Virus record (IMG/VR): IMGVR_UViG_3300015242_000020
Coordinates: 32,001 to 96,000 of that record
DNA: 64,000 nt
Reading direction: 5' to 3' (one strand)
Source of the DNA: a virus
Of the stretch, positions 1 through 64,000 are shown one piece after another (positions within the stretch are counted from its first letter, which is position 1; every line of letters starts with the position of its first letter). The notes below the pieces were generated by a model. It was given only the letters and a program-made list of their open reading frames with translations. It had not been told where the DNA came from and ran no database searches. Made by a program: the position numbers and the translations under genes.

Positions 1-138
1 ATCCAGCAGCACCAAGGTCTCCACCGCACACTCCTGGATCGGGTTGATCCGGTACCCGGTCAACAGTCCGCGTCGCTCGGCTAGCCGAAATTGATGCTCC
101 AAATAGGGATCAATGCCGTCTAGCCGGAAGGTTTTCCC
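1..138 (-). CDS. Tail assembly chaperone -1 frameshift extension (gpGT-like), truncated by window edge
   Basis: GGGAAAA at 138-132. The -1 frame stays open to position 1 (GKTFRLDGIDPYLEHQFRLAERRGLL...). Confidence 0.75.
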
Positions 139-653
139 AGTTCATCGATCAGCTCCCGCACCGTGGACTCCAGCTCGTAAAACTGGGTGAAGACGTAATC
201 GATGGTCGGTGCGAACCAGCGATACATCACGTACTCGAACCGGGCCGCAATGTTGGTGTCGTTCTCCCCGTTGCTGATCGGCATCACCGGGAGGTCTTTG
301 CCATCGACGGAGATGATGCAGGCGGCCACTGTGGCCGCCTGATATGCCTTGGCGGCGAAGTCGGTGTCTCGGTAGCGGCCGGCGGCCACCGCGATCTCGG
401 CGTACTCCCCCACGTTGAGGGTCCGAATGACGAACCGGTGTCCCATCCACTCGAAGCTTTTCTTCAACGCGCCCAGAAATAGCAGTCCGTTGAGGTCGTC
501 TCGGTAGCGATCGTCGAACCGGGGAATCTCCGTCTCGGTGGGGGCAGGAGCCACCTCATCGCCACTCTCCAGCCCCGAGAGCGGGGCTACCAGGGTGGGA
601 TCGAGGGTGTCGTACATCGCCTGGTCCGGCGACGGCTCCTCCGAGACCGGCAT
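120..653 (-). CDS. Tail assembly chaperone (gpG-like)
   Basis: Directly downstream of tail tube; acidic; ends in slippery G-GGA-AAA. Confidence 0.75.
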   Translation of the reverse strand: MPVSEEPSPDQAMYDTLDPTLVAPLSGLESGDEVAPAPTETEIPRFDDRYRDDLNGLLFLGALKKSFEWMGHRFVIRTLNVGEYAEIAVAAGRYRDTDFAAKAYQAATVAACIISVDGKDLPVMPISNGENDTNIAARFEYVMYRWFAPTIDYVFTQFYELESTVRELIDELGKPSG

Positions 654-677
654 ATTTCTATCTCCTTGATAAACGGA

Positions 678-1199
678 CTAAAGAGCCGTTGTATGGGTAT
701 AAGCAATAGTAATGGTCTTAGCGACCGAAAGTGCGCCGATCTGGACGGTGTCCCCGTCCTCGACGTTGACGATCGTGCAGCGGTGGTAGACCTTGCCGTA
801 GCGCGAGCCCGAGCCCGACGGCGGCGTGATGATCTTCGTGCAGGTGACGTATTGCGGGGTCTGCGCCAGCTTCTTGAAGATGTCCACGATGGTCTTGGTG
901 CCTGCCAGACCCTGCATCTGCTCCCAGACCTCTTTGTTCCACAGCTCGCGGATCGAGAGCGTCAACGTGCCGCCATCGAGCACCCGGGAGGTGACGATGT
1001 CGGTGGGCACCTCATACCCCAGCGGGTGGATGAACTCGTAGCCGGCACCGCCGGTGGACAGCGCCCGCTGCCCGGAGTCCTGAACGCCCTCCAGGTAGGC
1101 AATCGGCTTGCCCTGATATTGGAAGGTCGTGTAGTTGGACCCGACGGTACGGACGCCGGTCTGCCTGGTGTCGCTCGGCACCACGCCTGGTGAAGTCAT
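678..1199 (-). CDS. Tail tube protein
   Basis: 173 aa, beta-rich, immediately after the sheath gene. Confidence 0.75.
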   Translation of the reverse strand: MTSPGVVPSDTRQTGVRTVGSNYTTFQYQGKPIAYLEGVQDSGQRALSTGGAGYEFIHPLGYEVPTDIVTSRVLDGGTLTLSIRELWNKEVWEQMQGLAGTKTIVDIFKKLAQTPQYVTCTKIITPPSGSGSRYGKVYHRCTIVNVEDGDTVQIGALSVAKTITIAYTHTTAL

Positions 1200-1210
1200 T
1201 GTTCAGCCCC

Positions 1211-2719
1211 TCAGGAGGTCGTCGAGCCGGACGTCGTACTGGTGGCCTCAGTACTGGTCAAGCCGGTCGTGGTGTCGATCGAGAACACGATCGAGATGTA
1301 GTTGATCGGGTAGGCCGGCTGGTAGGCGAACTCGACTTCCATCACCGAGGGATTCACCGACTCCTGCCGTACCGCCAGGCCGGTGTAGCCCAAGATGGCG
1401 CCCTGCAGGCTGGCGTGCTCCAGCAGACCGGCGACCACCGCCTTGATCGAGTCCGGGGTGTCGGCGGTGATCGGGGTCCCGATCAGGCCAGCCTGGTCCG
1501 TGCCGATCTGGATGAGCTGCAGCAGGTAGTCGTTGGTCCGGACCAGCGAGATCTCCCCGGAGGTGAGGTTGGTCGGCCCCATCGTGGTGACCCCGTGCCG
1601 GCACACCGTGTTGCCCAGCCGGTCAGCCTCGGTGATGGCCACGCCACCGGAGGCGTAGCGGTTCTTCAGGCTGGCCGAGACCGGGATACCACCCAGACCG
1701 GCGAAGGACCGGATGACCTGCTTGGTGAGGCCCTGCTGCACCGGCAGTGCGGAGAGCAAGCCGGCATAGGCGGCAGCGAGGTACTGGTGGCCCAGTGTCA
1801 GGTTCTGATTCGCCGAACCGTTGTAGTAGGCCATGCCTTGGGGGCAGGCGTAGGCGAGCACCATCCGGGAATCGGAGAAGCTGCCGGCGGAGATGATCTG
1901 ATCCGGCGCGGTGGCCACGGTGGGGTCAAACCCCAGCAGCCCCATCCGGTAGTAGCCATCGGCGGAGGAGGTCTCGACGTGGGCCCGCAGGTCGTTGCCG
2001 GCAGCGGCCGTGTCGGAGTCCTGCAGGCCATCGGTGACCGGGACGATCAGCGCGGCGGAGTAGTTGGTGGCGATCTTCACGTAGGCGTCAGACAGTGCCG
2101 ATCGCTGCGCGGCGGAGATGGCCGCCGGATCGGTCAGGGAGGGATCCGGTGGTGTGGCGGCGCACAGGATCAGTTCGCCGGCACCGTTCTCGAAGGCGAT
2201 CTTGGCGGCCAGCGAGATCGGAGAGGTCACCGGCACGTAGCTGGTGTCCCCGGCGGTGGGCGCGGTCAGCGCGAGCGGCTCGCCGAAGACGGCCTTGACG
2301 TCGCCGAAGTTGTCCAGCACACGCGGCATGTAGTAATCCGGCGTGGTGTAGCGGTAGCTGATTGTGCACAAGGTGTCGGCGGTCAGCGCGCCACCGATCA
2401 CCCGAGCCACCGTGACGTGGTAGGTCTGCCCCGAGCCGGCGCCCTGCACGGCGGTGTAGTCGGCCGAGACGGTCAGGGTGGCGCTGGTATCGGTGCGGAC
2501 CACCACGATCGAGGTCAGGTCGATGCCCTGCTGGGCGAGCTGGGCGTCGGTCGTGGTGAGCACCACCTGCTCGGTGTAGCTCTGGTAGCCGATCCCTGGC
2601 CCGACGATGGCGACGTCGCTCGGCGGGATACCGGTCGAGGTGACCTGCGTCGTCGGGGTCTCGGTCACGTACACGCCCGGTGGCGAATACCCACCGGTCA
2701 AAAACGCAGGTGTGGTCAT
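1211..2719 (-). CDS. Tail sheath protein
   Basis: N-terminal YSPPGVYVTE and C-terminal EVEFAYQPAYPINYISIVF, typical of contractile sheaths. Confidence 0.92.
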   Translation of the reverse strand: MTTPAFLTGGYSPPGVYVTETPTTQVTSTGIPPSDVAIVGPGIGYQSYTEQVVLTTTDAQLAQQGIDLTSIVVVRTDTSATLTVSADYTAVQGAGSGQTYHVTVARVIGGALTADTLCTISYRYTTPDYYMPRVLDNFGDVKAVFGEPLALTAPTAGDTSYVPVTSPISLAAKIAFENGAGELILCAATPPDPSLTDPAAISAAQRSALSDAYVKIATNYSAALIVPVTDGLQDSDTAAAGNDLRAHVETSSADGYYRMGLLGFDPTVATAPDQIISAGSFSDSRMVLAYACPQGMAYYNGSANQNLTLGHQYLAAAYAGLLSALPVQQGLTKQVIRSFAGLGGIPVSASLKNRYASGGVAITEADRLGNTVCRHGVTTMGPTNLTSGEISLVRTNDYLLQLIQIGTDQAGLIGTPITADTPDSIKAVVAGLLEHASLQGAILGYTGLAVRQESVNPSVMEVEFAYQPAYPINYISIVFSIDTTTGLTSTEATSTTSGSTTS

Positions 2720-2749
2720 CGATCCGGACTCCCTGTCGACGAGGCTTCT

Positions 2750-2788
2750 CTACCTCTTCAACCGGCCGCCCGAATTGAGGGCACAGGG
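2750..2788 (-). promoter_or_regulatory. Late-promoter-like element (sheath)
   Basis: CCCTGT-N22-TGAAGAGGTAG, 30 nt upstream of ATG. Confidence 0.7.
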
Positions 2789-2825
2789 GGAGACTCAGGA
2801 TGGGTCAATCGCAGATATTTCTATC

Positions 2826-3455
2826 TCACTGCCAACCCGGTCCGGCCGTCTCGATCGGTGGAGTCTGACCCTCGATCCAGTCGTAGACCTTGATCGCCGA
2901 CAGCGGCACCAGCACCAGCGCCTCCGGGTCGACCCGAAAGAGCCCGGTGCAGTCCATCGAGACCGTCTGCTCGTAGACCACCTCATTGGTGCCCCAGGGG
3001 GTGCCTTGGCTCTCGGCCTTGCCGTTGACACCGAACCGGTCCCACTGCGGATCCACCGCGATCAGGTCATTGCCCAGGAGCTTCTGCCGGAACACCGCGC
3101 GCTCGGGGTTGAGCAGGCCGAAGGCCAGCACCTTGGTCATCTCATCGACCAGCCGGTCACGCTCCAGGGAGGTCAGCGCCACGCAGGTGAAGGAGATGGT
3201 GCCGCCGTAGCGAAAGACCGCCGTACGCCGAGGGTTGTCCTCCCCCTCCACCACGATCCACTCAGCATGGTTGATGCCGGCGGACTGGATCGGCTGGGTC
3301 GGAGTGAAGTCGATCCAGACCCCGGGATAGTTCGCCTGCTCCATCGGGTACTCGATCGACACGTCGACCCCGGTGAAGTCGAACTCCGGGTAGTCGCCTA
3401 CAAAGGTCGCCTGCAGGGACTCGACGAGCGCGGTCTTCAAGGAAGAGATAAACAT
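2826..3455 (-). CDS. Putative tail terminator/completion protein
   Basis: Position upstream of sheath, size and acidic alpha/beta pattern. Confidence 0.5.
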   Translation of the reverse strand: MFISSLKTALVESLQATFVGDYPEFDFTGVDVSIEYPMEQANYPGVWIDFTPTQPIQSAGINHAEWIVVEGEDNPRRTAVFRYGGTISFTCVALTSLERDRLVDEMTKVLAFGLLNPERAVFRQKLLGNDLIAVDPQWDRFGVNGKAESQGTPWGTNEVVYEQTVSMDCTGLFRVDPEALVLVPLSAIKVYDWIEGQTPPIETAGPGWQ

Positions 3456-3462
3456 GGCGCTC

Positions 3463-4128
3463 CTACTTCTGGTGGATCTGCGGGTTGCCGAATCCGGAGA
3501 CGGCAGCGACGGTCAGGATCGCATGGTGCAGGAAATGCTTGGGCGTGATGCCGGGGTTGAACCAGCGGACACCAACATTGCGCACCGCGATCTTCCCACT
3601 GGAGGGTCCGGGGTATTTGACCACCTGCCGGCGGGTAATGCGCCCGGGGGCGCCCGGATAGGAGCTGGGCACGTCCACCATCTGGAAGGTGCCGCGCACC
3701 TTGCGCTTCACCGTCTTGCGATCACCCACTTTGGCGGCCCGACGGAAGATCAGCACCTGCGTCTTGCCCGACGCCGTCACGCGCACCTTGGCCGAGGGGC
3801 TCTTGCTGCGCTCCTTACCGGTCGGGTCATCGATCCACATCGGAATTGTCTTGCCGGCCAGGTTGGTCATCACCCTGGGCTTGGTGCCGGCCTCCTGATA
3901 CCAAGTCCAAGGGTCGAGCCACCGGATGCCGTAAAAGCCGGCTCCGAAATAGGTCCGCAAGTTCTGCGAGGAGTGGCCAGTCAGTTTGGGCGCGAGGTTC
4001 TGGGCGATCCTTACGGCTTGCTGCGAGAGGTCCCATGCCTGATGCTCAGGCAGCCCGTCAATAAGCACGTAGAGTCGGTCGGGGGTGTTGGCTCCCGACG
4101 TCGTGATGGACTGCCCAGGCTGGCTCAT
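3463..4128 (-). CDS. Putative neck/tail completion protein (basic)
   Basis: Synteny; C-terminal WFNPGITPKHFL resembles the HPG..P..F motif of tail completion proteins. Confidence 0.45.
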   Translation of the reverse strand: MSQPGQSITTSGANTPDRLYVLIDGLPEHQAWDLSQQAVRIAQNLAPKLTGHSSQNLRTYFGAGFYGIRWLDPWTWYQEAGTKPRVMTNLAGKTIPMWIDDPTGKERSKSPSAKVRVTASGKTQVLIFRRAAKVGDRKTVKRKVRGTFQMVDVPSSYPGAPGRITRRQVVKYPGPSSGKIAVRNVGVRWFNPGITPKHFLHHAILTVAAVSGFGNPQIHQK

Positions 4129-4839
4129 CTACGGCACCAGTGGGCCATTAATTTGTTCCAGCGCACTGAAGTCCGGGGGCCAGTGAGTGCCGGTAGTCAC
4201 CCGGAGAATAGCCGAGAGCCGGTCGGCCGATGGCGGGATCATGTAGGCCACCGAGGCTGGGTCCTCCAGCCGAGCCTGGGAGATCTGGCCGGCCACCGAC
4301 TTCTGATAGTCCGGCACATCAAACCCGGACCGGATCCAGGTGCCGGACAGCTCCTCTCCCTGATACCGGCCACCATCGGCTCGGAAGACGTAGTCCCCAT
4401 GCCGGAAGGAAAAGTCCTCGGTCGTCTCGATCACCATGGCGTCGCTGGATGCCTCGCCACGGGGGGTGTGCTGGGTGTCGGTGTTGGAGTCGGTCCACAG
4501 TGACGGGCGCACGATCTGAGCCCGGATGCCCCCCTGAAAATGGGTGCCGTAGCAGTCCGGGCACTTCTCCCTGGTGGGCTGCTCGTAGGCGTGTGACATC
4601 CGGCCGAGCACCGAGTCGCTCAGCGTGCAGGTGGGGCACAGCGCCACGAGTCCCTTGTCGTAGTCCTTGGCGTACCAGAGCAGCGTGAAGACAGCGAACT
4701 CGCCCATCTGGTAGAGGGCCTCGGTATGAGAATCCCGGACCTGCTGCTGCGCCCACAGCTCGCGCTGGTCCAGCCAGGAGGTGGTCTGACCGAGAGGGAG
4801 CTGCGGCTGGGGGGATGCAATCGGGAAAGGGATAGGCAT
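4129..4839 (-). CDS. Putative head closure protein with two CxxC pairs
   Basis: CPTC...CPDCYGT; synteny. Confidence 0.5.
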   Translation of the reverse strand: MPIPFPIASPQPQLPLGQTTSWLDQRELWAQQQVRDSHTEALYQMGEFAVFTLLWYAKDYDKGLVALCPTCTLSDSVLGRMSHAYEQPTREKCPDCYGTHFQGGIRAQIVRPSLWTDSNTDTQHTPRGEASSDAMVIETTEDFSFRHGDYVFRADGGRYQGEELSGTWIRSGFDVPDYQKSVAGQISQARLEDPASVAYMIPPSADRLSAILRVTTGTHWPPDFSALEQINGPLVP

Positions 4840-4844
4840 ACGAC

Positions 4845-5315
4845 TCAGCTTTCCAGCTCGATGTTGTACGACATATTGGCGGGAATTGTCGCCCCGGTGA
4901 CTACCCGGAGCACGGTCGTCACCGACGGAGGACAGTAAACCTCACGTCCGAGTGGCCACAGGAATGGCAGTGCACTGGCGTACCAATTCTTGATAACCCT
5001 CAAGGTTCCCGTGTTGATTACAGCCTCAGCGGTAAACGCCCCCACCGTTACCGTAGCCCCGGGGAAAGCAATGCTCTGACCTTCTCCATTTAGCCTGTCT
5101 GGGGTGAAAGCCGTACCGCCGGTCGCTGCGGTAAACGTGCTCGTGAACCGGACGATCTGGACCAGTGGCAGCGTAGTTTTGGAGACGTCGTCGATACCCA
5201 CGTCACAAACGACGATTCGACAGGCTTGCGTAGAGGATGTGACCACTTGGGCAAAAGCCTTGGTCGACGAGGCAGTCAGCGCGAATGAACCGGCTACCGA
5301 GTAGGTCTCAGCCAT
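4845..5315 (-). CDS. Putative virion structural protein
   Basis: T/A/V-rich beta protein in the structural block; good RBS. Confidence 0.5.
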   Translation of the reverse strand: MAETYSVAGSFALTASSTKAFAQVVTSSTQACRIVVCDVGIDDVSKTTLPLVQIVRFTSTFTAATGGTAFTPDRLNGEGQSIAFPGATVTVGAFTAEAVINTGTLRVIKNWYASALPFLWPLGREVYCPPSVTTVLRVVTGATIPANMSYNIELES

Positions 5316-5329
5316 GAAAGTATTGCTCC

Positions 5330-6712
5330 TTACCAGGTAGACGATCGGAAATGTGCTACAGGAGAGATGGGAATACGCCGTGGTGAGACAGCTGCTACAG
5401 CAGCTGCCTTGATCTCCATCAGCGCCATGTTGTAGTTCTCAGCCGCAGGCGCGGTGAGGTTCATGGTTTGCGATCCGGCAGCACCAGCCACCAGAAGACG
5501 CCAAAAGTGCGCGGTGTAATTACTGGCATCATTGAAGTCATCGACCATATATTGCCCGGAGCCCACAGTGCCCAAGCCGGTCGCCCCCCAGTCCGCTACC
5601 ATCGCCAAAACTTGGGAATTGTTGGCGATGGTCAAACTTCCCGATGGAAGACCCGAGGCATTCGCCGCAGCACTGATAGCCCCCGTGTAGGTGGCTCCCT
5701 CATCATGAGTGACCTGCACCAAATGCGCGCGCACAATCCAGGACACGGTGGTGGCGCCGGCATTGGGTGTCACCGTGACGGTGATGGCGCTCGTTCCAGT
5801 GGTGTACGCCTCCCAAATCTCCGCGCTCGTACCGGTCGACCCAGCCCCGCCAGTTGAGCCCGCGTTCAGACTCTTCCACGGTCTCTTCGTCCAGGTGAGC
5901 GCTCCATCAGCTACCGAAGTGATCGTGGCATCACCGGCCGAAGGCTTGTTCGCCCCAACTGCCACCAGGAGTCGAGTGCCTGCGCCCCCTCCGCGAGGAA
6001 TGAACGTAAAGGTTGCCGTGGTGGAGGAAGTGGTGGTAGTGGGAGCTAGCGAACAGTCCAGATCGAGCAGCACGCTGGCGGTATCAGCCACGACGTCGAT
6101 CGCAATGATGCCCCAAAAGTCTGAGGTCAGAGTGTGGGTCATCGTGACGGTGCTGGCTCCGGAGGCGCTGGCCATGGCAGCGCAGCCGCCGCCGGAAAGG
6201 GTGGAGAAGTTGTCCAACCACCGCTGAGTGTTTCCAGTGGCCGAGATAGCACTTCCACAGGACGCCGAGCTGAGCACCATATTGCCGGTCTGACTCGGAA
6301 TGGTCAGCGACATCGAGGTGCTATTGCCATACGCGGTATTGGCGTTGCGATAGGGCTGGGTCTGGTGCACTCCTGAAAAGCTGACTGATCCGCCCACGAT
6401 GCTGGTGATCGATTTATTGACCGTGACCACCACGTTGTGCGCACCGCTGGGCGGGTTGATCATCATGAACAGTTCGGCGTATCCAGAGCCGCTCCCGTTC
6501 GCCGCACACCGGCCGATCGACGTCATGGCGACACCGTTGTAAGTGGCTGTGGTCGTCACCGTCAGATCGGCGGTCCCCATACCGGTGTCAGCAGCGGCAA
6601 ACAGCGCCATGTTGGTGCCCGCACCCACGGTGTGGGACCAGGTCAGTGAGGATGCGGTCAACGCGCCGGTGCCCGATGAGCTAGGTCCGACCGCATCAAA
6701 GGCGACGCTCAT
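5330..6712 (-). CDS. Minor virion/fibre protein with two beta-sandwich-like domains
   Basis: S/T/G/A-rich; LTWSHTV...ATYNGVAMT motif. Confidence 0.6.
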   Translation of the reverse strand: MSVAFDAVGPSSSGTGALTASSLTWSHTVGAGTNMALFAAADTGMGTADLTVTTTATYNGVAMTSIGRCAANGSGSGYAELFMMINPPSGAHNVVVTVNKSITSIVGGSVSFSGVHQTQPYRNANTAYGNSTSMSLTIPSQTGNMVLSSASCGSAISATGNTQRWLDNFSTLSGGGCAAMASASGASTVTMTHTLTSDFWGIIAIDVVADTASVLLDLDCSLAPTTTTSSTTATFTFIPRGGGAGTRLLVAVGANKPSAGDATITSVADGALTWTKRPWKSLNAGSTGGAGSTGTSAEIWEAYTTGTSAITVTVTPNAGATTVSWIVRAHLVQVTHDEGATYTGAISAAANASGLPSGSLTIANNSQVLAMVADWGATGLGTVGSGQYMVDDFNDASNYTAHFWRLLVAGAAGSQTMNLTAPAAENYNMALMEIKAAAVAAVSPRRIPISPVAHFRSSTW

Positions 6713-8169
6713 TGTGGTGGCTCCCAGCTATCGCCGTCCAGATGTCGCAGAGTGCCGCCGGTGCGCCAGCTGGTTCCGTCCCAGCGTTTCATCGTGCCGC
6801 CGGTGCGGAAGGAGCTGCCATCCCAGCGCTTCAGGACAGCCCCGGGGGCCGCTGTGTGGGCCGTGAGCGCGTCAGATCCCGATCCGGAGTCAGAGAGACC
6901 GACCGCCGCTCCGACGCTGCACAGCTCGCTCCCAGAGCCACTGTCGCCGAAGTTGAGGAGCACGGTGATGGCATAGGACTCCTGAGCGGATCCGGAGTCG
7001 GTCAGGGTGACCGCCGCGTTCACCCCAAGCTGCTCGGTCGCGGATCCGGAGTCGATCAGGGTGGTTACCACAGTGACGGTCAGGCTGTCGGTTGCGGTCC
7101 CGGAGTCGGCCAGAGAGACGGCAGCACCCACAGCGAGGTGGTCTGTGCCCGCACCAGAGTCAGCGACTCCCAGCGAGCCGGAGACAGCCAGGGTCTGCGT
7201 GCTGGTGCCGGTATCGGCCAGAGGAGCGCTGGCGACCACAGAGAGCGACTCAGATCCAGCCCCGAAGTCGTCCAAGGTGGGATTTCCGGAGCCGGAGACC
7301 GAGAATCCATCCGCTCCAGTGCCGGTATCGGTGAGAGACACGGCGACCGTGACCGATATCGACTCCGAGCCGGTACCGGAGTCAAGCAGTACCGGCGTTT
7401 CGACCGCCACCAAAGAATCCGAGCCAGCACCGGTATCGGCGAGCGGAACCGAGGCGGCCACCGCCAAGGTGTCAGATCCTGCTCCGGAGTCGGCGAGGCC
7501 AACGAGGTTGATGTGGGAGAGGCTGTCGGTAGCGGCGCCGGTATCGGCGAGTGGGATTGCCCCCGTGATGCTGAGGCTGTCGGTGGCGATCCCCGCATCC
7601 GCCAGTGGAATAGCAGCCGATACGCCCAGCGAGTCACCGCCTACACCATTCTCGATCAGCGGCACAGCTGCAGTCGCAGAGAGGTTTTCCGTGGCGGCGG
7701 CTGAGTCAGCGAGTGGCACTGTGGCGGTGGGGGAAAGGCTATCCGTACCGACCCCGGAATCGGTGAGGGAGACCTGGTTGACGCCGAGGAAACTGTCGGT
7801 ACCGGCACCGGAATCATTGAGTGGGATCGCGGCCTGAAGACTGAGGGAATCGGCAGCCGAGCCGGAATCCGCGAGGGAGACATTCCCAATCCAGCTCAGT
7901 GAGTCCGAGCCCGATCCCGAATCGGAAAGAGGCACAGCGACAGTTTCCGTGATGGAATCAGTCGCGGCACCCGAATCAGAAATGGGGATGTTGGCTGCTA
8001 CCGCAAGGGTGTCGCTGCTCGCGCCGGAGTCCGCCAGTGGAAGTGCCGCAGTGACAGAAAGGGCATCACTGCCGGCACCTGAATCGGTGAGAGTCTTGGA
8101 TGTCGTCGATTGGACGTTCGGGCGGACGATGATCGGCCGTGCCGGAAATCCACGACCCAGTCTCGACAC
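6709..8169 (-). CDS. Repetitive fibre-like protein (~17-aa L.DSG.G.D.L repeats)
   Basis: More than 20 tandem Asp/Ser repeats; C-terminal KRWDG repeats. Confidence 0.65.
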   Translation of the reverse strand: MSRLGRGFPARPIIVRPNVQSTTSKTLTDSGAGSDALSVTAALPLADSGASSDTLAVAANIPISDSGAATDSITETVAVPLSDSGSGSDSLSWIGNVSLADSGSAADSLSLQAAIPLNDSGAGTDSFLGVNQVSLTDSGVGTDSLSPTATVPLADSAAATENLSATAAVPLIENGVGGDSLGVSAAIPLADAGIATDSLSITGAIPLADTGAATDSLSHINLVGLADSGAGSDTLAVAASVPLADTGAGSDSLVAVETPVLLDSGTGSESISVTVAVSLTDTGTGADGFSVSGSGNPTLDDFGAGSESLSVVASAPLADTGTSTQTLAVSGSLGVADSGAGTDHLAVGAAVSLADSGTATDSLTVTVVTTLIDSGSATEQLGVNAAVTLTDSGSAQESYAITVLLNFGDSGSGSELCSVGAAVGLSDSGSGSDALTAHTAAPGAVLKRWDGSSFRTGGTMKRWDGTSWRTGGTLRHLDGDSWEPPQ

Positions 8170-8191
8170 GACCCATCACCTCCCCACCAGA

Positions 8192-8581
8192 TCAGTATTC
8201 GGAAACGTACAAGTTCGCTATGCCTTGCGCATCGGCATAATAGAACAATCGACCTATTCCCAACTCGATCGGATCCGGAAAATCGAATCCACCAGATATC
8301 CCCGCTCCGACGTACTTTTGAACGAATAGTTCAGACGAGTACCCCGTTGAGATCTCCTGAACTCGCCAACCTGAATCAGTCCCCTGGTGACGGACTGGTC
8401 CTTGATATTGAGGCGACACATCAGGGCCAGAGACTGGTCCCGTCGTACGTGTCACCGTCAACAACGTCAGTGCCGGACAAGTAAACTCGAATCTGTGCAC
8501 CAGTAGACCCCGGACATTTGTTTCCGGTGGAACTAAGGCGTAGGAAGTTGAGCCCACCATCTGGTGTGATATCAAATCCAT
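8192..8581 (-). CDS. Hypothetical protein (lower-GC codon usage)
   Basis: ORF fills the gap with an RBS. Confidence 0.55.
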   Translation of the reverse strand: MDLISHQMVGSTSYALVPPETNVRGLLVHRFEFTCPALTLLTVTRTTGPVSGPDVSPQYQGPVRHQGTDSGWRVQEISTGYSSELFVQKYVGAGISGGFDFPDPIELGIGRLFYYADAQGIANLYVSEY

Positions 8582-8594
8582 TGCAAGATATTCC

Positions 8595-9236
8595 TTACGT
8601 GAAGTTGATGGCAGCCGTAGCCGCCCAGGTCTGATTTACAACCTTGGTACCCTGGTTGGATACCGCTCGGTTTAGCAAGAGAGCATTGACCGTGGTACCG
8701 CCTGTGACCGTCGGAGTACCAACATCAAGACCGAACTCAGCCCACGCGAAGTTGCCGTCGTTGATTCCGAAGGTCGCCGCAAACGACACCTTCTCTGTAG
8801 CCGATGCGTCCCCGGTCGCCAACGTACCCGCCCCTGAAACAGGCTGGAAAAACCTGTTCGTCGAACCTGACGCTGCGGATAGATCCGTCTGAGAGATAGC
8901 GGCAGCCGTACTGGAATTTCCCACGCCGATACGCACAGCCGTAGCGCTCAGTGCCTGAGGTGAGCCACTGGCGATCGCCAGGTTCAATAGGCGCACCCAC
9001 CCAGCGGTGGTGATCAGGTTGCCGTGATGCTCGGTAACACTATAGGGGTTGACGTTGAGCGCGTGGAAATCACTCGCCTCTGGAGCTACCAGCCCAGACT
9101 GACGCTTGACCCATTCGGTCTGCTCGGCATCCCACCGCTCGAACATCCAGTTGGTAGTGCCATATGCACTGTCGGAAATGGGCGCTAGCACACCGACACT
9201 GATGGAGTCTCGGCCCAGGCCCTTGTCTGCAGTCAT
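8595..9236 (-). CDS. Putative virion structural protein
   Basis: Start revised to MTADKG; NLITTAG...IGVG...GNFAWAEFGL motif seen in phage tail proteins. Confidence 0.6.
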   Translation of the reverse strand: MTADKGLGRDSISVGVLAPISDSAYGTTNWMFERWDAEQTEWVKRQSGLVAPEASDFHALNVNPYSVTEHHGNLITTAGWVRLLNLAIASGSPQALSATAVRIGVGNSSTAAAISQTDLSAASGSTNRFFQPVSGAGTLATGDASATEKVSFAATFGINDGNFAWAEFGLDVGTPTVTGGTTVNALLLNRAVSNQGTKVVNQTWAATAAINFT

Positions 9237-9249
9237 GATTGCTGCCCTT

Positions 9250-9648
9250 TCATTGTTCGGTTGACGTGTCGAACCAGAGCCGGTCCGGTAGGAGTCCCGT
9301 GGTATCGGGGGCCGTGCTGCTGACGATGATCTGTTTCTGCTGCTCGATGCGGTCCGCCAGTACCGCATCGAGCCGATAGGAGCCGCTCGCCCCCGCTGGC
9401 TGAGTCCACAGTGATGTGACCTCCTCCAAGTCGGTGGTGTCCGGACCCAGGAATAACGGCAGCAGGGTGTCGCTGCCGATCGAGATGACATTCCCGATCG
9501 AGTGACCGGAAAGGTCCTGCAGGTCGGCCGGCTGGGTGCAGTCCTGATCCAGAAACACCGACAGAGAGGCGCCAGCAGGCACTGGGTACAGCGGGCCACC
9601 GAGGGAGTAGCTGTAGACCAGTCGATCCTGAGGGAATGTCCAGCGCAT
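9250..9648 (-). CDS. Putative virion protein (fibre N-terminal attachment-like)
   Basis: Shares the F...ADL...P.F.GPD pattern with the N-terminus of 9659-11770. Confidence 0.5.
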   Translation of the reverse strand: MRWTFPQDRLVYSYSLGGPLYPVPAGASLSVFLDQDCTQPADLQDLSGHSIGNVISIGSDTLLPLFLGPDTTDLEEVTSLWTQPAGASGSYRLDAVLADRIEQQKQIIVSSTAPDTTGLLPDRLWFDTSTEQ

Positions 9649-9658
9649 CTATTCTCCC

Positions 9659-11770
9659 CTAGTTCTGCACGGCGATGATGTTCACTTGCACTGAAGCGGC
9701 AGAGCTGGCGATTGTCGACTGGACAGCAGCAGTCAGAGACTTCACATAATGCCCATCCTTTGCCAGCAATAGATAGGTATTCGTCGAAAAAAGAACGGTG
9801 AGGGTAGTGATTGACCCCTGCGTAACAGTCGACGTTGTGTTGTCGTCGAATGTCGCGGTAAAAGATACAGTTAATGTCTCACTGGCTACCCCCGCAGGAG
9901 TTACTGAGCCCAGCACGATCGAATAGCCAAGCTGAGTCACCGACGGTGACATAGTGGCCGCTGTGCCGAGCGTGGCCGCCGTCGCCGACGGGGTGAGTGT
10001 GCCGGAGTTCCATTTGCGGTTTGAAGCCGCGTACTTCAATACCCCGTTCACCGTCTCCGGTCCATCGACCAGCGTCCCCAGTGGTGAGCTACTCGCCCCC
10101 GTTGATAGACCAGGGTTGGTTCCCCAGGTGCCGCCGGTGATCGACGAGCCGCCCGCGTACAGGTTCGCCCCCGTCAGGTTGCCGTTGCAGTTGTTCGCCT
10201 GCACGGTCGCCGACACCAGCGTTCCGGTCGCGGTCAAATACAGGCCGTAGGTCTGAGTTTTGGTGGTCTGGTTGTCCCAGCACCGGTTGCCGATGATCAT
10301 CGATCCGATGTTGATCGCATTGAGTGAGATACCGGATCGTAGATCAGTCGTATCAGTTGTAGTGGTTCCGTTGTTGCGAATCCGGTTGCCGCTGATCGTG
10401 CCGTCGGACTGTTGTGCATCGACCCGGATTCCCGCATCTCCGTTGCCATAAATGTCGTTGTTGACGACAGCGATCTCTTTGCTGGTCGATGCATTGCTGG
10501 GACTGTTGCCGAGGTGGACGCCGTGACCGGTGTTGCCGGAGATCCTGTTGTTGGAAATCTGGTAGCCAAACGCACCGTCACCGATCAGGACACCATCGAG
10601 GTTTCCGGAGATGACATTATTAGTCAGCACCCCGTTGCGGCCGACGATGCCAACGACACCTTTCGCACTGATGTCGAATCCTGCTGCAGTGTTGTTGATG
10701 ATCGTATTGCCGTCGACTACCAGCCCGTCTGCGCCCCAGTCACCAATGCCGTACCGGTTACCTTCGACGTGATTCCCGACGATCCGGACGCCGGTGGTCT
10801 TGGTGGTGAAAGCACCGTTTTGGTGTTCGACGAATATGCCGTGGGTGCCGTTGTTCTTCGCGGTGCAACCCGAGATGATCAGCGGCTGTATCGGGTTGTA
10901 GGAGGTACCGATCCCGATCCCGGCACCGCCGAACTGGGTCCCGTCGTTCCCGCGACCACAGTTGTTGACGACACAGTTGGTGATCGCTGAGTCGATCAGC
11001 TGGTCACAGCCGATCCCAGTCGCCAGGGTGTCATGAATGTAGAGGTTGATGAATCGGGCGCGAAGCATGAACAGGATGTTGAGGCCCTTGGATCCGACGT
11101 CGTAGCTGCTGGTGGTGACCAGCAGTCCGTCGATTTCGAAGTCGGCAAAGGTGCAGTCCGTCAAGGGGGTCGAGGTCGACCCGTCGGTGATGTTGTAGAT
11201 GGGGGAGAACCCGGTCGCCGGCCCTGAGTTGTTCGGCTTGAGGATGCTCTTGCCCTGTCCGGAGCCGACCAGGCTGATGCCGGACTTCCACTTCACTCCC
11301 GACCGCAGCAGATAGGTGCCCTTCGGCAGGAAGATCACCGATCCAGCTGGAAGAGCCGTAACCAGCGCCTGCAGAGCAGCCTGGTCATCGGTGGTTCCGT
11401 CCCCCTTCACCCCATGATCTTTGGCGTTGTAGACCAGGGAGTCGATCGCGACCGTCCCACCAACCACTGGAGGAGGAGTGGAGGGGTCGGTGCCGGCGGT
11501 GACAGCACGGGTTGCTGCAACACCCTGGGCCCGGCCATACAGCGTGGTGACGCCATCTGGCCCGTAGAAGCCTGGCACCAGACGGCTGCGCTGCACCCAA
11601 AAGTGCGAGCCCACCACGGCGACCTGAGCGGGATAGCTGAGCATGTCAGCCGGCGTAGTCGCCCCGGAGTCGGTGTAAAAGGTCACCAGCACCTGATCAG
11701 GGGTTGAGCCCACATCGGTGCTGCCGAAATACAGGCTCAGAGAGCTTGGGGAGAAATAGCTGCGCGCCAC
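9659..11770 (-). CDS. Tailspike/depolymerase with pectate-lyase-like right-handed beta helix
   Basis: YNAKDHGVKGDGTTDDQAALQ...IFLPKGTY and many I.GN.I.GN beta-helix repeats. Confidence 0.85.
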   Translation of the reverse strand: MARSYFSPSSLSLYFGSTDVGSTPDQVLVTFYTDSGATTPADMLSYPAQVAVVGSHFWVQRSRLVPGFYGPDGVTTLYGRAQGVAATRAVTAGTDPSTPPPVVGGTVAIDSLVYNAKDHGVKGDGTTDDQAALQALVTALPAGSVIFLPKGTYLLRSGVKWKSGISLVGSGQGKSILKPNNSGPATGFSPIYNITDGSTSTPLTDCTFADFEIDGLLVTTSSYDVGSKGLNILFMLRARFINLYIHDTLATGIGCDQLIDSAITNCVVNNCGRGNDGTQFGGAGIGIGTSYNPIQPLIISGCTAKNNGTHGIFVEHQNGAFTTKTTGVRIVGNHVEGNRYGIGDWGADGLVVDGNTIINNTAAGFDISAKGVVGIVGRNGVLTNNVISGNLDGVLIGDGAFGYQISNNRISGNTGHGVHLGNSPSNASTSKEIAVVNNDIYGNGDAGIRVDAQQSDGTISGNRIRNNGTTTTDTTDLRSGISLNAINIGSMIIGNRCWDNQTTKTQTYGLYLTATGTLVSATVQANNCNGNLTGANLYAGGSSITGGTWGTNPGLSTGASSSPLGTLVDGPETVNGVLKYAASNRKWNSGTLTPSATAATLGTAATMSPSVTQLGYSIVLGSVTPAGVASETLTVSFTATFDDNTTSTVTQGSITTLTVLFSTNTYLLLAKDGHYVKSLTAAVQSTIASSAASVQVNIIAVQN

Positions 11771-11783
11771 GGTTATTCAGTCC

Positions 11784-12989
11784 TCACCAGTAGAATCTCG
11801 CCGGGAAATAGCCACGTGCCGCCGCCATACCGAGGCCGCCGTAGGCCACGCTGGGGCCAAACCGTCCGTAGGCGCCGCCAGAGATCAGGGCCGCCGACTG
11901 ACCCAGACCCATATTGGCGATCTTGAAGGTGTCCATCATCAAGTCGAGGTCTTTCTGCTCCATCACGTAGACGTCCTGCCAGCGCTGCATGTAATCGCGC
12001 CGGTCCAACCGGGACACTGCCGAGGAGAGATTGACCTGTGGTTGCTCCACATAGGACCGAATCAGATGCTTGATGATTTCCACGTAGCCGATCTGCTCCA
12101 GCAGGGGCCCCCACTGGCTGACCGGGAAGGGGCTCTGGGCGTCATCGAGCGTATAGGTCTGATAGGGCTGGGCCACGGTGTTCATCCGGCCGACCCCGAC
12201 CCGCAGCAGCTGGGAGATACGGTTGCGGGTGAAATGGCTCTGCAGCAGGGTCTGCAGGTACGGCCCACCCAGCGGGGAGTCGAAGAGGTCAGCGAACCGG
12301 TGCCAGATGTTTTCCACGATCAGCTTGTAGCTGGGGTCCAGGGAGTCGTAGTCCGGATAGGACGGTCCGACCTGCAGCGGCACCACGTTGATATCGGCGA
12401 CGGCGCTGAGAGTGTAGGTGTAGTGGATATCGAAGACGCCGATAGTCGCCGTCTCCAAGCCGGAAAGGGTCAGCCCGTAAATGCCGGTACCGATATGGGC
12501 TGCAGCTCGGGAAAAGAGCACCACCCCGGTGGCAGCATTCACCATCTGTCCGGTCACCGCGTTGGCGTCCACGTCGGTGGGGGTGCCACCGACGACCACG
12601 GTGAAGCCGACCTGCTGGGTGGAGTACTGCGAGACGTAGAGCCGGTCATTCAGCGACGGCGGTGAGCCGGTGGGGGTCGGGGTGGTGGTGTCGGCTCCTA
12701 CCACGGTGACGGTCTCGGCGGCCTGCACCGGCTGGTGGTTGGAGTCGGTGCCGACCCAAGATACAAGTATCTCACCGGGGGGCGGCGGGATGTCCGGGGC
12801 CCAGACGAAGGCATAGTGCCCAACAGCAGGGTGGGTGATCCCGGCGGTGGTGGTGCCCAGGTAGGTGACGCTGCCCTCGATCGAGGTCACCGTGATCGAA
12901 AGAGTGAGCAGGTCGATGGAGGTGCCCCCGTCGAAGGTGTACCACTCCGAGGTCAGGGTGACCGCCTGTCCACGGGTCATCGTGGTCAT
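11784..12989 (-). CDS. Putative head-to-tail adaptor with N-terminal Ig-like domains
   Basis: Two beta domains (G.Y motifs) then a helical C-terminal domain; synteny. Confidence 0.5.
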   Translation of the reverse strand: MTTMTRGQAVTLTSEWYTFDGGTSIDLLTLSITVTSIEGSVTYLGTTTAGITHPAVGHYAFVWAPDIPPPPGEILVSWVGTDSNHQPVQAAETVTVVGADTTTPTPTGSPPSLNDRLYVSQYSTQQVGFTVVVGGTPTDVDANAVTGQMVNAATGVVLFSRAAAHIGTGIYGLTLSGLETATIGVFDIHYTYTLSAVADINVVPLQVGPSYPDYDSLDPSYKLIVENIWHRFADLFDSPLGGPYLQTLLQSHFTRNRISQLLRVGVGRMNTVAQPYQTYTLDDAQSPFPVSQWGPLLEQIGYVEIIKHLIRSYVEQPQVNLSSAVSRLDRRDYMQRWQDVYVMEQKDLDLMMDTFKIANMGLGQSAALISGGAYGRFGPSVAYGGLGMAAARGYFPARFYW

Positions 12990-12999
12990 CGCTGACTCC

Positions 13000-15900
13000 T
13001 CACGTCAGGTCCAGCAATCGGGCACGGACCACGGCGCCGGACTGCACCACGCCGAGCACATAGGCGGTTTGCAGCCGGCCGCCGACCATCACCCCAAGCA
13101 CCGCCGGGTTGTGGGTGGGTCGCGCGCTGCCCTTGGCCAGCAGCACCAGGTGCGCCATCGCCAACAGGTGGGCACGGGCGATGGCCATCCGGGCCACTAG
13201 GGAGAGGGTGGCGTTCACCTTTAGCCGTGCCCGGCCGGAGACGTGCCCGGTGGCCGTCAGGGCGAGCCGGGCGGTGCCCTTGGTCTTGACCGAGACCGGA
13301 TGCACCAGCGCGGCACTCAGGGCCAGTACGGCAGTACCCCGAGCCGGGACGTGCAGCGGGTGCACGGTCAGGGTCAGGGTCAACGCGGCGGTGCCGTGCG
13401 GGGCACCGGAGATCCGGGTGACGTGCGCGGCCAAGACCAACACCGCGTGCCCCGGCGGGGCGATCGTAGGTCCCCGTGCCCCCAGGGTGAGGCTGGCGGT
13501 GCCCGTGGTCGGCGTTCCGGCGTGCGCCGCTGTGGCGAGTAGGGCCAGGACTGCGGTGGCGCGTAGGACCGCGTGGGGGCTCGTAATGGCCAAGGTGAGC
13601 GTGAGAGCTGCGGTGGCATGCGTGGGGGCAAGGACCGAACCGGCAGCGAACAGCTCGACGTCGGCCGCGCCAGAGGCCGGGACCGGGCCGCTAGAGGCAA
13701 CAGCCTCCAGGTCCACTGCGGCGGTGGCCGCTAGTCGGGCCTTGACCGAGCCAGAGGCACCCAGGGTGAGGTTCGCGGTAGCCGGCGCGATCTCGGCCGG
13801 CACGATCTCCATGACACCGGAGGCCATGATGCCCTTGGCGCCACGACCGAAGGAAGTGTTCGCCCCGGAGAGGGTGGGCACGATGTGGGCCAGCACCGGC
13901 TTGCCGATTCCGGTGGCGGCCGTCCAGTCCCCGGTGGTCCCGGTGTAGTCCATGCCCAGGATCGACCAGTGGCTCTGGGTGGCGACCATGTTGCCGCTGG
14001 ACACGTCAGCGTCATAGAAGTATCCCCAGGTCTGATACCCCCGGGCGGTCGCGGCGTCGGCCTTGGTGAGGTCGGAGATGCCGGTGCCCTTGATGATGAA
14101 CCGGGTGTTGCCGCCATAGGTGTCGAGCAGGTCCAGGTGCGCTGACATGGTCTGGGTGCCCTTGTTGTCGACCATGATCACGCGGCTGCCGGCGGCGTAG
14201 AGGTCGAGCACGTCGGTGAGCTGGGACATCGGAAATCCACCGGAGGTGGTGGTCAGCGGCTGCAGGGTGGCCCACGGCGTGGAGGGAATGTCGTAGTTGG
14301 TGCCGAAGACCCGGCCGGTGGTCTGGTCGTGGCTGCAGACCCACACCCCGTCGGAGGACTTCCAGACCGAAATCTCCAGCGCCAACGTGGAGGACCAGGC
14401 GGCGGAGTGCGCGTAGGCGAAGAGGGTCTCCTCCACCCAATCCGCCGAGCCGCCCCGGTGCGCGACGTACCAGCGCGAGCGCGCCATCCAGGCCAGGATC
14501 GGAGTGGTCTGACCAGCCACCAGCGACAGCGACGCGGTGGAGATCGCGATAGGCACCTTGGCGCCGCCGGAGGCACCCAGGGTGAGGGATCCGGTGCCGG
14601 TGGCGGCGATTGCCCCGGAGGTGGCGCCGGTTGCCGCCAGGTCCAGGGACGCGGTGGCAGTGGCCGTCCCGGTGGCCGGGGTAAGGGCGACCACCAGGCC
14701 GCCGGTGCCCGAGGCGACGGTGCCGCCACCGGAAAAGGTGGAGGTGCGTGTCCCGGTGGATCCGGCGGCGGTGAGCACCTGCCGGAAGACCGTCAGCGCC
14801 ATGTTCAGGGTGGCGCCGGTGTTAGCGTGGCTGACCTGCCCGAGCTGACTCATCCCCGACGGCAGGGACGGCACGATCGCAGTAGAGCCGGCAGCGTTGG
14901 AGGAGTACGCCAGGACAAGCATCGGATCGGTGGCTCCGGTCGGGGAGACCGAGGGCATGGCCACCGAAGACACGTTCTGCAGTCGGATCTGGGAGGTGGA
15001 GACATCCACCGGGGTGCCGTTGGCGGTCTCCACCCAGATCATGCCCATCGCCCGGTCGACGGTGGCTGAGGAGACGAAGTCATAGGAGACCGCCGTCTCC
15101 GCTGCCGCCGAGGGGACCGACTTGTAGTACAGGTGCAGGTCGACGTAATCGGTGGCCGAGGAGGGGATCTCCGCCCAGCTGGAGGGCAGCGTCTTGGTGC
15201 CGCCGGGATTGCGCCACAAGCAGGCGGCGAACAGCATCTGGCCGTCACCGAGGTTGGCCGGCTTCAGCAGCGTGATGGTGGTCGATGAGGCCGAGGAGTA
15301 GGTGTTGACCGCTGCCGAGGTGGCGCTGGCCTCCAGGTCGAGCGCGGCAGTGGCGGTGGCTCGCGCTGAGGGGGTGCCGCTGGCCCCCAGCGTCACCGTG
15401 GCGCTGCCGATGGTGGATCCGGTGGAGAAGGCCGACCCGGTGGCTCCCAGGGTCAGGGGAGCCGTTGCGGTAATCCCCACCGACGGGGTGCCGGAAGCAA
15501 CCAAGGACAGTCCAGCGGTCCCCGTCGGTGGGGCATACGCAGCGGTGCCGGAGGCTGTCAGGGAGAGCACTCCGGTGCCGCTGGCTTGAGGGATGCTGCT
15601 GGCCGTACCGGTCGCACCCAGGGTGATGGCTGCGGAGGCGGTCGGGGAGGCGACAGAGGGCAGCAGGGAGAAGACCACACCCCCGGCGCCGGCCGCGACC
15701 GTGTTGCCCCCGGCGAAGGTCGAGGTGCGGGTCCCGGTGGCACCGGAGGAGGTCAGGGTCTGCCGAAAGACCTGCACCGCCATGTTCAACGTGTTGGCCA
15801 CGTTCGCCGAGTCGAGTTCCTGCAGCAGCGTCATCCCGGTGGGGGTATTGGCAGTGCAGGCGGTGGAGTTGGCCGCGTTCGTGGAGTAGGTGACCACGAT

Positions 15901-16299
15901 CAGGTCATCGCGCGCGCCCGTCGTGGTGACGGTCGGCATCGCCACCGAGGACACATTGGTCTGCCGAGTCAGGCTCGCGGTGCCATCGAACGGCGAGCTA
16001 GCCGCGCAGGACTCGGCCCACATGATGCCCAGCCCGCGCTCGGCGGCGGCGGTGGTGGAGAAGGCGTAGCTGGTGGAGGTTTCTCCAGCGGCGGAGGGAA
16101 TCTGCTTGTAGTAGACGTGGACGTCGAGGTAGTCAGTGGCCGAGACCCCGATCTCAGTCCAGCCTGAGGCCGGGGTCTTGGTCCCACCGATGGTCCGCCA
16201 CACGCAGAGGGCGAACAGCATCTGCCCGTCCGCGACATCCGCCTTGCTCAGCGTGATGGTCTGCGTACTGGCATTCGCATAGGTGGTGACCGGTGCCAT
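13000..16299 (-). CDS. Virion protein with duplicated beta domain, glycerophosphodiester phosphodiesterase domain and Ala/Thr repeats
   Basis: YVAHRGGS..VEET...SSDGVWVCSHD GDPD motif; aa ~5-210 duplicated at ~330-540. Confidence 0.8.
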   Translation of the reverse strand: MAPVTTYANASTQTITLSKADVADGQMLFALCVWRTIGGTKTPASGWTEIGVSATDYLDVHVYYKQIPSAAGETSTSYAFSTTAAAERGLGIMWAESCAASSPFDGTASLTRQTNVSSVAMPTVTTTGARDDLIVVTYSTNAANSTACTANTPTGMTLLQELDSANVANTLNMAVQVFRQTLTSSGATGTRTSTFAGGNTVAAGAGGVVFSLLPSVASPTASAAITLGATGTASSIPQASGTGVLSLTASGTAAYAPPTGTAGLSLVASGTPSVGITATAPLTLGATGSAFSTGSTIGSATVTLGASGTPSARATATAALDLEASATSAAVNTYSSASSTTITLLKPANLGDGQMLFAACLWRNPGGTKTLPSSWAEIPSSATDYVDLHLYYKSVPSAAAETAVSYDFVSSATVDRAMGMIWVETANGTPVDVSTSQIRLQNVSSVAMPSVSPTGATDPMLVLAYSSNAAGSTAIVPSLPSGMSQLGQVSHANTGATLNMALTVFRQVLTAAGSTGTRTSTFSGGGTVASGTGGLVVALTPATGTATATASLDLAATGATSGAIAATGTGSLTLGASGGAKVPIAISTASLSLVAGQTTPILAWMARSRWYVAHRGGSADWVEETLFAYAHSAAWSSTLALEISVWKSSDGVWVCSHDQTTGRVFGTNYDIPSTPWATLQPLTTTSGGFPMSQLTDVLDLYAAGSRVIMVDNKGTQTMSAHLDLLDTYGGNTRFIIKGTGISDLTKADAATARGYQTWGYFYDADVSSGNMVATQSHWSILGMDYTGTTGDWTAATGIGKPVLAHIVPTLSGANTSFGRGAKGIMASGVMEIVPAEIAPATANLTLGASGSVKARLAATAAVDLEAVASSGPVPASGAADVELFAAGSVLAPTHATAALTLTLAITSPHAVLRATAVLALLATAAHAGTPTTGTASLTLGARGPTIAPPGHAVLVLAAHVTRISGAPHGTAALTLTLTVHPLHVPARGTAVLALSAALVHPVSVKTKGTARLALTATGHVSGRARLKVNATLSLVARMAIARAHLLAMAHLVLLAKGSARPTHNPAVLGVMVGGRLQTAYVLGVVQSGAVVRARLLDLT

Positions 16300-16318
16300 C
16301 GAGTCCCAACAAGATCAA

Positions 16319-16687
16319 TCAGGAGGCGCTGAGGGTGAGGGCGCCGGCCGACACCGTGATGGAGGCTGCCGTCACCGAGGAGCCCAGCGCGCCACCGATG
16401 GCGTAGTTGCTGCCGGTGGAGGCCGAGGCGGTGCCGAAGTAGGTGACCGCCACCGTGCCGGCCGTGGAAAAAGTCAGCGCGCTGGAGTTGGTCTTGGCCC
16501 CCGACGTGGTGGCGGAGTTCCAGGTGCATGCCTGTCGGGCATAGCCGCCGGTCGCGGCGTTCTCACTCGATCCGGCGGTGCCCGGGTCGGCAGTATGGAG
16601 TGAGACGTAGGCGATGACGTTGGTCGCCTGGGTGGCGTCCAGGCCGTTGAGGGCGGCCTGCTCGGCGGTACCGGATGCGCGGGCCAT
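16319..16687 (-). CDS. Small tail-fibre-associated structural protein
   Basis: YVSLHTADPG...GGYARQ motif common in phage structural proteins. Confidence 0.65.
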   Translation of the reverse strand: MARASGTAEQAALNGLDATQATNVIAYVSLHTADPGTAGSSENAATGGYARQACTWNSATTSGAKTNSSALTFSTAGTVAVTYFGTASASTGSNYAIGGALGSSVTAASITVSAGALTLSAS

Positions 16688-16690
16688 GAA

Positions 16691-16969
16691 TCAGCTCTCC
16701 TGCGTGTTGGTGTCGTGCACGAACGGGGTGGTCTCGTCGTGGGCCGGGTGCCCGTCGGCGGCATAGCGGTCTCCCACCAGGCCAGCGACCTCGGCTGCGT
16801 GATCGGGATGAACCTCGACCGCCGCCTCGGTCACGTCGTAGGTGGTGCCATCGGTGGTGGTGACCTCACCGGAGATCGGCCCGGTCAGCACCACGTGGCC
16901 GTCGGAGGCGTAGTGAAAGTGCGGGGTGCCATCGGCGTTGGTGCCGAGGCGGGTCTTCTGGATAGCCAC
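16691..16969 (-). CDS. Hypothetical protein
   Basis: ORF with RBS, coding-like bias. Confidence 0.55.
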   Translation of the reverse strand: MAIQKTRLGTNADGTPHFHYASDGHVVLTGPISGEVTTTDGTTYDVTEAAVEVHPDHAAEVAGLVGDRYAADGHPAHDETTPFVHDTNTQES

Positions 16970-16986
16970 AGGGCGCTCCTTGTCGG

Positions 16987-17247
16987 TTATGGGCTGGGTG
17001 CGAGCTGGATGACGACGGTGCCGTCGGGGGTGCCATCAGGAGGGCCAGAGGCGTCGGAGGCGATCACGATGCAGGGGGCGAACGGGGCACCGGCATGGGC
17101 ACCGGCGATCGCGGTGTCGACGTAGTGCTTGGTGGCGGCCTGCAGGTTGGTGGTGGGGTCGGCCGCGAGCACCAGCGCACCGGTCATCGTGTCGCCGGCC
17201 ACGCTGACCTTGTCTGGGTCGCCCCCTGAGGTCCCGATCGCTGGCAT
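16987..17247 (-). CDS. Small fibre-like protein
   Basis: GDTMTGAL.L.ADPT..LQAATKHYVD fibre motif. Confidence 0.6.
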   Translation of the reverse strand: MPAIGTSGGDPDKVSVAGDTMTGALVLAADPTTNLQAATKHYVDTAIAGAHAGAPFAPCIVIASDASGPPDGTPDGTVVIQLAPSP

Positions 17248-17249
17248 GG

Positions 17250-17927
17250 CTACAGCTCCACGACGGCGATCGAGGCCGAACCGCCGGCCCCGTCGGTCCC
17301 GATGTTGGCCGTGCCCCCGCCGGCATACGCCGCGACCCGGAACTGGAAGCTCCAGGAGTAGGTGCCGGCCGAGAGGCCGGAGCGCTCGTAGGCGGAGTAG
17401 CTCGCGCCGGTGCCGCCCTGATGGGATCCAGACGGATCGTCGATCATCTGCCAGGTGCCCAGCACGGTGCCGGTATTGGCGGTGGCCGACCTAAAGATCG
17501 AGCCCACCCCCAGTTCGTGGCTGCCAGTGAAGGTCTTCCAGGTGGCGATGATCTCCAGTGGTCGCATCCCGTCAGGGACCACGATGTTCTGCGCGACCAC
17601 CACCACGGTGAACGTGGAGGAGTCGGAGTTGGAGACCGATGAGGACTGATAGGTGATCGCCGGCTGCCCACCGGTGGTCTTCAGTAGTCCGGCCGGTCCG
17701 ATCCGACGCCACGCGGTACCTGACCACCACCACTCCAGGCCGGTGTCGGTCTCGAAGATCCGCATACCGGTCTGGTTGGTGCTCCAAGTCGGCCGGGTGG
17801 AGGAGGTGCAGATGGTGATGCCGGGAGCGGCGTCGATCTTGCCCCAGTTGTTGAAGATGTCCTGGGTGACAAAGGAGTCGGAGGTAGTCGGTTTCAGCAG
17901 CCCCAAATGCGGCGACGAGGTTGGCAT
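17250..17927 (-). CDS. Minor virion/tail protein
   Basis: LGLLKP...NNWGKID; GMRIFETDTG..WWWSGTAW motif. Confidence 0.6.
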   Translation of the reverse strand: MPTSSPHLGLLKPTTSDSFVTQDIFNNWGKIDAAPGITICTSSTRPTWSTNQTGMRIFETDTGLEWWWSGTAWRRIGPAGLLKTTGGQPAITYQSSSVSNSDSSTFTVVVVAQNIVVPDGMRPLEIIATWKTFTGSHELGVGSIFRSATANTGTVLGTWQMIDDPSGSHQGGTGASYSAYERSGLSAGTYSWSFQFRVAAYAGGGTANIGTDGAGGSASIAVVEL

Positions 17928-17954
17928 CCCGAATCCTTCCGGCCTGATCGGTCT

Positions 17955-17992
17955 CTAGTCCTTAGATGGGCCGGATTCGGGTGGGCGCAGGG
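17955..17992 (-). promoter_or_regulatory. Late-promoter-like element
   Basis: CCCTGC-N21-CTAAGGACTAG, 27 nt upstream of ATG 17927. Confidence 0.6.
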
Positions 17993-18076
17993 TGTCCGGA
18001 CATGCAGCGGCCCCCGCCGGGCTATCCCAGACGGGGGCCGGAGCCGATTAAGGAGCGATCACATGATCTGGTCGCC

Positions 18077-18424
18077 CTACTCTGCCGGGGCGGCTTCTGC
18101 CTCCGGGGTGACTGCCGCTGCCGGCTCAACGACCGGGCCGGTCGTGGAGGCCGGGGATCCCACCGTCAGCTCGGCCGGGTCCTCGACGTCATCAGGGGTC
18201 AGAGCTGCCGCGCGCTGCCCGGGGGTCAGGAAGTACTCGTCCTGGGTCAGCTCGCCCTCTTCGCCCGAGCCGCCATGCAGATCCCGAAACAGCGGAGTGG
18301 CGAATTCCAGGCTCTGGGTCTGGTCGATGTTCCCGTGGGTGAGCACCTGGCCGTACTGGTCGGTCGGGTTGGGGACATGGTCTTCGGACTCGACGTAGCG
18401 CTCCGGCTGCACCGATTCGGACAT
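18077..18424 (-). CDS. Acidic hypothetical protein
   Basis: Start revised to MSESVQ (RBS GGAAGGA). Confidence 0.55.
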   Translation of the reverse strand: MSESVQPERYVESEDHVPNPTDQYGQVLTHGNIDQTQSLEFATPLFRDLHGGSGEEGELTQDEYFLTPGQRAAALTPDDVEDPAELTVGSPASTTGPVVEPAAAVTPEAEAAPAE

Positions 18425-18473
18425 GATGGAAGATCCTTCCGTTGGTCGGGGCCGGTGGCCCTCGTGCGTGGTC

Positions 18474-18965
18474 TTACTGGGAGGTACGTACCCAATAATT
18501 GGGCTGCTCCCCACCGTCGACCAGGGCGTACTGGCCGGCCAGTGAAGCGTGCTCGGTGCAGAGTGGAGGGATTTGGTTACGCCGGCTGAGCAACATGATC
18601 GCCTGCTGCTCGCAGGTCACCCCCGCGCGAGTGCCGGGGCCAATGCAGGGCAAGCCCACCATCACGTTCTCGGTGGACTGCACGTCGATGACGTCCTTAA
18701 CCGCTTGCGCTGCGTGGCTGGCCTGAGCCTGCCCGGCATGCCGCTGCGCCTCATACGCCCGGTCGATCTCCTCCTCGTTGTCCATCAGCTCCAGGCTGCC
18801 GAGCTTGATGGCACGGCGGATCGAGATGTCATCGCGCAACTCATCCGAGATCATCTGGATGTCCTCCCCCGATGGATCGCCAGCGGCACGCCAGATCAGG
18901 GGTCGCTGATCGTGCGGGTGCACCAGCACCGGGTTGGAGAGGCGGTTGCGCAGCGCGTAGGGCAC
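18474..18965 (-). CDS. Hypothetical protein with C-x8-C...C-x2-H motif
   Basis: Preceded by the late-type element. Confidence 0.6.
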   Translation of the reverse strand: MPYALRNRLSNPVLVHPHDQRPLIWRAAGDPSGEDIQMISDELRDDISIRRAIKLGSLELMDNEEEIDRAYEAQRHAGQAQASHAAQAVKDVIDVQSTENVMVGLPCIGPGTRAGVTCEQQAIMLLSRRNQIPPLCTEHASLAGQYALVDGGEQPNYWVRTSQ

Positions 18966-18993
18966 GAGGGGCTCCTAGTGGTCGGAGATTCTT

Positions 18994-19032
18994 CTACCTC
19001 TTCAACGAGCACCCGAGAGAGAGGGAACAGGG
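18994..19032 (-). promoter_or_regulatory. Late-promoter-like element
   Basis: CCCTGT-N22-TGAAGAGGTAG. Confidence 0.7.
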
Positions 19033-19040
19033 CAGGGCAG

Positions 19041-19081
19041 CACACAGCCCCGGTGAGGAGCTGAGTCACCGGGGCTGTGTG
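19041..19081 (-). terminator. Hairpin terminator
   Basis: Perfect 16-bp stem CACACAGCCCCGGTGA/TCACCGGGGCTGTGTG just after stop 19090. Confidence 0.6.
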
Positions 19082-19089
19082 GTCGTGGG

Positions 19090-19554
19090 TCAGACGGTCG
19101 GCTGGTCGGTGCTTCCGCCGTCGGTCAGAGTGGATCCATCGGTCGGAGCACCACCGTCGGCCGGCGGGGCGGTCACGACCGGGTCGGAGGTGCTGATGCT
19201 GGCCACGGTGGCATCCATCTGCGCTACCGCTGCATCGAGCTTGGCCTGATCTTCGGGGGAAACCTGACCGATCGCAGCCTTCAGGGCTGCATAGTCGGCT
19301 TCCAGGCGCGTAACGCCGTCAGCGAGGGTCTGGCTGACTGCTACGAGGTCGTCAAAGCTGGACACGAAGTGCTCCATTCGTTGGTCGGCGGCATCAAGGC
19401 GCCGATGAATTGCCTTGAGTTCTTCCCGGATCGCTTCCAGCAGCCAGTCGAAGACCAGCCCCTGGTGGCGAACGATCCTGCCCACCCACTCCGGCTGCCC
19501 GGGATGGCTGTTCCACATCGGGCGCTGTGGGCTCACAGATGCTCCCCCGCACAC
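19090..19554 (-). CDS. Coiled-coil hypothetical protein (start uncertain)
   Basis: Heptad pattern; alternative GTG starts at 19536 or 19365. Confidence 0.5.
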   Translation of the reverse strand: MCGGASVSPQRPMWNSHPGQPEWVGRIVRHQGLVFDWLLEAIREELKAIHRRLDAADQRMEHFVSSFDDLVAVSQTLADGVTRLEADYAALKAAIGQVSPEDQAKLDAAVAQMDATVASISTSDPVVTAPPADGGAPTDGSTLTDGGSTDQPTV

Positions 19555-19706
19555 GTCAGGAATCTTTCCGGATAGACCGCTCAGCCGTGGCCCTCGATGG
19601 GTGCTCGTGCATCGCGGCGGACGAGGGGATGCTAGCCGAGAAACCTTTGAGCGAATAGGGGCACGCCGGAGGACAGCCGATCCGGAATTATTGCCGGAAT
19701 AGTTGC

Positions 19707-19943
19707 TCAGTCCAGCCAGTGCAATTCGGTGTCGTCGTCATCGATATCGATCGGCACCCGGAGCACGGACCGGACGGCGTCCAGGCGTTGGACAGCTCGG
19801 ATGGCCTGGAGGATCTCGATCGGGGAGTGCTTCAGGTCCAGGTGGATGGCCACCGCCGTATCGGCCTCCTCCACCGGTGCCGCGCTGAGATAGACCCAGG
19901 GGCAGATCGGGCAGGGATAGGACGTCAGAGTGTCCGTCGGCAT
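19707..19943 (-). CDS. Small C2H2-like zinc protein
   Basis: CPIC...HLDLKH; start revised to MPTDT with RBS. Confidence 0.5.
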   Translation of the reverse strand: MPTDTLTSYPCPICPWVYLSAAPVEEADTAVAIHLDLKHSPIEILQAIRAVQRLDAVRSVLRVPIDIDDDDTELHWLD

Positions 19944-20066
19944 AGAACTATCTCCTTCAGAGAGCACAAAACCCCGGCACGTAAGATGCCAGGGCTCGCG
20001 CAACGGGGGTTGGACTCTCAACTCAGGTTGGTCAGCGGCCTCACCTTTCCCTCCACTCTTGTCTGA

Positions 20067-20096
20067 AGAGTAGAGCCAAGGATCTTTGGAACGCAA
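20067..20096 (-). promoter_or_regulatory. SigA-like promoter with CTAAG-N4-CTTAG-type box
   Basis: TTGCGT-N18-TACTCT; CCAAAGATCCTTGG in spacer. Confidence 0.55.
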
Positions 20097-20111
20097 GCAG
20101 ACATGCCGGAT

Positions 20112-20378
20112 TTATGTCTCGGCCAGTCGATACATCGCCGCGTCCAGCAGCACCTTGGCCTCCGAGGGGCTGTCGCAGTGCATCAGCTCGGCACACACCT
20201 GGCTCTGCAGACTCGCGGGGAAGGCCTCCAGGTGAAAGTGCTCGCCGTGGTTGTCCGCCGGCCACCAGATGAGCTGGATGACCTCACCGGACCGGCGCCG
20301 GACGACCATCACCAGGTCCCCGACCCCGACCTTGCTGATGCTGGAGGCGCGCTGAGCGAGTCGCTGCCGGAGCTTCAC
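20112..20378 (-). CDS. Hypothetical protein
   Basis: Overlapping start/stop with neighbour. Confidence 0.5.
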   Translation of the reverse strand: MKLRQRLAQRASSISKVGVGDLVMVVRRRSGEVIQLIWWPADNHGEHFHLEAFPASLQSQVCAELMHCDSPSEAKVLLDAAMYRLAET

Positions 20379-20680
20379 GACTCGACCCCCTCTGTGGCCT
20401 CGCCGGCCTCCACCTGAACCACACCGCGCTCGATCGAGGCTTTGGGGTCCTCATCTACCTCATCGTCTGGTCCACCGGCCACGGCCAACACAGCCCCGCG
20501 CACGCAGCCCTTCTTGCAGGCGAACCACTCGCCGCCGATGCCACCGCGCTCGTTGATCAGGCTGGCAGTGCCGTGGTAGCCCCAGGGCACCGCCTCGTCG
20601 TATTCCGGGTCGTGCAGGACCACCCGGCCGCAGGCGGGGTTGTCGCAGGTGTACTGGTCGACCTTGATCTCGGTCTTCAT
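20375..20680 (-). CDS. Hypothetical Cys-containing protein
   Basis: CDNPAC...CKKGC. Confidence 0.55.
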   Translation of the reverse strand: MKTEIKVDQYTCDNPACGRVVLHDPEYDEAVPWGYHGTASLINERGGIGGEWFACKKGCVRGAVLAVAGGPDDEVDEDPKASIERGVVQVEAGEATEGVES

Positions 20681-20970
20681 CAGGGCATCCTTTGTCTCAG
20701 AGGTCGAGGGAGAAGCATAGAGCGCAGAGGCAAGACCGCCGGGGTAGTCCAGCGCCCCGGCGGTCGCCGTGCTTAGACCGTCCAGGTCAGGCCGTCACGT
20801 TTGGCCCATGTCGCGCCATCGCGCAACCAAGACGTACCTCTCGTATTTTTCACCATTACCTTCACCTCCCGGACCGTGATCGGAGGCATGTCACGCTCAG
20901 CCGGATTCGTCGGCGATGAGCCAGGTAACTGCCAGGGACCCCTCAATCACACTGAGTGGGGGATGATCTG

Positions 20971-20999
20971 ATGTTAAGGATTCTTGGAACCCATGTCAA
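20971..20999 (-). promoter_or_regulatory. SigA-like promoter with operator box
   Basis: TTGACA-N17-TAACAT; CCAAGAATCCTTAA overlaps spacer and -10. Confidence 0.8.
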
Positions 21000-21046
21000 G
21001 CAAAGGCCGGCGACCCTTTAGGACTGCCGGCCGGGGGGAAGATGTC

Positions 21047-21190
21047 GCAGGAGGGCTACACGGTTTACCGCAGCCCTCGGACTGTCCGGATGCGCTGTCC
21101 GGCCTTACCGAGTGGCTCGCTCTGCCGCTAGCCGGATTCGTGGTGCACCACTACTACCGACGCGCCTCGCTGAGACTGGCGCCCTCCCGC
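21047..21190 (-). ncRNA. Candidate structured ncRNA A
   Basis: Terminal stem GCGGGAGGGC/GCCCTCCTGC directly after tRNA-Asn, with internal hairpins. Confidence 0.5.
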
Positions 21191-21191
21191 G

Positions 21192-21264
21192 CTTCCCCAC
21201 CAGGACTCGAACCTGGAACCGTCGCCTTAACAGGGCGCTGCGCTGCCAGTTGCGCTATAGGGAA
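21192..21264 (-). tRNA. tRNA-Asn(GTT)
   Basis: Cloverleaf; loop CTGTTAA. Confidence 0.92.
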
Positions 21265-21308
21265 TTGGGTTTGAGAGGGGGCCCAGTTACCCGGGCCCCC
21301 TCTCACCG

Positions 21309-21383
21309 TAGCGGGTGAAGGATTTGAACCTTCGACCTTTGGGATATGAGCCCAACGAGCTGACCGAGCTGCTCTAACCCGCC
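21309..21383 (-). tRNA. tRNA-Met(CAT), initiator-like
   Basis: Loop CTCATAT; GGG/CCC anticodon stem; G1-U72. Confidence 0.9.
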
Positions 21384-21402
21384 ATGTCCTTGCATCGTAC
21401 AG

Positions 21403-21478
21403 TCCGGGGAGCAGGATTTGAACCTGCGCATCGCCTGTTTATAAGACAGGAGCCTTACCCCGACTTGGCCATCCCCGG
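21403..21478 (-). tRNA. tRNA-Ile(TAT)
   Basis: CCTGT-CTTATAA-ACAGG. Confidence 0.88.
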
Positions 21479-21490
21479 CAGGGATGATCG

Positions 21491-21565
21491 TCCCGGAGGC
21501 TGGATTTGAACCAGCGACACCATCCGTATCAGGGATGCGCTCTACCCAAGCTGAGCTACTCCGGA
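21491..21565 (-). tRNA. tRNA-Ile(GAT)
   Basis: CATCC-CTGATAC-GGATG. Confidence 0.92.
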
Positions 21566-21649
21566 TCGGCTCCGGGAGAGTCATCCTCCCGAAGGTCATG
21601 CTCTAAGGCCCCTTACCCGGATGACCGGAGCTGCAGCGCAGGGCACTTG

Positions 21650-21722
21650 TCGACGTGGCGTGACTCGAACACGCATACCTGCTGGGTGTAAACCAGTTGC
21701 TCGCCAGTTGAGCTACACGTCG
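21650..21722 (-). tRNA. tRNA-Val(TAC)
   Basis: Loop TTTACAC. Confidence 0.88.
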
Positions 21723-21813
21723 CTGGCATCGGGCCAACGCCACTGCTGGCAAGCAGTGCCCCGGGGAAAGGAAGGGGGATGCCGCCCCAGACCTCCGCGT
21801 TGGACCCTCCGCG

Positions 21814-21888
21814 CCGACCCCCTCGGCATCGAACCGAGAACCCCCGGTACTTCACACCGGTGCTACTACCCGACTGAGCTTGAGGCCG
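21814..21888 (-). tRNA. tRNA-Phe(GAA), atypical
   Basis: CCGGT-GTGAAGT-ACCGG; G at position 32. Confidence 0.8.
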
Positions 21889-22044
21889 TTGCCCTCGGCC
21901 TTCTCGCAGAGAGTTGGCCGAGGTCGTGCTAGTCCCTTCACCGGCTGACAGTTGAGGCTCGTGGTGAGCCCGGATGCCAGTCCGTCCTGCGACGGGTCTG
22001 CAAGAAACCTTAGACGACCGAGTAGTCGTCGCGCAAGTCTTGCG

Positions 22045-22117
22045 AGCAGGTGACGGGATTCGAACCCGCAACAGCGACCTTGGAAGGGTCGTACACGTCC
22101 AGTTGTGATTCACCTGC
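22045..22117 (-). tRNA. tRNA-Gly(TCC)
   Basis: CGACC-CTTCCAA-GGTCG; U73. Confidence 0.9.
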
Positions 22118-22122
22118 ATGGA

Positions 22123-22239
22123 GTACGCCCCTGGCTATCCTCGCGAGATGGACGTCAGCGGAGACTGAAAAGCCTAGTAAACACCGGAATCTCTCCGGCT
22201 TACTCTTCGGGCCCCGTACGGCCATAGCCAGGGACGTAC
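22123..22239 (-). ncRNA. Candidate structured ncRNA E
   Basis: 16-bp terminal stem GTACGTCCCTGGCTAT/ATAGCCAGGGGCGTAC filling the His-Gly spacer. Confidence 0.6.
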
Positions 22240-22243
22240 CTCG

Positions 22244-22316
22244 GGTGACGGACGGGGCTCGAACCCGCAGCCTCCGGATTCACAATCCGGCGTCCTACCA
22301 ATCGGACTTCCGTCAC
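22244..22316 (-). tRNA. tRNA-His(GTG)
   Basis: Loop TTGTGAA; C73; no encoded G-1. Confidence 0.9.
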
Positions 22317-22318
22317 AG

Positions 22319-22391
22319 CACGAGCGCGAGGAGTCGAACCTCGATTATCCGGTTTTGGAGACCGGTGTGTTCCCAGTTACACCACGCCCGC
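22319..22391 (-). tRNA. tRNA-Trp(CCA)
   Basis: Loop CTCCAAA. Confidence 0.88.
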
Positions 22392-22513
22392 AGAGATACC
22401 TCGGGGATGGTGTCGATGCCATCGGTTCATCATGCGGGCGCTCCTCTCTTAGGATCGTGCTGTGCGGTTCCAGGAACCCACCGTAGCAGCAGAATCCCTG
22501 GAGCCGCCAGCGT

Positions 22514-23011
22514 TTAGTTGCCCTTCCATCGCTGTCCATGGACGATCCTGTGAATTTGCGGTCGACCAACACCAAATCGATCCGAGAGATCGCACTGGCG
22601 TTGACCATCAGCGAACAGACTGCGGATCTCGACCACCTGATTCCACGTGAGCTTGGCCTCATGATGTTGTTCGCCAGGACGACCGCGTTTCCGATCGCGA
22701 CCACGCTCGATCATGTCTCGGATATTGTCCGCCTGCGTTCCTCCGAGCCAATGAGCGGGATTCTGGCACGGAGGCACGTCACAAGTGTGACGCACTACCC
22801 GAGGAGGCATCATGTCGTACTCCAGTAGCCATCCTGCTCGGTGCGCGGTCCAGATCAAGTGCTTGCCTGTGTCGTCGTTGCCGACATAGATCGAGCCGTG
22901 GCCGAATGGGTGCGTGGCCGCCGTCCATAACCAGCAATCATCAGGACCACGGCGCACGTACTTCTCTTCGTACCTTTCTCGCAATGTGAGGCTGACTTGC
23001 ACCCTATGCAC
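22514..23011 (-). CDS. HNH homing endonuclease with C-terminal HTH
   Basis: CWLW...AHR...VVRHTCDVPPCQNPAHW.GGTQADN; GEQHHEAKLT. Confidence 0.88.
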   Translation of the reverse strand: MHRVQVSLTLRERYEEKYVRRGPDDCWLWTAATHPFGHGSIYVGNDDTGKHLIWTAHRAGWLLEYDMMPPRVVRHTCDVPPCQNPAHWLGGTQADNIRDMIERGRDRKRGRPGEQHHEAKLTWNQVVEIRSLFADGQRQCDLSDRFGVGRPQIHRIVHGQRWKGN

Positions 23012-24194
23012 CCTTTACGTTCAGAAATTGCCGCAGCTCGTGCCGGATCTCGACCATGTCCGCCGCATCCGCCATCACGGTGTCGATCGGCTTGTACGCG
23101 TCCGGGTGCTCATCCAGGAATGCATCGGACTCACCCCAGACCACGCCGGCCGCCGCCATCTTGGCGTTCAGGTCCTCCCGGGTAAACAGCGACTTGGCCG
23201 CCGACCGGGAGTGTGCCCGACCAGCACCATGTGGAGCGGAGTTCAGCGAGTCGCTGTTGCCCTTACCGATGACCACGTAGCTCCTGGTACCCATCGAGCC
23301 CGGAATGAGCCCAGCGACGCCCTCAGCCGCGTTGATGGCGCCCTTGCGGGATACCCACACCGGCTTGCCGCCCCAGACCTCGGCCACGGTGTAGTTGTGG
23401 TGGCAGGAGATCTCCTCCAGTCGCTGCACCGACTTGCCCGAGTCGGTCCAGACGCCCAGGCAGTCCAGCACCCGGTCCATCATCTCGGCTCGGTTCAGCC
23501 GCGCCCACAGCTGCGCCCAGTTCAGCGCCTCCATGTACCGGACGAACCCCGGTGTGCCCTCCTCCAGGTAGGCCAGGTCCTTGTTCGGCAGCGGAGTCTT
23601 GTCGTGCTCGCACTGGGCCTTGGCGATCTTGATGTGCTGCTGGGCCAGTTTGTTGCCCACGCCTCGGGATCCGGAGTGCAGGAAGGCCCAGACCCGGTCC
23701 TCTTCGTCGTAGGACAGCTCGATGAAGTGGTTTCCGGAGCCCAGCGAGCCCAGCTGTGCTCGCCAGTCCACGCCGGTGTTGTCTGCCTGCTCGACACTCC
23801 AGGTCAGCTCCAGCTCGAAAATCCGGCGCTTGGCCGTGGTCGAAATGGTCTGGTTGCGGGCGCCGGCCGAGAGCGGTACCGCCGAGGCGATCGAGCGATG
23901 CAGGTCCCGCAGGCTCTTCCCGTCCTGCACCAGATAATCAATGGTTGTCTTGGTGTACGGGGTGAGCACTGCATCCATTCCGCAGCCAATATCCACTCCG
24001 ACCGCCGAGGGCATGATCGCCTGGTAGGTAGGAATGACCGAGCCGACCGTGGCGCCCAGGCCGAGATGGGCATCCGGCATCAATGCCAGGTGCGGATGGA
24101 TGAACGGCATGCTGGCGGTCTCATACGCCTGAGCCAGGGTCTTGGGATCCAGGATCGATGCGTAGTTGACCAGCTTGTCGGTGAGGCGCTCCAC
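23004..24194 (-). CDS. rtcB: RtcB RNA ligase
   Basis: LMPDAHLG, GVDIGCGM, GSLGSGNHFIE, LHSGSRG, HHNY, PGSMG, HGAGR, DEHPDAYK. Confidence 0.97.
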   Translation of the reverse strand: MERLTDKLVNYASILDPKTLAQAYETASMPFIHPHLALMPDAHLGLGATVGSVIPTYQAIMPSAVGVDIGCGMDAVLTPYTKTTIDYLVQDGKSLRDLHRSIASAVPLSAGARNQTISTTAKRRIFELELTWSVEQADNTGVDWRAQLGSLGSGNHFIELSYDEEDRVWAFLHSGSRGVGNKLAQQHIKIAKAQCEHDKTPLPNKDLAYLEEGTPGFVRYMEALNWAQLWARLNRAEMMDRVLDCLGVWTDSGKSVQRLEEISCHHNYTVAEVWGGKPVWVSRKGAINAAEGVAGLIPGSMGTRSYVVIGKGNSDSLNSAPHGAGRAHSRSAAKSLFTREDLNAKMAAAGVVWGESDAFLDEHPDAYKPIDTVMADAADMVEIRHELRQFLNVKGA

Positions 24195-24237
24195 GGTGGG
24201 ACTCCTTGGGGTCGTCAGGGGATATTTCTATCTTGCG

Positions 24238-24322
24238 CGGAGAGCGAAGGATTCGCACCCTCGTCGGGTTACCCCGAGCCTCCGGATTCCAACCGGGCAC
24301 ATTGCTGCTCTGTCAGCTCTCC
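24238..24322 (-). tRNA. tRNA-Ser(GGA)
   Basis: Loop TTGGAAT; long variable arm; atypical T-loop TGCGAAT. Confidence 0.8.
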
Positions 24323-24323
24323 A

Positions 24324-24412
24324 TGGCGGAAGATGCACGACTTGAACGTGCGCCGGGTCTCCCCGGGCCTCGGTTTAGCAAACCGGCGCCTTGCCAACTC
24401 AGCCAATCTTCC
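24324..24412 (-). tRNA. tRNA-Ser(GCT)
   Basis: Loop TTGCTAA; long variable arm; encoded CCA. Confidence 0.88.
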
Positions 24413-24422
24413 ATGATCATCG

Positions 24423-24507
24423 AAGAGGGTAACGGAGTCGAACCGTCGGGACGCACTGCCCGGTCTGGGTTTCGAAGCCAGTCGCCTACCACTAAGCACT
24501 ACCCTCC
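24423..24507 (-). tRNA. tRNA-Ser(CGA), possible 8/4 cloverleaf
   Basis: Loop TTCGAAA; GGAGGGTA/TACCCTCT acceptor; long variable arm. Confidence 0.7.
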
Positions 24508-24517
24508 ATACATTGCG

Positions 24518-24590
24518 CATCTCCGCCTGGATTCGAACCAAGACTGTCCGCGTCCAAAGCGCGGCGGGCTGCCGATTACCCCACGGAGAT
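24518..24590 (-). tRNA. tRNA-Gln(TTG)
   Basis: CCGCG-CTTTGGA-CGCGG. Confidence 0.9.
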
Positions 24591-24601
24591 TTACTGACGA
24601 G

Positions 24602-24673
24602 CACCGGTATCTGGACTCGAACCAAAACGACCTGGCTCAGAACCAGGCAGGCTGCCAATTACCTCATACCGAT
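24602..24673 (-). tRNA. tRNA-Gln(CTG)
   Basis: CCTGG-TTCTGAG-CCAGG. Confidence 0.88.
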
Positions 24674-24682
24674 CTGACCTCG

Positions 24683-24755
24683 CGCGCTGCACCCGATTCG
24701 AACAGGTGACCCCTGCCTTCGGAGGGCAGTGCTCTATCCACTGAGCTAGCAGCGC
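24683..24755 (-). tRNA. tRNA-Arg(CCG)
   Basis: CTGCC-CTCCGAA-GGCAG. Confidence 0.9.
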
Positions 24756-24756
24756 T

Positions 24757-24833
24757 TGGTTTCCCAGAGAGGATTCGAACCTCCGACTTCTGCATCCGTA
24801 GTGCAGCGCTCTAATCCACTGAGCTACTGGGAA
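24757..24833 (-). tRNA. tRNA-Arg(ACG)
   Basis: CTGCA-CTACGGA-TGCAG; encoded CCA. Confidence 0.92.
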
Positions 24834-24834
24834 A

Positions 24835-24910
24835 TGGTGCCTCCGACAGGATTCGAACCTGCATACCATCGGGGTAGGGGCCCGGCGCTCATCCGTTGAG
24901 CTACGAAGGC
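24835..24910 (-). tRNA. tRNA-Arg(CCT)
   Basis: Loop CCCCTAC (C33); encoded CCA. Confidence 0.82.
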
Positions 24911-24993
24911 TTGGCTCCCATGGACTTATTTGTGAGCCTGGGAGCTTCGAAGCCACAGAATGAGACGGTGATCAGGCGCCCCTATCTATGCTG

Positions 24994-25065
24994 CGATCCT
25001 GACGGGAATTGAACCCGCACAATCCACCGTGACAGGGTGGCGCTCTACCGTTAAGCCACAGGATC
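24994..25065 (-). tRNA. tRNA-Asp(GTC)
   Basis: CCACC-CTGTCAC-GGTGG. Confidence 0.92.
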
Positions 25066-25113
25066 TTAGTGTCCTTCCGAGAAAGCCCGTACATGGAGAA
25101 CTCGGAAGGAACG

Positions 25114-25186
25114 TCCGCCCCGAGGGACTCGAACCCTCGACCCACCGAGTAAGAGTCGGTTGTCTCTGCCGCTGAGCTAGAGGCGG
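25114..25186 (-). tRNA. tRNA-Lys(CTT)
   Basis: ACCGA-CTCTTAC-TCGGT. Confidence 0.9.
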
Positions 25187-25191
25187 TTATT

Positions 25192-25275
25192 GACGGGGGA
25201 TTGGGATGTACTGGGAATCGAACCCAGCACCGAAGGGCCTCTCCGGCCGTATCCACACGTAATCCCACCCCCGTC
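25192..25275 (-). ncRNA. tRNA-like RNA with perfect T-arm, stunted D/anticodon region and extended acceptor helix
   Basis: CTGGG-TTCGATT-CCCAG; GACGGGGG-TGGGAT pairs with ATCCCA-ATCCCCCGTC. Confidence 0.55.
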
Positions 25276-25322
25276 GGGGTGCCGGTTTCTCATCCGGCTC
25301 TGCGGCCGTACGAACCGCATTG

Positions 25323-25395
25323 TGGAGATGACAGGCTTCGAACCCGCGACATCCTGGTTGCAGGCCAGGCGCTCTACCAACTGAGCTACATCCCC
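25323..25395 (-). tRNA. tRNA-Ala(TGC)
   Basis: G3-U70; loop CCTGCAA (C33). Confidence 0.9.
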
Positions 25396-25407
25396 TTGAT
25401 CTAAACG

Positions 25408-25482
25408 TCCGCCCCCTCGGATTCGAACCGAGACTCTGACGTGGTAAAAGCACGCGGTTTTGGCCAATTAAACTAGAGGCGG
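25408..25482 (-). tRNA. tRNA-Lys(TTT)
   Basis: Loop CTTTTAC. Confidence 0.87.
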
Positions 25483-25486
25483 TTAT

Positions 25487-25579
25487 AGCCCCAACCCGGC
25501 GCAAGGTCACCATTATGGATCGGTCGGTTACGTGATCCGCCTCGCTATTCGCGGTCCGACAACCGTCCGGGTTGGGGTA
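25487..25579 (-). ncRNA. Candidate structured ncRNA G
   Basis: Terminal stem CCCCAACCCGG/CCGGGTTGGGG filling the Glu-Lys spacer. Confidence 0.55.
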
Positions 25580-25581
25580 TG

Positions 25582-25653
25582 CAGTCCCGGTGGGAATCGA
25601 ACCCACACCCTCTGATTGAGAATCAGGAATCCAGACCACTAGACGACGGGACC
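25582..25653 (-). tRNA. tRNA-Glu(CTC)
   Basis: Loop TTCTCAA. Confidence 0.9.
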
Positions 25654-25692
25654 AAAAGTATTGAGTTTTCAAAGGCCAGATGTAACTGTGCG

Positions 25693-25766
25693 TACCGCAG
25701 GTGAGAGTCGAACTCACATCAACCTGATCCTAAATCAGGCGCCTCGCCGGTTTGGGCTACTGCGGC
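25693..25766 (-). tRNA. tRNA-Leu(TAG), short variable loop
   Basis: CCTGA-TTTAGGA-TCAGG; A73. Confidence 0.88.
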
Positions 25767-25782
25767 ATATTCAGTTGTGACG

Positions 25783-25856
25783 TGCCCCCGGAGTGATTCG
25801 AACACTCACCACCTGGGATTTGACTCCAGTGCATCTGCCAATTGTGCTACGGAGGC
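25783..25856 (-). tRNA. tRNA-Leu(CAA), short variable loop
   Basis: Loop GTCAAAT; A73. Confidence 0.8.
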
Positions 25857-25861
25857 GTACC

Positions 25862-25949
25862 TGGTGCGTAGGGGAGGAATCGAACCTCCGCCGTCCAGAG
25901 GATCCGGCTTTACAGGCCGGCGCAGCCAACCAACAGCTACCTCCTACGC
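25862..25949 (-). tRNA. tRNA-Tyr(GTA)
   Basis: CCGGC-CTGTAAA-GCCGG; long variable arm; encoded CCA. Confidence 0.9.
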
Positions 25950-25953
25950 GCGG

Positions 25954-26029
25954 GGCCGGTGACAGGAATTGAACCTGCGTTCGCCTGATTACTAAACAGG
26001 TGCTGTGAGCCAACGTCAGCTACACCGGC
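25954..26029 (-). tRNA. tRNA-Thr(AGT)
   Basis: Loop TTAGTAA; GCCGGTG/CACCGGC acceptor. Confidence 0.85.
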
Positions 26030-26208
26030 CGGTCTGGGGAATCAGAGATATCGAGCCGTTGTGGCTCGCTGATCCTCATCGGCGCTGGAGGTTCGTTGAT
26101 CTCGCTGTCGGAGGGATTCCCGGGCACGCAGGGATGACCGCTTTCGCAGTCTCAGGCCGAGTCGTTTCGCTCGCATCGCGTGCCTCCTCTCCGTGGTCTT
26201 GTATGACC

Positions 26209-26238
26209 AGTGAAGCATCCCTAGAACCCGGGTGTCAA
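26209..26238 (-). promoter_or_regulatory. Probable tRNA-operon promoter with operator box
   Basis: TTGACA-N18-TTCACT (weak -10); CTAGGGATGCTTCA box. Confidence 0.55.
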
Positions 26239-26413
26239 CTGGTTTCCTCCTCCGGTATGCTCGCCGGCATCCCGTACTGAGTAGGCCGTGACTGGCCGAG
26301 GGGGCGCGGTGCAATGCGGGGTGTACTGCGTGAGACGACCTGCACCCGCTCGGTCGGCTGGTCAAGGCGCCTTGTCAGCGCTGTTTCCAGTCGGCCGGTC
26401 GGTCGGGCGGACT

Positions 26414-26785
26414 TCAGCCCCGGGTCGGAGTGAGCGCGAGCCGCTCGTGCGCCTGGTAGCCGTCCACCACCGCCGAGTCCTCCGGCGGAGGGGCACCCGG
26501 ACCGGTCCAGACGAACCGTAGGACGCCGTCAGCGATCGGGTAGGCCAAGGACCAGCCGGCGCCCTCCATGTCCCGCAGCCGGCGCCTGAGGGCCTTGAGC
26601 ACCTCGGTCAGGATGTCCAGCTCGGCGATACCCTCGAACATCTCGGCGAAGTTGTCGGACGGGGTATAGGCGTTGCCGGCCTCACCATAGTGCCGGGGAT
26701 CGTCACGAGGATCGCAATCATCATGGCCGGTAGAGCACCGCACCGGAGGGCTCTCCAGCTCGAAGCCGGGGTTGCTCAGCGCCAT
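26414..26785 (-). CDS. Hypothetical protein
   Basis: Start revised to MALSNP (RBS GAGAGG). Confidence 0.55.
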   Translation of the reverse strand: MALSNPGFELESPPVRCSTGHDDCDPRDDPRHYGEAGNAYTPSDNFAEMFEGIAELDILTEVLKALRRRLRDMEGAGWSLAYPIADGVLRFVWTGPGAPPPEDSAVVDGYQAHERLALTPTRG

Positions 26786-26882
26786 GGTGGACCTCTCATC
26801 AGGGGATAGATCTATCCCGCCCAGCATGCCACGGCTCCGAAGACCGTGGGAGTCTCCGGAGCCGTGGACGATCTTACGGAGG

Positions 26883-27206
26883 TCAGACAGAGGGTGCGCT
26901 CTCGGCGGTGATCGTGATCTCGGGGATCGTCACCGTGGTGGTTGTCGAGCCGGCTGAAGCCGAATCATTAAACGATGCCACGAGGGTATCCAGAGCAGCC
27001 TGGGCGTCGGTCTGACTGGTATATCCAAGAGCCAGAGCAAATCTTACGAAAGTGGAGGCTGAATAGAAGGTGGCGATGGGATAGTAATGTCCATCTGCCG
27101 AATTCTGATCCACAAAAAGAGATGTTGCCTTGGTGATATCGAAATAGGCAGAGAGTGCAGTGACAGTGGTGGTGGAATTGTAGCCATTGGAACTGGGGAC
27201 TAACAT
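26883..27206 (-). CDS. Hypothetical S/T-rich protein, lower GC
   Basis: Start MLVPSS with RBS AAAGGA, downstream of the capsid terminator. Confidence 0.6.
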   Translation of the reverse strand: MLVPSSNGYNSTTTVTALSAYFDITKATSLFVDQNSADGHYYPIATFYSASTFVRFALALGYTSQTDAQAALDTLVASFNDSASAGSTTTTVTIPEITITAESAPSV

Positions 27207-27231
27207 GTCATTTTCCTTTCTGAAGGGTAAG

Positions 27232-27263
27232 CAAAAGAGCCGCCCCGAAGGGTGGCTCTTTTG
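27232..27263 (-). terminator. Rho-independent terminator after major capsid gene
   Basis: AAAAGAGCCGCCC-CGAA-GGGTGGCTCTTTT. Confidence 0.85.
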
Positions 27264-27279
27264 TTGTGACGATATGAAA

Positions 27280-28428
27280 TTAGCCGCTGTGAGTAACAGC
27301 CCCAGAAGGAAGACCAGGTGCCACCACAGGCGCCGCCTCGGTTGAGGTGCTGGTGTAGTACTGGTTGATCGGCTGGGAGTACAACGGGTAGGCAGTCGGG
27401 TTGCCCAGAGGCACCGGCGAAAGGATCGTCTGGTTCGCAACCTTTGTAATGCTGGCGATACCGCGTGGGTTGAGAATCGCCATTGAGACGAACTCGTCCA
27501 TCACCCAGCCTCGGTAGAATTCCTCGACGTTGTTGTTCTCCTCGACGTCCAAGGAGTACAGCACCGGGAAGACACCCAGGAACTCCGGCTCCGGCAGCAG
27601 GTACACGGTGTTGCGAGGCACCATGACCGACCGCTGGATCTGGAACTCACCGAACGTGGTGATCTTCTGACCCGCGACCACTCGGTCCTTCATCGCCCAA
27701 CCGGTCTCGGCCTGCGGGAAGAGGTAGAAGTCCCGGTAGTCGGCCACGTTCATCAGCAGTCGGGCCGACTCGATCTCACGCAGGTCCGTCATCGTGACGG
27801 CGGTGTAGAGCGCCGCCGGGCTGATCGGGCCGTTGTCACCAATGACCACCGTCTGGGCACCCGGAGTGGGGTTGTCCGGCCGGGTGGCATAGGCGGTCAG
27901 GGCGGCCTGTAGCAGGATCATCAGCCGCGAGTCCTCTTGCTTGAGGATCGCCTGCTTCGACTCGTCCTGGGCGTGCTCGACCATATTGACCTTGAGCTGG
28001 TACAGGTCCTCTTTCCGGATCGCCGGACGGGAGGCGATACGGAAGAAGTCTACCCGAGTCCGCTTGCCCTCGAACGGGGTGACCCGGACCTCACCGTCGT
28101 GCCCAGAGAGCAGGTAAGCCTGTCCGAGGTCATCGATGATGTCGTAGACGGTCTCCGTACCGGGGGTGATCGGGTCTTCCAGCAGCACGTTGCGGACCAT
28201 GCCCTCGTACCGCAACTTCAGCTGGATCGGGCCAATCATGCCGACGCCAAGCCGGTGGAATCCGGCCACCCGGTCGGACATGATCTTTTCCATCCGCGCG
28301 GTCTTCTGCGCGGTGGTGGGCTTGGGCACGTTGCCCTGAGCGTCGGCGTGCTTCAGATACTCAGCAACGTAATCGTCGCTCTTCTTGGCGGTGCGGTACA
28401 TCCCACCGGCCAGGACTGGAGCCGTCAT
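27280..28428 (-). CDS. Major capsid protein (HK97 fold)
   Basis: PIQLKLRYEG.VRNVL, AQDESKQAILKQED, GWVMDE..SMAILNPRG; start revised to MTAPV. Confidence 0.88.
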   Translation of the reverse strand: MTAPVLAGGMYRTAKKSDDYVAEYLKHADAQGNVPKPTTAQKTARMEKIMSDRVAGFHRLGVGMIGPIQLKLRYEGMVRNVLLEDPITPGTETVYDIIDDLGQAYLLSGHDGEVRVTPFEGKRTRVDFFRIASRPAIRKEDLYQLKVNMVEHAQDESKQAILKQEDSRLMILLQAALTAYATRPDNPTPGAQTVVIGDNGPISPAALYTAVTMTDLREIESARLLMNVADYRDFYLFPQAETGWAMKDRVVAGQKITTFGEFQIQRSVMVPRNTVYLLPEPEFLGVFPVLYSLDVEENNNVEEFYRGWVMDEFVSMAILNPRGIASITKVANQTILSPVPLGNPTAYPLYSQPINQYYTSTSTEAAPVVAPGLPSGAVTHSG

Positions 28429-28462
28429 GCTTGTTCCTCTCTCAGTCTCTCGACGGGATGTG

Positions 28463-29029
28463 TTAGGCCGAAGCGCCGACGTCGCCGGTCTGCAGGCCAC
28501 CGATGCACAGCTGGCTGGCAGAGTCGACACGGATCAGTCGGGCGATGGCGCGGGTGGATCCGGTCGTGCCCTGCGGCACGAGCTTGCCTCGGTTGGCACC
28601 GGTGTTCGACGCCGAGATCAGCGCCACCGTGCCGTTGCCCGGGTCGGTCCAGGTCTTGGTGGTGTCGAATGCTGGTGCCTGCACGAGCGCCTCGCCATCA
28701 GGGTCGAGCACCCAGCAAGCCAGGGCGTTCACGTTGGCATCGAGCAGCTCGTCGATGCCGTCGCCGCCGATGTAGTTGCCGAAGAACCCGTACGGCACGC
28801 CGGTGGAGTTCACCAGCGTGACCAGGTCTCCGGTCGTCTTCATGGCGACCATGCCCGGCCAGATCGCGATCGAGCGGTCCCAGGCGGGGTCGAGAAACTT
28901 GTTCTGCGGGGTCGCCTGGGTCCATCCGTACTGGATTTTCCAGGGCCGAGACAAGTACGGCTTGGAAAGGGGTACACGTAGCACGCCATTCCCTCCTCTG
29001 TCAGATGTTCCTGTCGGGAGGAGTGGCAA
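28463..29029 (-). CDS. Capsid decoration/cement protein
   Basis: Lies between scaffold and MCP; IWPGMVAMK motif. Confidence 0.6.
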   Translation of the reverse strand: MPLLPTGTSDRGGNGVLRVPLSKPYLSRPWKIQYGWTQATPQNKFLDPAWDRSIAIWPGMVAMKTTGDLVTLVNSTGVPYGFFGNYIGGDGIDELLDANVNALACWVLDPDGEALVQAPAFDTTKTWTDPGNGTVALISASNTGANRGKLVPQGTTGSTRAIARLIRVDSASQLCIGGLQTGDVGASA

Positions 29030-29044
29030 TCCCGACTACTCCCT

Positions 29045-29083
29045 CTAGCCCTTGGGAAAGCCAAAACGCCTTAATCGACAGGG
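29045..29083 (-). promoter_or_regulatory. Late-promoter-like element
   Basis: CCCTGT-N22-CCAAGGGCTAG. Confidence 0.6.
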
Positions 29084-29107
29084 GGAGAGGTACTTCTATC
29101 TCGGCGT

Positions 29108-29155
29108 AAGAAAAGGCCCCCGGCTACTCCAGGGATGCGAGGAGTAGCCGGGGGC
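29108..29155 (-). terminator. Rho-independent terminator
   Basis: 15-bp GC stem followed by a T-run on the minus strand. Confidence 0.8.
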
Positions 29156-29179
29156 GGAACTGGGAGAGGGACAGAAATA

Positions 29180-32100
29180 CTAGATCAGGTCACCGAACTC
29201 TTCGGAGCTGACCGCACCGGTGGATGCCTGGGTGCGGATCCCACCGGCCAAGCTCGGCCGGGAGCGCTGACCCTCTGGCCGGTTCTGGGCCTGGGGAACC
29301 AAGTTGGTCGAGGCTGTGCGCTGAGTCTGGCGGGCCTGCGCCGCCGCGATCACCGTCTGCAGCTCCTGGCTGATCGCCTGGATAACCGGCAGCGGAGAGT
29401 CAGAGTCGGCGATCTTCTGGGCCGCCACCAGCTCATCCTCGGCCGAGATGCCGGCGGTGTTGCGGAGCTTGGCCAGATGCATCGCCGCGAACAGCCGGGT
29501 CTGCGGCTCCCCCTTAGAGGCCCAGGAGATGTTATCCGGGCCGCCAGTGTTGAAGCTGGAGGAGTTGTCCGCCGGCACCCCGACCACCACGTCGATGGGA
29601 GCCTTGGCGCCGTCTGGGCTGGGCACGTCATCCACACCCGGCTCGGCGGCCTGCACGTTCTCCTTCTCCGCGTTGTCCTCGGTCAGGTTGGTCGAGGTGG
29701 GCGCGGAGTCCACCGAGGTGGTCGCATCCGGCGTCACGTTGGTGTTGGCGCTGGAGGGGACCGAGCCGATGTTGGACGGATCATCCTTGGCGGCCGGCGC
29801 GCGCTCGGAGGCGTTGTCCTCAGAGGTCTTCTTCAGCGCCAGGTAGGCCTGCCGGCGGCGATCCCGCAGCGAGGAGGACTTGGAGGAGTCCGAGTCGCTG
29901 CCGCTGTCGGAGTCATCGTCGGAATCGTCATCGTCATGTTCGTCGCTGTCGGAGGAGTCCGAGTCGTCGTCGCTGTCGTCGTCAGAGTCGTCGTCCTTCT
30001 TGCCCGACTCATCGGACTTGGCGTCGGAACTGTCGTCGTCCTTCTTCTTGAACTGCGGCGGCATCTCCCCGGCGCTCTTCAGATAGGCCAGCAGCTGGTT
30101 CTGGCCGGCGACGATCTCTTCGATCTTCTCCCCCAGCGCGTCGATCCTCTTGTGGGCGTTCTGGGCTCGGGCAGCCGTGTTGTTGGTCATCCCAACTTCC
30201 TCTCGTGAAACCGTGGTACGGGGGTGACCGCTGCCCAGATAGAGCGGCGGTTGGGGACTTTCGTCATCCATCGGCTCGCCATCGTTGCGGTCCGCCTCTT
30301 GGGCCTTGCTGGTATCGGGGGTACCGAATGGCTCCGGCGGACCCTCCCAGCCACAGTTGGTGCACTGGTTGTTATTCCAGGAGTCCACATCGCCACAGAT
30401 GGGGCAGGCTTCCGGCAGCAGGGTGTTGACACTGGGCGGGGCGGTCTGGGCCGCCAGCGTGACGCTGAGGGCCGGGAGAACCCCCTGCTGTACGGCGATC
30501 CGGTTCTCCGGGGCATCTTCGCCGCGACCGAACTGCCGGTAATGCTGATTCGCCGCCGCCAGGGCCGAGTTCAGGTCGGGGTGCATTTCCTCCGACGTGT
30601 AGCTTCCGGCGCTCTCGCCGGGCTCGTCGTTGTTGTAGATCTGGTAGCGGTAGCCGTTGCTGCGCTGACCGGCATCGTCCTTTGTGAAGTACTGATGGAC
30701 TCGGCCCACCGGCCTACCGATCTGTGGGTCGTGCAGGACCATCATGCTCGGCTCGAACATGGAGGGCTGAGCGACCAGGTCAGCGGTCTTCCTCATGGAG
30801 GCGACCTTTCTGGAGGCGGCGTGGTATCCGGGACCGACCAGGTCCGGGTAGTGCTCCCCGGCGTAGGAGTTCCAGTCCTCGCCGGCCCGCACCCGGCCCC
30901 GTTCCCGGCCCAGACCCAGCGGCTTACCGGCGGCATGATCGGCCTCGGCGTTCTCCCGCTGCCGGACCAGCCAGGTGGTGGCCTGCACCTGGTGGGGATA
31001 CACCGGATGTCCGAGCTTGGCGGTGAGCTGGTCGGCGGCGTCCTTGTACTGCCGGACGAAGTGCCCGTAGTAGTGCCGGTTGGAGACCGGGGCACCTTCC
31101 AGGTCGTCATCAGTGAGCCGGCGCCCGGCCGCGACCGACATGGCGTGTCGGTCGACCACCACGTGCGGCTGAGTGGGGTCGGCATCCCCACCGTGCTCGA
31201 TCAGGTGCGCGAAGTCGGAGATCTTCGGGCTCTTCAGTACGTTCTCGTGCCGCTCCCCGTTGATGATCCGCTGCGCCTGATTGGCCATGGAGGCGGTCGC
31301 GAACACGCCGGAGCCCTTGCCACCGATCGCCTTCCCGGAGGACAGCGCGTGCGCGGCGTTGAGCATGTTCACCGGCCACAGCGTCTGCGGGGAGTAGGCC
31401 GCGAGCACTCCGGCGCCCTTGTGGGTGTTTCCGTTGCCCAGCGCCTTGGCCACGATCTGGGCGTCGGGGTACCAGCGGGAGCCCTGCTCGATGTCCTCGG
31501 GGGTGGCCCGGTTCCAGTGGTCCATGATGTTCTGCGAGCTGACCGGGTGAGTCTGAAACCACGGGTGCTGATCCGGTGCCCACTTCGGCCCGGCCGCTGC
31601 CGTACGGAGATCCTCCACCACGTCGGGCTCGACGCACATCGGCCGAAAGACGAACGCTAGTCTCGCAGCCAATGCCGGACGCACCAGATCCGGAACACCA
31701 CGGGTGTCGATGTCGAACATGTGCGCCGTTGGGTCTGCGGGATCCTCGACCAGAACTGAGTTTTCGAAGAAGTGCAGCCCGTGGCAGTCCTCGTAGACCA
31801 GCACGGCCTGCTTCTTGCCGTTGACGGTCTTCAGGACGCGCTGGCCCTTCATCCGGGCGATGTGGTTGCAGTACTGGGCGGGGGTCTCAGCCTTGTTGCC
31901 GCAGACCGAGCACAGCGTGTATGCCACGGCGGTGCCCATCGAGGTGCGGTCGACTTCGCCGGTGACGATGGCTTCGGCCAGCTTGGGAAACTTCACCGCG
32001 TCGATCGCCATCAACAGCTCGGTCCAGGTATCCGGGGTGTTGTTGGGGTTGGTGTCCTCGTGCAGGGCAGCGTCGACGATCACCCCACGCGCCCGGGAGA

Positions 32101-32350
32101 TGTCTTCGTTGTGGTGGTTGACAAAGACCGGCTTGCCGATGAAGGTGCGCCAGGCGGCCTTGATCTCCTCTGGCCGGAATCCGTCGTAGTTCTCGTTGAC
32201 TCGGCTGGAGATGGCCCGGCAGCGAACGTAGATGTGACCGGGCATCGGGTCGTAGACGAACTGGGTGCGCTGGGCGGTCTTGAGCGCGGCCTCCGGGGTG
32301 CGGGCGTCCTGAACGAGCCGCATCTGCGTCAGCGCGAACTTGACCAGCAC
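29180..32350 (-). CDS. Capsid maturation protease / scaffold polyprotein with inserted HhH-glycosylase-like domain
   Basis: RAISSRVNEN.DGF, FIGKPVFVNH, TSMG, FFENSVLVEDPAD protease-like motifs with a Zn ribbon; acidic C-terminal scaffold. Confidence 0.75.
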   Translation of the reverse strand: MLVKFALTQMRLVQDARTPEAALKTAQRTQFVYDPMPGHIYVRCRAISSRVNENYDGFRPEEIKAAWRTFIGKPVFVNHHNEDISRARGVIVDAALHEDTNPNNTPDTWTELLMAIDAVKFPKLAEAIVTGEVDRTSMGTAVAYTLCSVCGNKAETPAQYCNHIARMKGQRVLKTVNGKKQAVLVYEDCHGLHFFENSVLVEDPADPTAHMFDIDTRGVPDLVRPALAARLAFVFRPMCVEPDVVEDLRTAAAGPKWAPDQHPWFQTHPVSSQNIMDHWNRATPEDIEQGSRWYPDAQIVAKALGNGNTHKGAGVLAAYSPQTLWPVNMLNAAHALSSGKAIGGKGSGVFATASMANQAQRIINGERHENVLKSPKISDFAHLIEHGGDADPTQPHVVVDRHAMSVAAGRRLTDDDLEGAPVSNRHYYGHFVRQYKDAADQLTAKLGHPVYPHQVQATTWLVRQRENAEADHAAGKPLGLGRERGRVRAGEDWNSYAGEHYPDLVGPGYHAASRKVASMRKTADLVAQPSMFEPSMMVLHDPQIGRPVGRVHQYFTKDDAGQRSNGYRYQIYNNDEPGESAGSYTSEEMHPDLNSALAAANQHYRQFGRGEDAPENRIAVQQGVLPALSVTLAAQTAPPSVNTLLPEACPICGDVDSWNNNQCTNCGWEGPPEPFGTPDTSKAQEADRNDGEPMDDESPQPPLYLGSGHPRTTVSREEVGMTNNTAARAQNAHKRIDALGEKIEEIVAGQNQLLAYLKSAGEMPPQFKKKDDDSSDAKSDESGKKDDDSDDDSDDDSDSSDSDEHDDDDSDDDSDSGSDSDSSKSSSLRDRRRQAYLALKKTSEDNASERAPAAKDDPSNIGSVPSSANTNVTPDATTSVDSAPTSTNLTEDNAEKENVQAAEPGVDDVPSPDGAKAPIDVVVGVPADNSSSFNTGGPDNISWASKGEPQTRLFAAMHLAKLRNTAGISAEDELVAAQKIADSDSPLPVIQAISQELQTVIAAAQARQTQRTASTNLVPQAQNRPEGQRSRPSLAGGIRTQASTGAVSSEEFGDLI

Positions 32351-32379
32351 CCGGTACTCCCCAAAACGGCCGGCGTCTC

Positions 32380-32418
32380 CTACTCCTTCATCGAGGCGCC
32401 GGCCGTTTGGATACAGGG
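32380..32418 (-). promoter_or_regulatory. Late-promoter-like element
   Basis: CCCTGT-N22-TGAAGGAGTAG. Confidence 0.7.
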
Positions 32419-32419
32419 A

Positions 32420-32752
32420 TCAGGCCAGGTTGGGAGACACCTCAGCCCGGATGTACTGGTCCTCGATCTCGGTGGGAATCCGGCCGGTCCGGTGGATCTT
32501 GATCCCTCGGCCGACCGCCCAGGTACGGATCTGCAGCGGGTTGATGGTGCGCCGCATCTCCTCCCGGATCAGGTTCAGATCTTCAATCCGGCGGCCGGCC
32601 TCCAGGTACGGCTTGAAGATCTCTTTCAGTTCCTCGAAGTTGGTCGTGCTTAGGTCCAGGCTGACCACCCAGTCATTGACCCCGAGGACCACTCTGCACT
32701 CGCCAGGAAGGGTGGAGTCAAGATCGTCTACCACCTGAATGTGTTCAGCCAA
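32420..32752 (-). CDS. lsr2: Lsr2-like nucleoid-associated protein
   Basis: VVDDLD...LDLS..N...PY; IRTWA...G.KI...GRIP. Confidence 0.85.
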   Translation of the reverse strand: MAEHIQVVDDLDSTLPGECRVVLGVNDWVVSLDLSTTNFEELKEIFKPYLEAGRRIEDLNLIREEMRRTINPLQIRTWAVGRGIKIHRTGRIPTEIEDQYIRAEVSPNLA

Positions 32753-32983
32753 TTTCCGGCACCCCTCTAAGAATAATTACCGGTTAGCGGCTCAATGTAT
32801 CCGTCTGCGTGACAGTAGACAATCGGCTCATTGGGCCACTTCGAGCGACGGATGTGGCTCAAAGCGTCATCACGATCAGTGGGGTCATATCCCGCTGGGC
32901 GCTCATTCCTCAGTAACTGAAGGCCTGAGTCGTCCTCCCGGATCTGCCAGCCGGCGGTGTTCGCCCCGCCCTGGCGACGATGC

Positions 32984-33421
32984 CTAGCCACCGCAGGAGA
33001 CCTGCAGGTTCGGGTTGTTCGGTTCGGCATCGGCCTGTGCTGGACTCCAGTCGGCGACCTGGGACCAGGTCGCACCCTGCGGGGTGAAGACCTGGGTCTG
33101 GATGTTGTTGCCCTGCCCGTCAGGGACCTCATAGGTCCAGACGTCGTGGGCGGCCAGCACAGTGTGCCCGACGTAGGTGGCGTAGGGATCATCGGGGATC
33201 TGACACCAGCCGGCGACCGACCCACGCAGGTTGGTGCCGATCACGTCGATGCGGTTGGCGGGGAGGGAATCATCACCGGTCGAGCCGTGGTGAGCCAGGG
33301 CGAGCGGGAGCGCGATGGCGAGAGTAACCATGCCTGCTCCAACGAGGCTAAGCACGCCGAGGACACGGCTCCGGCCAAATCGACGTAAAAGGTAGACCCA
33401 GAGCTGCGCGGTCGTGGACAT
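32984..33421 (-). CDS. Membrane-anchored/secreted hypothetical protein
   Basis: N-terminal TM segment. Confidence 0.55.
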   Translation of the reverse strand: MSTTAQLWVYLLRRFGRSRVLGVLSLVGAGMVTLAIALPLALAHHGSTGDDSLPANRIDVIGTNLRGSVAGWCQIPDDPYATYVGHTVLAAHDVWTYEVPDGQGNNIQTQVFTPQGATWSQVADWSPAQADAEPNNPNLQVSCGG

Positions 33422-33570
33422 AGTTGTATCTCGCTTTCGGCGTTCAGGAGAGGGACGATCGAGTCTTGAGGTTATGACGCGGAGTCAGTGCGTCATTCCC
33501 AGCACGATGAAGATGGCCCACATGGCGACCCAGACGAGGAACGCTCCGGCGGCCAGACCGATCAGAAACT

Positions 33571-34131
33571 TCATGCTGCACTGACCTTGGGCTGCTTGAC
33601 GCCATACACGACCTCGTAGCAGTCAGGGCCAAAGCCGGTCGCCAGCGAGCTGGGATCGGAGAGGAACCTGCCGCAGCGCGAGCAGTGCTCAGTGGCCTCA
33701 CCATAGAGACGACCGGCCTCGGCTGGGTCCTCCGCGATCCGGACCAGGACCTGGTACTGGTCTGCGGTGGGCACGTCCAGCCGGACGCCACCGTGGGAAG
33801 TGATCGCGTTGACGAAGACCTTACCGGGCAGCCGGCCGCGCTTCACCTGAAAGAGGAGCGGGTGATTGCCGTCAGGGTCGTGAGGATTGGGCAGGGCATA
33901 GCGCGCCGGCTTGTCGGCCGGGAGCTTGAGGATGTCAGCGAGCTGGCCCCAGGTCAGGGAAGGGCGAACATTGACCCGAGGGGCTGGTAGGGCATCGGGC
34001 ACCTCCACGGTGGTGGAGTGCTGCCGGGTGGTCCGGGGGAGTACCCGGAAATCGTGCCGGGACGCGCAGGCCTTGACCTGCAGGGCGCGCTCGTGGCTGT
34101 CACCGCAGTAGTGGCAGTGGATCTCGGGCAT
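33571..34131 (-). CDS. Zinc-binding hypothetical protein (DUF6011-like C-terminus)
   Basis: CSRCGRFLSDPSSLATGFGPDC; start revised to MPEIHC. Confidence 0.7.
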   Translation of the reverse strand: MPEIHCHYCGDSHERALQVKACASRHDFRVLPRTTRQHSTTVEVPDALPAPRVNVRPSLTWGQLADILKLPADKPARYALPNPHDPDGNHPLLFQVKRGRLPGKVFVNAITSHGGVRLDVPTADQYQVLVRIAEDPAEAGRLYGEATEHCSRCGRFLSDPSSLATGFGPDCYEVVYGVKQPKVSAA

Positions 34132-34165
34132 GGGACGGACCTCCATCAAGGGACTGATGAAGTCG

Positions 34166-34194
34166 AGACTATCTAGGAATCCTTAGATTGTCAA
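34166..34194 (-). promoter_or_regulatory. SigA-like promoter with operator box
   Basis: TTGACA-N17-TAGTCT; CTAAGGATTCCTAG in spacer. Confidence 0.8.
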
Positions 34195-34607
34195 TCGTCG
34201 TCGCGGCGCCGGCCACGGACTGCCGATCGGCTCTTGGCCTGCTCCACCCGAGCCTTGATGTAGCGCCGCCGCTGCACCTGCAGAATCAGATACAACGCCA
34301 CCACGGAGCCGGCGTAGATGGCCACGTTTGGGTAGGTCCAGGCGGCGATCCCGACCTTGCCCACCCCTCGAAAGATGATCTTCCAGGAGATCTCGGTGGC
34401 CATCGCATCGAACACACCGGTGATCACCATGACGTGCCACCACAGCACCCGGTAGGCGCCGAGGTCACGCCTGATCCGGGAGTAGATCCGGCGGATCCGG
34501 AGTGCATACCAGCAGACCCAAAAGCTCTGGGCCAGCAGCACGCCCCACAGCGCGATCGTGATGGCACGCAGGCCGTCGGCCAGCCAGAGGTGAGGAAGGG
34601 CATTCAT
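34191..34607 (-). CDS. Membrane protein (3 TM, possible holin-like)
   Basis: Hydrophobic segments, basic C-tail. Confidence 0.5.
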   Translation of the reverse strand: MNALPHLWLADGLRAITIALWGVLLAQSFWVCWYALRIRRIYSRIRRDLGAYRVLWWHVMVITGVFDAMATEISWKIIFRGVGKVGIAAWTYPNVAIYAGSVVALYLILQVQRRRYIKARVEQAKSRSAVRGRRRDDD

Positions 34608-35122
34608 CGCGCTCGCCTCTTCGGGGGATGGTCACCGTTGTCACCGTTCTCGTCGGGATCACGACGGGGCAGCCGGCGCACCGGAGGGTCGTCGTCCTCA
34701 TCACGATCCCGGCTGCGCCGCTTGCGTTCGCGGGACTCGATCTCCTTCAGCTCGGCGAGCAGGTCCTCCTTGCGCCCGGTATCGGAGACGAGATCGTCCT
34801 TTTCGTCGGTCTCATCGAAGCGGATCTGGCGTCGGATCGTGTCGGAGATCTCCTTCTCATCGGCGGCCCGGTCGTTGTTGGCCTGCAGGAATGCCGGCAG
34901 CCCCAGCATCGCGGCGTAGAGCAGCAGCAGAGTGGGCCGGTCGATCGTGGTGAAGATGGTCTCGTAGGCCAGGCCGGCCAGGCCGGCGATAAAGAGCACG
35001 ATGTCGCGGATCAGCGGAAAGGACCAGGCCTTGTATCGCTTTCTCGGCCGCCGCCTCACCATCATTGACTCGCCCGCCTCATCCATCAGGTGCAGCTGAC
35101 GCGCCCACATCGAGGAGGGCAA
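34604..35122 (-). CDS. Membrane protein (2 TM, charged tail; start uncertain)
   Basis: Hydrophobic segments; late-type element upstream. Confidence 0.5.
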   Translation of the reverse strand: MPSSMWARQLHLMDEAGESMMVRRRPRKRYKAWSFPLIRDIVLFIAGLAGLAYETIFTTIDRPTLLLLYAAMLGLPAFLQANNDRAADEKEISDTIRRQIRFDETDEKDDLVSDTGRKEDLLAELKEIESRERKRRSRDRDEDDDPPVRRLPRRDPDENGDNGDHPPKRRAR

Positions 35123-35134
35123 ATCGAAGCTTCC

Positions 35135-35173
35135 CTACCTCTTAGCATTCCCAACGATCTCGGCTACGCAGGG
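35135..35173 (-). promoter_or_regulatory. Late-promoter-like element
   Basis: CCCTGC-N22-CTAAGAGGTAG. Confidence 0.6.
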
Positions 35174-35195
35174 CAGGAATGTCGCCACCCTGCGG

Positions 35196-35684
35196 TCACA
35201 GCCCGAAGCCCCACTCCGCATCGTCGTCCTCCGGCATCTGCTCGTAGTGGGTGCCGGTCAGATCCATCAGGTGAGTGGCCCGGGTGCCACCGTCGCCCTC
35301 GTTGATCAGGGCGTCCTTCTCGGCGGGGGTGAAGTTGCGCAGCGCCTGGCGCACGTGGGCGTACTGGCGCTCAGCCCGGGTGGCGTAGGCCATGTTGCCG
35401 AGCGGCTGGCCGTAGCTCGGCTCGTCCTCCTCCTCATCCCCGTAGGCGATCGGCAGCGCCGGGGAGGGCAGGTCACCCAGCTCCTCAGGGACCACCACGG
35501 CCTGGTGACTGGCGCGCATCCCGGTCAGACCGATCATCGGGTCATAGGTGGGATAGACGATGCGGTTGCCGTCCACGGGGTCTCCATTGCCGTCGAGGAT
35601 CTCTTCACCGGCCGGATGGTGGGCGGAGGAGTCGATGCTGAAGCGTTGCACGACACCATCGAGCTTGCCCTCAAACTGGGTCAT
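35196..35684 (-). CDS. Acidic hypothetical late protein
   Basis: FTPAEKDALINEG...RA...DLTGTHY motif. Confidence 0.55.
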   Translation of the reverse strand: MTQFEGKLDGVVQRFSIDSSAHHPAGEEILDGNGDPVDGNRIVYPTYDPMIGLTGMRASHQAVVVPEELGDLPSPALPIAYGDEEEDEPSYGQPLGNMAYATRAERQYAHVRQALRNFTPAEKDALINEGDGGTRATHLMDLTGTHYEQMPEDDDAEWGFGL

Positions 35685-35711
35685 AGTTCTATCTCCCGCC
35701 AGCGGCCTCTT

Positions 35712-35749
35712 CTACTCTTTCGCCGGGACTCGGGACGTGCCCAACAGGT
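35712..35749 (-). promoter_or_regulatory. Late-promoter-like element
   Basis: ACCTGT-N21-CGAAAGAGTAG. Confidence 0.55.
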
Positions 35750-45714: not shown

Positions 45715-46216
45715 GCTGCCTCCGGGCCTTGACCCGGGCGATTACCCGGGCGCGGTCATGATCGGCGAAGTGGATGGCCAGGTGGTCCAGATAGTCCGGG
45801 AGCGCCAGCAGCGCACCGGTCTGGGTGCGCATCATCGGCGGGCCGTCCTGCGGCTCGTCAGACTCTCCCGGTGATTCCTCGGCGCCAGGATCACCCATGC
45901 CGTGATCGGCATCCGGACCGATCGGGCCCGCACCCCCGCCGGCAGAGGCAGCGTTGGGGTCGGCAGGAGCCGTGGGGTCTTGACCGGGCACCTGCTGGCC
46001 CTGGTCATTGAGCTGTGGCTCGCCAGCGTTGAGTTGGTCGGGCTCTTGCGGCATCGCCGGAAACTGCGGCTGGATCCGGACCGTGTAGCTGCGCTGGCAG
46101 AAGCCACAGTGGATCGAGCCGTCGGAGGTGCCGTTCAGGTTGCCACTCCCGCACCATGGGCAGTGTGCAGTGACCGCATCGTCGTCGGATTCGTGCGCAA
46201 TCTTGAGGCTAGCCAT
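45707..46216 (-). CDS. Zinc-ribbon protein
   Basis: HCPWCGSG...CGFC. Confidence 0.6.
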   Translation of the reverse strand: MASLKIAHESDDDAVTAHCPWCGSGNLNGTSDGSIHCGFCQRSYTVRIQPQFPAMPQEPDQLNAGEPQLNDQGQQVPGQDPTAPADPNAASAGGGAGPIGPDADHGMGDPGAEESPGESDEPQDGPPMMRTQTGALLALPDYLDHLAIHFADHDRARVIARVKARRQRG

Positions 46217-46703
46217 CGTCCCCGTCCGGGTCGTAGTGGGCGGCGTTGCGCAGCAGTAGTGCCGAGGCCAGGGAGACCACCTGGTCCTGCTCCTCGGTGT
46301 CCAGTACGGCCATCACCGGTGCCAGAGAGGGGTCAGAGCGCACCCGGCCGGCCACAAAGTCAGCGGCCTCCTCCGCGATCGTGGCCAGGTCATCGAGTAC
46401 CCCGGCCTCCCCGAGCGCATGGATCAGGCCCTCCTCACCGGAGGAAGCCACCGTCTCCCGGACGGCAGTCACCGAGATCGGGGGTGGCGCATCCAGTGAG
46501 TCGGCCAGGAGCGAGCGCTCAACGGCCTCTGTGGCCATCAGCTGACCGAGGGAAAGGTATTGCACCCGGCCGGCCGCTTTCCCGGTGGAAAACAGCACGT
46601 GGCCGCCATCCCCGGAGATGGACAGCAGCCGGCCGCAGTCGTTGGCCCGCAGCACTCCCTGCGGCCCTCCGACGTAGCGGACCCGGGCACCTTCGATGAG
46701 CAT
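46209..46703 (-). CDS. Hypothetical protein
   Basis: Start revised to MLIEG (TGATG coupling). Confidence 0.55.
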   Translation of the reverse strand: MLIEGARVRYVGGPQGVLRANDCGRLLSISGDGGHVLFSTGKAAGRVQYLSLGQLMATEAVERSLLADSLDAPPPISVTAVRETVASSGEEGLIHALGEAGVLDDLATIAEEAADFVAGRVRSDPSLAPVMAVLDTEEQDQVVSLASALLLRNAAHYDPDGDDG

Positions 46704-48778
46704 CAGGCCCGTACCAGCTCCGGATGGGCCCGGATGGTCTGGGTGGCTACCGCGACGCACTGTCGCAGCGTCAGGCTGGGATTGGAGGCCAGCACGTCGG
46801 AGGCGATCTGGTCGATCTTCTCCATCGGGCTCTGGTACTTGGCTCCGGTGGTGGCCGGGGTGTTGGCCTGGGAGAAATCATCGGAGGGGGAGGGGAGTGG
46901 CGCCATCGAGGTGCCATCGGCTGCCGCACCGGACTCCAGCGCCGGATTCGGCAGCGCATCCCCGAGCTGCCCACCACTGGAGGTGTCGCCGAACTGGCTG
47001 GAGGCATCAGGGGTCAGACCCAGCTGGCCAGGGTCATCATCAGGGGAGGGCATCGTGCCCATGGAGGCCGGGTTGCCCGGACCGTTGACCGTGAACGGGT
47101 TGTCAGCGGTGATGGTCAGCGTGGTCGGCACCTGCCAGGTCAGGTTGGTGTTGCTGACGTTGGTCGCCGATCCGGTCATGATGGTGCTCACCACCGAGGG
47201 CTGACTGACCTTTAGCGACTCCTCGGCCACCAGCCACGGCGCGCTGGGCTTCAGCTCGTTGCCGTCGGCGGTGTTCTTCACCTCGGTGTCTCCCAGCGGT
47301 ACCCGATTGGCGTCGGTGTACTCGTCATGGATCCAGCCAGGCGTGGCCGGTGGATCAACATGCTGGTACCGGTCGGCACCGAAGGCGTCCTCGTTGAGCG
47401 CGACCGGATGGAAGGCACCCTCCTTGTCGAGGTAGCCCCAGTTCATGCCGGAGTGCTTAGACCACTCCATGGCCCGGAACGCCGCCTCGGCCTTCTCCTG
47501 CGAGTCGTGGTGGGAGAGCACTTTGCCGGTGCCCTTCTGGGTGATCACCCACTCATCGCCACGCTTCTCGATGTACTGATTGGCCGACTTCAGCAGCGCA
47601 TGTACGAGGTTGCGGCCGACCAACTCCTCGACCCGGGCGCGGGCTTCCTCCTTCGTGGGGTGGGTGCCCATCACCTGCGGGATGCCATGCTCATTGATGA
47701 TCGCCGAGTGCCAGCCATCGCCCGGCTTGGCCTCGGCCACCCGGGGGGCGCGACCCAGCTTGTTGCCGTGCACGTCGTAGAGGGCGTCCCCGTTCCAGGT
47801 CATCCAGTTCTCCGCTCGCGCGGTCTTGGTGGCCTGGCGTCCCTGCTCCTGCACGGCGGCCGGTGCCGGCTCTCCGTGGTGGCGTTCGGCCTTCTCGGCG
47901 GCATCGGGCACATTGGCGTACAGCGCCGCCTGCTGCGCGAGTGCCTGCGCCTTGGTCGGGTGGGTGCCCTTGACGTCACCGATCGCATTGACCACCTTGA
48001 ACTTCCCGGCGTCCTCACGGACGTAGTACGGCGCGTTGTCTGAGGTGACCTGTAGCGAGCCCTGCACGTAGGGGTCGGGGTCGGCCGGCTCGGAGTGGTC
48101 GTCATACCAGCCCGGGTTCATCTTCTGATCCTGGGCGGCCTCCTGGCCCTTCTCTACGCCGCTCTGGTAGTCGGGGTGACCACCGTGCTCGGCCAGGCCG
48201 GCGTTGTCGTCGTAGAGACCGTCCTCGTAGCCGGAGTCATACCGGGCCTGGTCGAATGGATGCTGCACGTCGGAGGGATCGATCTCCCCGTCGGCCTCAA
48301 CCGTAAAATTTGGCTCCCGCCCCAGCGCCAGGGAGTACAGCTCGGTGAGATCGGCCAGGTCGACCGGGTCAGTGCTGGCCAGCGCCAGTGCCTCGATCTC
48401 CTCGGCGAGTGCCTCGGCAATCTCACCCCGAGTGGCGAGCTGATGCAGCGGCCCATCCTCATCGGCCCAGTCAGCGGCCAGGGTCTTGATCCGGGCGTCC
48501 ACCTTGGCCTGCAGCAGCAGGCCGTGGTCCTCCTTCAGGGAGGTGCGCACCTGATCCAGTAGCGCGGTGTCCTCCGGGGAGACCTGTGCCACCGCCTCGG
48601 TGACCCGGTCGGCCACCAGCATGTACCGGGCGTCGTACTCTCCGGGCGATCCGGCGGCGGCCAGGAATGCCCACGCCACCTGCTGGGCGGCGACCTTGGC
48701 CATGGCGTACACGCGCTGGTTCTGCTCGGCGGCGACATCGGTGGCTGCCGTGCTCCACATCATCTCGCTGGCGTCCAT
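46703..48778 (-). CDS. Large multidomain head-region protein
   Basis: Three G.H.T/S..A repeats; RBS AAGGAG. Confidence 0.65.
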   Translation of the reverse strand: MDASEMMWSTAATDVAAEQNQRVYAMAKVAAQQVAWAFLAAAGSPGEYDARYMLVADRVTEAVAQVSPEDTALLDQVRTSLKEDHGLLLQAKVDARIKTLAADWADEDGPLHQLATRGEIAEALAEEIEALALASTDPVDLADLTELYSLALGREPNFTVEADGEIDPSDVQHPFDQARYDSGYEDGLYDDNAGLAEHGGHPDYQSGVEKGQEAAQDQKMNPGWYDDHSEPADPDPYVQGSLQVTSDNAPYYVREDAGKFKVVNAIGDVKGTHPTKAQALAQQAALYANVPDAAEKAERHHGEPAPAAVQEQGRQATKTARAENWMTWNGDALYDVHGNKLGRAPRVAEAKPGDGWHSAIINEHGIPQVMGTHPTKEEARARVEELVGRNLVHALLKSANQYIEKRGDEWVITQKGTGKVLSHHDSQEKAEAAFRAMEWSKHSGMNWGYLDKEGAFHPVALNEDAFGADRYQHVDPPATPGWIHDEYTDANRVPLGDTEVKNTADGNELKPSAPWLVAEESLKVSQPSVVSTIMTGSATNVSNTNLTWQVPTTLTITADNPFTVNGPGNPASMGTMPSPDDDPGQLGLTPDASSQFGDTSSGGQLGDALPNPALESGAAADGTSMAPLPSPSDDFSQANTPATTGAKYQSPMEKIDQIASDVLASNPSLTLRQCVAVATQTIRAHPELVRA

Positions 48779-48807
48779 GCGGGGTTACTCCTTGTGTGAT
48801 GTGGGGA

Positions 48808-50829
48808 TCAGGCGTCCATGCCGACGTAGACCTCGCGTACCGGGGTCTGTACGTAGTCCTCGCTGGCGATCTCGGCGGCGATGACCATCAGGTCGCCATC
48901 CACCCAGATCGTGCCGCTACGGCTCGCTGAAGCCGCCAGCTCGTGGTCCCGGGAAGCGGTGGCGATCATCTGGTCGGTGCGGGCGTCATACAGGCTGGCC
49001 TTGGTGGCTCCGGGGGTTTCCGGGCTGCTCATCGTCTGCGGGTCGCCATCAGGGGCGTCGGGCCACTCACCCTCATCGCCGGGCCCGAGGGAGACCGAGT
49101 CGTTGGGGTCTGCGATCGGGGTGAAGTCCACACCGGAATTCAGTCCATCGGGCTCCGGGGTGACGGCGGTCTTCGCGCTGTTGTTGCGAATGGACTCGTT
49201 GTTGGCCTGCCCGCTCCAGGGCGACGACGCCATATCGACCTTCCAGTTCGCGTTAGCTGCCTCATCGGCGTTGCGGAACTGGCTGCGCACCTTCTGGATC
49301 GCATGCTCAGGACCGTGTCCGGCCGGTACGGAGACTGTCTCGGAGTGCTTGGCGCCGGAGGGATGGGTGAACGAGACCTGGTACTGGCGACCGGCACCAC
49401 TGGGACTGTTGGCGCTGACTTCCTCATCGTTGGCCTCACCGCTCCACGGAGAGGCAGCGGCGGCCTTCGGCGCCGACATCGACTGGGTGGCCTTGACGAA
49501 CCGGCCGGAGTCGAACTTGGGGTTTCCCTGGGCGAAGTGATCGGCGAAGTGCTTGGCGACGGAGTCCTTGTCGCCCGGGTAGGAGGCGATCGCGTTCGCC
49601 ACGTGCTGGTAGTGGCCCCGGCTGTAGTTGGCCGTGCCAACGCCGCCACGCACCTGGTATCCCTTGGACCCGGCGGCCTGCTGAAACTGGTCGCGGCGGT
49701 AGTGCGGGTTGGTGCCCATCAGGTGGTCAGCGAAGTGCTTGGCCAGCTGGTCGCGCTCGGGGTGGGTGGCAATCGTCGAGGCCAGGTCCTCGTAGTGCCG
49801 GCGAGCCCAGGCCACGGCGAGCCGCTCCATCAAGGCTTGGCGCTTGGCGCCCATCGAACGCACCGTGCCCGAGGGAGGCAGCACGGTCGGGCTGGCTGGG
49901 GTGTTGTCCACCGTCGGGGTGGCATCGCCGGAGTCACCGGCGTTGTTCTCCACGGCCGAGTCCGAGATCGGGTCGCCGCCACCGTCACCGGCCGGTTCGT
50001 TGCCCTCACCGAGGGAGAGGTTGTCGCTCGGGTCGGAGTGGGCCACCTCAGCGTCACCGGTGGGGGCCGGTGCGTTGATGTCATCCATCGGCTCGGATTC
50101 CACCAGCGGGGCGGTGATGGTGTCGTTGTTCGGGGTGGTGAGCATGTCGTTGGCGACCGTGTGGCCGGCCAGGTGACCCACGTGGTCCAGAAAGGTGCGC
50201 TGGGCAACCCCGGCGTCCTCACCGAACTGGCTGGCCAAGTGCGCAGACATGCCGATCGCCTGGATAGCGAACTCCTCATGGTCGTCCCGGATCGCCTGGG
50301 CGGTGCGGGTGAACCACATGCTGGCCTCGGCGACCATCTTCTGGTCGCGCTCCATCGCGGTGTGCTCCGGCGCCTCCACATCCATGATCCAGTCCGAGGC
50401 CATCGAGGTGCGGATGGTGCCCGGGTTGGGGTTGTGGCTCCAGCGGTCCTGCGGCGCCTGGCTTTCGAAGTTCAGGCTGGCCTCATACCGCTGGGTGCTG
50501 ATCCGCTCACTGCGGAGGTTCTCCAGCTCGGCGGCCAGGGTGCGCTGGGTCTGCAGGGTGGACGCGGCGGCCATGGCCTGCAGCAGGTCTACCTCCCGCT
50601 GCCGTGGCGAGATAGTTGTATCCGCCGCCTGCTCGGTGGACGCGGTCTTCTGCGGGGCACTTTGCATGCTCTGCTCCTGAGATTGAGCCATCTGCCGGCG
50701 GATTTTCTTCTGGTCACTGGAGGGGGCCCGACGGATGACCGACGGCAGCCGGCCACCCATGGGCTCGAACGTGGGCTCGTCCTCGGGGTCGACCCGCTTG
50801 GAGCGCGCTGCCACGTGGTGCTTGCCCAC
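48808..50829 (-). CDS. Large multidomain head-region protein
   Basis: Tandem HY...A..IA...LAKHFADH...NP.F/Y repeats; late-type element upstream. Confidence 0.65.
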   Translation of the reverse strand: MGKHHVAARSKRVDPEDEPTFEPMGGRLPSVIRRAPSSDQKKIRRQMAQSQEQSMQSAPQKTASTEQAADTTISPRQREVDLLQAMAAASTLQTQRTLAAELENLRSERISTQRYEASLNFESQAPQDRWSHNPNPGTIRTSMASDWIMDVEAPEHTAMERDQKMVAEASMWFTRTAQAIRDDHEEFAIQAIGMSAHLASQFGEDAGVAQRTFLDHVGHLAGHTVANDMLTTPNNDTITAPLVESEPMDDINAPAPTGDAEVAHSDPSDNLSLGEGNEPAGDGGGDPISDSAVENNAGDSGDATPTVDNTPASPTVLPPSGTVRSMGAKRQALMERLAVAWARRHYEDLASTIATHPERDQLAKHFADHLMGTNPHYRRDQFQQAAGSKGYQVRGGVGTANYSRGHYQHVANAIASYPGDKDSVAKHFADHFAQGNPKFDSGRFVKATQSMSAPKAAAASPWSGEANDEEVSANSPSGAGRQYQVSFTHPSGAKHSETVSVPAGHGPEHAIQKVRSQFRNADEAANANWKVDMASSPWSGQANNESIRNNSAKTAVTPEPDGLNSGVDFTPIADPNDSVSLGPGDEGEWPDAPDGDPQTMSSPETPGATKASLYDARTDQMIATASRDHELAASASRSGTIWVDGDLMVIAAEIASEDYVQTPVREVYVGMDA

Positions 50830-50853
50830 AAACCCTCCATCCCGAGCCGCCTC

Positions 50854-50891
50854 TTACCTCTTACGACCAGCAGCCCCGCTACCCAACAGGG
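50854..50891 (-). promoter_or_regulatory. Late-promoter-like element (overlaps hairpin 50868-50905)
   Basis: CCCTGT-N21-GTAAGAGGTAA. Confidence 0.6.
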
Positions 50892-50928
50892 CAACGGGGC
50901 TGCTGATGCGAGAGGCGCTTCGACGGCA

Positions 50929-51147
50929 TTACCTCTTCAGGGTGTGCGGGGCGAACTCCATCAGCCTGTAGTAGGCCCGTAACAGCTGCCGCTCATGGGT
51001 AGTGAACGCGGAGAAGCCGTCCTCCCGCTCGGCGTGGGAGACATAGGCGTTGGACCGCCGAAGGATCCAGGCGGCCTCGTTGACGGTGAGATGCAGCGAC
51101 TTGCGCTGGTCACGCAGGCTCGGCTTGGCAACGAGAGTGGTGGGCAT
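50929..51147 (-). CDS. XRE/Cro-type HTH DNA-binding protein
   Basis: LRDQRKSLHLTVNEAAWILRRSNAYVSHAER. Confidence 0.7.
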   Translation of the reverse strand: MPTTLVAKPSLRDQRKSLHLTVNEAAWILRRSNAYVSHAEREDGFSAFTTHERQLLRAYYRLMEFAPHTLKR

Positions 51148-51193
51148 GAATATCTCCTCCAGGGGATTGGTTTCTCCCCGACACTCTACCAGA

Positions 51194-51223
51194 ACGTTAT
51201 AAGAATCCTTAGGTTAGTGTCGG
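51194..51223 (-). promoter_or_regulatory. Promoter of HTH gene with operator box
   Basis: CCGACA-N18-TAACGT; CTAAGGATTCTTAT. Confidence 0.55.
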
Positions 51224-51600
51224 TCGGGGATCAGTCCTCGGTGGTAAAACTCCCGGCCCTGCAGAGCGAGCAGGTAGAGCCGGTTGCGGGAGGACGGATC
51301 GGCGAGCCGGTACTGCACACCCATGTCCTTGTTCGGGTGCTTGCGGTCCCTAGGCCGGAACACATAGCCGGTGGAGTTCTCCACGAAGCAGTAGATGGTG
51401 CCGCCGTGCTCAGCGAAGGATCCCTCCGGGGTGAGCGGTACCCGAGCGATCCGGGTGAACTTTCCCGGGTGTGGATCCGGCAAGTAGCGATACATCGGAC
51501 TGCCGGTAGCGGACCAGCACACCCTGATCGCGACCTCGGTGTTGAGATGACCGATGAAGTGCTCCACCACCTCCTCAACAGCCAGCACCCGGGAGGTCAC
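51214..51600 (-). CDS. Hypothetical protein
   Basis: YCFVE..TG.VFRP...KHP motif; start revised to GTG 51600. Confidence 0.55.
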   Translation of the reverse strand: MTSRVLAVEEVVEHFIGHLNTEVAIRVCWSATGSPMYRYLPDPHPGKFTRIARVPLTPEGSFAEHGGTIYCFVENSTGYVFRPRDRKHPNKDMGVQYRLADPSSRNRLYLLALQGREFYHRGLIPDRH

Positions 51601-52016
51601 AGCTCCTCCCACATCGTGGGTCGTTGGGTGTCCACCAGCACAGGCGCGCCGAAGGAGTCGGGGAGCTGCACGCCGGCCTCCGGAAACAGTCGATCTCGGT
51701 CGAAGCTCACCGTCACCTGCAGAGTGCGCACCGCCATCCTTGGCGGCCACCGGCGAGCAATCCTCCGACCCCACCAGCGATCGGCGTTGCGGTGTTTCCA
51801 CATCTGCCAGGTCGTGGCCGGAGTCTCCACTGTGGTCGACTCAGTGGTGCTGGCTCGCGCAAGGTGATCGGAGAGCACGTAGGCCCGCATCTGCAGCCGC
51901 AGCCGGCCCAGCTCATGACCCACCGTCTCCACCTTGATGTTTCTCAGCCCGGCCGGCAGGTCCACCTCGGCGCCCACTCGAACCTGGTTCATCAGGTGGG
52001 GTGAATCAAGATCCAT
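51597..52016 (-). CDS. Hypothetical protein
   Basis: PATTWQMWK motif; start revised. Confidence 0.55.
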   Translation of the reverse strand: MDLDSPHLMNQVRVGAEVDLPAGLRNIKVETVGHELGRLRLQMRAYVLSDHLARASTTESTTVETPATTWQMWKHRNADRWWGRRIARRWPPRMAVRTLQVTVSFDRDRLFPEAGVQLPDSFGAPVLVDTQRPTMWEEL

Positions 52017-52224
52017 AGATCGGCCCGTCCTCTCGTGGAAGTGGCTCCATCTCGATCGTGAGGGCGCCAGTCTGGAATTCGATAGTGACGGAGCGCACCT
52101 TGCCGACCAGAGCCACCTGCACGCCATCGGCAACCATGTTGACGCTCAGCTTCCGGCCGACGATCTCTTCTCGGGTCTGGTGGGCGGCCTCGACCTGCTG
52201 CAGAGAGATCCCGCCATCAGTCAT
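52006..52224 (-). CDS. Hypothetical protein
   Basis: Coupled ORF. Confidence 0.5.
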   Translation of the reverse strand: MTDGGISLQQVEAAHQTREEIVGRKLSVNMVADGVQVALVGKVRSVTIEFQTGALTIEMEPLPREDGPIYGS

Positions 52225-52463
52225 CAGGGAGACCGCTTCGGGAGGCCGTCGGTGGAGTACCGCGCGGTGGAGGCCCGGCGGGCATGGGAGGCGATCTCCC
52301 GGGCGCGAGAGAGCGGCTCACCGTCCCGGCGGCGGTCATGAGTCCGGATGATCGAGGCGTTGGGCCAAGTCCGGCCGGCCGCATCGAGATGATCCAGGTG
52401 CTCCTGCATCTCCGGCAGCAGGCAGACCGAGTCGTTGGTGGACTCCGCTCCGCAGCGCTTCAT
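52224..52463 (-). CDS. Hypothetical protein
   Basis: ATGA coupling. Confidence 0.45.
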   Translation of the reverse strand: MKRCGAESTNDSVCLLPEMQEHLDHLDAAGRTWPNASIIRTHDRRRDGEPLSRAREIASHARRASTARYSTDGLPKRSP

Positions 52464-52808
52464 GGCAGCCGCTCGAAGTGATAGTTCGGACCGCCCCAAG
52501 TCATTCCCCTCAAAACGACTCGATACCTTCCCAGGGCCACTGGCGGGCCAGCACCGGCTGCCAGGTCAGCATGGATCGAGCACTCCATCAGAGCGTCATC
52601 CAGGCGCTCCCGCAGCGGGTGCCGGAGGGTGAACTCGGTGTCGGTGAAGGTCACGATGTGCTCGGTCTCTCGATCGGCCAGGATCTCTGCGGCAGCACTC
52701 GGCCGAGGGCACTCAGGAGCAGCACAGACGATCAGACCCGTTGCCGGCCGAGATCTCCAGGGTCGGACCACAGCCGAGCGGGCACTCGCCCTCGATCGGG
52801 AAGCTCAT
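52460..52808 (-). pseudogene. Frameshifted hypothetical gene (Cys-rich)
   Basis: MSFPIEGECPLGCG frame joins GLIVCAAPECP frame if one G at 52737-52739 is removed. Confidence 0.55.
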
Positions 52809-52810
52809 GT

Positions 52811-53089
52811 CTATGTCCTCCACATCGGCGCCGAGGCGCGATAGCGGTAGTAGCCGATGTGTCCCGTGATGCCATCGTCATCGACACCGATGTCACTGTC
52901 TCCTTGGGCCACCTCGGTGCGGGTAACGACACCCTCACCGAGGGTGCAGTCGTTCTCCTGAGCGAACCTCACCAGCTCGTCGCGCACTAGATCCCGGTAG
53001 TGGGCGTCGGGATCGACCCGATCGGTGAACGCTAGATCCTTCGGGTCGATGATGCGCTGGCTGTAGGCCACGTCCGACATGCCCTTCAC
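52811..53089 (-). CDS. Hypothetical protein
   Basis: Coupled ORF. Confidence 0.5.
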   Translation of the reverse strand: MKGMSDVAYSQRIIDPKDLAFTDRVDPDAHYRDLVRDELVRFAQENDCTLGEGVVTRTEVAQGDSDIGVDDDGITGHIGYYRYRASAPMWRT

Positions 53090-53349
53090 AGAATGTCTCT
53101 TTCCTTGCGCTGGGTGCGCCTGTTGAACTCGGCCAGGATGCTGGCCACCATCGAGCGACTGGCCCGACGACGTAGCTCCCGAGCTGCGGGGGTGCCCAGC
53201 GAGGTCCTCTCGATCAGCTCGGCGGTGCGAGAGATCACCCGGCGCAGACAGGCGCGCTCATTGAGGCAGGTCCAGCCGTAGTCACCCTCGGGGGCGAAGG
53301 CCTTCACGCCAACCCGATGACATTTGCCGCACTCCCGGGCTTCAGCCAT
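53086..53349 (-). CDS. Small Cys-containing hypothetical protein
   Basis: CGKC...CLNERAC. Confidence 0.5.
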   Translation of the reverse strand: MAEARECGKCHRVGVKAFAPEGDYGWTCLNERACLRRVISRTAELIERTSLGTPAARELRRRASRSMVASILAEFNRRTQRKERDIL

Positions 53350-53520
53350 TGCCCTCATCCGCCCCCTCCACAATCAGATTCACGCAGCACGCCAGGCCCT
53401 CGCTGTGCGCGGCGCACATAGCATTTCCGCCGGGTGGATGAGTTGCCCGGAGGATGTCGATGACCTCCGGAGGCAAGGTTGTACCCAGGGCTCTCAATCT
53501 CTCGTCGAGGTCTTCAACGA

Positions 53521-53847
53521 TCATTGCTGTCGCCACCAGTCCAGGAATACCGCCGAAGCTTCGCCCATCGTGCGCTCGCGTTCAGCCGGATCGCGACTAG
53601 TCAGGTAGGCAATCACCTCGGGGTCGGCGTGATCGGGGTTGAAGGATAGATCTATGACCTCATCCTGGTTCGGCAGACCGAGCATGAATGGCCCGGCCGG
53701 ATAGCCAGCGGAGAGCAGGCGCTGATAGAGGCCGTGTGCCTCGATGACATCGGTGATCGCACCGTCAGGCGCGAATACCTCGACTCGGTCGGTCGGAGAG
53801 ATCACGAAGCCAATCCAGTGCTCGGACTCGACATATTCAGTGGTCAT
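53521..53847 (-). CDS. Hypothetical protein
   Basis: Coupled ORF. Confidence 0.5.
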   Translation of the reverse strand: MTTEYVESEHWIGFVISPTDRVEVFAPDGAITDVIEAHGLYQRLLSAGYPAGPFMLGLPNQDEVIDLSFNPDHADPEVIAYLTSRDPAERERTMGEASAVFLDWWRQQ

Positions 53848-53968
53848 CAGTAGTCACCGCGCCGGATAGCCAAGAGGAGCCCCACGACGATGTAGATGAG
53901 CATCCCGAGCACCAGTAAGTCCCCACCGTAGACGAGCGCCTGCTGCACCCACAGTGGCGGCAGCGTGG

Positions 53969-54250
53969 TCATTTGGTGATCGCCGCGACCATGGCGGTCA
54001 TCAGGCCAATCAGAAAGGTGGCACCGAAGATGAACAGCAGGCCGACGAATACAGTGCCGGCCGCCTCGAACGCGCTCCGCAGACCGGACTCACCCTCGTC
54101 GCGCCCCCGCGAGCCCACTCCGGCGATGAGCACCTTGGCTCCGATGATAATCAGTATGACGGCGCCGAACGCACCGCCCAGGCCGATCAGGTAGTGGCTG
54201 ACGGTGGTCAGAAAGTGGTTCGGATCGGCGGTGGCGGCGAGGTAGCGCAT
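53969..54250 (-). CDS. Two-TM membrane protein, TrbC/VirB2-pilin-like
   Basis: Two hydrophobic helices with a G.L..FGA pattern. Confidence 0.5.
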   Translation of the reverse strand: MRYLAATADPNHFLTTVSHYLIGLGGAFGAVILIIIGAKVLIAGVGSRGRDEGESGLRSAFEAAGTVFVGLLFIFGATFLIGLMTAMVAAITK

Positions 54251-54282
54251 GGTGTGCTCCAGTCATCAGGGTGTTACGAGGG

Positions 54283-54311
54283 ATTCTAAGGATTCTCAGT
54301 AGCGCTGTCTA
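54283..54311 (-). promoter_or_regulatory. SigA-like promoter with operator box
   Basis: TAGACA-N17-TAGAAT; CTGAGAATCCTTAG. Confidence 0.75.
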
Positions 54312-54367
54312 CTGCCTTGGGTCGCCACCACTGCGGGTCATCGGGACTCGGCGTACGGGTCGGTCAT

Positions 54368-55084
54368 CTACACCCTCCACATCTCGGCGCGGACGCTCAG
54401 CAGCCACGCCTGGGCCGCATCATCGTCGGGGTACTCAGGTAGTGGACTGGACAGCCCAAAGTCCCGCTCGGCGGCCCTGAACTCCGGCAACGCCGCGTTG
54501 GGATCGGAGGCCACCGCCCGACCGAAGTCGAAGTACCTCTGCTGGTCGGACACCCGGATGATGAGCTGGCCGGTCTGGTACAGCATGGTGCCCTGATCGA
54601 GCAGCCGCAGCAGGTGTCGGGCGTGCTTTTGGATCCGGGACACCGGGACGTCTGGAAACCGGCCGGAGCGCTGCAGTCGCTCGTACTGCTGACTGGCATA
54701 TCCGAGATAGGCGGAGCGGATCCGGGGTGCCGACAGCAGCTTCTCTCTCATGTCGATCAGCCGCACGCCGGCAGGGGAGAGGGTCTCGTAGCGCTCCAGC
54801 CACAGCAGCTCGACGATCGTGGGGTTGCCCTTCAGCGCGAGCAGCAGATATTTCCGGGCCTCGTGCAGCGTGACATCCGGGGTGTGCTGGACCAGGGTGG
54901 CGTACCGATCGATCGGCAGGTCGAAGCCGTGAAACAAGCTGGTCGGAGCGGCCCAGATGCCGAGCCGATCTGTGTCGGACTCCGGAGTGTCCATGCCGTA
55001 GGCCCTGGAGCCGATGATGCCCGAGAGCAGCACCTGAGATCCGTAAGGCAGCTCGGGGATGGTGGTCTCCTGCTCGTCCGTCAT
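54368..55084 (-). CDS. Pol-beta superfamily nucleotidyltransferase (RlaP-like)
   Basis: GSRAYG.DTPESDTD.LG; LKGNPTIVELL; KHARHLLRLL. Confidence 0.82.
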   Translation of the reverse strand: MTDEQETTIPELPYGSQVLLSGIIGSRAYGMDTPESDTDRLGIWAAPTSLFHGFDLPIDRYATLVQHTPDVTLHEARKYLLLALKGNPTIVELLWLERYETLSPAGVRLIDMREKLLSAPRIRSAYLGYASQQYERLQRSGRFPDVPVSRIQKHARHLLRLLDQGTMLYQTGQLIIRVSDQQRYFDFGRAVASDPNAALPEFRAAERDFGLSSPLPEYPDDDAAQAWLLSVRAEMWRV

Positions 55085-55326
55085 CAGGACACATCCTGGG
55101 TGAATTCGTGGCTCCAGTCCGGGCCGGCCAGCGAGACGGCATCCTCGGGGATGACCGCACCCTCCCAACGATCCGCTGAGCTGTCGTTCGCCATCATGAA
55201 CAGGACCAGAGATTCCAGCATCTCGTCGAGGTTCCCATGCCACCACTCATCGGCCTGGGCCTGCCAGTCAAAGGAGTCGCTGAAGGTGACCTCGCCGATC
55301 ACCTCGTAGGTGTAGACCTTCTGCAT
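55084..55326 (-). CDS. Acidic hypothetical protein
   Basis: Coupled ORF. Confidence 0.5.
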   Translation of the reverse strand: MQKVYTYEVIGEVTFSDSFDWQAQADEWWHGNLDEMLESLVLFMMANDSSADRWEGAVIPEDAVSLAGPDWSHEFTQDVS

Positions 55327-55335
55327 CAGGGATTC

Positions 55336-55788
55336 CTAGCTGTAGTAGGACGCGAGGAACAGCTTGGGCGTCCGGTCATCGGCGTATTCGATCCTGTCGA
55401 GCACGGCGGCGAACTGGTCCAAAGACTCAGCGGACAGCGGGATGAACATGGGTGTCTTGACTGGCTCCGCGTCCCAGTCCACGCATTGCACGTCGCCCAC
55501 GACCAGCAGATAGCCGGGGTAGTCCGCCGAGCAGTAGGGCTCGATCTTCACGAACACGTGAGAGCCGGTGAAGGCTTGCTCGGCCTTCCAGTACTCGTGC
55601 CAGGCTGCTCTATCGGCGACCACCGGGATTCCAGGCTCAGATTCGGTGAAGCCAGCGACATCCAGGATCACCTTTCTCAGGTAGTCCCCCTCGACCTCCT
55701 TGGCCCACTCCTTGCTGAGGCGCCACTCCTTTTCTGCACCACCGAGGTCAACACCCCAGGCCAGCTTGGCGTACGGATCCATTCCCAT
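55336..55788 (-). CDS. Hypothetical protein
   Basis: MGMDPYAKLAWGVDLG; RBS AAAGGAG. Confidence 0.6.
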   Translation of the reverse strand: MGMDPYAKLAWGVDLGGAEKEWRLSKEWAKEVEGDYLRKVILDVAGFTESEPGIPVVADRAAWHEYWKAEQAFTGSHVFVKIEPYCSADYPGYLLVVGDVQCVDWDAEPVKTPMFIPLSAESLDQFAAVLDRIEYADDRTPKLFLASYYS

Positions 55789-55859
55789 GGTCTGCGCTCC
55801 TTTGTGGTTCAAGGGAAAAGCGCCCCGTGGATATCGGCCGGGGCCACGCCGATGATTGC

Positions 55860-56693
55860 CTAGCTCGGGCAGACCGCCGTGACATTGCCGTCAGCGACAC
55901 TCTGGCCGTCATTGCCTGGGTTGATGCCGTCCCGCCACGTCTGAGCCGCACAACCAGCGTTGTACGTCCACAGGTAGGTGGTCAGATTGAAGCTGGCACC
56001 AAATGTGACCCCACTGGTTGGGAAGAATCCCTTCACCCAGTCCGAGGTACCGAACGGAACGCTGGCCCGACTATTCGCAGTGGCCGGAACCAGCGAACCA
56101 TTCGGCGCATTCGAGCTGGCATAGAACTCGACCTTGGCGCCGCCGATGAAAGAGCCGGTCGGGTTACCGGTGATGGTGCCACCGACCGTGGCGTTCGGTG
56201 CTGGCTTTCCATTGATCGCGGTGAAGGTGCCGTTATCCGTCAGAGTCGCGGTGTAGAAGTAGCAGGTCGGCGCTCCACCGCATTTGCTGGATTCCGCAGC
56301 ACCTTGGCGGGTGACATTTACGGTGCGGATCATATTGTCAGTCGCCCAGCCCGAGGTCTCGGCCCAGTTGGTGATTGAGGTCTGTGCGGTGGCAGTCGCG
56401 GGGACGAGCGCATCCGCGCTCTTGTTGTTTCCCTGCTGGCTCCACCAGACCTTGTCGTAATTTGTTGAGCAACCCGGGTAAGTGCTGCTCCCGCCGGTGT
56501 AGACATGGATGCCATTGACCGGCTGATGCGTGGTCTTGTTCAGACAGCTCCAGTACGTCGGATTGGCCGTACTTCCTGTGATGGACTGTGCGGCCGAGAC
56601 CGCATTGACCAGTGCGACGCTGCCTGCCCCCACCGCAGCAAGGACAACCACCCCCGCGATGGCCTTCTTCAGACCGATTGTTTTGAAAATCAC
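55860..56693 (-). CDS. Secreted protein (signal peptide, paired Cys)
   Basis: KK-hydrophobic-AxA signal; T/N/G-rich. Confidence 0.65.
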   Translation of the reverse strand: MIFKTIGLKKAIAGVVVLAAVGAGSVALVNAVSAAQSITGSTANPTYWSCLNKTTHQPVNGIHVYTGGSSTYPGCSTNYDKVWWSQQGNNKSADALVPATATAQTSITNWAETSGWATDNMIRTVNVTRQGAAESSKCGGAPTCYFYTATLTDNGTFTAINGKPAPNATVGGTITGNPTGSFIGGAKVEFYASSNAPNGSLVPATANSRASVPFGTSDWVKGFFPTSGVTFGASFNLTTYLWTYNAGCAAQTWRDGINPGNDGQSVADGNVTAVCPS

Positions 56694-56717
56694 TTGGTGG
56701 TTCCTTTCAGGGTTGGC

Positions 56718-56942
56718 CTAGTCGGTAGGTTTACCGAGCAGGATTCGATCGATCACGCGCTTCCGGATATCGGAGGGAATTCCCTCCAGCTCCATCGCAC
56801 GCTCGGCCATCTTGATCACCATCATCTGGTATTTCTCGATGGCCTCGACAAAAGCATTCTGAGGTGGAGCTTGCGGGTGGTCGGTGGAATGCCGGTCGAT
56901 TATCTGCTGGGCATACATCGACCGCTCGCGCCCCTCAGCCAT
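56718..56942 (-). CDS. Hypothetical protein
   Basis: Coupled ORF. Confidence 0.45.
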   Translation of the reverse strand: MAEGRERSMYAQQIIDRHSTDHPQAPPQNAFVEAIEKYQMMVIKMAERAMELEGIPSDIRKRVIDRILLGKPTD

Positions 56943-57204
56943 GGTCGTCCTGGTAGTGGTTGTCGATCAGGTAGGTGAGCTGGTCACGCAGCAAGACTGC
57001 ATTCTCCAGCGAAAGATGCGCAGCGATATAGGGCGCATTACCGCGCTCGGCCGGCATCACATAGCCGGCGGCGGTGACCCAGATGGCCGGTTCGGTGGCG
57101 AGACTGGATTCGTATGCCTGCACCTCATCTCGACCGTCGATGCTCTTGATCGGATCCAGGCGCTTGAATCCGCGATCGGTAGTCGTAGGGACGATGTCAG
57201 CCAT
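56935..57204 (-). CDS. Conserved small actinophage protein
   Basis: TDRGF...YESSLATEPAIW...AHLS; start revised. Confidence 0.6.
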   Translation of the reverse strand: MADIVPTTTDRGFKRLDPIKSIDGRDEVQAYESSLATEPAIWVTAAGYVMPAERGNAPYIAAHLSLENAVLLRDQLTYLIDNHYQDDHG

Positions 57205-57244
57205 GGGATAGCTCCTGTCCAGATTCATCCGCTAAGGTAACTAC

Positions 57245-57844
57245 ATGTCGAGGCCACCATGTCTCATGGAAGAATGTGATGACCCGTCGGTAGGGCTTGG
57301 TCTCTGTCGATTCCACTGGGGCAGGAACCATCGTTATGGCGACCCTCTGGCTGGTCCTCCGCGTAGGAAACGGCGAGATAACTCGCCGGGACCGTGTGAA
57401 GTCCCCGAGTGCACTAACGATCGATCCAAAGGGACCTATTGCTCCGGCCACTACGCCAGGATTCGGCAGACTGGGGATCTCCGAGCCGGCGTCATGCTCC
57501 GATCCACGAACGCCATGACTCTTGAGGAGCGAATATGGCGCAAGGTCGATAGAAACGGACCTCGGCCGGCTTTTGCTCCGAACCTCGGAAACTGCTGGCT
57601 CTGGACGCCCCGGCCCCGAAGTGCGGGAGGATATGCCCGAGTCCAACCCGGAGACGGAGGACCGGTAATCAGGGTCCATGTGTGGACCTACGAGAGCGTC
57701 TATGGACCTGTCCCTCCCGGTCATGAACTGGATCATCTCTGTCGTATCCGACACTGCGTTCGCCCTACCCACCTTGAAGCGGTGGTGCATCAGGTCAACG
57801 TGAAACGCGGGCGAGCTGGCGAACTGAGGGGGATGAATGTCTAG
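57245..57844 (+). CDS. HNH endonuclease with Cys-rich N-terminal repeats
   Basis: CWLWT...GYAR...VHVW.YE...ELDHLCRIRHCVRPTHLEAV...N; TAAGGT-N6-ATG leaderless promoter. Confidence 0.85.
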   Translation: MSRPPCLMEECDDPSVGLGLCRFHWGRNHRYGDPLAGPPRRKRRDNSPGPCEVPECTNDRSKGTYCSGHYARIRQTGDLRAGVMLRSTNAMTLEERIWRKVDRNGPRPAFAPNLGNCWLWTPRPRSAGGYARVQPGDGGPVIRVHVWTYESVYGPVPPGHELDHLCRIRHCVRPTHLEAVVHQVNVKRGRAGELRGMNV

Positions 57845-58521
57845 CATGACGCCAGCCGCTTAGACATCGTCTGCTTATCGGATGAATCAATCGAGAGGTG
57901 ATACCTCACCAACACATCCACGAATTTGCTGTCATAGAGGCAGGCGTAGTCCTTATTGGGCGGCATCCACTCAGTAGGCCCCTTATCACCTTTGGCCTCA
58001 TTCGAGGGGCCACTGACCGCTCTAAGGTTGATCGGATCGTTTGCGAATCGCTCGCGCTGAGCAGAAGACCAGGATTGAGCACCATGAGTCCAAGCCCAGG
58101 CAAGAGGGACACGGTGGTCTATTTGGACCAGATTGGAGGTCTTGATCCCCCGGGTGAAGTGAATGCTGGTGCCGGTGTAGGGATCGGCCAGCACACCGGA
58201 GAGCACGGTGCAGCGGTTGGTCGCACGCTTGATGTCTTTGAGGTCGCGGGCCAGCACATCGTCGCGGGTGTCGCAGTAGTTCTTATTGACGTCGGCCCAG
58301 GCCGGGCCGAACTGTGCACGGGAGTAACCCGAGATAGAAGTACCTTGCCGAACAGAGACCTTGGCCAGCGCGACGGCTGCTGCGCCCGAGCCGGCATCCG
58401 CCGGTGGGGTCTTCTTGTCGTGCATGCCCTGCACCACCAGGATTGCCACGAAGCCGATCCCGGCGGCCCAGATCCAGCCCCGTAGGGAGCCGACAGAGCG
58501 TTCCGCACCGAAGATAGGCAT
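57841..58521 (-). CDS. Membrane-anchored HNH nuclease (DUF1524-like)
   Basis: GYSRAQFG.AW.D...CDTRDDVL...QIDHRVPL...FANDP.NL.AV...N.AKGD. Confidence 0.82.
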   Translation of the reverse strand: MPIFGAERSVGSLRGWIWAAGIGFVAILVVQGMHDKKTPPADAGSGAAAVALAKVSVRQGTSISGYSRAQFGPAWADVNKNYCDTRDDVLARDLKDIKRATNRCTVLSGVLADPYTGTSIHFTRGIKTSNLVQIDHRVPLAWAWTHGAQSWSSAQRERFANDPINLRAVSGPSNEAKGDKGPTEWMPPNKDYACLYDSKFVDVLVRYHLSIDSSDKQTMSKRLASC

Positions 58522-58560
58522 CAGGGTCTCCAGCTGGTCGGGGGATCAAAGACTGAGCCG

Positions 58561-58589
58561 ACCGTACAAGGTTTCTTAGAACCACGCAA
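58561..58589 (-). promoter_or_regulatory. SigA-like promoter with operator box
   Basis: TTGCGT-N17-TACGGT; CTAAGAAACCTTGT. Confidence 0.65.
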
Positions 58590-58594
58590 CTGGC

Positions 58595-58630
58595 GAGGCC
58601 CCGGACTGAATGGGGCCAGTCCGGGGCCTC
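58595..58630. terminator. GC hairpin
   Basis: 14-bp perfect stem GAGGCCCCGGACTG/CAGTCCGGGGCCTC. Confidence 0.5.
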
Positions 58631-58700
58631 TATGGCGAGAGTCCCTTGGATTCCTCTCGGCCGGGAGTGTGGCACAGCGGCCGAGAAGTCCGCAGTCGAA

Positions 58701-59033
58701 TCAGGTAGAGGCCCGGCGCCGGCCCACACCAGACACGACATGAGGGTGCAGATAGGTGACGTTCAGTTCATTGCGGGCGGCCACCAACGGGGCCGGCGCC
58801 AGCTGGCGCTCATCCAGCAGCTGATCGAGGTGAGTGCGCGCCACATCCATCCGGATCTGGGCATCGGTGATGTCCTCGGTGTTCTCCTCGACCTGCTCCG
58901 CCAGCCGGTGGATCGTCGAGGTCTGCTGAGCGATGATCTTGCTCTGGGCGCGGAACCACGACCAGATACCCCACGTCACGACCACGTAGATCAACAGGAC
59001 GAGGCCGAGGACGAGACGATCGGTGGGACTCAT
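58701..59033 (-). CDS. Membrane-anchored coiled-coil protein
   Basis: N-terminal TM plus heptads. Confidence 0.55.
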   Translation of the reverse strand: MSPTDRLVLGLVLLIYVVVTWGIWSWFRAQSKIIAQQTSTIHRLAEQVEENTEDITDAQIRMDVARTHLDQLLDERQLAPAPLVAARNELNVTYLHPHVVSGVGRRRAST

Positions 59034-59089
59034 GGCTCACCCGCCTCGCTTCATTGGCGACTGACAGTAGCAGGGGTTACCCAGCGCGC

Positions 59090-59326
59090 CTAGGTAGCTC
59101 GACGCCACATCAGCACCGCGAGGGTGAGCCAACCGCACTGATGACCGATATCGAGCAGAGTGTTCTCCCCCAGGATCAACGATTCCACGTTGAGGGCCTG
59201 CACGACCACCACGAGGGAAAAGAAGCCGCGCCAAGACAGCTTGCCGGAGAGCCCCAGGATAGCCGCCATAACCCAGATGGCCGTGGCGGCATCTGCCCAG
59301 ACCGCTTCCATCAGAACCGGGCTCAT
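59090..59326 (-). CDS. Small membrane protein
   Basis: Hydrophobic; coupled. Confidence 0.45.
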   Translation of the reverse strand: MSPVLMEAVWADAATAIWVMAAILGLSGKLSWRGFFSLVVVVQALNVESLILGENTLLDIGHQCGWLTLAVLMWRRAT

Positions 59327-59514
59327 GAGGACTCTAGGAGTCGGATAGAGATCGGCAGCAGCGCCGGATCCTCAGCGGCGTTCTGCCGCCACAAGGCACA
59401 GCAGGACACGCACAGCAGCCGACTGCGCCCGCCGGGACTGACCCACTCGTAGGCTGCGGGCTCATCCGGCACCGGCGGGTCACGGAAGAGGGCGTGGCAG
59501 CAGTCGCAGGGCAT
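59323..59514 (-). CDS. Small Cys-rich protein
   Basis: CDCC...CVSCC. Confidence 0.45.
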   Translation of the reverse strand: MPCDCCHALFRDPPVPDEPAAYEWVSPGGRSRLLCVSCCALWRQNAAEDPALLPISIRLLESS

Positions 59515-59516
59515 CG

Positions 59517-59825
59517 CTAGGCGATCTGGGCGATCAGCTCGGCCCAGGGTCGAAACCTGCAGGAGCCGGAGTGATCGGCGACCCGGCTGCAGACATACTG
59601 CCCAGCCAGCAGGCCGTACTGCTCCAGCGAGGCATCCCGCAAACAGCGCTGGTCGGAACCAGCGGCGGTGGGGTGCTCGTAGGCATCCACTGCATCGATG
59701 AGGGAGTTGTCGATCGGGGTGGTCCAGTCGTGCAGTCCCGCATCGGTCACATCCCCCACCCAGGCCCGTGCCGCTGCGACCACGATCAGCAGCCGCTGCA
59801 TCTCCTTATCGGAGGCCGGGCTCAT
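59517..59825 (-). CDS. Hypothetical protein
   Basis: Start revised to MSPASD (ATGA coupling). Confidence 0.5.
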   Translation of the reverse strand: MSPASDKEMQRLLIVVAAARAWVGDVTDAGLHDWTTPIDNSLIDAVDAYEHPTAAGSDQRCLRDASLEQYGLLAGQYVCSRVADHSGSCRFRPWAELIAQIA

Positions 59826-60088
59826 CGCTCGTAGCGGTGCTTGAGGAAGGCAACCTCGGTGCGGGCGGAGGTGAGGTCTCCGGTGAGGCTGAGGATCTGC
59901 TCGTCGTCGTGGGCGAGCTTCTCCTCCTGGATGTGGATCACGCCGGCAAGCCGACCGATCTCGGTCTGCAGCTTGGCCACGTACTCGGCCGGCTTGAATG
60001 TCTCGGTTCGGGTGAGTGCTGGCTCGTAGTCCGGAGAGAGGATCAGATGTCCTCCGGATTTGCGGGCCAACTCGGTCAGGGGTGACAT
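59822..60088 (-). CDS. Coiled-coil hypothetical protein
   Basis: RBS GAGGAG; promoter 60126-60154. Confidence 0.55.
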   Translation of the reverse strand: MSPLTELARKSGGHLILSPDYEPALTRTETFKPAEYVAKLQTEIGRLAGVIHIQEEKLAHDDEQILSLTGDLTSARTEVAFLKHRYER

Positions 60089-60125
60089 GTGTGCTCCTCG
60101 GGAGCAGTCCAGGGACTAAAGGCTC

Positions 60126-60154
60126 ACGATAGGTCCAAAAATCCCTGGAATCAA
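60126..60154 (-). promoter_or_regulatory. SigA-like promoter with degenerate operator box
   Basis: TTGATT-N17-TATCGT; CCAGGGATTTTTGG. Confidence 0.6.
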
Positions 60155-60195
60155 CTACTCCCTGTAAGAGACTATGGCAGAAACTGTTACCGGAA

Positions 60196-60654
60196 TTATT
60201 GCTGGTCACGGGGATACGGCCTGGGTCGGGGGCGTGCGGGCGCCGGTACGGGAGCCTCTCCCACGATCACCTCACCAGTGGGCAGTGTCGCAGTGAAGCC
60301 CTTGGTGCCGGCATCGAACGCTGCCTGCACCTCTTCCACGGGCTCCTCCGGGCCGCCAGGATCCACGGAGACGACCTGGGAGTCTTCCGGTGACTCCTGA
60401 GATACCACAGTGCTGCTGAACTCGCCTGTGGCCTGCTCAGCGAAGCTCACCATGCGCTCGGGGAGCGGGATACCCAGCTCCTCGTTGACGTGGGCCTCGA
60501 TATCGGCCAGGTCCAGCGAGCACGGCAGTGCGGTGTCCACCTCCCGGAACGGGTTGCCCAGCTCGGCGGTCAACTCCCCGTTGGTCGGGGTGGGATTCCA
60601 GCCGTCGTGACCCAGCTCGGTCTGTTGCTCCTCGGTGGTCTCGGTCGTCGTCAT
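60196..60654 (-). CDS. Acidic hypothetical protein
   Basis: Coupled to the vWA gene. Confidence 0.55.
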   Translation of the reverse strand: MTTTETTEEQQTELGHDGWNPTPTNGELTAELGNPFREVDTALPCSLDLADIEAHVNEELGIPLPERMVSFAEQATGEFSSTVVSQESPEDSQVVSVDPGGPEEPVEEVQAAFDAGTKGFTATLPTGEVIVGEAPVPAPARPRPRPYPRDQQ

Positions 60655-61286
60655 GACTGGTCACCCTTGGCCGCGTCCCGATCGGACTGACTGAAGGCCG
60701 CCTTGCTGCCACCCCGAGTACGAGTGACGTAGTTGGAGACCGACCGCATGGTGCTGGTGACCTGGGCACCGGAGGCGGCATAGGCCATCGCGGAGCCGGC
60801 GTCGATCCCCATGCCCTGCGCGACGTTGAGTGCATCCAGGTTGGCGCCCAGGAAAATGAACTCCCAGCCGTAGTGCTCCCGCTGCTCGGTGACCAGCTTC
60901 TTCACCGCGTCGACCTTCCACTCCTTGCTGGAGTTCTCGTAGCCGTCGGTAAGGATCACCATGATCACCTTGGCTGGCCGGTCATCCTCAGCCAGCGCGG
61001 CCAGGCTGACGCCGACACTGGTGATGGTCTTGCCCACCGCGTCCAGCAGCGCGGTCATGCCGCGCGGGATCAGGGTCAGCGGGGGCACGTCGAAGATCGG
61101 CTTGTTCTCGTACACGATCTCGTACTGGTCGTCGAACTGCGCCAGGGTCACCAGCGCATCACCGGGCTGCTTGCGCTGTTCGGTGATGAAGGTGTCGAAG
61201 CCACCCTCGGTGTCGGTACGGATGCTGGCCATTGAGCCGGAGCGATCCAGCACCGCGACAATGAGCGACTTGTCTTGATCCGTCAT
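60651..61286 (-). CDS. von Willebrand factor A domain protein
   Basis: MIDAS DRSGSM; GMTALLDA; ILTDGYENSS; WEFIFLGAN. Confidence 0.9.
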   Translation of the reverse strand: MTDQDKSLIVAVLDRSGSMASIRTDTEGGFDTFITEQRKQPGDALVTLAQFDDQYEIVYENKPIFDVPPLTLIPRGMTALLDAVGKTITSVGVSLAALAEDDRPAKVIMVILTDGYENSSKEWKVDAVKKLVTEQREHYGWEFIFLGANLDALNVAQGMGIDAGSAMAYAASGAQVTSTMRSVSNYVTRTRGGSKAAFSQSDRDAAKGDQS

Positions 61287-61356
61287 AGAACTATCTCCTA
61301 GTCACAGTGAATGGGATGTGGAGCTGACCCTAGCAGCGTTCTAAGGAACTCTGAAG

Positions 61357-61605
61357 TCAACCCTGAGCGTGGGCCGGCCGGTTACCGGCGGCGTGCCGAC
61401 CATAGTGCTCGACCTGCCACTCCACCTCGGCCTCGGCGACGAAAGCCAGCCACGGAGCGGGCATGTGCTTGGCCCGCAGGTGCCGGGGCAGCAGCTCGGG
61501 GTGGTGCAGCATCCGGTTGACCCGGCGGACTCGCCATGTCGTCCAGGCGGCGATCAGCCACACCACGATGGCGGCGGCGGCAAGGATACTGATCAAGGTG
61601 ATCAT
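61357..61605 (-). CDS. Small membrane protein
   Basis: N-terminal TM. Confidence 0.5.
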   Translation of the reverse strand: MITLISILAAAAIVVWLIAAWTTWRVRRVNRMLHHPELLPRHLRAKHMPAPWLAFVAEAEVEWQVEHYGRHAAGNRPAHAQG

Positions 61606-61811
61606 GGGGTGTTGCTCCTGTCAGGGGAGGCAGCCAAAGATGCGCCGCTGCAGTTACCGGGCAGTATGCGCCTGTGGAACACTAAAGCCCCTCTCCCCGC
61701 GCAGATCGGTTGTCAGGGGCCGCTGCGCGGGGAGAGCTTTATCTGGGGGGGTTGGAAACAGCCGGGGTCGTGGAGCGTCAGGGTCTCCTCGATCCCGGCT
61801 GTGGCTTTTGG

Positions 61812-63914
61812 TTAGGCGCAGTCGGCGTGCACCCACTGACCGTCATCGTCATCGCAGACGATCATGTCGGCGCCGGCCTCAATCTGCTCTCCGCACTCCG
61901 GGCACCAGCCGTCGTACTGAGCCAGTATCGGTTCCATCAGGTCTCCCTCCGATCGTGTAGCGGGCAGCCACCGGTGATGTACCAACCACCCTCACCCCAC
62001 GGCGGAAACCGGCCGTGGTTGTTGTCCAGGACGGCGCAGCGACAGCCCTGCTCGCCGGCCTCACGGCTGCCTGGGTTGGGCGGGTTCGGGAGCGAGGGAG
62101 TTTCCTGGTCCATGGTCACGCACGCTCCTCTCCACGTACCTTGGCGTAGGTGGTGTCGGTGATCTCGATTAGCTTCAGGACGGTATTCAGGGAGGGATGC
62201 TCCCTGCGCTCACCGGAGAGCTTGTGGGTGGCCTGCCAGCGGGTTTCATAGGGCCCCGTGAAGTGCAGGAAGTCCCAGCCCGGGTGCTGCTCGGATAGAG
62301 CCTTCAGCGTCTGATGTACCCACTCGGCGCTGGTGGGCGGAGTTGTCTCTCCAGCCGGGGCAAGGACCTCAAAGCGGGGCTTGCTGGGTGTGCTCATCAG
62401 GGGCTCCAGGGGGTGCATGGGAGGGGGTAGAACCATACTGCTGTGATCAGACACTGTTTGTCAAGAAAGCCTAGAAGGCGGGAAGTCGCTGGCGGTGAGC
62501 CTGAAGCGCTCCCGTAGCCGGCGGGCGGTGTTGATGTCCGCCACCGGTTCAGCCAGCGGGGAGTACAAGGACAGTGGGTCACCCCACCGGATCGCCCACA
62601 GCTTGGTGAACTCTCGTGGTGGATCACGGATCTTGAACACATGGGCCTTGCGGGGTTCGCGCTGGGCGGCCTGATGCACCAACGCGGCCTGCAGCGCACC
62701 GGCATGGGAGTGATACCGGGGGAGACCTCGGTACTGCGCCGCGACCGGTTGAGGATGGCCCAGATGCAGGCAGGCGTGCTTTTCGCAGAAATAGATGTTC
62801 ATGCTCTGATCACGCTGGCGGCGACGGACAGCGAGCGCCTCAGCCACCGTGGCGAAGGGGACCTTCTTGCCACAGTCCATCTCTTAGGCTCCCGGCATTT
62901 CGACCATCGTGCAGAGATGGAGATCGGCGATGTAGCAGAGCAGGCAGTACACCGGGCTGAACCGACCGGTATGACTGTCGCAGTACCGCTCGGTCAGGAC
63001 GTGCTCGTGCACGCAGACCCAAGTCTGCACTGTTAGTCCGGGGGACGGGCAGACCTGGCAGAGGCCAGCACCAGCACGATCGAACCGAACGGTGATGGTG
63101 TGCGGAGACTCGATCGTCATCAGTCCGGCCACTCCATCAGGTAGGCGTCGACCTCAGGGCAGTAGTCGGTGATCCGGTAGACCACCTTGCGCTTCACGGA
63201 TTGCAGGATCAGTGACCAACCGAGGGCCTCCTCCCAGTGCATCACGATGGCGCAGCCGGGCAGGGTGTCCTTGGAGAGGGTGAGGTCCAGCTCGAACGGG
63301 GGCTCGATGTCGCGCAGGTAGGCGGCCATCGTGGAGGACAGTCGAGCATCTAAGAATCGGCAATGCAGCCACGCCTTGGGATCAGCCCGCTGGATCTCGC
63401 CGGTCTCCCAGCTGAGGGTCATCTCTCCGACCTTGCCGGCGCAGGACTCGGTGATGATCGGTACGTCGAAGTACTCCATCAGTGCATCACGATCGCCAGG
63501 AAAAGTACGGCGCCCACGACCACGCACACCGCGAGTACCGCGCCCATGACGAAGCCGATGACGATGTCGGCACGGTCACTGGTGTCTCTCACCGAGCAAC
63601 TCCCGTGCTAGTGCAGCAGTCTGGGGGCCCAGCTGAGCAACAGGAATGCCAAACACCATGAGCAGTTGAACGTCGGCCTCCACAACATCCTGGACGGCCT
63701 GATCCAACCCGTTGGCAGAATCGGGCTCGGGAGGGACTGGCGGCGCCTCGACCTCGGAGTGCTGTGGGCTGGGCACGTCGAACCAGAGCTTGGCCAGTCC
63801 GTAAACCACCGCACTCACGATGAACGCCACGACCAGAGGTATGCCCTCGGCGTTCATGAGCAAGGTGCCAGCGCTCAGCGTCAGAATCCCCAAGACGGTC
63901 TCGAAAGTCGCCAC
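61812..63914 (-). other. Run of small coupled hypothetical genes (61812-61937, 61937-62119, 62116-62454, 62461-62880, 62884-63132, 63120-63527, 63576-63914)
   Basis: Abutting or overlapping minus-strand ORFs, several with CxxC/His motifs. Confidence 0.5.

Positions 63915-64000: not shown

Follow-up and report, generated by a model that had tools for sequence, protein, structure and literature searches.

Most long gaps in a phage tRNA array are predicted to be self-contained RNA folds

Small RNAs without an explanation have been known from phage tRNA clusters for fifty years, namely, RNAC and RNAD of T4 (species 1 and 2), which are about 120-140 nt in size. Three further structured RNAs, manA, GOLLD, and ROOL, often lie beside phage tRNAs. 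RNAC and RNAD are non-tRNA RNAs from the phage tRNA region, to which the available portion of one source assigns no function (PMC3014915), and an excerpt of another reports their detection by Northern blotting (PMC9697503). External transcribed spacers of E. coli tRNAs pair with sRNAs, according to the accessible text of PMC7213987 (citing Lalaouna et al. 2015); the leuZ 3' external transcribed spacer (3'ETS) sponge, as described there, is a by-product of tRNA processing with its own function and acts via Hfq and known sRNAs. Theta ribozymes are minimal HDV-like ribozymes that start at the 3' end of phage tRNAs without an encoded CCA, and in the available sections of the paper most of them come from gut phages that infect Bacteroidota (Kienbeck et al. 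2024, PMC10879173). YrlA RNAs exist in mycobacteriophages, as stated in an extract of PMC4201824.

We analyzed a tRNA array of an uncultured soil phage within a 64,000-nt stretch of its DNA, hereafter the window. The host is probably a high-GC actinobacterium, and actinobacteria are not known to have Hfq. ARAGORN found 25 confident tRNAs between 26029 and 21191, every one on the minus strand, and a weak tRNA-Ser(CGA) at 24422-24507 brings the total to 26. A search of the window with Rfam gave 23 tRNA matches at the gathering score and no family besides tRNA. The array and its surroundings contain the following features.

21191..26029, minus strand: tRNA array, interrupted by the RtcB and HNH genes (ARAGORN, Rfam)
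24422..24507, minus strand: weak class II tRNA-Ser(CGA) (ARAGORN at -ps85)
23004..24194, minus strand: RtcB RNA ligase gene inside the array (Pfam PF01139, E 3e-105)
22514..23011, minus strand: HNH homing-endonuclease-type ORF (PHROGs endonuclease/HNH families, best E 6e-23)
21005..21032, minus strand: terminator-like hairpin, GGCCGGC...GCCGGCC then UUUGCUU (predicted fold, putative terminator)
20999-20971, minus strand: promoter-like site TTGACA-17-TAACAT, after the terminator-like hairpin (promoter scan)

With tRNA-Ser counted, the array has 25 junctions. Fourteen of these are no longer than 18 nt, 10 measure 38-155 nt, and one, of 1845 nt, contains the RtcB and HNH genes. CCA is found near the 3' end of at most 5 of the 26 array tRNAs, and a PF01743 search of the phage returned no CCA-adding enzyme.

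Twelve stretches were evaluated for folding: the 10 long spacers (38-155 nt), 106 nt upstream of the array, and 144 nt downstream of it. Each was compared with 300 dinucleotide shuffles, using a cutoff of z ≤ -2.5 on the tRNA strand. This cutoff was passed by 8 of the 12 stretches as opposed to 8 of 110 segments drawn at random from the window (binomial P about 3e-7). The z-score was lower on the tRNA strand than on the opposite strand in seven of the eight significant elements, the exception being 25580-25483. The long gaps of the array are mostly self-contained RNA-level folds predicted on the tRNA strand, and this pattern is largely real. The folds leave 0-3 nt unpaired at the 5' end and 2-6 nt at the 3' end before the next tRNA, and G-U pairs occur within them. 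The initial annotation, made from the sequence, had described spacers filled by elements whose ends base-pair. Eight stretches do fold significantly; the other four (26135-26030, 25691-25654, 21812-21723, and 21648-21566) were unremarkable. The first of these falls within a small ORF of 44 codons, whose ribosome-binding site is GGAGAGGAGG. The main stretches are as follows.

25483..25580, minus strand: 98-nt spacer between tRNA-Glu and tRNA-Lys(UUU), closed by the 11-bp stem CCCCAACCCGG/CCGGGUUGGGG; dG -42.5, z -2.9
25187..25321, minus strand: 135-nt spacer between tRNA-Ala and tRNA-Lys(CUU), two 5' hairpins and a closed 3' domain; z -3.4
25066..25112, minus strand: 47-nt spacer between tRNA-Lys(CUU) and tRNA-Asp, single hairpin; z -4.5
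24911..24992, minus strand: 82-nt spacer between tRNA-Asp and tRNA-Arg(CCU), two hairpins, the weakest significant element; z -2.5
22118..22242, minus strand: 125-nt spacer between tRNA-His and tRNA-Gly, three small hairpins inside a closing helix; dG -59.2, z -4.6
21889..22043, minus strand: 155-nt multidomain spacer between tRNA-Gly and tRNA-Phe, in which a long irregular arm lies between two 5' hairpins and a 3' hairpin of 8 bp; z -4.5
21723..21812, minus strand: 90-nt C-rich spacer between tRNA-Phe and tRNA-Val, no significant structure; z -0.7
21566..21648, minus strand: 83-nt spacer between tRNA-Val and tRNA-Ile, no significant structure; z -0.5
21265..21307, minus strand: 43-nt spacer between tRNA-Met and tRNA-Asn, near-perfect GC-rich hairpin of 17 pairs; dG -36.0, z -5.9
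21047..21190, minus strand: 144-nt 3' trailer behind tRNA-Asn, the last of the array, with end-to-end closure; z -3.0

Pairing of the ends was confirmed at five of these elements by comparing the closures with shuffles. The best case is 22242-22118, where the closing helix has 18 pairs, two of them G-U, and is matched by 1.3% of shuffles. The 3' domain of 25321-25187 is closed by 14 pairs (matched by 4% of shuffles), the stem of 25112-25066 has 12 pairs starting from the first spacer base (4.7%), 25580-25483 has a closing helix counted as 9 pairs in this comparison (7.7%), and the trailer 21190-21047 has one of 10 pairs (13.7%). The preference of G-U pairs for the tRNA strand, also proposed at the outset, agrees with the two G-U pairs of 22242-22118 and with the lower z-scores on that strand. 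For this spacer, dG and z were -59.2 and -4.6 on the minus strand versus -48.7 and -2.8 on the plus strand; for 24911-24992, z was -2.5 versus -0.85. As an intrinsic terminator, 21265-21307 was rejected: it has no U-tract, AAACCCAA follows the hairpin, and it is absent from the terminator scan list.

Most spacers are non-tRNA elements, as had been claimed, with two departures. The 104-nt "spacer" 24413-24516 is filled by the weak candidate tRNA-Ser(CGA), 24422-24507, which was missed by ARAGORN at default settings and detected at -ps85. Its predicted cloverleaf combines the anticodon CGA with a long variable arm and the T-loop UUCGACU, but the D-arm is weak, a C-C mismatch interrupts the anticodon stem, and the T-stem has 4 bp. 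The Rfam tRNA-Sec model gave it 32.9 bits (E 0.0011) against a gathering score of 47. A Ser(CGA) tRNA likewise lies upstream of RtcB in locus L060. The second departure, 25187-25321, is partly tRNA-like. A canonical T-arm (CUGGG UUCGAUU CCCAG) can be recognized in its 3' domain, together with a helix resembling an acceptor stem, and the tRNA-like core, 25202-25271, is reported by ARAGORN only at -ps70. Local similarity to 135 real tRNAs is confined to the T-arm. The core was rejected as a tRNA: besides the T-arm it has only an acceptor of 7 pairs, which includes one mismatch, and it lacks both a D-arm and a 7-nt anticodon loop. The Rfam scores of this spacer were all far under threshold (tmRNA, 18.5 bits; mascRNA, 17.1 bits; Deinococcus Y RNA, 14.5 bits).

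We compared the significant elements, here called modules, with the described systems. T4 RNAC and RNAD are cotranscribed with phage tRNA genes, and the modules likewise lie among tRNA genes, on the same strand and in the same size range; the analogy to the T4 cluster drawn in the initial annotation holds in terms of location. The likeness is one of location and size, and the window differs in having about eight different modules rather than two, all predicted from the sequence, and a probable high-GC actinobacterial host. The trailer 21047-21190 after tRNA-Asn is the positional counterpart of the leuZ 3'ETS. Like manA, GOLLD, and ROOL, the modules are structured non-tRNA RNAs in or next to a phage tRNA cluster; Rfam found no match to any of the three in the window. 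Theta ribozymes and the modules are both structured RNAs beside phage tRNA 3' ends, but the nested double pseudoknot was absent by our own descriptor. This descriptor, our own rather than the published one, was built on the double-pseudoknot architecture (P1, P1.1, P2, and P3, with the catalytic C in J4/2) of ribozymes that cleave at the tRNA 3' end, and it gave 0 matches on the tRNA strand of 20900-26400; no Rfam ribozyme matched at E ≤ 10. The 3' domain of 25187-25321 displays the plan of Y RNAs (YrlA, Deinococcus Yrn1), in which the ends form a long stem with a small internal loop, accompanied by a T-arm of the tRNA type. RF01053, the model for the Deinococcus Y RNA, aligns exactly over the long stem and T-arm, yet scores 14.5 bits versus a gathering score of 80. 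Both GNCGAA, from the motif GNCGAA(N)G that Y RNAs carry near the 5' end, and a D-arm are missing. The best match of the YrlA model, RF02553 (23.3 bits), falls on real tRNAs, and none falls on the spacer. YrlA and Y RNAs are encoded beside a Ro60 (TROVE) gene, and a search with PF05731 found no such gene in the record of 135.5 kb, estimated at 93% completeness.

No Rfam family matched the significant spacers in gathering-score or relaxed searches, apart from the subthreshold scores of 25187-25321. The roles suggested initially, ribozyme, sponge, or decoy, left no signature in Rfam, the Y RNA models, or the HDV-like descriptor. Overall, the initial interpretation is partly supported, and the window is a clear high-GC example of a phage tRNA cluster with structured non-tRNA spacers.

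Conservation was assessed in one related phage from one study, which is known through metagenome contigs alone. In this relative, spacers are 97-99% conserved as opposed to 91% for RtcB. Three spacers totaling 376 nt contain 5 listed changes, or 15 at most, where the RtcB rate predicts 33, and the tRNA-Val between spacers is changed at 13 sites. Some spacers are thus better conserved in this one relative than the adjoining RNA ligase gene and one tRNA. The single listed change in 21889-22043, where 13.4 were expected at the RtcB rate, converts a G-C pair to G-U on the tRNA strand. The three listed in 21047-21190 comprise a G-C to G-U conversion, one pair break, and one loop change, and 21265-21307 has a 1-nt deletion in its stem. 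Over these three elements, two stem changes keep the pair, one breaks it, and one is a deletion; both pair-keeping changes in significant spacers are the G-C to G-U conversions on the tRNA strand. In the hairpin 22459-22511, which lies outside the spacer set, three changes keep the pair and one breaks it. As for the spacers without significant structure, 21723-21812 carries five substitutions, of which four disrupt predicted pairs and one (21723) is unpaired, as well as a 1-nt deletion, and 21566-21648 is nearly invariant, its sole listed change being a 1-nt loop deletion.

Other modules align in part. The 3' 43 nt of 25580-25483 align in the relative, as does the piece 24993-25100, which includes 25066-25100 and has 3 differences in total. 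A 43-nt segment, 22205-22247, consisting of the 5' 38 nt of the His/Gly spacer and 5 nt of tRNA-His, also aligns; the remainder of 22118-22242 had no alignment at ≥80%. The relative lacks the HNH ORF 22514-23011, with contigs of X3 and X4 joining 22520 to 23011. It also has 261 other letters in exchange for a 269-nt block (Met-Ile-Ile) and about 400 additional nt between 25100 and 25538. Spacer loops are almost unchanged as well. Since loops and stems are both nearly unchanged, the pattern looks like sequence constraint beyond structure, unless the blocks were recently exchanged. The changes in a single relative are too few for covariation of the spacer elements to be tested.

The best explanation, which we hold tentatively and at somewhat less than an even chance, is that the modules act mainly in cis, insulating the tRNAs and aiding their processing, and are released as stable by-products. 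A single transcript would begin upstream of tRNA-Thr and end at the terminator-like hairpin 21005-21032. Host RNase P would cut each tRNA 5' end, and an RNase Z-type cut would be expected after every discriminator base because CCA is not encoded in most of the tRNAs and the phage lacks an enzyme that would add it. These cuts would free the modules as hairpins with both ends buried in a helix. Within the transcript, the modules would sequester long GC-rich spacer RNA, preventing it from mispairing with the adjoining tRNAs, and just short linkers would stay single-stranded where the enzymes cut. The freed, closed hairpins may be stable by-products of the RNAC/RNAD kind. Two of the "spacers" would be of tRNA origin, one being tRNA-Ser(CGA) and the other carrying a T-arm/acceptor minihelix within its long stem.

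Insulation was evaluated for nine spacers as the predicted cloverleaf pairs of both neighboring tRNAs, with the natural spacer compared with 60 shuffled ones. Six of the nine natural spacers outdid at least 92% of their shuffled counterparts, with values of 0.53 versus 0.26 for 25580-25483 and 0.66 versus 0.35 for 22242-22118; in the case of 25580-25483, none of the 60 shuffled spacers preserved the flanking tRNA folds equally. This outcome favors the simpler role in cis. The significant elements 25321-25187 and 24992-24911 failed. There is some circularity in this test, since every stable self-fold will insulate in silico. Furthermore, 14 of the 25 junctions are ≤18 nt and have no hairpin, so tRNA processing is possible without such modules, and a role in cis gives no reason for keeping long spacers. 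If it is true, the array would illustrate a rule by which long polycistronic tRNA precursors are designed, one that synthetic tRNA arrays could also use.

Alternatively, the modules may be independent RNA genes, with the array serving as a production line from which the processing enzymes release stable trans-acting sponges, decoys, or regulators, with 25187-25321 as a tRNA mimic. We regard this as possible but doubtful. It would account for spacers conserved well beyond RtcB, with a changed tRNA-Val between spacers, and for the two G-C to G-U conversions on the tRNA strand, and closed ends would be expected to resist exonucleases. T4 RNAC/RNAD and the E. coli external spacers, as far as the available parts of those sources describe them, are precedents. 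However, our searches found no family, motif, or partner, no two modules have a motif in common, and the modules are absent from more distant arrays. The conservation comes from one relative in one study and could be explained by mosaic exchange, and the substitutions are too few to show covariation. A narrower proposal, somewhat more doubtful still, is a production line of lineage-specific, sequence-constrained RNAs that would act in trans during infection, for example tRNA-mimic decoys against host tRNA-targeting defenses or partners of RtcB; the best candidates would be 21889-22043, 21047-21190, and 25187-25321. If trans action is true, tRNA arrays would generally conceal RNAs that serve phages as regulators or decoys.

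It is unlikely that the spacers are evolutionary debris, that is, decayed tRNA genes or indel leftovers with inherited or accidental stems and no function. The degenerate-looking tRNA-Ser(CGA), the perfect T-arm and acceptor-like helix retained in 25187-25321, the T-arm-like hairpins also present in spacers of two other arrays (L129 and L095), and the whole-block differences in the relative would fit such decay. In contrast, a decayed 75-nt cloverleaf would not leave elements of 98-155 nt with closing helices of 11-18 pairs, and apart from 24422-24507 and 25187-25321 the spacers get no score from tRNA models, even at E 10. Neither the large excess of structure over the genome background nor the conservation above that of RtcB is expected of debris.

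An origin at the DNA level, as small mobile palindromes (MITE- or REP-like) or as recombination sites at cassette borders, is highly improbable. The spacer ends are inverted repeats, block edges in the relative lie near tRNA/spacer borders, and the adjoining HNH gene is a clean presence/absence difference. However, each spacer matches itself alone in the window and in the 135.5-kb genome, the G-U pairs and the z-scores, lower on the tRNA strand, speak for RNA and not DNA, and the G-C to G-U changes of the relative would leave A-C mismatches in the opposite strand. The least probable reading is that GC-rich intergenic DNA folds by chance. The occurrence of individual end-to-end closures in 1-14% of shuffles and the 4 unremarkable stretches of 12 are consistent with it, but it is very unlikely given the excess over random segments of the same genome.

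Structured spacers were also found in other actinophage-like arrays: 4 of 7 in L095, 4 of 7 in L129, 1 of 6 in L027, and 0 of 10 in L005. Their sequences are unrelated to those of the window, which fits replaceable modules. In L095, the spacer between tRNA-Trp and tRNA-Pro is filled by a manA-like match of 38.4 bits, under the gathering score of 55.2.

The phage record is 135,564 bases long (93% complete by CheckV), and the window has a GC content of about 63%. The phage proteins are only distantly related to those of cluster-C-type mycobacteriophages, with one 1056-aa protein about 50% identical over part of its length, and no close cultured relative was found among 50,697 phage records by megablast and blastn, the matches being tRNAs only. 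ARAGORN placed 25 tRNA genes between 26029 and 21191, every one of them on the minus strand. At the gathering score, Rfam recognized 23 tRNAs and no other family in the whole 64 kb. Two more tRNAs, Cys-GCA and a second Ser-GGA, lie beyond the array and the window (ARAGORN; 5062-5132 and 105312-105402 of the whole record, G000:C1). The array is interrupted by a 1845-nt gap containing two protein genes, and one apparent 104-nt spacer, 24413-24516, is filled by an additional, weak tRNA.

Genes within the array
23004-24194, minus strand: RtcB RNA ligase (Pfam E 3e-105)
22514-23011, minus strand: HNH endonuclease ORF, between RtcB and tRNA-Trp (PHROGs E 6e-23)
24422-24507, minus strand: tRNA-Ser(CGA), found by ARAGORN at a relaxed threshold only (Rfam tRNA-Sec, 32.9 bits)

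Counting tRNA-Ser(CGA), the array has 25 junctions; 14 measure ≤18 nt, 10 measure 38 to 155 nt, and one is the RtcB gap. In L060, a metagenomic locus with an RtcB of 65% identity, a Ser(CGA) tRNA likewise lies upstream of that gene. A CCA is found near the 3' end of at most 5 of 26 tRNAs, and a PF01743 nucleotidyltransferase is absent from the phage. Thus, 3' maturation probably needs an endonucleolytic cut and CCA addition by the host. The location of RtcB in the array and a 636-aa protein elsewhere in the window (41664-43574, minus strand; 2'-5' RNA ligase/2H-type domain by Pfam, E 2e-8, and "RNA ligase" by PHROGs, E 1e-12) give the phage an RNA-repair theme, which would fit the mending of tRNAs cut by host defense nucleases.

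We folded the 10 long spacers, 106 nt upstream, and 144 nt downstream on both strands, and expressed each fold energy as a z score against 300 dinucleotide shuffles. On the tRNA strand, 8 of the 12 stretches reached a z of −2.5 or lower.

Significantly folded stretches (coordinates follow transcription)
25580-25483, minus strand: 98 nt, z −2.9
25321-25187, minus strand: 135 nt, z −3.4
25112-25066, minus strand: 47 nt, z −4.5
24992-24911, minus strand: 82 nt, z −2.5
22242-22118, minus strand: 125 nt, z −4.6
22043-21889, minus strand: 155 nt, z −4.5
21307-21265, minus strand: 43 nt, z −5.9
21190-21047, minus strand: 144 nt, z −3.0

The remaining four (26135-26030, 25691-25654, 21812-21723, and 21648-21566) had z values of −0.5 to −1.0. 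The same cutoff was reached by 8 of 110 random length-matched segments drawn from elsewhere in the window (mean z, −0.41). Against this background rate, the binomial P for 8 of 12 is 3e-7, and folding by chance is scarcely credible as an explanation.

Helices closing at least 85% of the spacer were predicted for 22242-22118 (18 pairs), 25112-25066 (12 pairs), 21190-21047 (10 pairs), and 25580-25483 (9 pairs), and the 3' domain of 25321-25187 is closed by 14 pairs; single closures of this kind were matched in 1 to 14% of shuffles. The folds leave 0 to 3 nt free after the upstream tRNA and 2 to 6 nt before the next one. The initial annotation had described spacers filled by elements with pairing ends, and this holds for several of them; 24413-24516 holds what is probably a tRNA gene, and 26030-26135, at the top of the annotated interval, contains no structured RNA and falls in a 44-codon ORF. 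The G-U pairs said to favor the tRNA strand are present, with 1 to 5 per fold and two within the closing helix of 22242-22118, and z was lower on the tRNA strand than on the opposite strand in seven of the eight significant elements. RNA-level, strand-specific, self-contained folds occupy most of the long spacers. The original observation was largely right, and the interpretation placed on it is plausible. The 44-codon ORF (26042-26176, minus strand; MRAKRLGLRLRKRSS...) is arginine-rich, has a strong ribosome-binding site (GGAGAGGAGG), and leaves 12 nt between its end and the first tRNA (Thr); read within a 107-aa frame, it had no family match.

The spacers are a new orphan set of a known class, the non-tRNA structured RNAs within phage tRNA clusters. 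The Rfam comparison that had been proposed, made at the gathering score and at E ≤ 10, matched them to no family and returned only tRNA-related or far subthreshold matches. A descriptor of our own for minimal HDV-like (theta-type) ribozymes, modeled on their general architecture, gave no matches on the tRNA strand, and by that descriptor such ribozymes were rejected. Small proteins were also rejected: none of the nine ORFs overlapping spacers had a PHROGs or Pfam match, and their reading frames cross tRNA genes. The 43-nt hairpin 21307-21265 has no U-tract, and a promoter and terminator scan inside the array found nothing above shuffles.

The last 90 nt of spacer 25321-25187 form a domain closed by a stem of 14 pairs that has a small internal loop. 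Within the domain lie a canonical T-arm (CUGGG-UUCGAUU-CCCAG) and, adjoining this arm, a helix for which an acceptor of 7 pairs and a single mismatch is an alternative drawing. Compared with 135 real tRNAs from this array and four others, the likeness was limited to the T-arm. The Rfam model of Deinococcus Y RNA aligned to the outer stem and T-arm at 14.5 bits (gathering score, 80), and the tmRNA and mascRNA models touch the T-arm at 17 to 18 bits. Among the features described as defining YrlA are the GNCGAA motif, a D-arm, and association with Ro60/TROVE (PMC4201824). A Y RNA or YrlA assignment was rejected, there being no Ro60/TROVE gene, YrlA score, GNCGAA motif, or D-arm. We file the element as a putative tRNA-derived or tRNA-mimicking module, not a Y RNA.

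To evaluate what the folds might do in cis, we computed ensemble probabilities for the cloverleaf pairs of the two tRNAs beside each spacer, once with the spacer as it stands and again with 60 shuffled versions. The natural spacer was better than at least 92% of shuffles in six of nine cases.

Probability of flanking cloverleaf pairs, natural spacer and shuffled mean
25580-25483: 0.53 and 0.26
22242-22118: 0.66 and 0.35
22043-21889: 0.58 and 0.42
25112-25066: 0.73 and 0.43
21307-21265: 0.88 and 0.67
25691-25654: 0.84 and 0.65

Three spacers, 25321-25187, 24992-24911, and 21648-21566, failed. The test is partly circular, but it predicts that a long GC-rich spacer RNA lacking a fold of its own would interfere with the tRNAs. 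Because natural spacers spare the flanking tRNA folds better than shuffled ones do, we tentatively favor, at somewhat below even chances, a reading of the spacers as cis-acting insulating and processing modules whose excised forms would be stable by-products. The array would be cotranscribed, RNase P together with an RNase Z-type cut would free the modules, and buried ends could keep the released forms stable. However, ≤18 nt suffices at 14 junctions, which leaves the existence of the long spacers to be accounted for in some other way, and sequence conservation in a related phage exceeds what a purely structural role requires. These two facts keep alive the view of the initial annotation that the spacer RNAs act in trans, which we consider possible, if less probable than the cis-acting role. 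Debris is an unlikely explanation. MITE- or REP-type repeats were rejected, a second copy of any spacer being absent from the window and the whole genome, and with no spacer copied elsewhere, DNA-level elements are very improbable. Debris, DNA-level elements, and chance all rank below the cis- and trans-acting readings.

The sequencing-run index pointed to four soil-metagenome runs from three studies, with no RNA run among those listed. Run X1 may be the source sample, and run X2 yielded identical pieces. A related phage is represented by long contigs of 76,984 and 39,696 nt from two runs (X3 and X4) of one study. Of 1227 RtcB positions, 108 differ between its gene and that in the window. It lacks the HNH ORF, the contigs joining 22520 to 23011, and this clean 490-nt presence/absence difference is what a free-standing homing endonuclease should produce. 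Three blocks are replaced or <80% alignable: 21300-21568 (tRNA-Met and both tRNA-Ile genes), most of 22041-22313 (tRNA-Gly, most of the 125-nt spacer, and tRNA-His), where only the 43 nt at 22205-22247 align, and 25100-25538, where the relative has about 400 extra nt. Elsewhere the similarity is high: 21047-21299 shows 6 differences and a single gap, and 21569-22040 shows 23 differences, 13 of them in tRNA-Val(UAC), with 7 gaps. This tRNA (21649-21722, minus strand) differs at 13 of 74 positions, has one deletion, and has diverged far more than RtcB (P 0.005 versus the RtcB rate) or the spacers on either side; it could reflect fast tRNA evolution or gene replacement. It acts as a positive control: among the 13 changes are three double changes that compensate fully, and no pair is broken.

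The alignment, from one relative in one study, holds 271 differences beyond those listed. Among the differences listed, 22043-21889 has one change, from G-C to G-U on the tRNA strand; three are listed for 21190-21047, namely a G-C to G-U change, a break in a weak 4-bp helix, and a loop change; 21648-21566 has a single deletion, in a loop; and 21307-21265 has a single deletion, in a stem. Five substitutions are listed in the unstructured 21812-21723, four of which break predicted pairs. A long hairpin at 22459-22511 (minus strand) lies just 3' of the HNH stop codon and, in the relative, just 3' of RtcB; three of its four stem changes keep pairing via G-U intermediates, and one breaks it. In the three spacer elements with changed stems, the listed changes comprise two that keep a pair, one that breaks a pair, and one deletion. 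The suggested covariation check thus yielded, from this one relative, too few changes for significance. For three conserved spacers (376 nt), 33 changes were expected at the RtcB rate; the list has 5, and with the unlisted differences the number could be 15 at most (P 2e-4 at this upper bound). Because the differences are block-wise, recent block exchange could mimic sequence constraint.

No spacer was shared with RtcB relatives among viral contigs (30 loci, ≤62% identity) or metagenome contigs (80 of 378 kept, ≤67% identity). The neighboring 416-aa protein retrieved one 2.3-kb contig, and the 1056-aa protein retrieved seven loci (≤57% identity) with no tRNAs in the fetched flanks; one record (G001) carries an array elsewhere, with unrelated spacers. 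Three exact-pattern scans of viral contigs with spacer strings gave no matches. In genome contigs, 22 nt of the 155-nt spacer (21956-21977) match a protein-coding gene on two contigs (L130 and L131) from a single soil MAG lineage; the match does not extend further and has no neighboring tRNAs, so it was judged to be chance.

Folded spacers occur in other arrays. Among 40- to 200-nt spacers, 4 of 7 were significantly folded in L095 (an unrelated, phage-like contig from a metagenome that carries 21 tRNAs), 1 of 6 in locus L027, and 0 of 10 in locus L005. In L129, the array of the closest record by the 1056-aa protein (57% identity), 4 of 7 spacers of 38 to 330 nt were significantly folded. Spacers of these four arrays have no sequence likeness to those of the window. 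Some spacers of other arrays contain T-arm-like hairpins. Two such hairpins lie in the 136-nt Glu-His spacer of L129 (2077-2212), and its 226-nt Thr-Asp spacer (3004-3229) has a z of −8.1. The Trp-Pro spacer of L095 is occupied by a manA-like RNA (38.4 bits; gathering score, 55.2; E 6.5e-7; the positions given for L095 are 1316-1538 and 2171-2206), and about 480 nt downstream of tRNA-Pro, an abiF RNA match scores 39.9 bits, above the gathering score of 37.

Follow-up and report, generated by a model that had tools for sequence, protein, structure and literature searches.

Phage T4 processes its head proteins at Leu/Ile-x-Glu, with the cut after Glu, prohead proteases of the giant phages use a small-x-Glu consensus, and the herpesvirus enzymes follow an Ala|Ser rule. 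T4 packages enzymes, the Alt ADP-ribosyltransferase among them, and injects them (PMC5512222); trimming inside the head comes first. Virion mass spectrometry has established that in giant phages (phiKZ gp175, 201phi2-1, SPN3US gp245) one prohead protease acts at a consensus motif on many head and ejection substrates (PMC5694885; PMC7411985; PMC10052503). Herpesvirus pUL26 consists of an N-terminal protease, a release site, a scaffold and a maturational site near the C-terminus, cleavage of which separates scaffold and capsid protein (PMC4498786).

Polyvalent proteins of phages and conjugative elements combine many unrelated modules, GNAT and ADP-ribosyltransferase (ART) domains being typical; they are encoded beside portal and packaging genes and are predicted to be packaged (Iyer, Burroughs, Anand, de Souza and Aravind, 2017; PMC5512222). 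Domain release by embedded peptidases, including assemblin-like ones, was proposed in the same paper, in whose accessible text “linker” has 0 occurrences and “cleavage site” stands solely in a reference title. A literature search found no paper that describes a basic-Thr-Ala motif.

The DNA considered here is a 64,000-nt stretch (hereafter the window), positions 32,001 to 96,000 of IMG/VR virus record IMGVR_UViG_3300015242_000020, from a genome totalling 135.6 kb. All coordinates are window positions and all features lie on the minus strand. The phage comes from soil and is a relative of the Bxz1 group of mycobacteriophages.

A basic-Thr-Ala motif in head-module proteins

A short basic-Thr-Ala tag is found at the joints of large multi-module head proteins of this phage, and also in its capsid, portal and scaffold proteins. 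Generalized as [K/R/H]-[T, less often F/Q/E/V]-A, usually with A or S next, it is probably the sequence recognized by the prohead protease that this phage encodes, an enzyme predicted to have the assemblin/gp21 fold; polyvalent cargo is, on the same sequence and model evidence, most likely cut into modules by this enzyme.

The initial annotation described a recurring [K/R/H]-[T/V/Q/E]-A linker, and every site it listed was recovered in place on re-derivation and translation. Within seven head-region proteins (5403 aa) KTA occurs 10 times against 1.35 expected and ranks first of 8000 tripeptides (Poisson p 1.7e-6; ~0.013 once corrected for 8000 tests). The predicted excess over other proteins holds for [KRH]TA, with 18 sites against 4.6 expected in the head set and 24 against 25.9 in the remaining 32,353 aa of the genome, whose other large proteins (1337, 1263 and 1099 aa) have 0-1 site each. 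The breadth claimed for the middle position does not hold to the same extent: [KRH][TVQE]A reaches 38 against 18.3 in the head set because the Thr forms carry the excess, whereas V/Q/E forms alone are not significantly enriched there (20 against 13.7, p 0.066), and in this phage only Thr is. The strict motif is undepleted elsewhere in the genome and so gives no clear avoidance signal; outside the head set the four-residue [KRH]TA[GAS] is somewhat low (2 against 6.7, p 0.036), as is [KRH][TEQ]A[AGS] (9 against 15.1, p 0.065).

Relatives repeat the pattern. KTA is found 31 times against 8.9 expected in 10 related loci, and [KRH]TA[AGS] 77 times against 13.9 when the table of 17 non-redundant related uncultured loci is summed, counts that are not fully independent because homologous positions are included; some large head-module proteins in relatives have zero sites. 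In Mycobacterium phage MoMoMixon, counted over 91 kb of 154.6 kb, [KR]TA[GAS] occurs 11 times against 0.96 in the head module and twice against 2.9 elsewhere, and the Gordonia phage Pupper gives 10 against 3.1 in five head-module proteins and 4 against 4.0 in nine others. Among 149 distant polyvalent homologues [KRH]TA[AGS] is seen 145 times against 36.3. Their profile, with K 5.2x, R 3.6x and H 3.5x at the first position, T 4.0x, F 2.7x, Q 2.5x and E 2.0x at the second, A 4.0x at the third and A 5.9x or S 5.3x at the fourth, is subsite-like, with a preference for K/R/H, T>F,Q,E, A and A/S in turn. From sequence comparison, the motif is judged to be specific to head-module proteins, conserved across the whole lineage and concentrated at module borders.

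The protease-scaffold polyprotein

The layout of pUL26, with a protease, a site just after it, a scaffold and, close to the C-terminus, another site, is shared by a 1056-aa polyprotein (29180-32350; phrog_18299 head maturation protease, E 3.6e-28) made up of protease, DUF7178, a zinc-ribbon-like segment, an acidic D/S tract and, at the C-terminus, a region resembling a scaffold. The folded protease domain (residues ~30-235; 31646-32263) is modelled with a mean AF2 pLDDT of 84.3, falling below 50 in the fusion beyond residue 238. In this model the protease has the T4 gp21/herpesvirus assemblin fold, with a VIA-align Z of 10.7 against T4 gp21 (5jbl_A; rmsd 2.7 over 126 residues) and of 10.1, 7.9 and 6.7 against the proteases of VZV, HCMV and KSHV. 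H79 and S137 are invariant, and H163 nearly so, in a 39-sequence alignment.

KTA 24-26 (32273-32281) lies where the disordered N-terminal stretch (residues 1-25) gives way to the folded protease. A candidate release site, RTA 249-251 in LRTAAA (31598-31606), falls just past the fold in a non-conserved linker, and RTA is found at the equivalent position in related loci L013, L014 and L017. The inserted domain that the motif was said to bracket is DUF7178 (residues 272-464; 30959-31537; PF23802, E 3.5e-36), which does lie between RTA249 and a downstream KTA 521-523 (30782-30790), itself preceded by KVA 515-517 within RKVASMRKTA (514-523). RTA 1011-1013 (29312-29320), ~45-46 residues from the C-end, is a candidate maturation site, at which a cut would part scaffold from shell; a basic-x-A-small motif recurs 39-47 residues from the end in 8/8 aligned scaffold C-termini (RTAS, KAAS, KTAG twice, QVAS, KQAS, RQAS and RHAV).

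Ala before the presumed cut and Ser or Ala after it resemble the herpesvirus Ala|Ser rule, although the first motif position is basic here and aliphatic there, and this phage has extra inserted domains and the same code on non-scaffold cargo. The bond cut would be that after Ala, the two grounds being that A or S is preferred directly afterwards and that the herpesviruses offer an analogy. As in T4, the capsid, scaffold and packaged proteins share a short motif (the T4 substrates being gp23, gp22, IPI-III and Alt), but here it is basic-Thr-Ala and lacks Glu, the protease is fused to DUF7178 and a scaffold, and strings of ten modules replace the single T4 cargo proteins with their N-terminal targeting peptide. 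The giant phages are a different lineage; the case made here is purely computational, and its substrates are shuffled polyvalent proteins.

Capsid and portal proteins

The major capsid protein gene (27280-28530) is a 416-aa ORF from GTG, with a likely start at Met34 (28431); it matches phrog_2522 major head protein (E 1.2e-93) and is 53-62% identical to the capsid proteins in loci L014-L019. The RTA of YRTAKK (28387-28395), noted earlier near the N-terminus and confirmed by translation, lies 13-15 residues past Met34. In an alignment of seven capsid proteins its column is kept as G-R-[T/I/V/F]-A-[K/R], 12-15 residues into the protein, and a further translated site, KTA at ORF residues 76-78 (28297-28305), is not conserved. 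The 717-aa portal protein (43561-45714; phrog_2833, E 3.2e-128) contains no [KRH]TA. Its KFA 62-64 (45523-45531) is aligned with [KR]-[KT]-T-[A/G] of relatives, ~15-20 residues upstream of the conserved portal core. The places that these sites occupy, namely both protease-domain flanks, the vicinity of the scaffold C-terminus, and the capsid and portal N-termini, are known cutting positions of prohead and assemblin proteases.

Polyvalent proteins and their module borders

Like the polyvalent proteins described previously, the large many-module proteins of this phage are encoded beside the portal gene; according to PMC5512222 the assemblin-like domain is C-terminal in polyvalent proteins, whereas this phage has it at the N-terminus of a separate fusion with the scaffold. 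The 1769-aa protein (35749-41058) has ~ten modules, among them GNAT (318-418) and a widespread module of ~290 aa (613-902). The motif had been placed at most of its module boundaries, and 7/8 of the sites first listed do fall within ~10 residues of a border defined independently of the motif (PHROG domain ends, BLAST segment ends, HMMER stretch ends or an AlphaFold confidence drop); the other, KTA 1299-1301 (37156-37164), known from translation and the tripeptide count, has no border data.

HTA 162-164 (40567-40575) adjoins a domain match beginning at residue 165, and KVA 311-313 (40120-40128) sits between a domain end at 307 and the GNAT start at 318. Module 446-605 ends at KVA 596-598 (39265-39273) by BLAST and HMMER and starts at KFA 445-447 (39718-39726), a site absent from the earlier list whose middle Phe is enriched 2.7x in homologues. 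At KTA 906-908 (38335-38343), the end of module 613-902, HMMER stretches stop at fragment residues 298-312 and AF2 pLDDT is <50 from fragment residue 308. VTA 1022-1024 (37987-37995), with a non-basic first position, coincides with a stretch end and start at fragment residues 425-429. Stretches end at fragment residues 616-618 by HTA 1209-1211 (37426-37434), where x-[TV]-A-[SG] is present in 5/5 homologous C-flanks and begins with basic H in four. KTA 1596-1598 (36265-36273) separates modules 1302-1595 and 1599-1769, stretches ending at fragment residues 999-1000 and starting at 1001-1006; K-[T/E/Q]-A-[A/S] is present in 4/4 homologous flanks. Agreement of AlphaFold boundaries with motif positions, also anticipated, is seen in the pLDDT drop near KTA906, but linker disorder is shown at that one joint only because AF2 is confident for one module only of this protein. 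A 162-aa protein (35196-35684) has a C-terminus like those of relatives' polyvalent proteins, with BLAST matches to the ends of L005_15345 and L004_7842 and C-terminal matches to phrog_30974 and phrog_2940.

The 636-aa protein (41664-43574) contains an N-terminal domain common to relatives' polyvalent proteins, a 2H phosphoesterase (PF13563, E 2.1e-8, residues 148-254) and more modules. As first described, the motif brackets the 2H domain: RTA 61-63 and KTA 65-67 (RTASKTAE 61-68; 43374-43394), not conserved in relatives, follow the N-terminal domain, KQA 116-118 (HKQAD; 43221-43229) lies upstream and KEA 313-315 (ASKEAG; 42630-42638) downstream. The TKTAR, QKTAS and AKTAV of the earlier list are likewise present, the first in the 691-aa head-module protein (46703-48778; KTA 318-320 at 47819-47827) and the others in the 673-aa one (48808-50829), which has KTA 61, HTA 156, RTA 175 and KTA 553 (50641-50649, 50356-50364, 50299-50307 and 49165-49173).

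The claim that the motif is commoner at boundaries than elsewhere is borne out: 29% of 125 sites lie <=5 residues from a BLAST segment end, against a 13% background (p 1.8e-6). Such clustering is absent for the four main control motifs, and a fifth, reversed ATK, with 8 sites only, is not significant. [KRH]xA[AGS] occurs in 33/92 flanks after module-1 homologues against an 11% background (p 3e-10) and is unenriched in the flanks upstream of them (11/118 against 11%).

Proposed processing and alternative explanations

How might such a system operate? The prohead would take in the 1056-aa protease-scaffold polyprotein together with the polyvalent proteins encoded around the portal gene. The protease would free itself by cuts at KTA24 and RTA249, the inserted DUF7178 domain would be removed by a cut at KTA521, and a cut at RTA1011 would detach the last ~45 scaffold residues, which probably hold the shell. 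Capsid and portal proteins would be trimmed N-terminally by the enzyme, which would also cut the 1769-, 636-, 691- and 673-aa proteins at module joints, the first giving ~ten predicted fragments of roughly 10-34 kDa. The released proteins would remain inside the head until they enter the host alongside the DNA.

As originally framed, this cargo consisted of swappable enzyme modules. The motif itself, its head specificity, its place at borders, the predicted gp21/assemblin fold of the protease and the swapping are all supported, if indirectly, the last since modules are shuffled among relatives and also found as separate genes. The enzymatic part is narrower: only GNAT and 2H phosphoesterase pass Pfam cut-offs, ART matches are weak, and most modules have no recognized enzymatic family.

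Concentration at module joints would also suit a conserved but uncut joint, that is, a capping, hinge or docking element at module ends that scaffold or portal might bind for loading, with the large proteins kept whole. Free-standing homologues of module 613-905 have the motif in just 2/23 leaders and 1/23 tails, motif-free ends that a linker alone and cleavage fit equally well, and the strict motif is not avoided elsewhere in the genome. A hinge leaves unexplained, however, the sites in the capsid protein, at the protease flanks, near the end of the scaffold and at the N-terminus of the portal, as well as the four-position, order-dependent preference, and we regard it as unlikely.

Cleavage by another protease (host or unrecognized phage enzyme), or cleavage only after injection, in the host cell rather than the prohead, seems distinctly improbable. 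No observation here connects the active site of the assemblin-fold enzyme with the motif, and Iyer et al. (2017; PMC5512222) discuss how embedded peptidases may process polyvalent proteins, either before these are delivered or afterwards. Yet the gp21/assemblin-fold domain is the only recognizable peptidase of the head module; HExxH is absent from all head-module proteins, so no zincin-type rival is evident there. The motif, moreover, flanks the assemblin-fold domain itself and marks classic prohead substrates.

That the tag arises by chance, from linker composition or as a recombination joint at the DNA level in module shuffling is very improbable and largely refuted: BLAST segment ends do cluster by the sites and AAGACCGCC, the most frequent coding 9-mer, accounts for 5/18 of them, but KTA heads all 8000 tripeptides, the signal is replicated in two cultured phages and the 149 distant homologues, and unshuffled proteins carry sites too. 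Residue order matters: the excess of basic-T-A is 3.9x here, 2.4x among relatives and 1.7x among homologues, while arranging these residues in the five other ways gives ratios of 0.64 to 1.74, without enrichment. The motif is set at the protein rather than the DNA level, since 11 different 9-mers encode the 18 [KRH]TA sites and the commonest occur just 1-6 times per strand across the genome.

Organization of the Head Module

The window belongs to a single phage contig of 135,564 bp (~64% G+C) in which the minus strand carries 125 of the 147 called ORFs, and a nucleotide search of the phage collection returned no match to this phage. Identity of its portal protein (43561-45714, minus strand; phrog_2833, E = 3.2e-128) to the portals of Gordonia phage Pupper, Rhodococcus phages Finch and E3, and the cluster C (Bxz1-type) mycobacteriophages is just 30-35%. 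Between the portal and major capsid genes (the latter at 27280-28530, minus strand; phrog_2522, E = 1.2e-93) lies the gene for a 1056-aa protease fusion (29180-32350, minus strand), in which residues 54-207 match phrog_18299 “head maturation protease” and residues 272-464 match DUF7178, and which also contains an acidic Asp/Ser tract and a scaffold-like C-terminus. The tract is of low complexity (29876-30040, residues ~771-825) and separates a zinc-ribbon-like segment from the C-terminal region, which can be aligned to scaffold-like proteins that relatives encode either separately or as fusions.

Genes of the polyvalent type flank the portal gene on both sides. The large head-module proteins, all encoded on the minus strand, comprise a 1769-aa protein (35749-41058), a 636-aa protein with a 2H phosphoesterase domain (41664-43574; PF13563, 34.8 bits) and two more at 46703-48778 and 48808-50829. 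Several unrelated effector-type domains within one polypeptide, the feature of polyvalent proteins (Iyer et al., 2017), are found in both the 1769-aa and 636-aa proteins. The former has a GNAT domain (Acetyltransf_1, 22.9 bits against a cut-off of 20.7 when its fragment of the protein is searched) and at least five further modules, each with its own set of homologues; Pfam searches with nine fragments of this protein gave nothing beyond GNAT. The same modules occur at different positions in proteins of relatives and as free-standing proteins, in agreement with their description as swappable in the initial annotation. An “ART-like” assignment of the module at residues 613-902 is not established: Foldseek matched the model of residues 600-1769 only weakly, to ADP-ribosyltransferase toxins (E ≥ 0.15), and VIA-align results for the same model were dominated by a helical hairpin.

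A Basic-Thr-Ala Motif Is Enriched in Head Proteins

The initial annotation had described basic-x-Ala linkers at the joints of head proteins, and had proposed that the prohead protease cuts there to release modules that are packaged and injected. All of the sites that it listed are present in the sequence where it placed them. Across seven head proteins (5403 aa), KTA ranks first of 8000 tripeptides, with 10 occurrences where the composition of the individual proteins predicts 1.35 (p = 1.7e-6, ~0.013 after correction), and [KRH]TA occurs 18 times against 4.6. The contrast with other proteins, a check that the initial annotation had suggested, was borne out: in the rest of the genome (32,353 aa) [KRH]TA is found 24 times against 25.9 and KTA 7 times against 7.2, and the other very large proteins have 0-1 site each. 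These background counts also weigh against a cleavage code, however, in that the genome outside the head set shows no avoidance of the strict motif; a weak deficit was seen for four-residue forms and likewise, within the window, for the broad motif (10 against 23 by shuffling). The wider middle position first suggested (T/V/Q/E) is enriched overall (38 against 18.3), but not significantly once Thr is removed (20 against 13.7, p = 0.066). Within this phage, the Thr form alone is statistically secure.

Among the six possible orders of basic residue, Thr and Ala, only basic-T-A is enriched: 3.9-fold in this phage, 2.4-fold in 124 proteins of related loci and 1.7-fold in 149 distant homologues, the remaining orders giving 0.64-1.74. 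A signal in the DNA itself can be dismissed, since the 18 [KRH]TA sites are encoded by 11 different 9-mers, the commonest of which occur just 1-6 times per strand in the genome; the tag is therefore set at the protein level. [L/F]SSG, considered as a second cleavage tag, was discarded after a single occurrence was found in this genome.

Sites Lie at Module Borders

Where do these sites fall within the proteins? Of 125 sites in 87 large proteins from this phage and from its relatives, 29% fall within 5 residues of a BLAST segment end, as do 13% of positions overall (p = 1.8e-6). No border bias was seen for four main control motifs, and the reversed control ATK is non-significant (n = 8 sites). 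Together with the permutation of residue order, these controls rule out linker composition as the cause of the enrichment. In the 1769-aa protein, seven of the eight sites in the initial annotation coincide with borders defined independently of the motif, and a ninth, KFA at residues 445-447, is at the start of the module at residues 446-605. Comparison with AlphaFold boundaries upheld the proposed placement for the first module (residues ~613-905), where confidence collapses at fragment residue 308, within the KTA at 307-309; this is the only confident module in the model of residues 600-1769 (mean pLDDT 54.8).

The joint following this module recurs in other proteins. [KRH]xA[AGS] is present in 33 of 92 flanks downstream of its homologues against a background of 11% (p = 3e-10), typically as HLKEAS or HHKTAA, and in 4/5 and 4/4 of the flanks after two other modules. 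Three observations speak against a cleavage code: flanks upstream of the same homologues have no enrichment (11/118), just 2 of 23 free-standing homologues have a leader ending in the motif, and in the 636-aa protein the site that follows the N-terminal domain lacks conservation in relatives. Many free-standing homologues of the module (P0173, P0199, P0212, P0220, P0230, and P0236), which come from other and apparently lower-G+C phages, have in common a leader of the type M-N-W-Y-K-x-A-Q, and this may be a different targeting or processing signal.

The Motif in Related Phages and Distant Homologues

Nineteen related uncultured loci (L001-L019) were collected, twelve via the portal and seven via the protease, with genes called from ORF length and third-position G+C. 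Giant proteins surround the portal in the same arrangement in these loci, in Mycobacterium phage MoMoMixon and in Pupper. In 61 proteins from 10 loci (L002 and L011 being left out as duplicates of L001 and L010), KTA occurs 31 times against 8.9, homologous sites included (p = 7e-9), and ranks tenth; at least one of the words above it, FYW, is a conserved word of the portal. Summed over 17 non-redundant loci, again with homologous sites included, [KRH]TA[AGS] is found 77 times against 13.9. In the 91 of 154.6 kb of MoMoMixon that were covered, the head module contains 11 [KR]TA[GAS] sites against 0.96, mostly R-T-A-G, and the other 19,091 aa contain 2 against 2.9. Pupper has 10 [KRH]TA sites against 3.1 in five head-module proteins (p = 0.0015) and 4 against 4.0 in nine others. 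Upstream of the MoMoMixon head module, the 236-aa gp78 (27946-28656 of that record) has three RTA against 0.17 expected, and on this count may be a further head-associated substrate.

A HMMER search with residues 600-1769 of the 1769-aa protein against 1.8 billion representative proteins gave 1175 relatives; most of the best 149 (203,339 aa) are multi-module giants. Within this set of 149, [KRH]TA[AGS] occurs 145 times against 36.3, the Q form 65 times against 26.2 and the E form 120 times against 58.8; forms with S, D, N, A, or G show no excess. The T/Q/E set of the initial annotation is thus upheld in the wider family, where all three forms are in excess, but not in the window phage alone. 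Scanning single positions in the same 149 proteins gave K 5.2-fold, R 3.6-fold, and H 3.5-fold at the first; T 4.0-fold, F 2.7-fold, Q 2.5-fold, and E 2.0-fold at the second; A 4.0-fold at the third; and A 5.9-fold and S 5.3-fold at the fourth, a profile that resembles the subsites of a protease. Against this reading, some large head-module proteins of relatives lack any site. Giants without basic-[T/E/Q]-A-small are encoded just downstream of the portal in three related loci (L001:13073-18844, 1923 aa; L004:4549-7779, 1076 aa; L005:11994-15278, 1094 aa), and cutting is accordingly not predicted for every big head-module protein.

A Candidate Assemblin-Like Protease

An AF2 model of residues 1-260 of the protease fusion (39 sequences, mean pLDDT 84.3) has a fold spanning residues 30-235, with residues 1-25 and those beyond 238 unstructured. 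In VIA-align it matched T4 gp21 (5jbl_A, Z = 10.7, rmsd 2.7, 126 residues aligned) and the proteases of VZV (1vzv_A, Z = 10.1), HCMV (Z = 7.9), and KSHV (Z = 6.7), ahead of the next unrelated match (Z = 6.1); the top 13 among the Foldseek matches listed were all herpesvirus proteases or gp21, with weak E-values of 0.02-0.1. The catalytic domain is thus predicted to have the fold characteristic of assemblins and T4 gp21. Across the 39 sequences H79 and S137 never vary, and conservation of H163 is at least 90%; the three are candidate catalytic residues. No Pfam protease family, including Peptidase_S78, matched the 1056-aa protein (E ≤ 0.01) or residues 1-260 (E ≤ 1), and the protease families that did match the full protein were from PHROG only. 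A PDB sequence search with the protease domain gave a chance match only, and the zincin motif HExxH is absent from the head proteins.

The motif is found on either side of this fold, as KTA24 and RTA249. The latter recurs as RTA in three related loci (L013, L014, and L017) within a linker that is otherwise not conserved; the former appears as [KR]-x-A-[H/A/S]-R in close homologues and is missing from a group of ~220-aa free-standing proteases. All eight aligned scaffold ends have basic-x-A-small ~39-47 residues from the C-terminus. Capsid proteins have a conserved G-R-[T/I/V/F]-A-[K/R] 12-15 residues after the start; the one relative found in a PDB sequence search, 6wkk, aligns from query residue 57, beyond this site. 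Portals have [KR]-[KT]-T-[A/G] just before the conserved core, where the window phage has KFA.

A Possible Cleavage Code and Its Parallels

The tag is best read as a cleavage code of the prohead protease. The evidence for this is computational throughout, and from it we infer cutting, packaging, and injection in the following form. The protease would release itself and remove the scaffold, shorten the capsid and portal proteins, and divide the polyvalent proteins into their modules, the 1769-aa protein giving about ten pieces of roughly 10-34 kDa; these would be retained in the head and pass into the host together with the DNA. Herpesvirus assemblin cuts by an Ala|Ser rule and this, together with the preference for A or S at the next residue, suggests that the bond after Ala would be the one broken.

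T4 and phiKZ use the motif x-x-Glu, with cleavage after Glu. The present motif differs, being basic-Thr-Ala with Glu as just a minor choice in the middle position (2.0-fold), so the system would work like those of T4 and phiKZ with a different code. As in T4 and phiKZ/SPN3US-type phages, the short motif is enriched in head proteins and is found not only in the capsid protein and scaffold but also within the protease. Head proteins are known to be processed at a consensus motif in T4 and in phiKZ-like phages, for the latter from virion mass spectrometry (PMC5694885, PMC7411985, PMC10052503). Herpesvirus pUL26 (PMC4498786) has the same order as the 1056-aa fusion: protease, release-type site, scaffold and maturation-type site near the C-terminus.

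We tentatively extend this reading to a broader proposal, which we hold to be rather less than an even prospect: that Bxz1-like actinobacterial myoviruses share an undescribed code, basic-(T/F/Q/E)-Ala|(Ala/Ser/Gly), recognized by a protease of the assemblin fold whose Ala|Ser-type specificity was inherited from a common ancestor with the herpesvirus proteases; that this code both matures the capsid and makes polyvalent proteins true polyproteins, i.e., interchangeable cassettes of injected effectors; and that the polyvalent proteins of head modules are, as a rule, cargo polyproteins marked for a protease, with a code of their own in each lineage. Iyer et al. (2017; PMC5512222), writing on polyvalent proteins, raise the idea of domain release by embedded peptidases; the word “linker” is absent from that paper and no junction motif is described. 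According to a structural survey of capsid proteins from actinobacteriophages, their cleavage sites cannot be predicted (10.1101/2022.09.09.507160). A literature search, with supplementary files (a possible source of virion peptide lists) outside its scope, found no paper that describes the motif or reports cleavage in virions of phages of the Bxz1 type, the E3 type or related ones, and no proteomic data for this lineage. If true, the code would provide a simple rule predicting mature virion proteins and the set of injected effectors across a group of actinobacteriophages to which the well-studied cluster C (Bxz1-type) mycobacteriophages belong, and would join two so far separate fields, prohead-protease maturation and polyvalent proteins. 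Free module swapping would be explained, because each cassette brings or meets a standard joint. Specificity for Ala before the cut, if confirmed, would be a further functional parallel of phage and herpesvirus capsid proteases.

Other Features of the Head Module

The N-terminal ~85-residue domain of the 636-aa protein (43320-43574, residues 2-85) corresponds to a conserved N-terminal region in relatives, that of the giant protein following the portal, and is free-standing (111-115 aa) in two of them (L013:3047-3382 and L017:1852-2199); it may be a capsid- or portal-targeting handle of cargo proteins. The C-terminal ~60 residues of a 162-aa protein (35196-35684) match the extreme C-termini of polyvalent proteins from two related loci (L005:15345-20447 and L004:7842-12422), so that what was one giant protein in an ancestor seems here to be divided among three genes (636, 1769, and 162 aa). 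The protease fusion and the 1769-aa gene are separated by small genes, one of which encodes a 192-aa protein (33571-34149) with a C-terminal DUF6011 zinc-finger-like domain (E = 5.7e-12). Portal ORFs are 958-1007 aa long in three related loci (L006:2451-5327, L008:2277-5300, and L009:5072-7963) compared to ~705 aa elsewhere; those of L006 and L008 leave the portal alignment directly after a conserved Cys, and the three long ORFs look like the product of an intein-type insertion in the portal gene.
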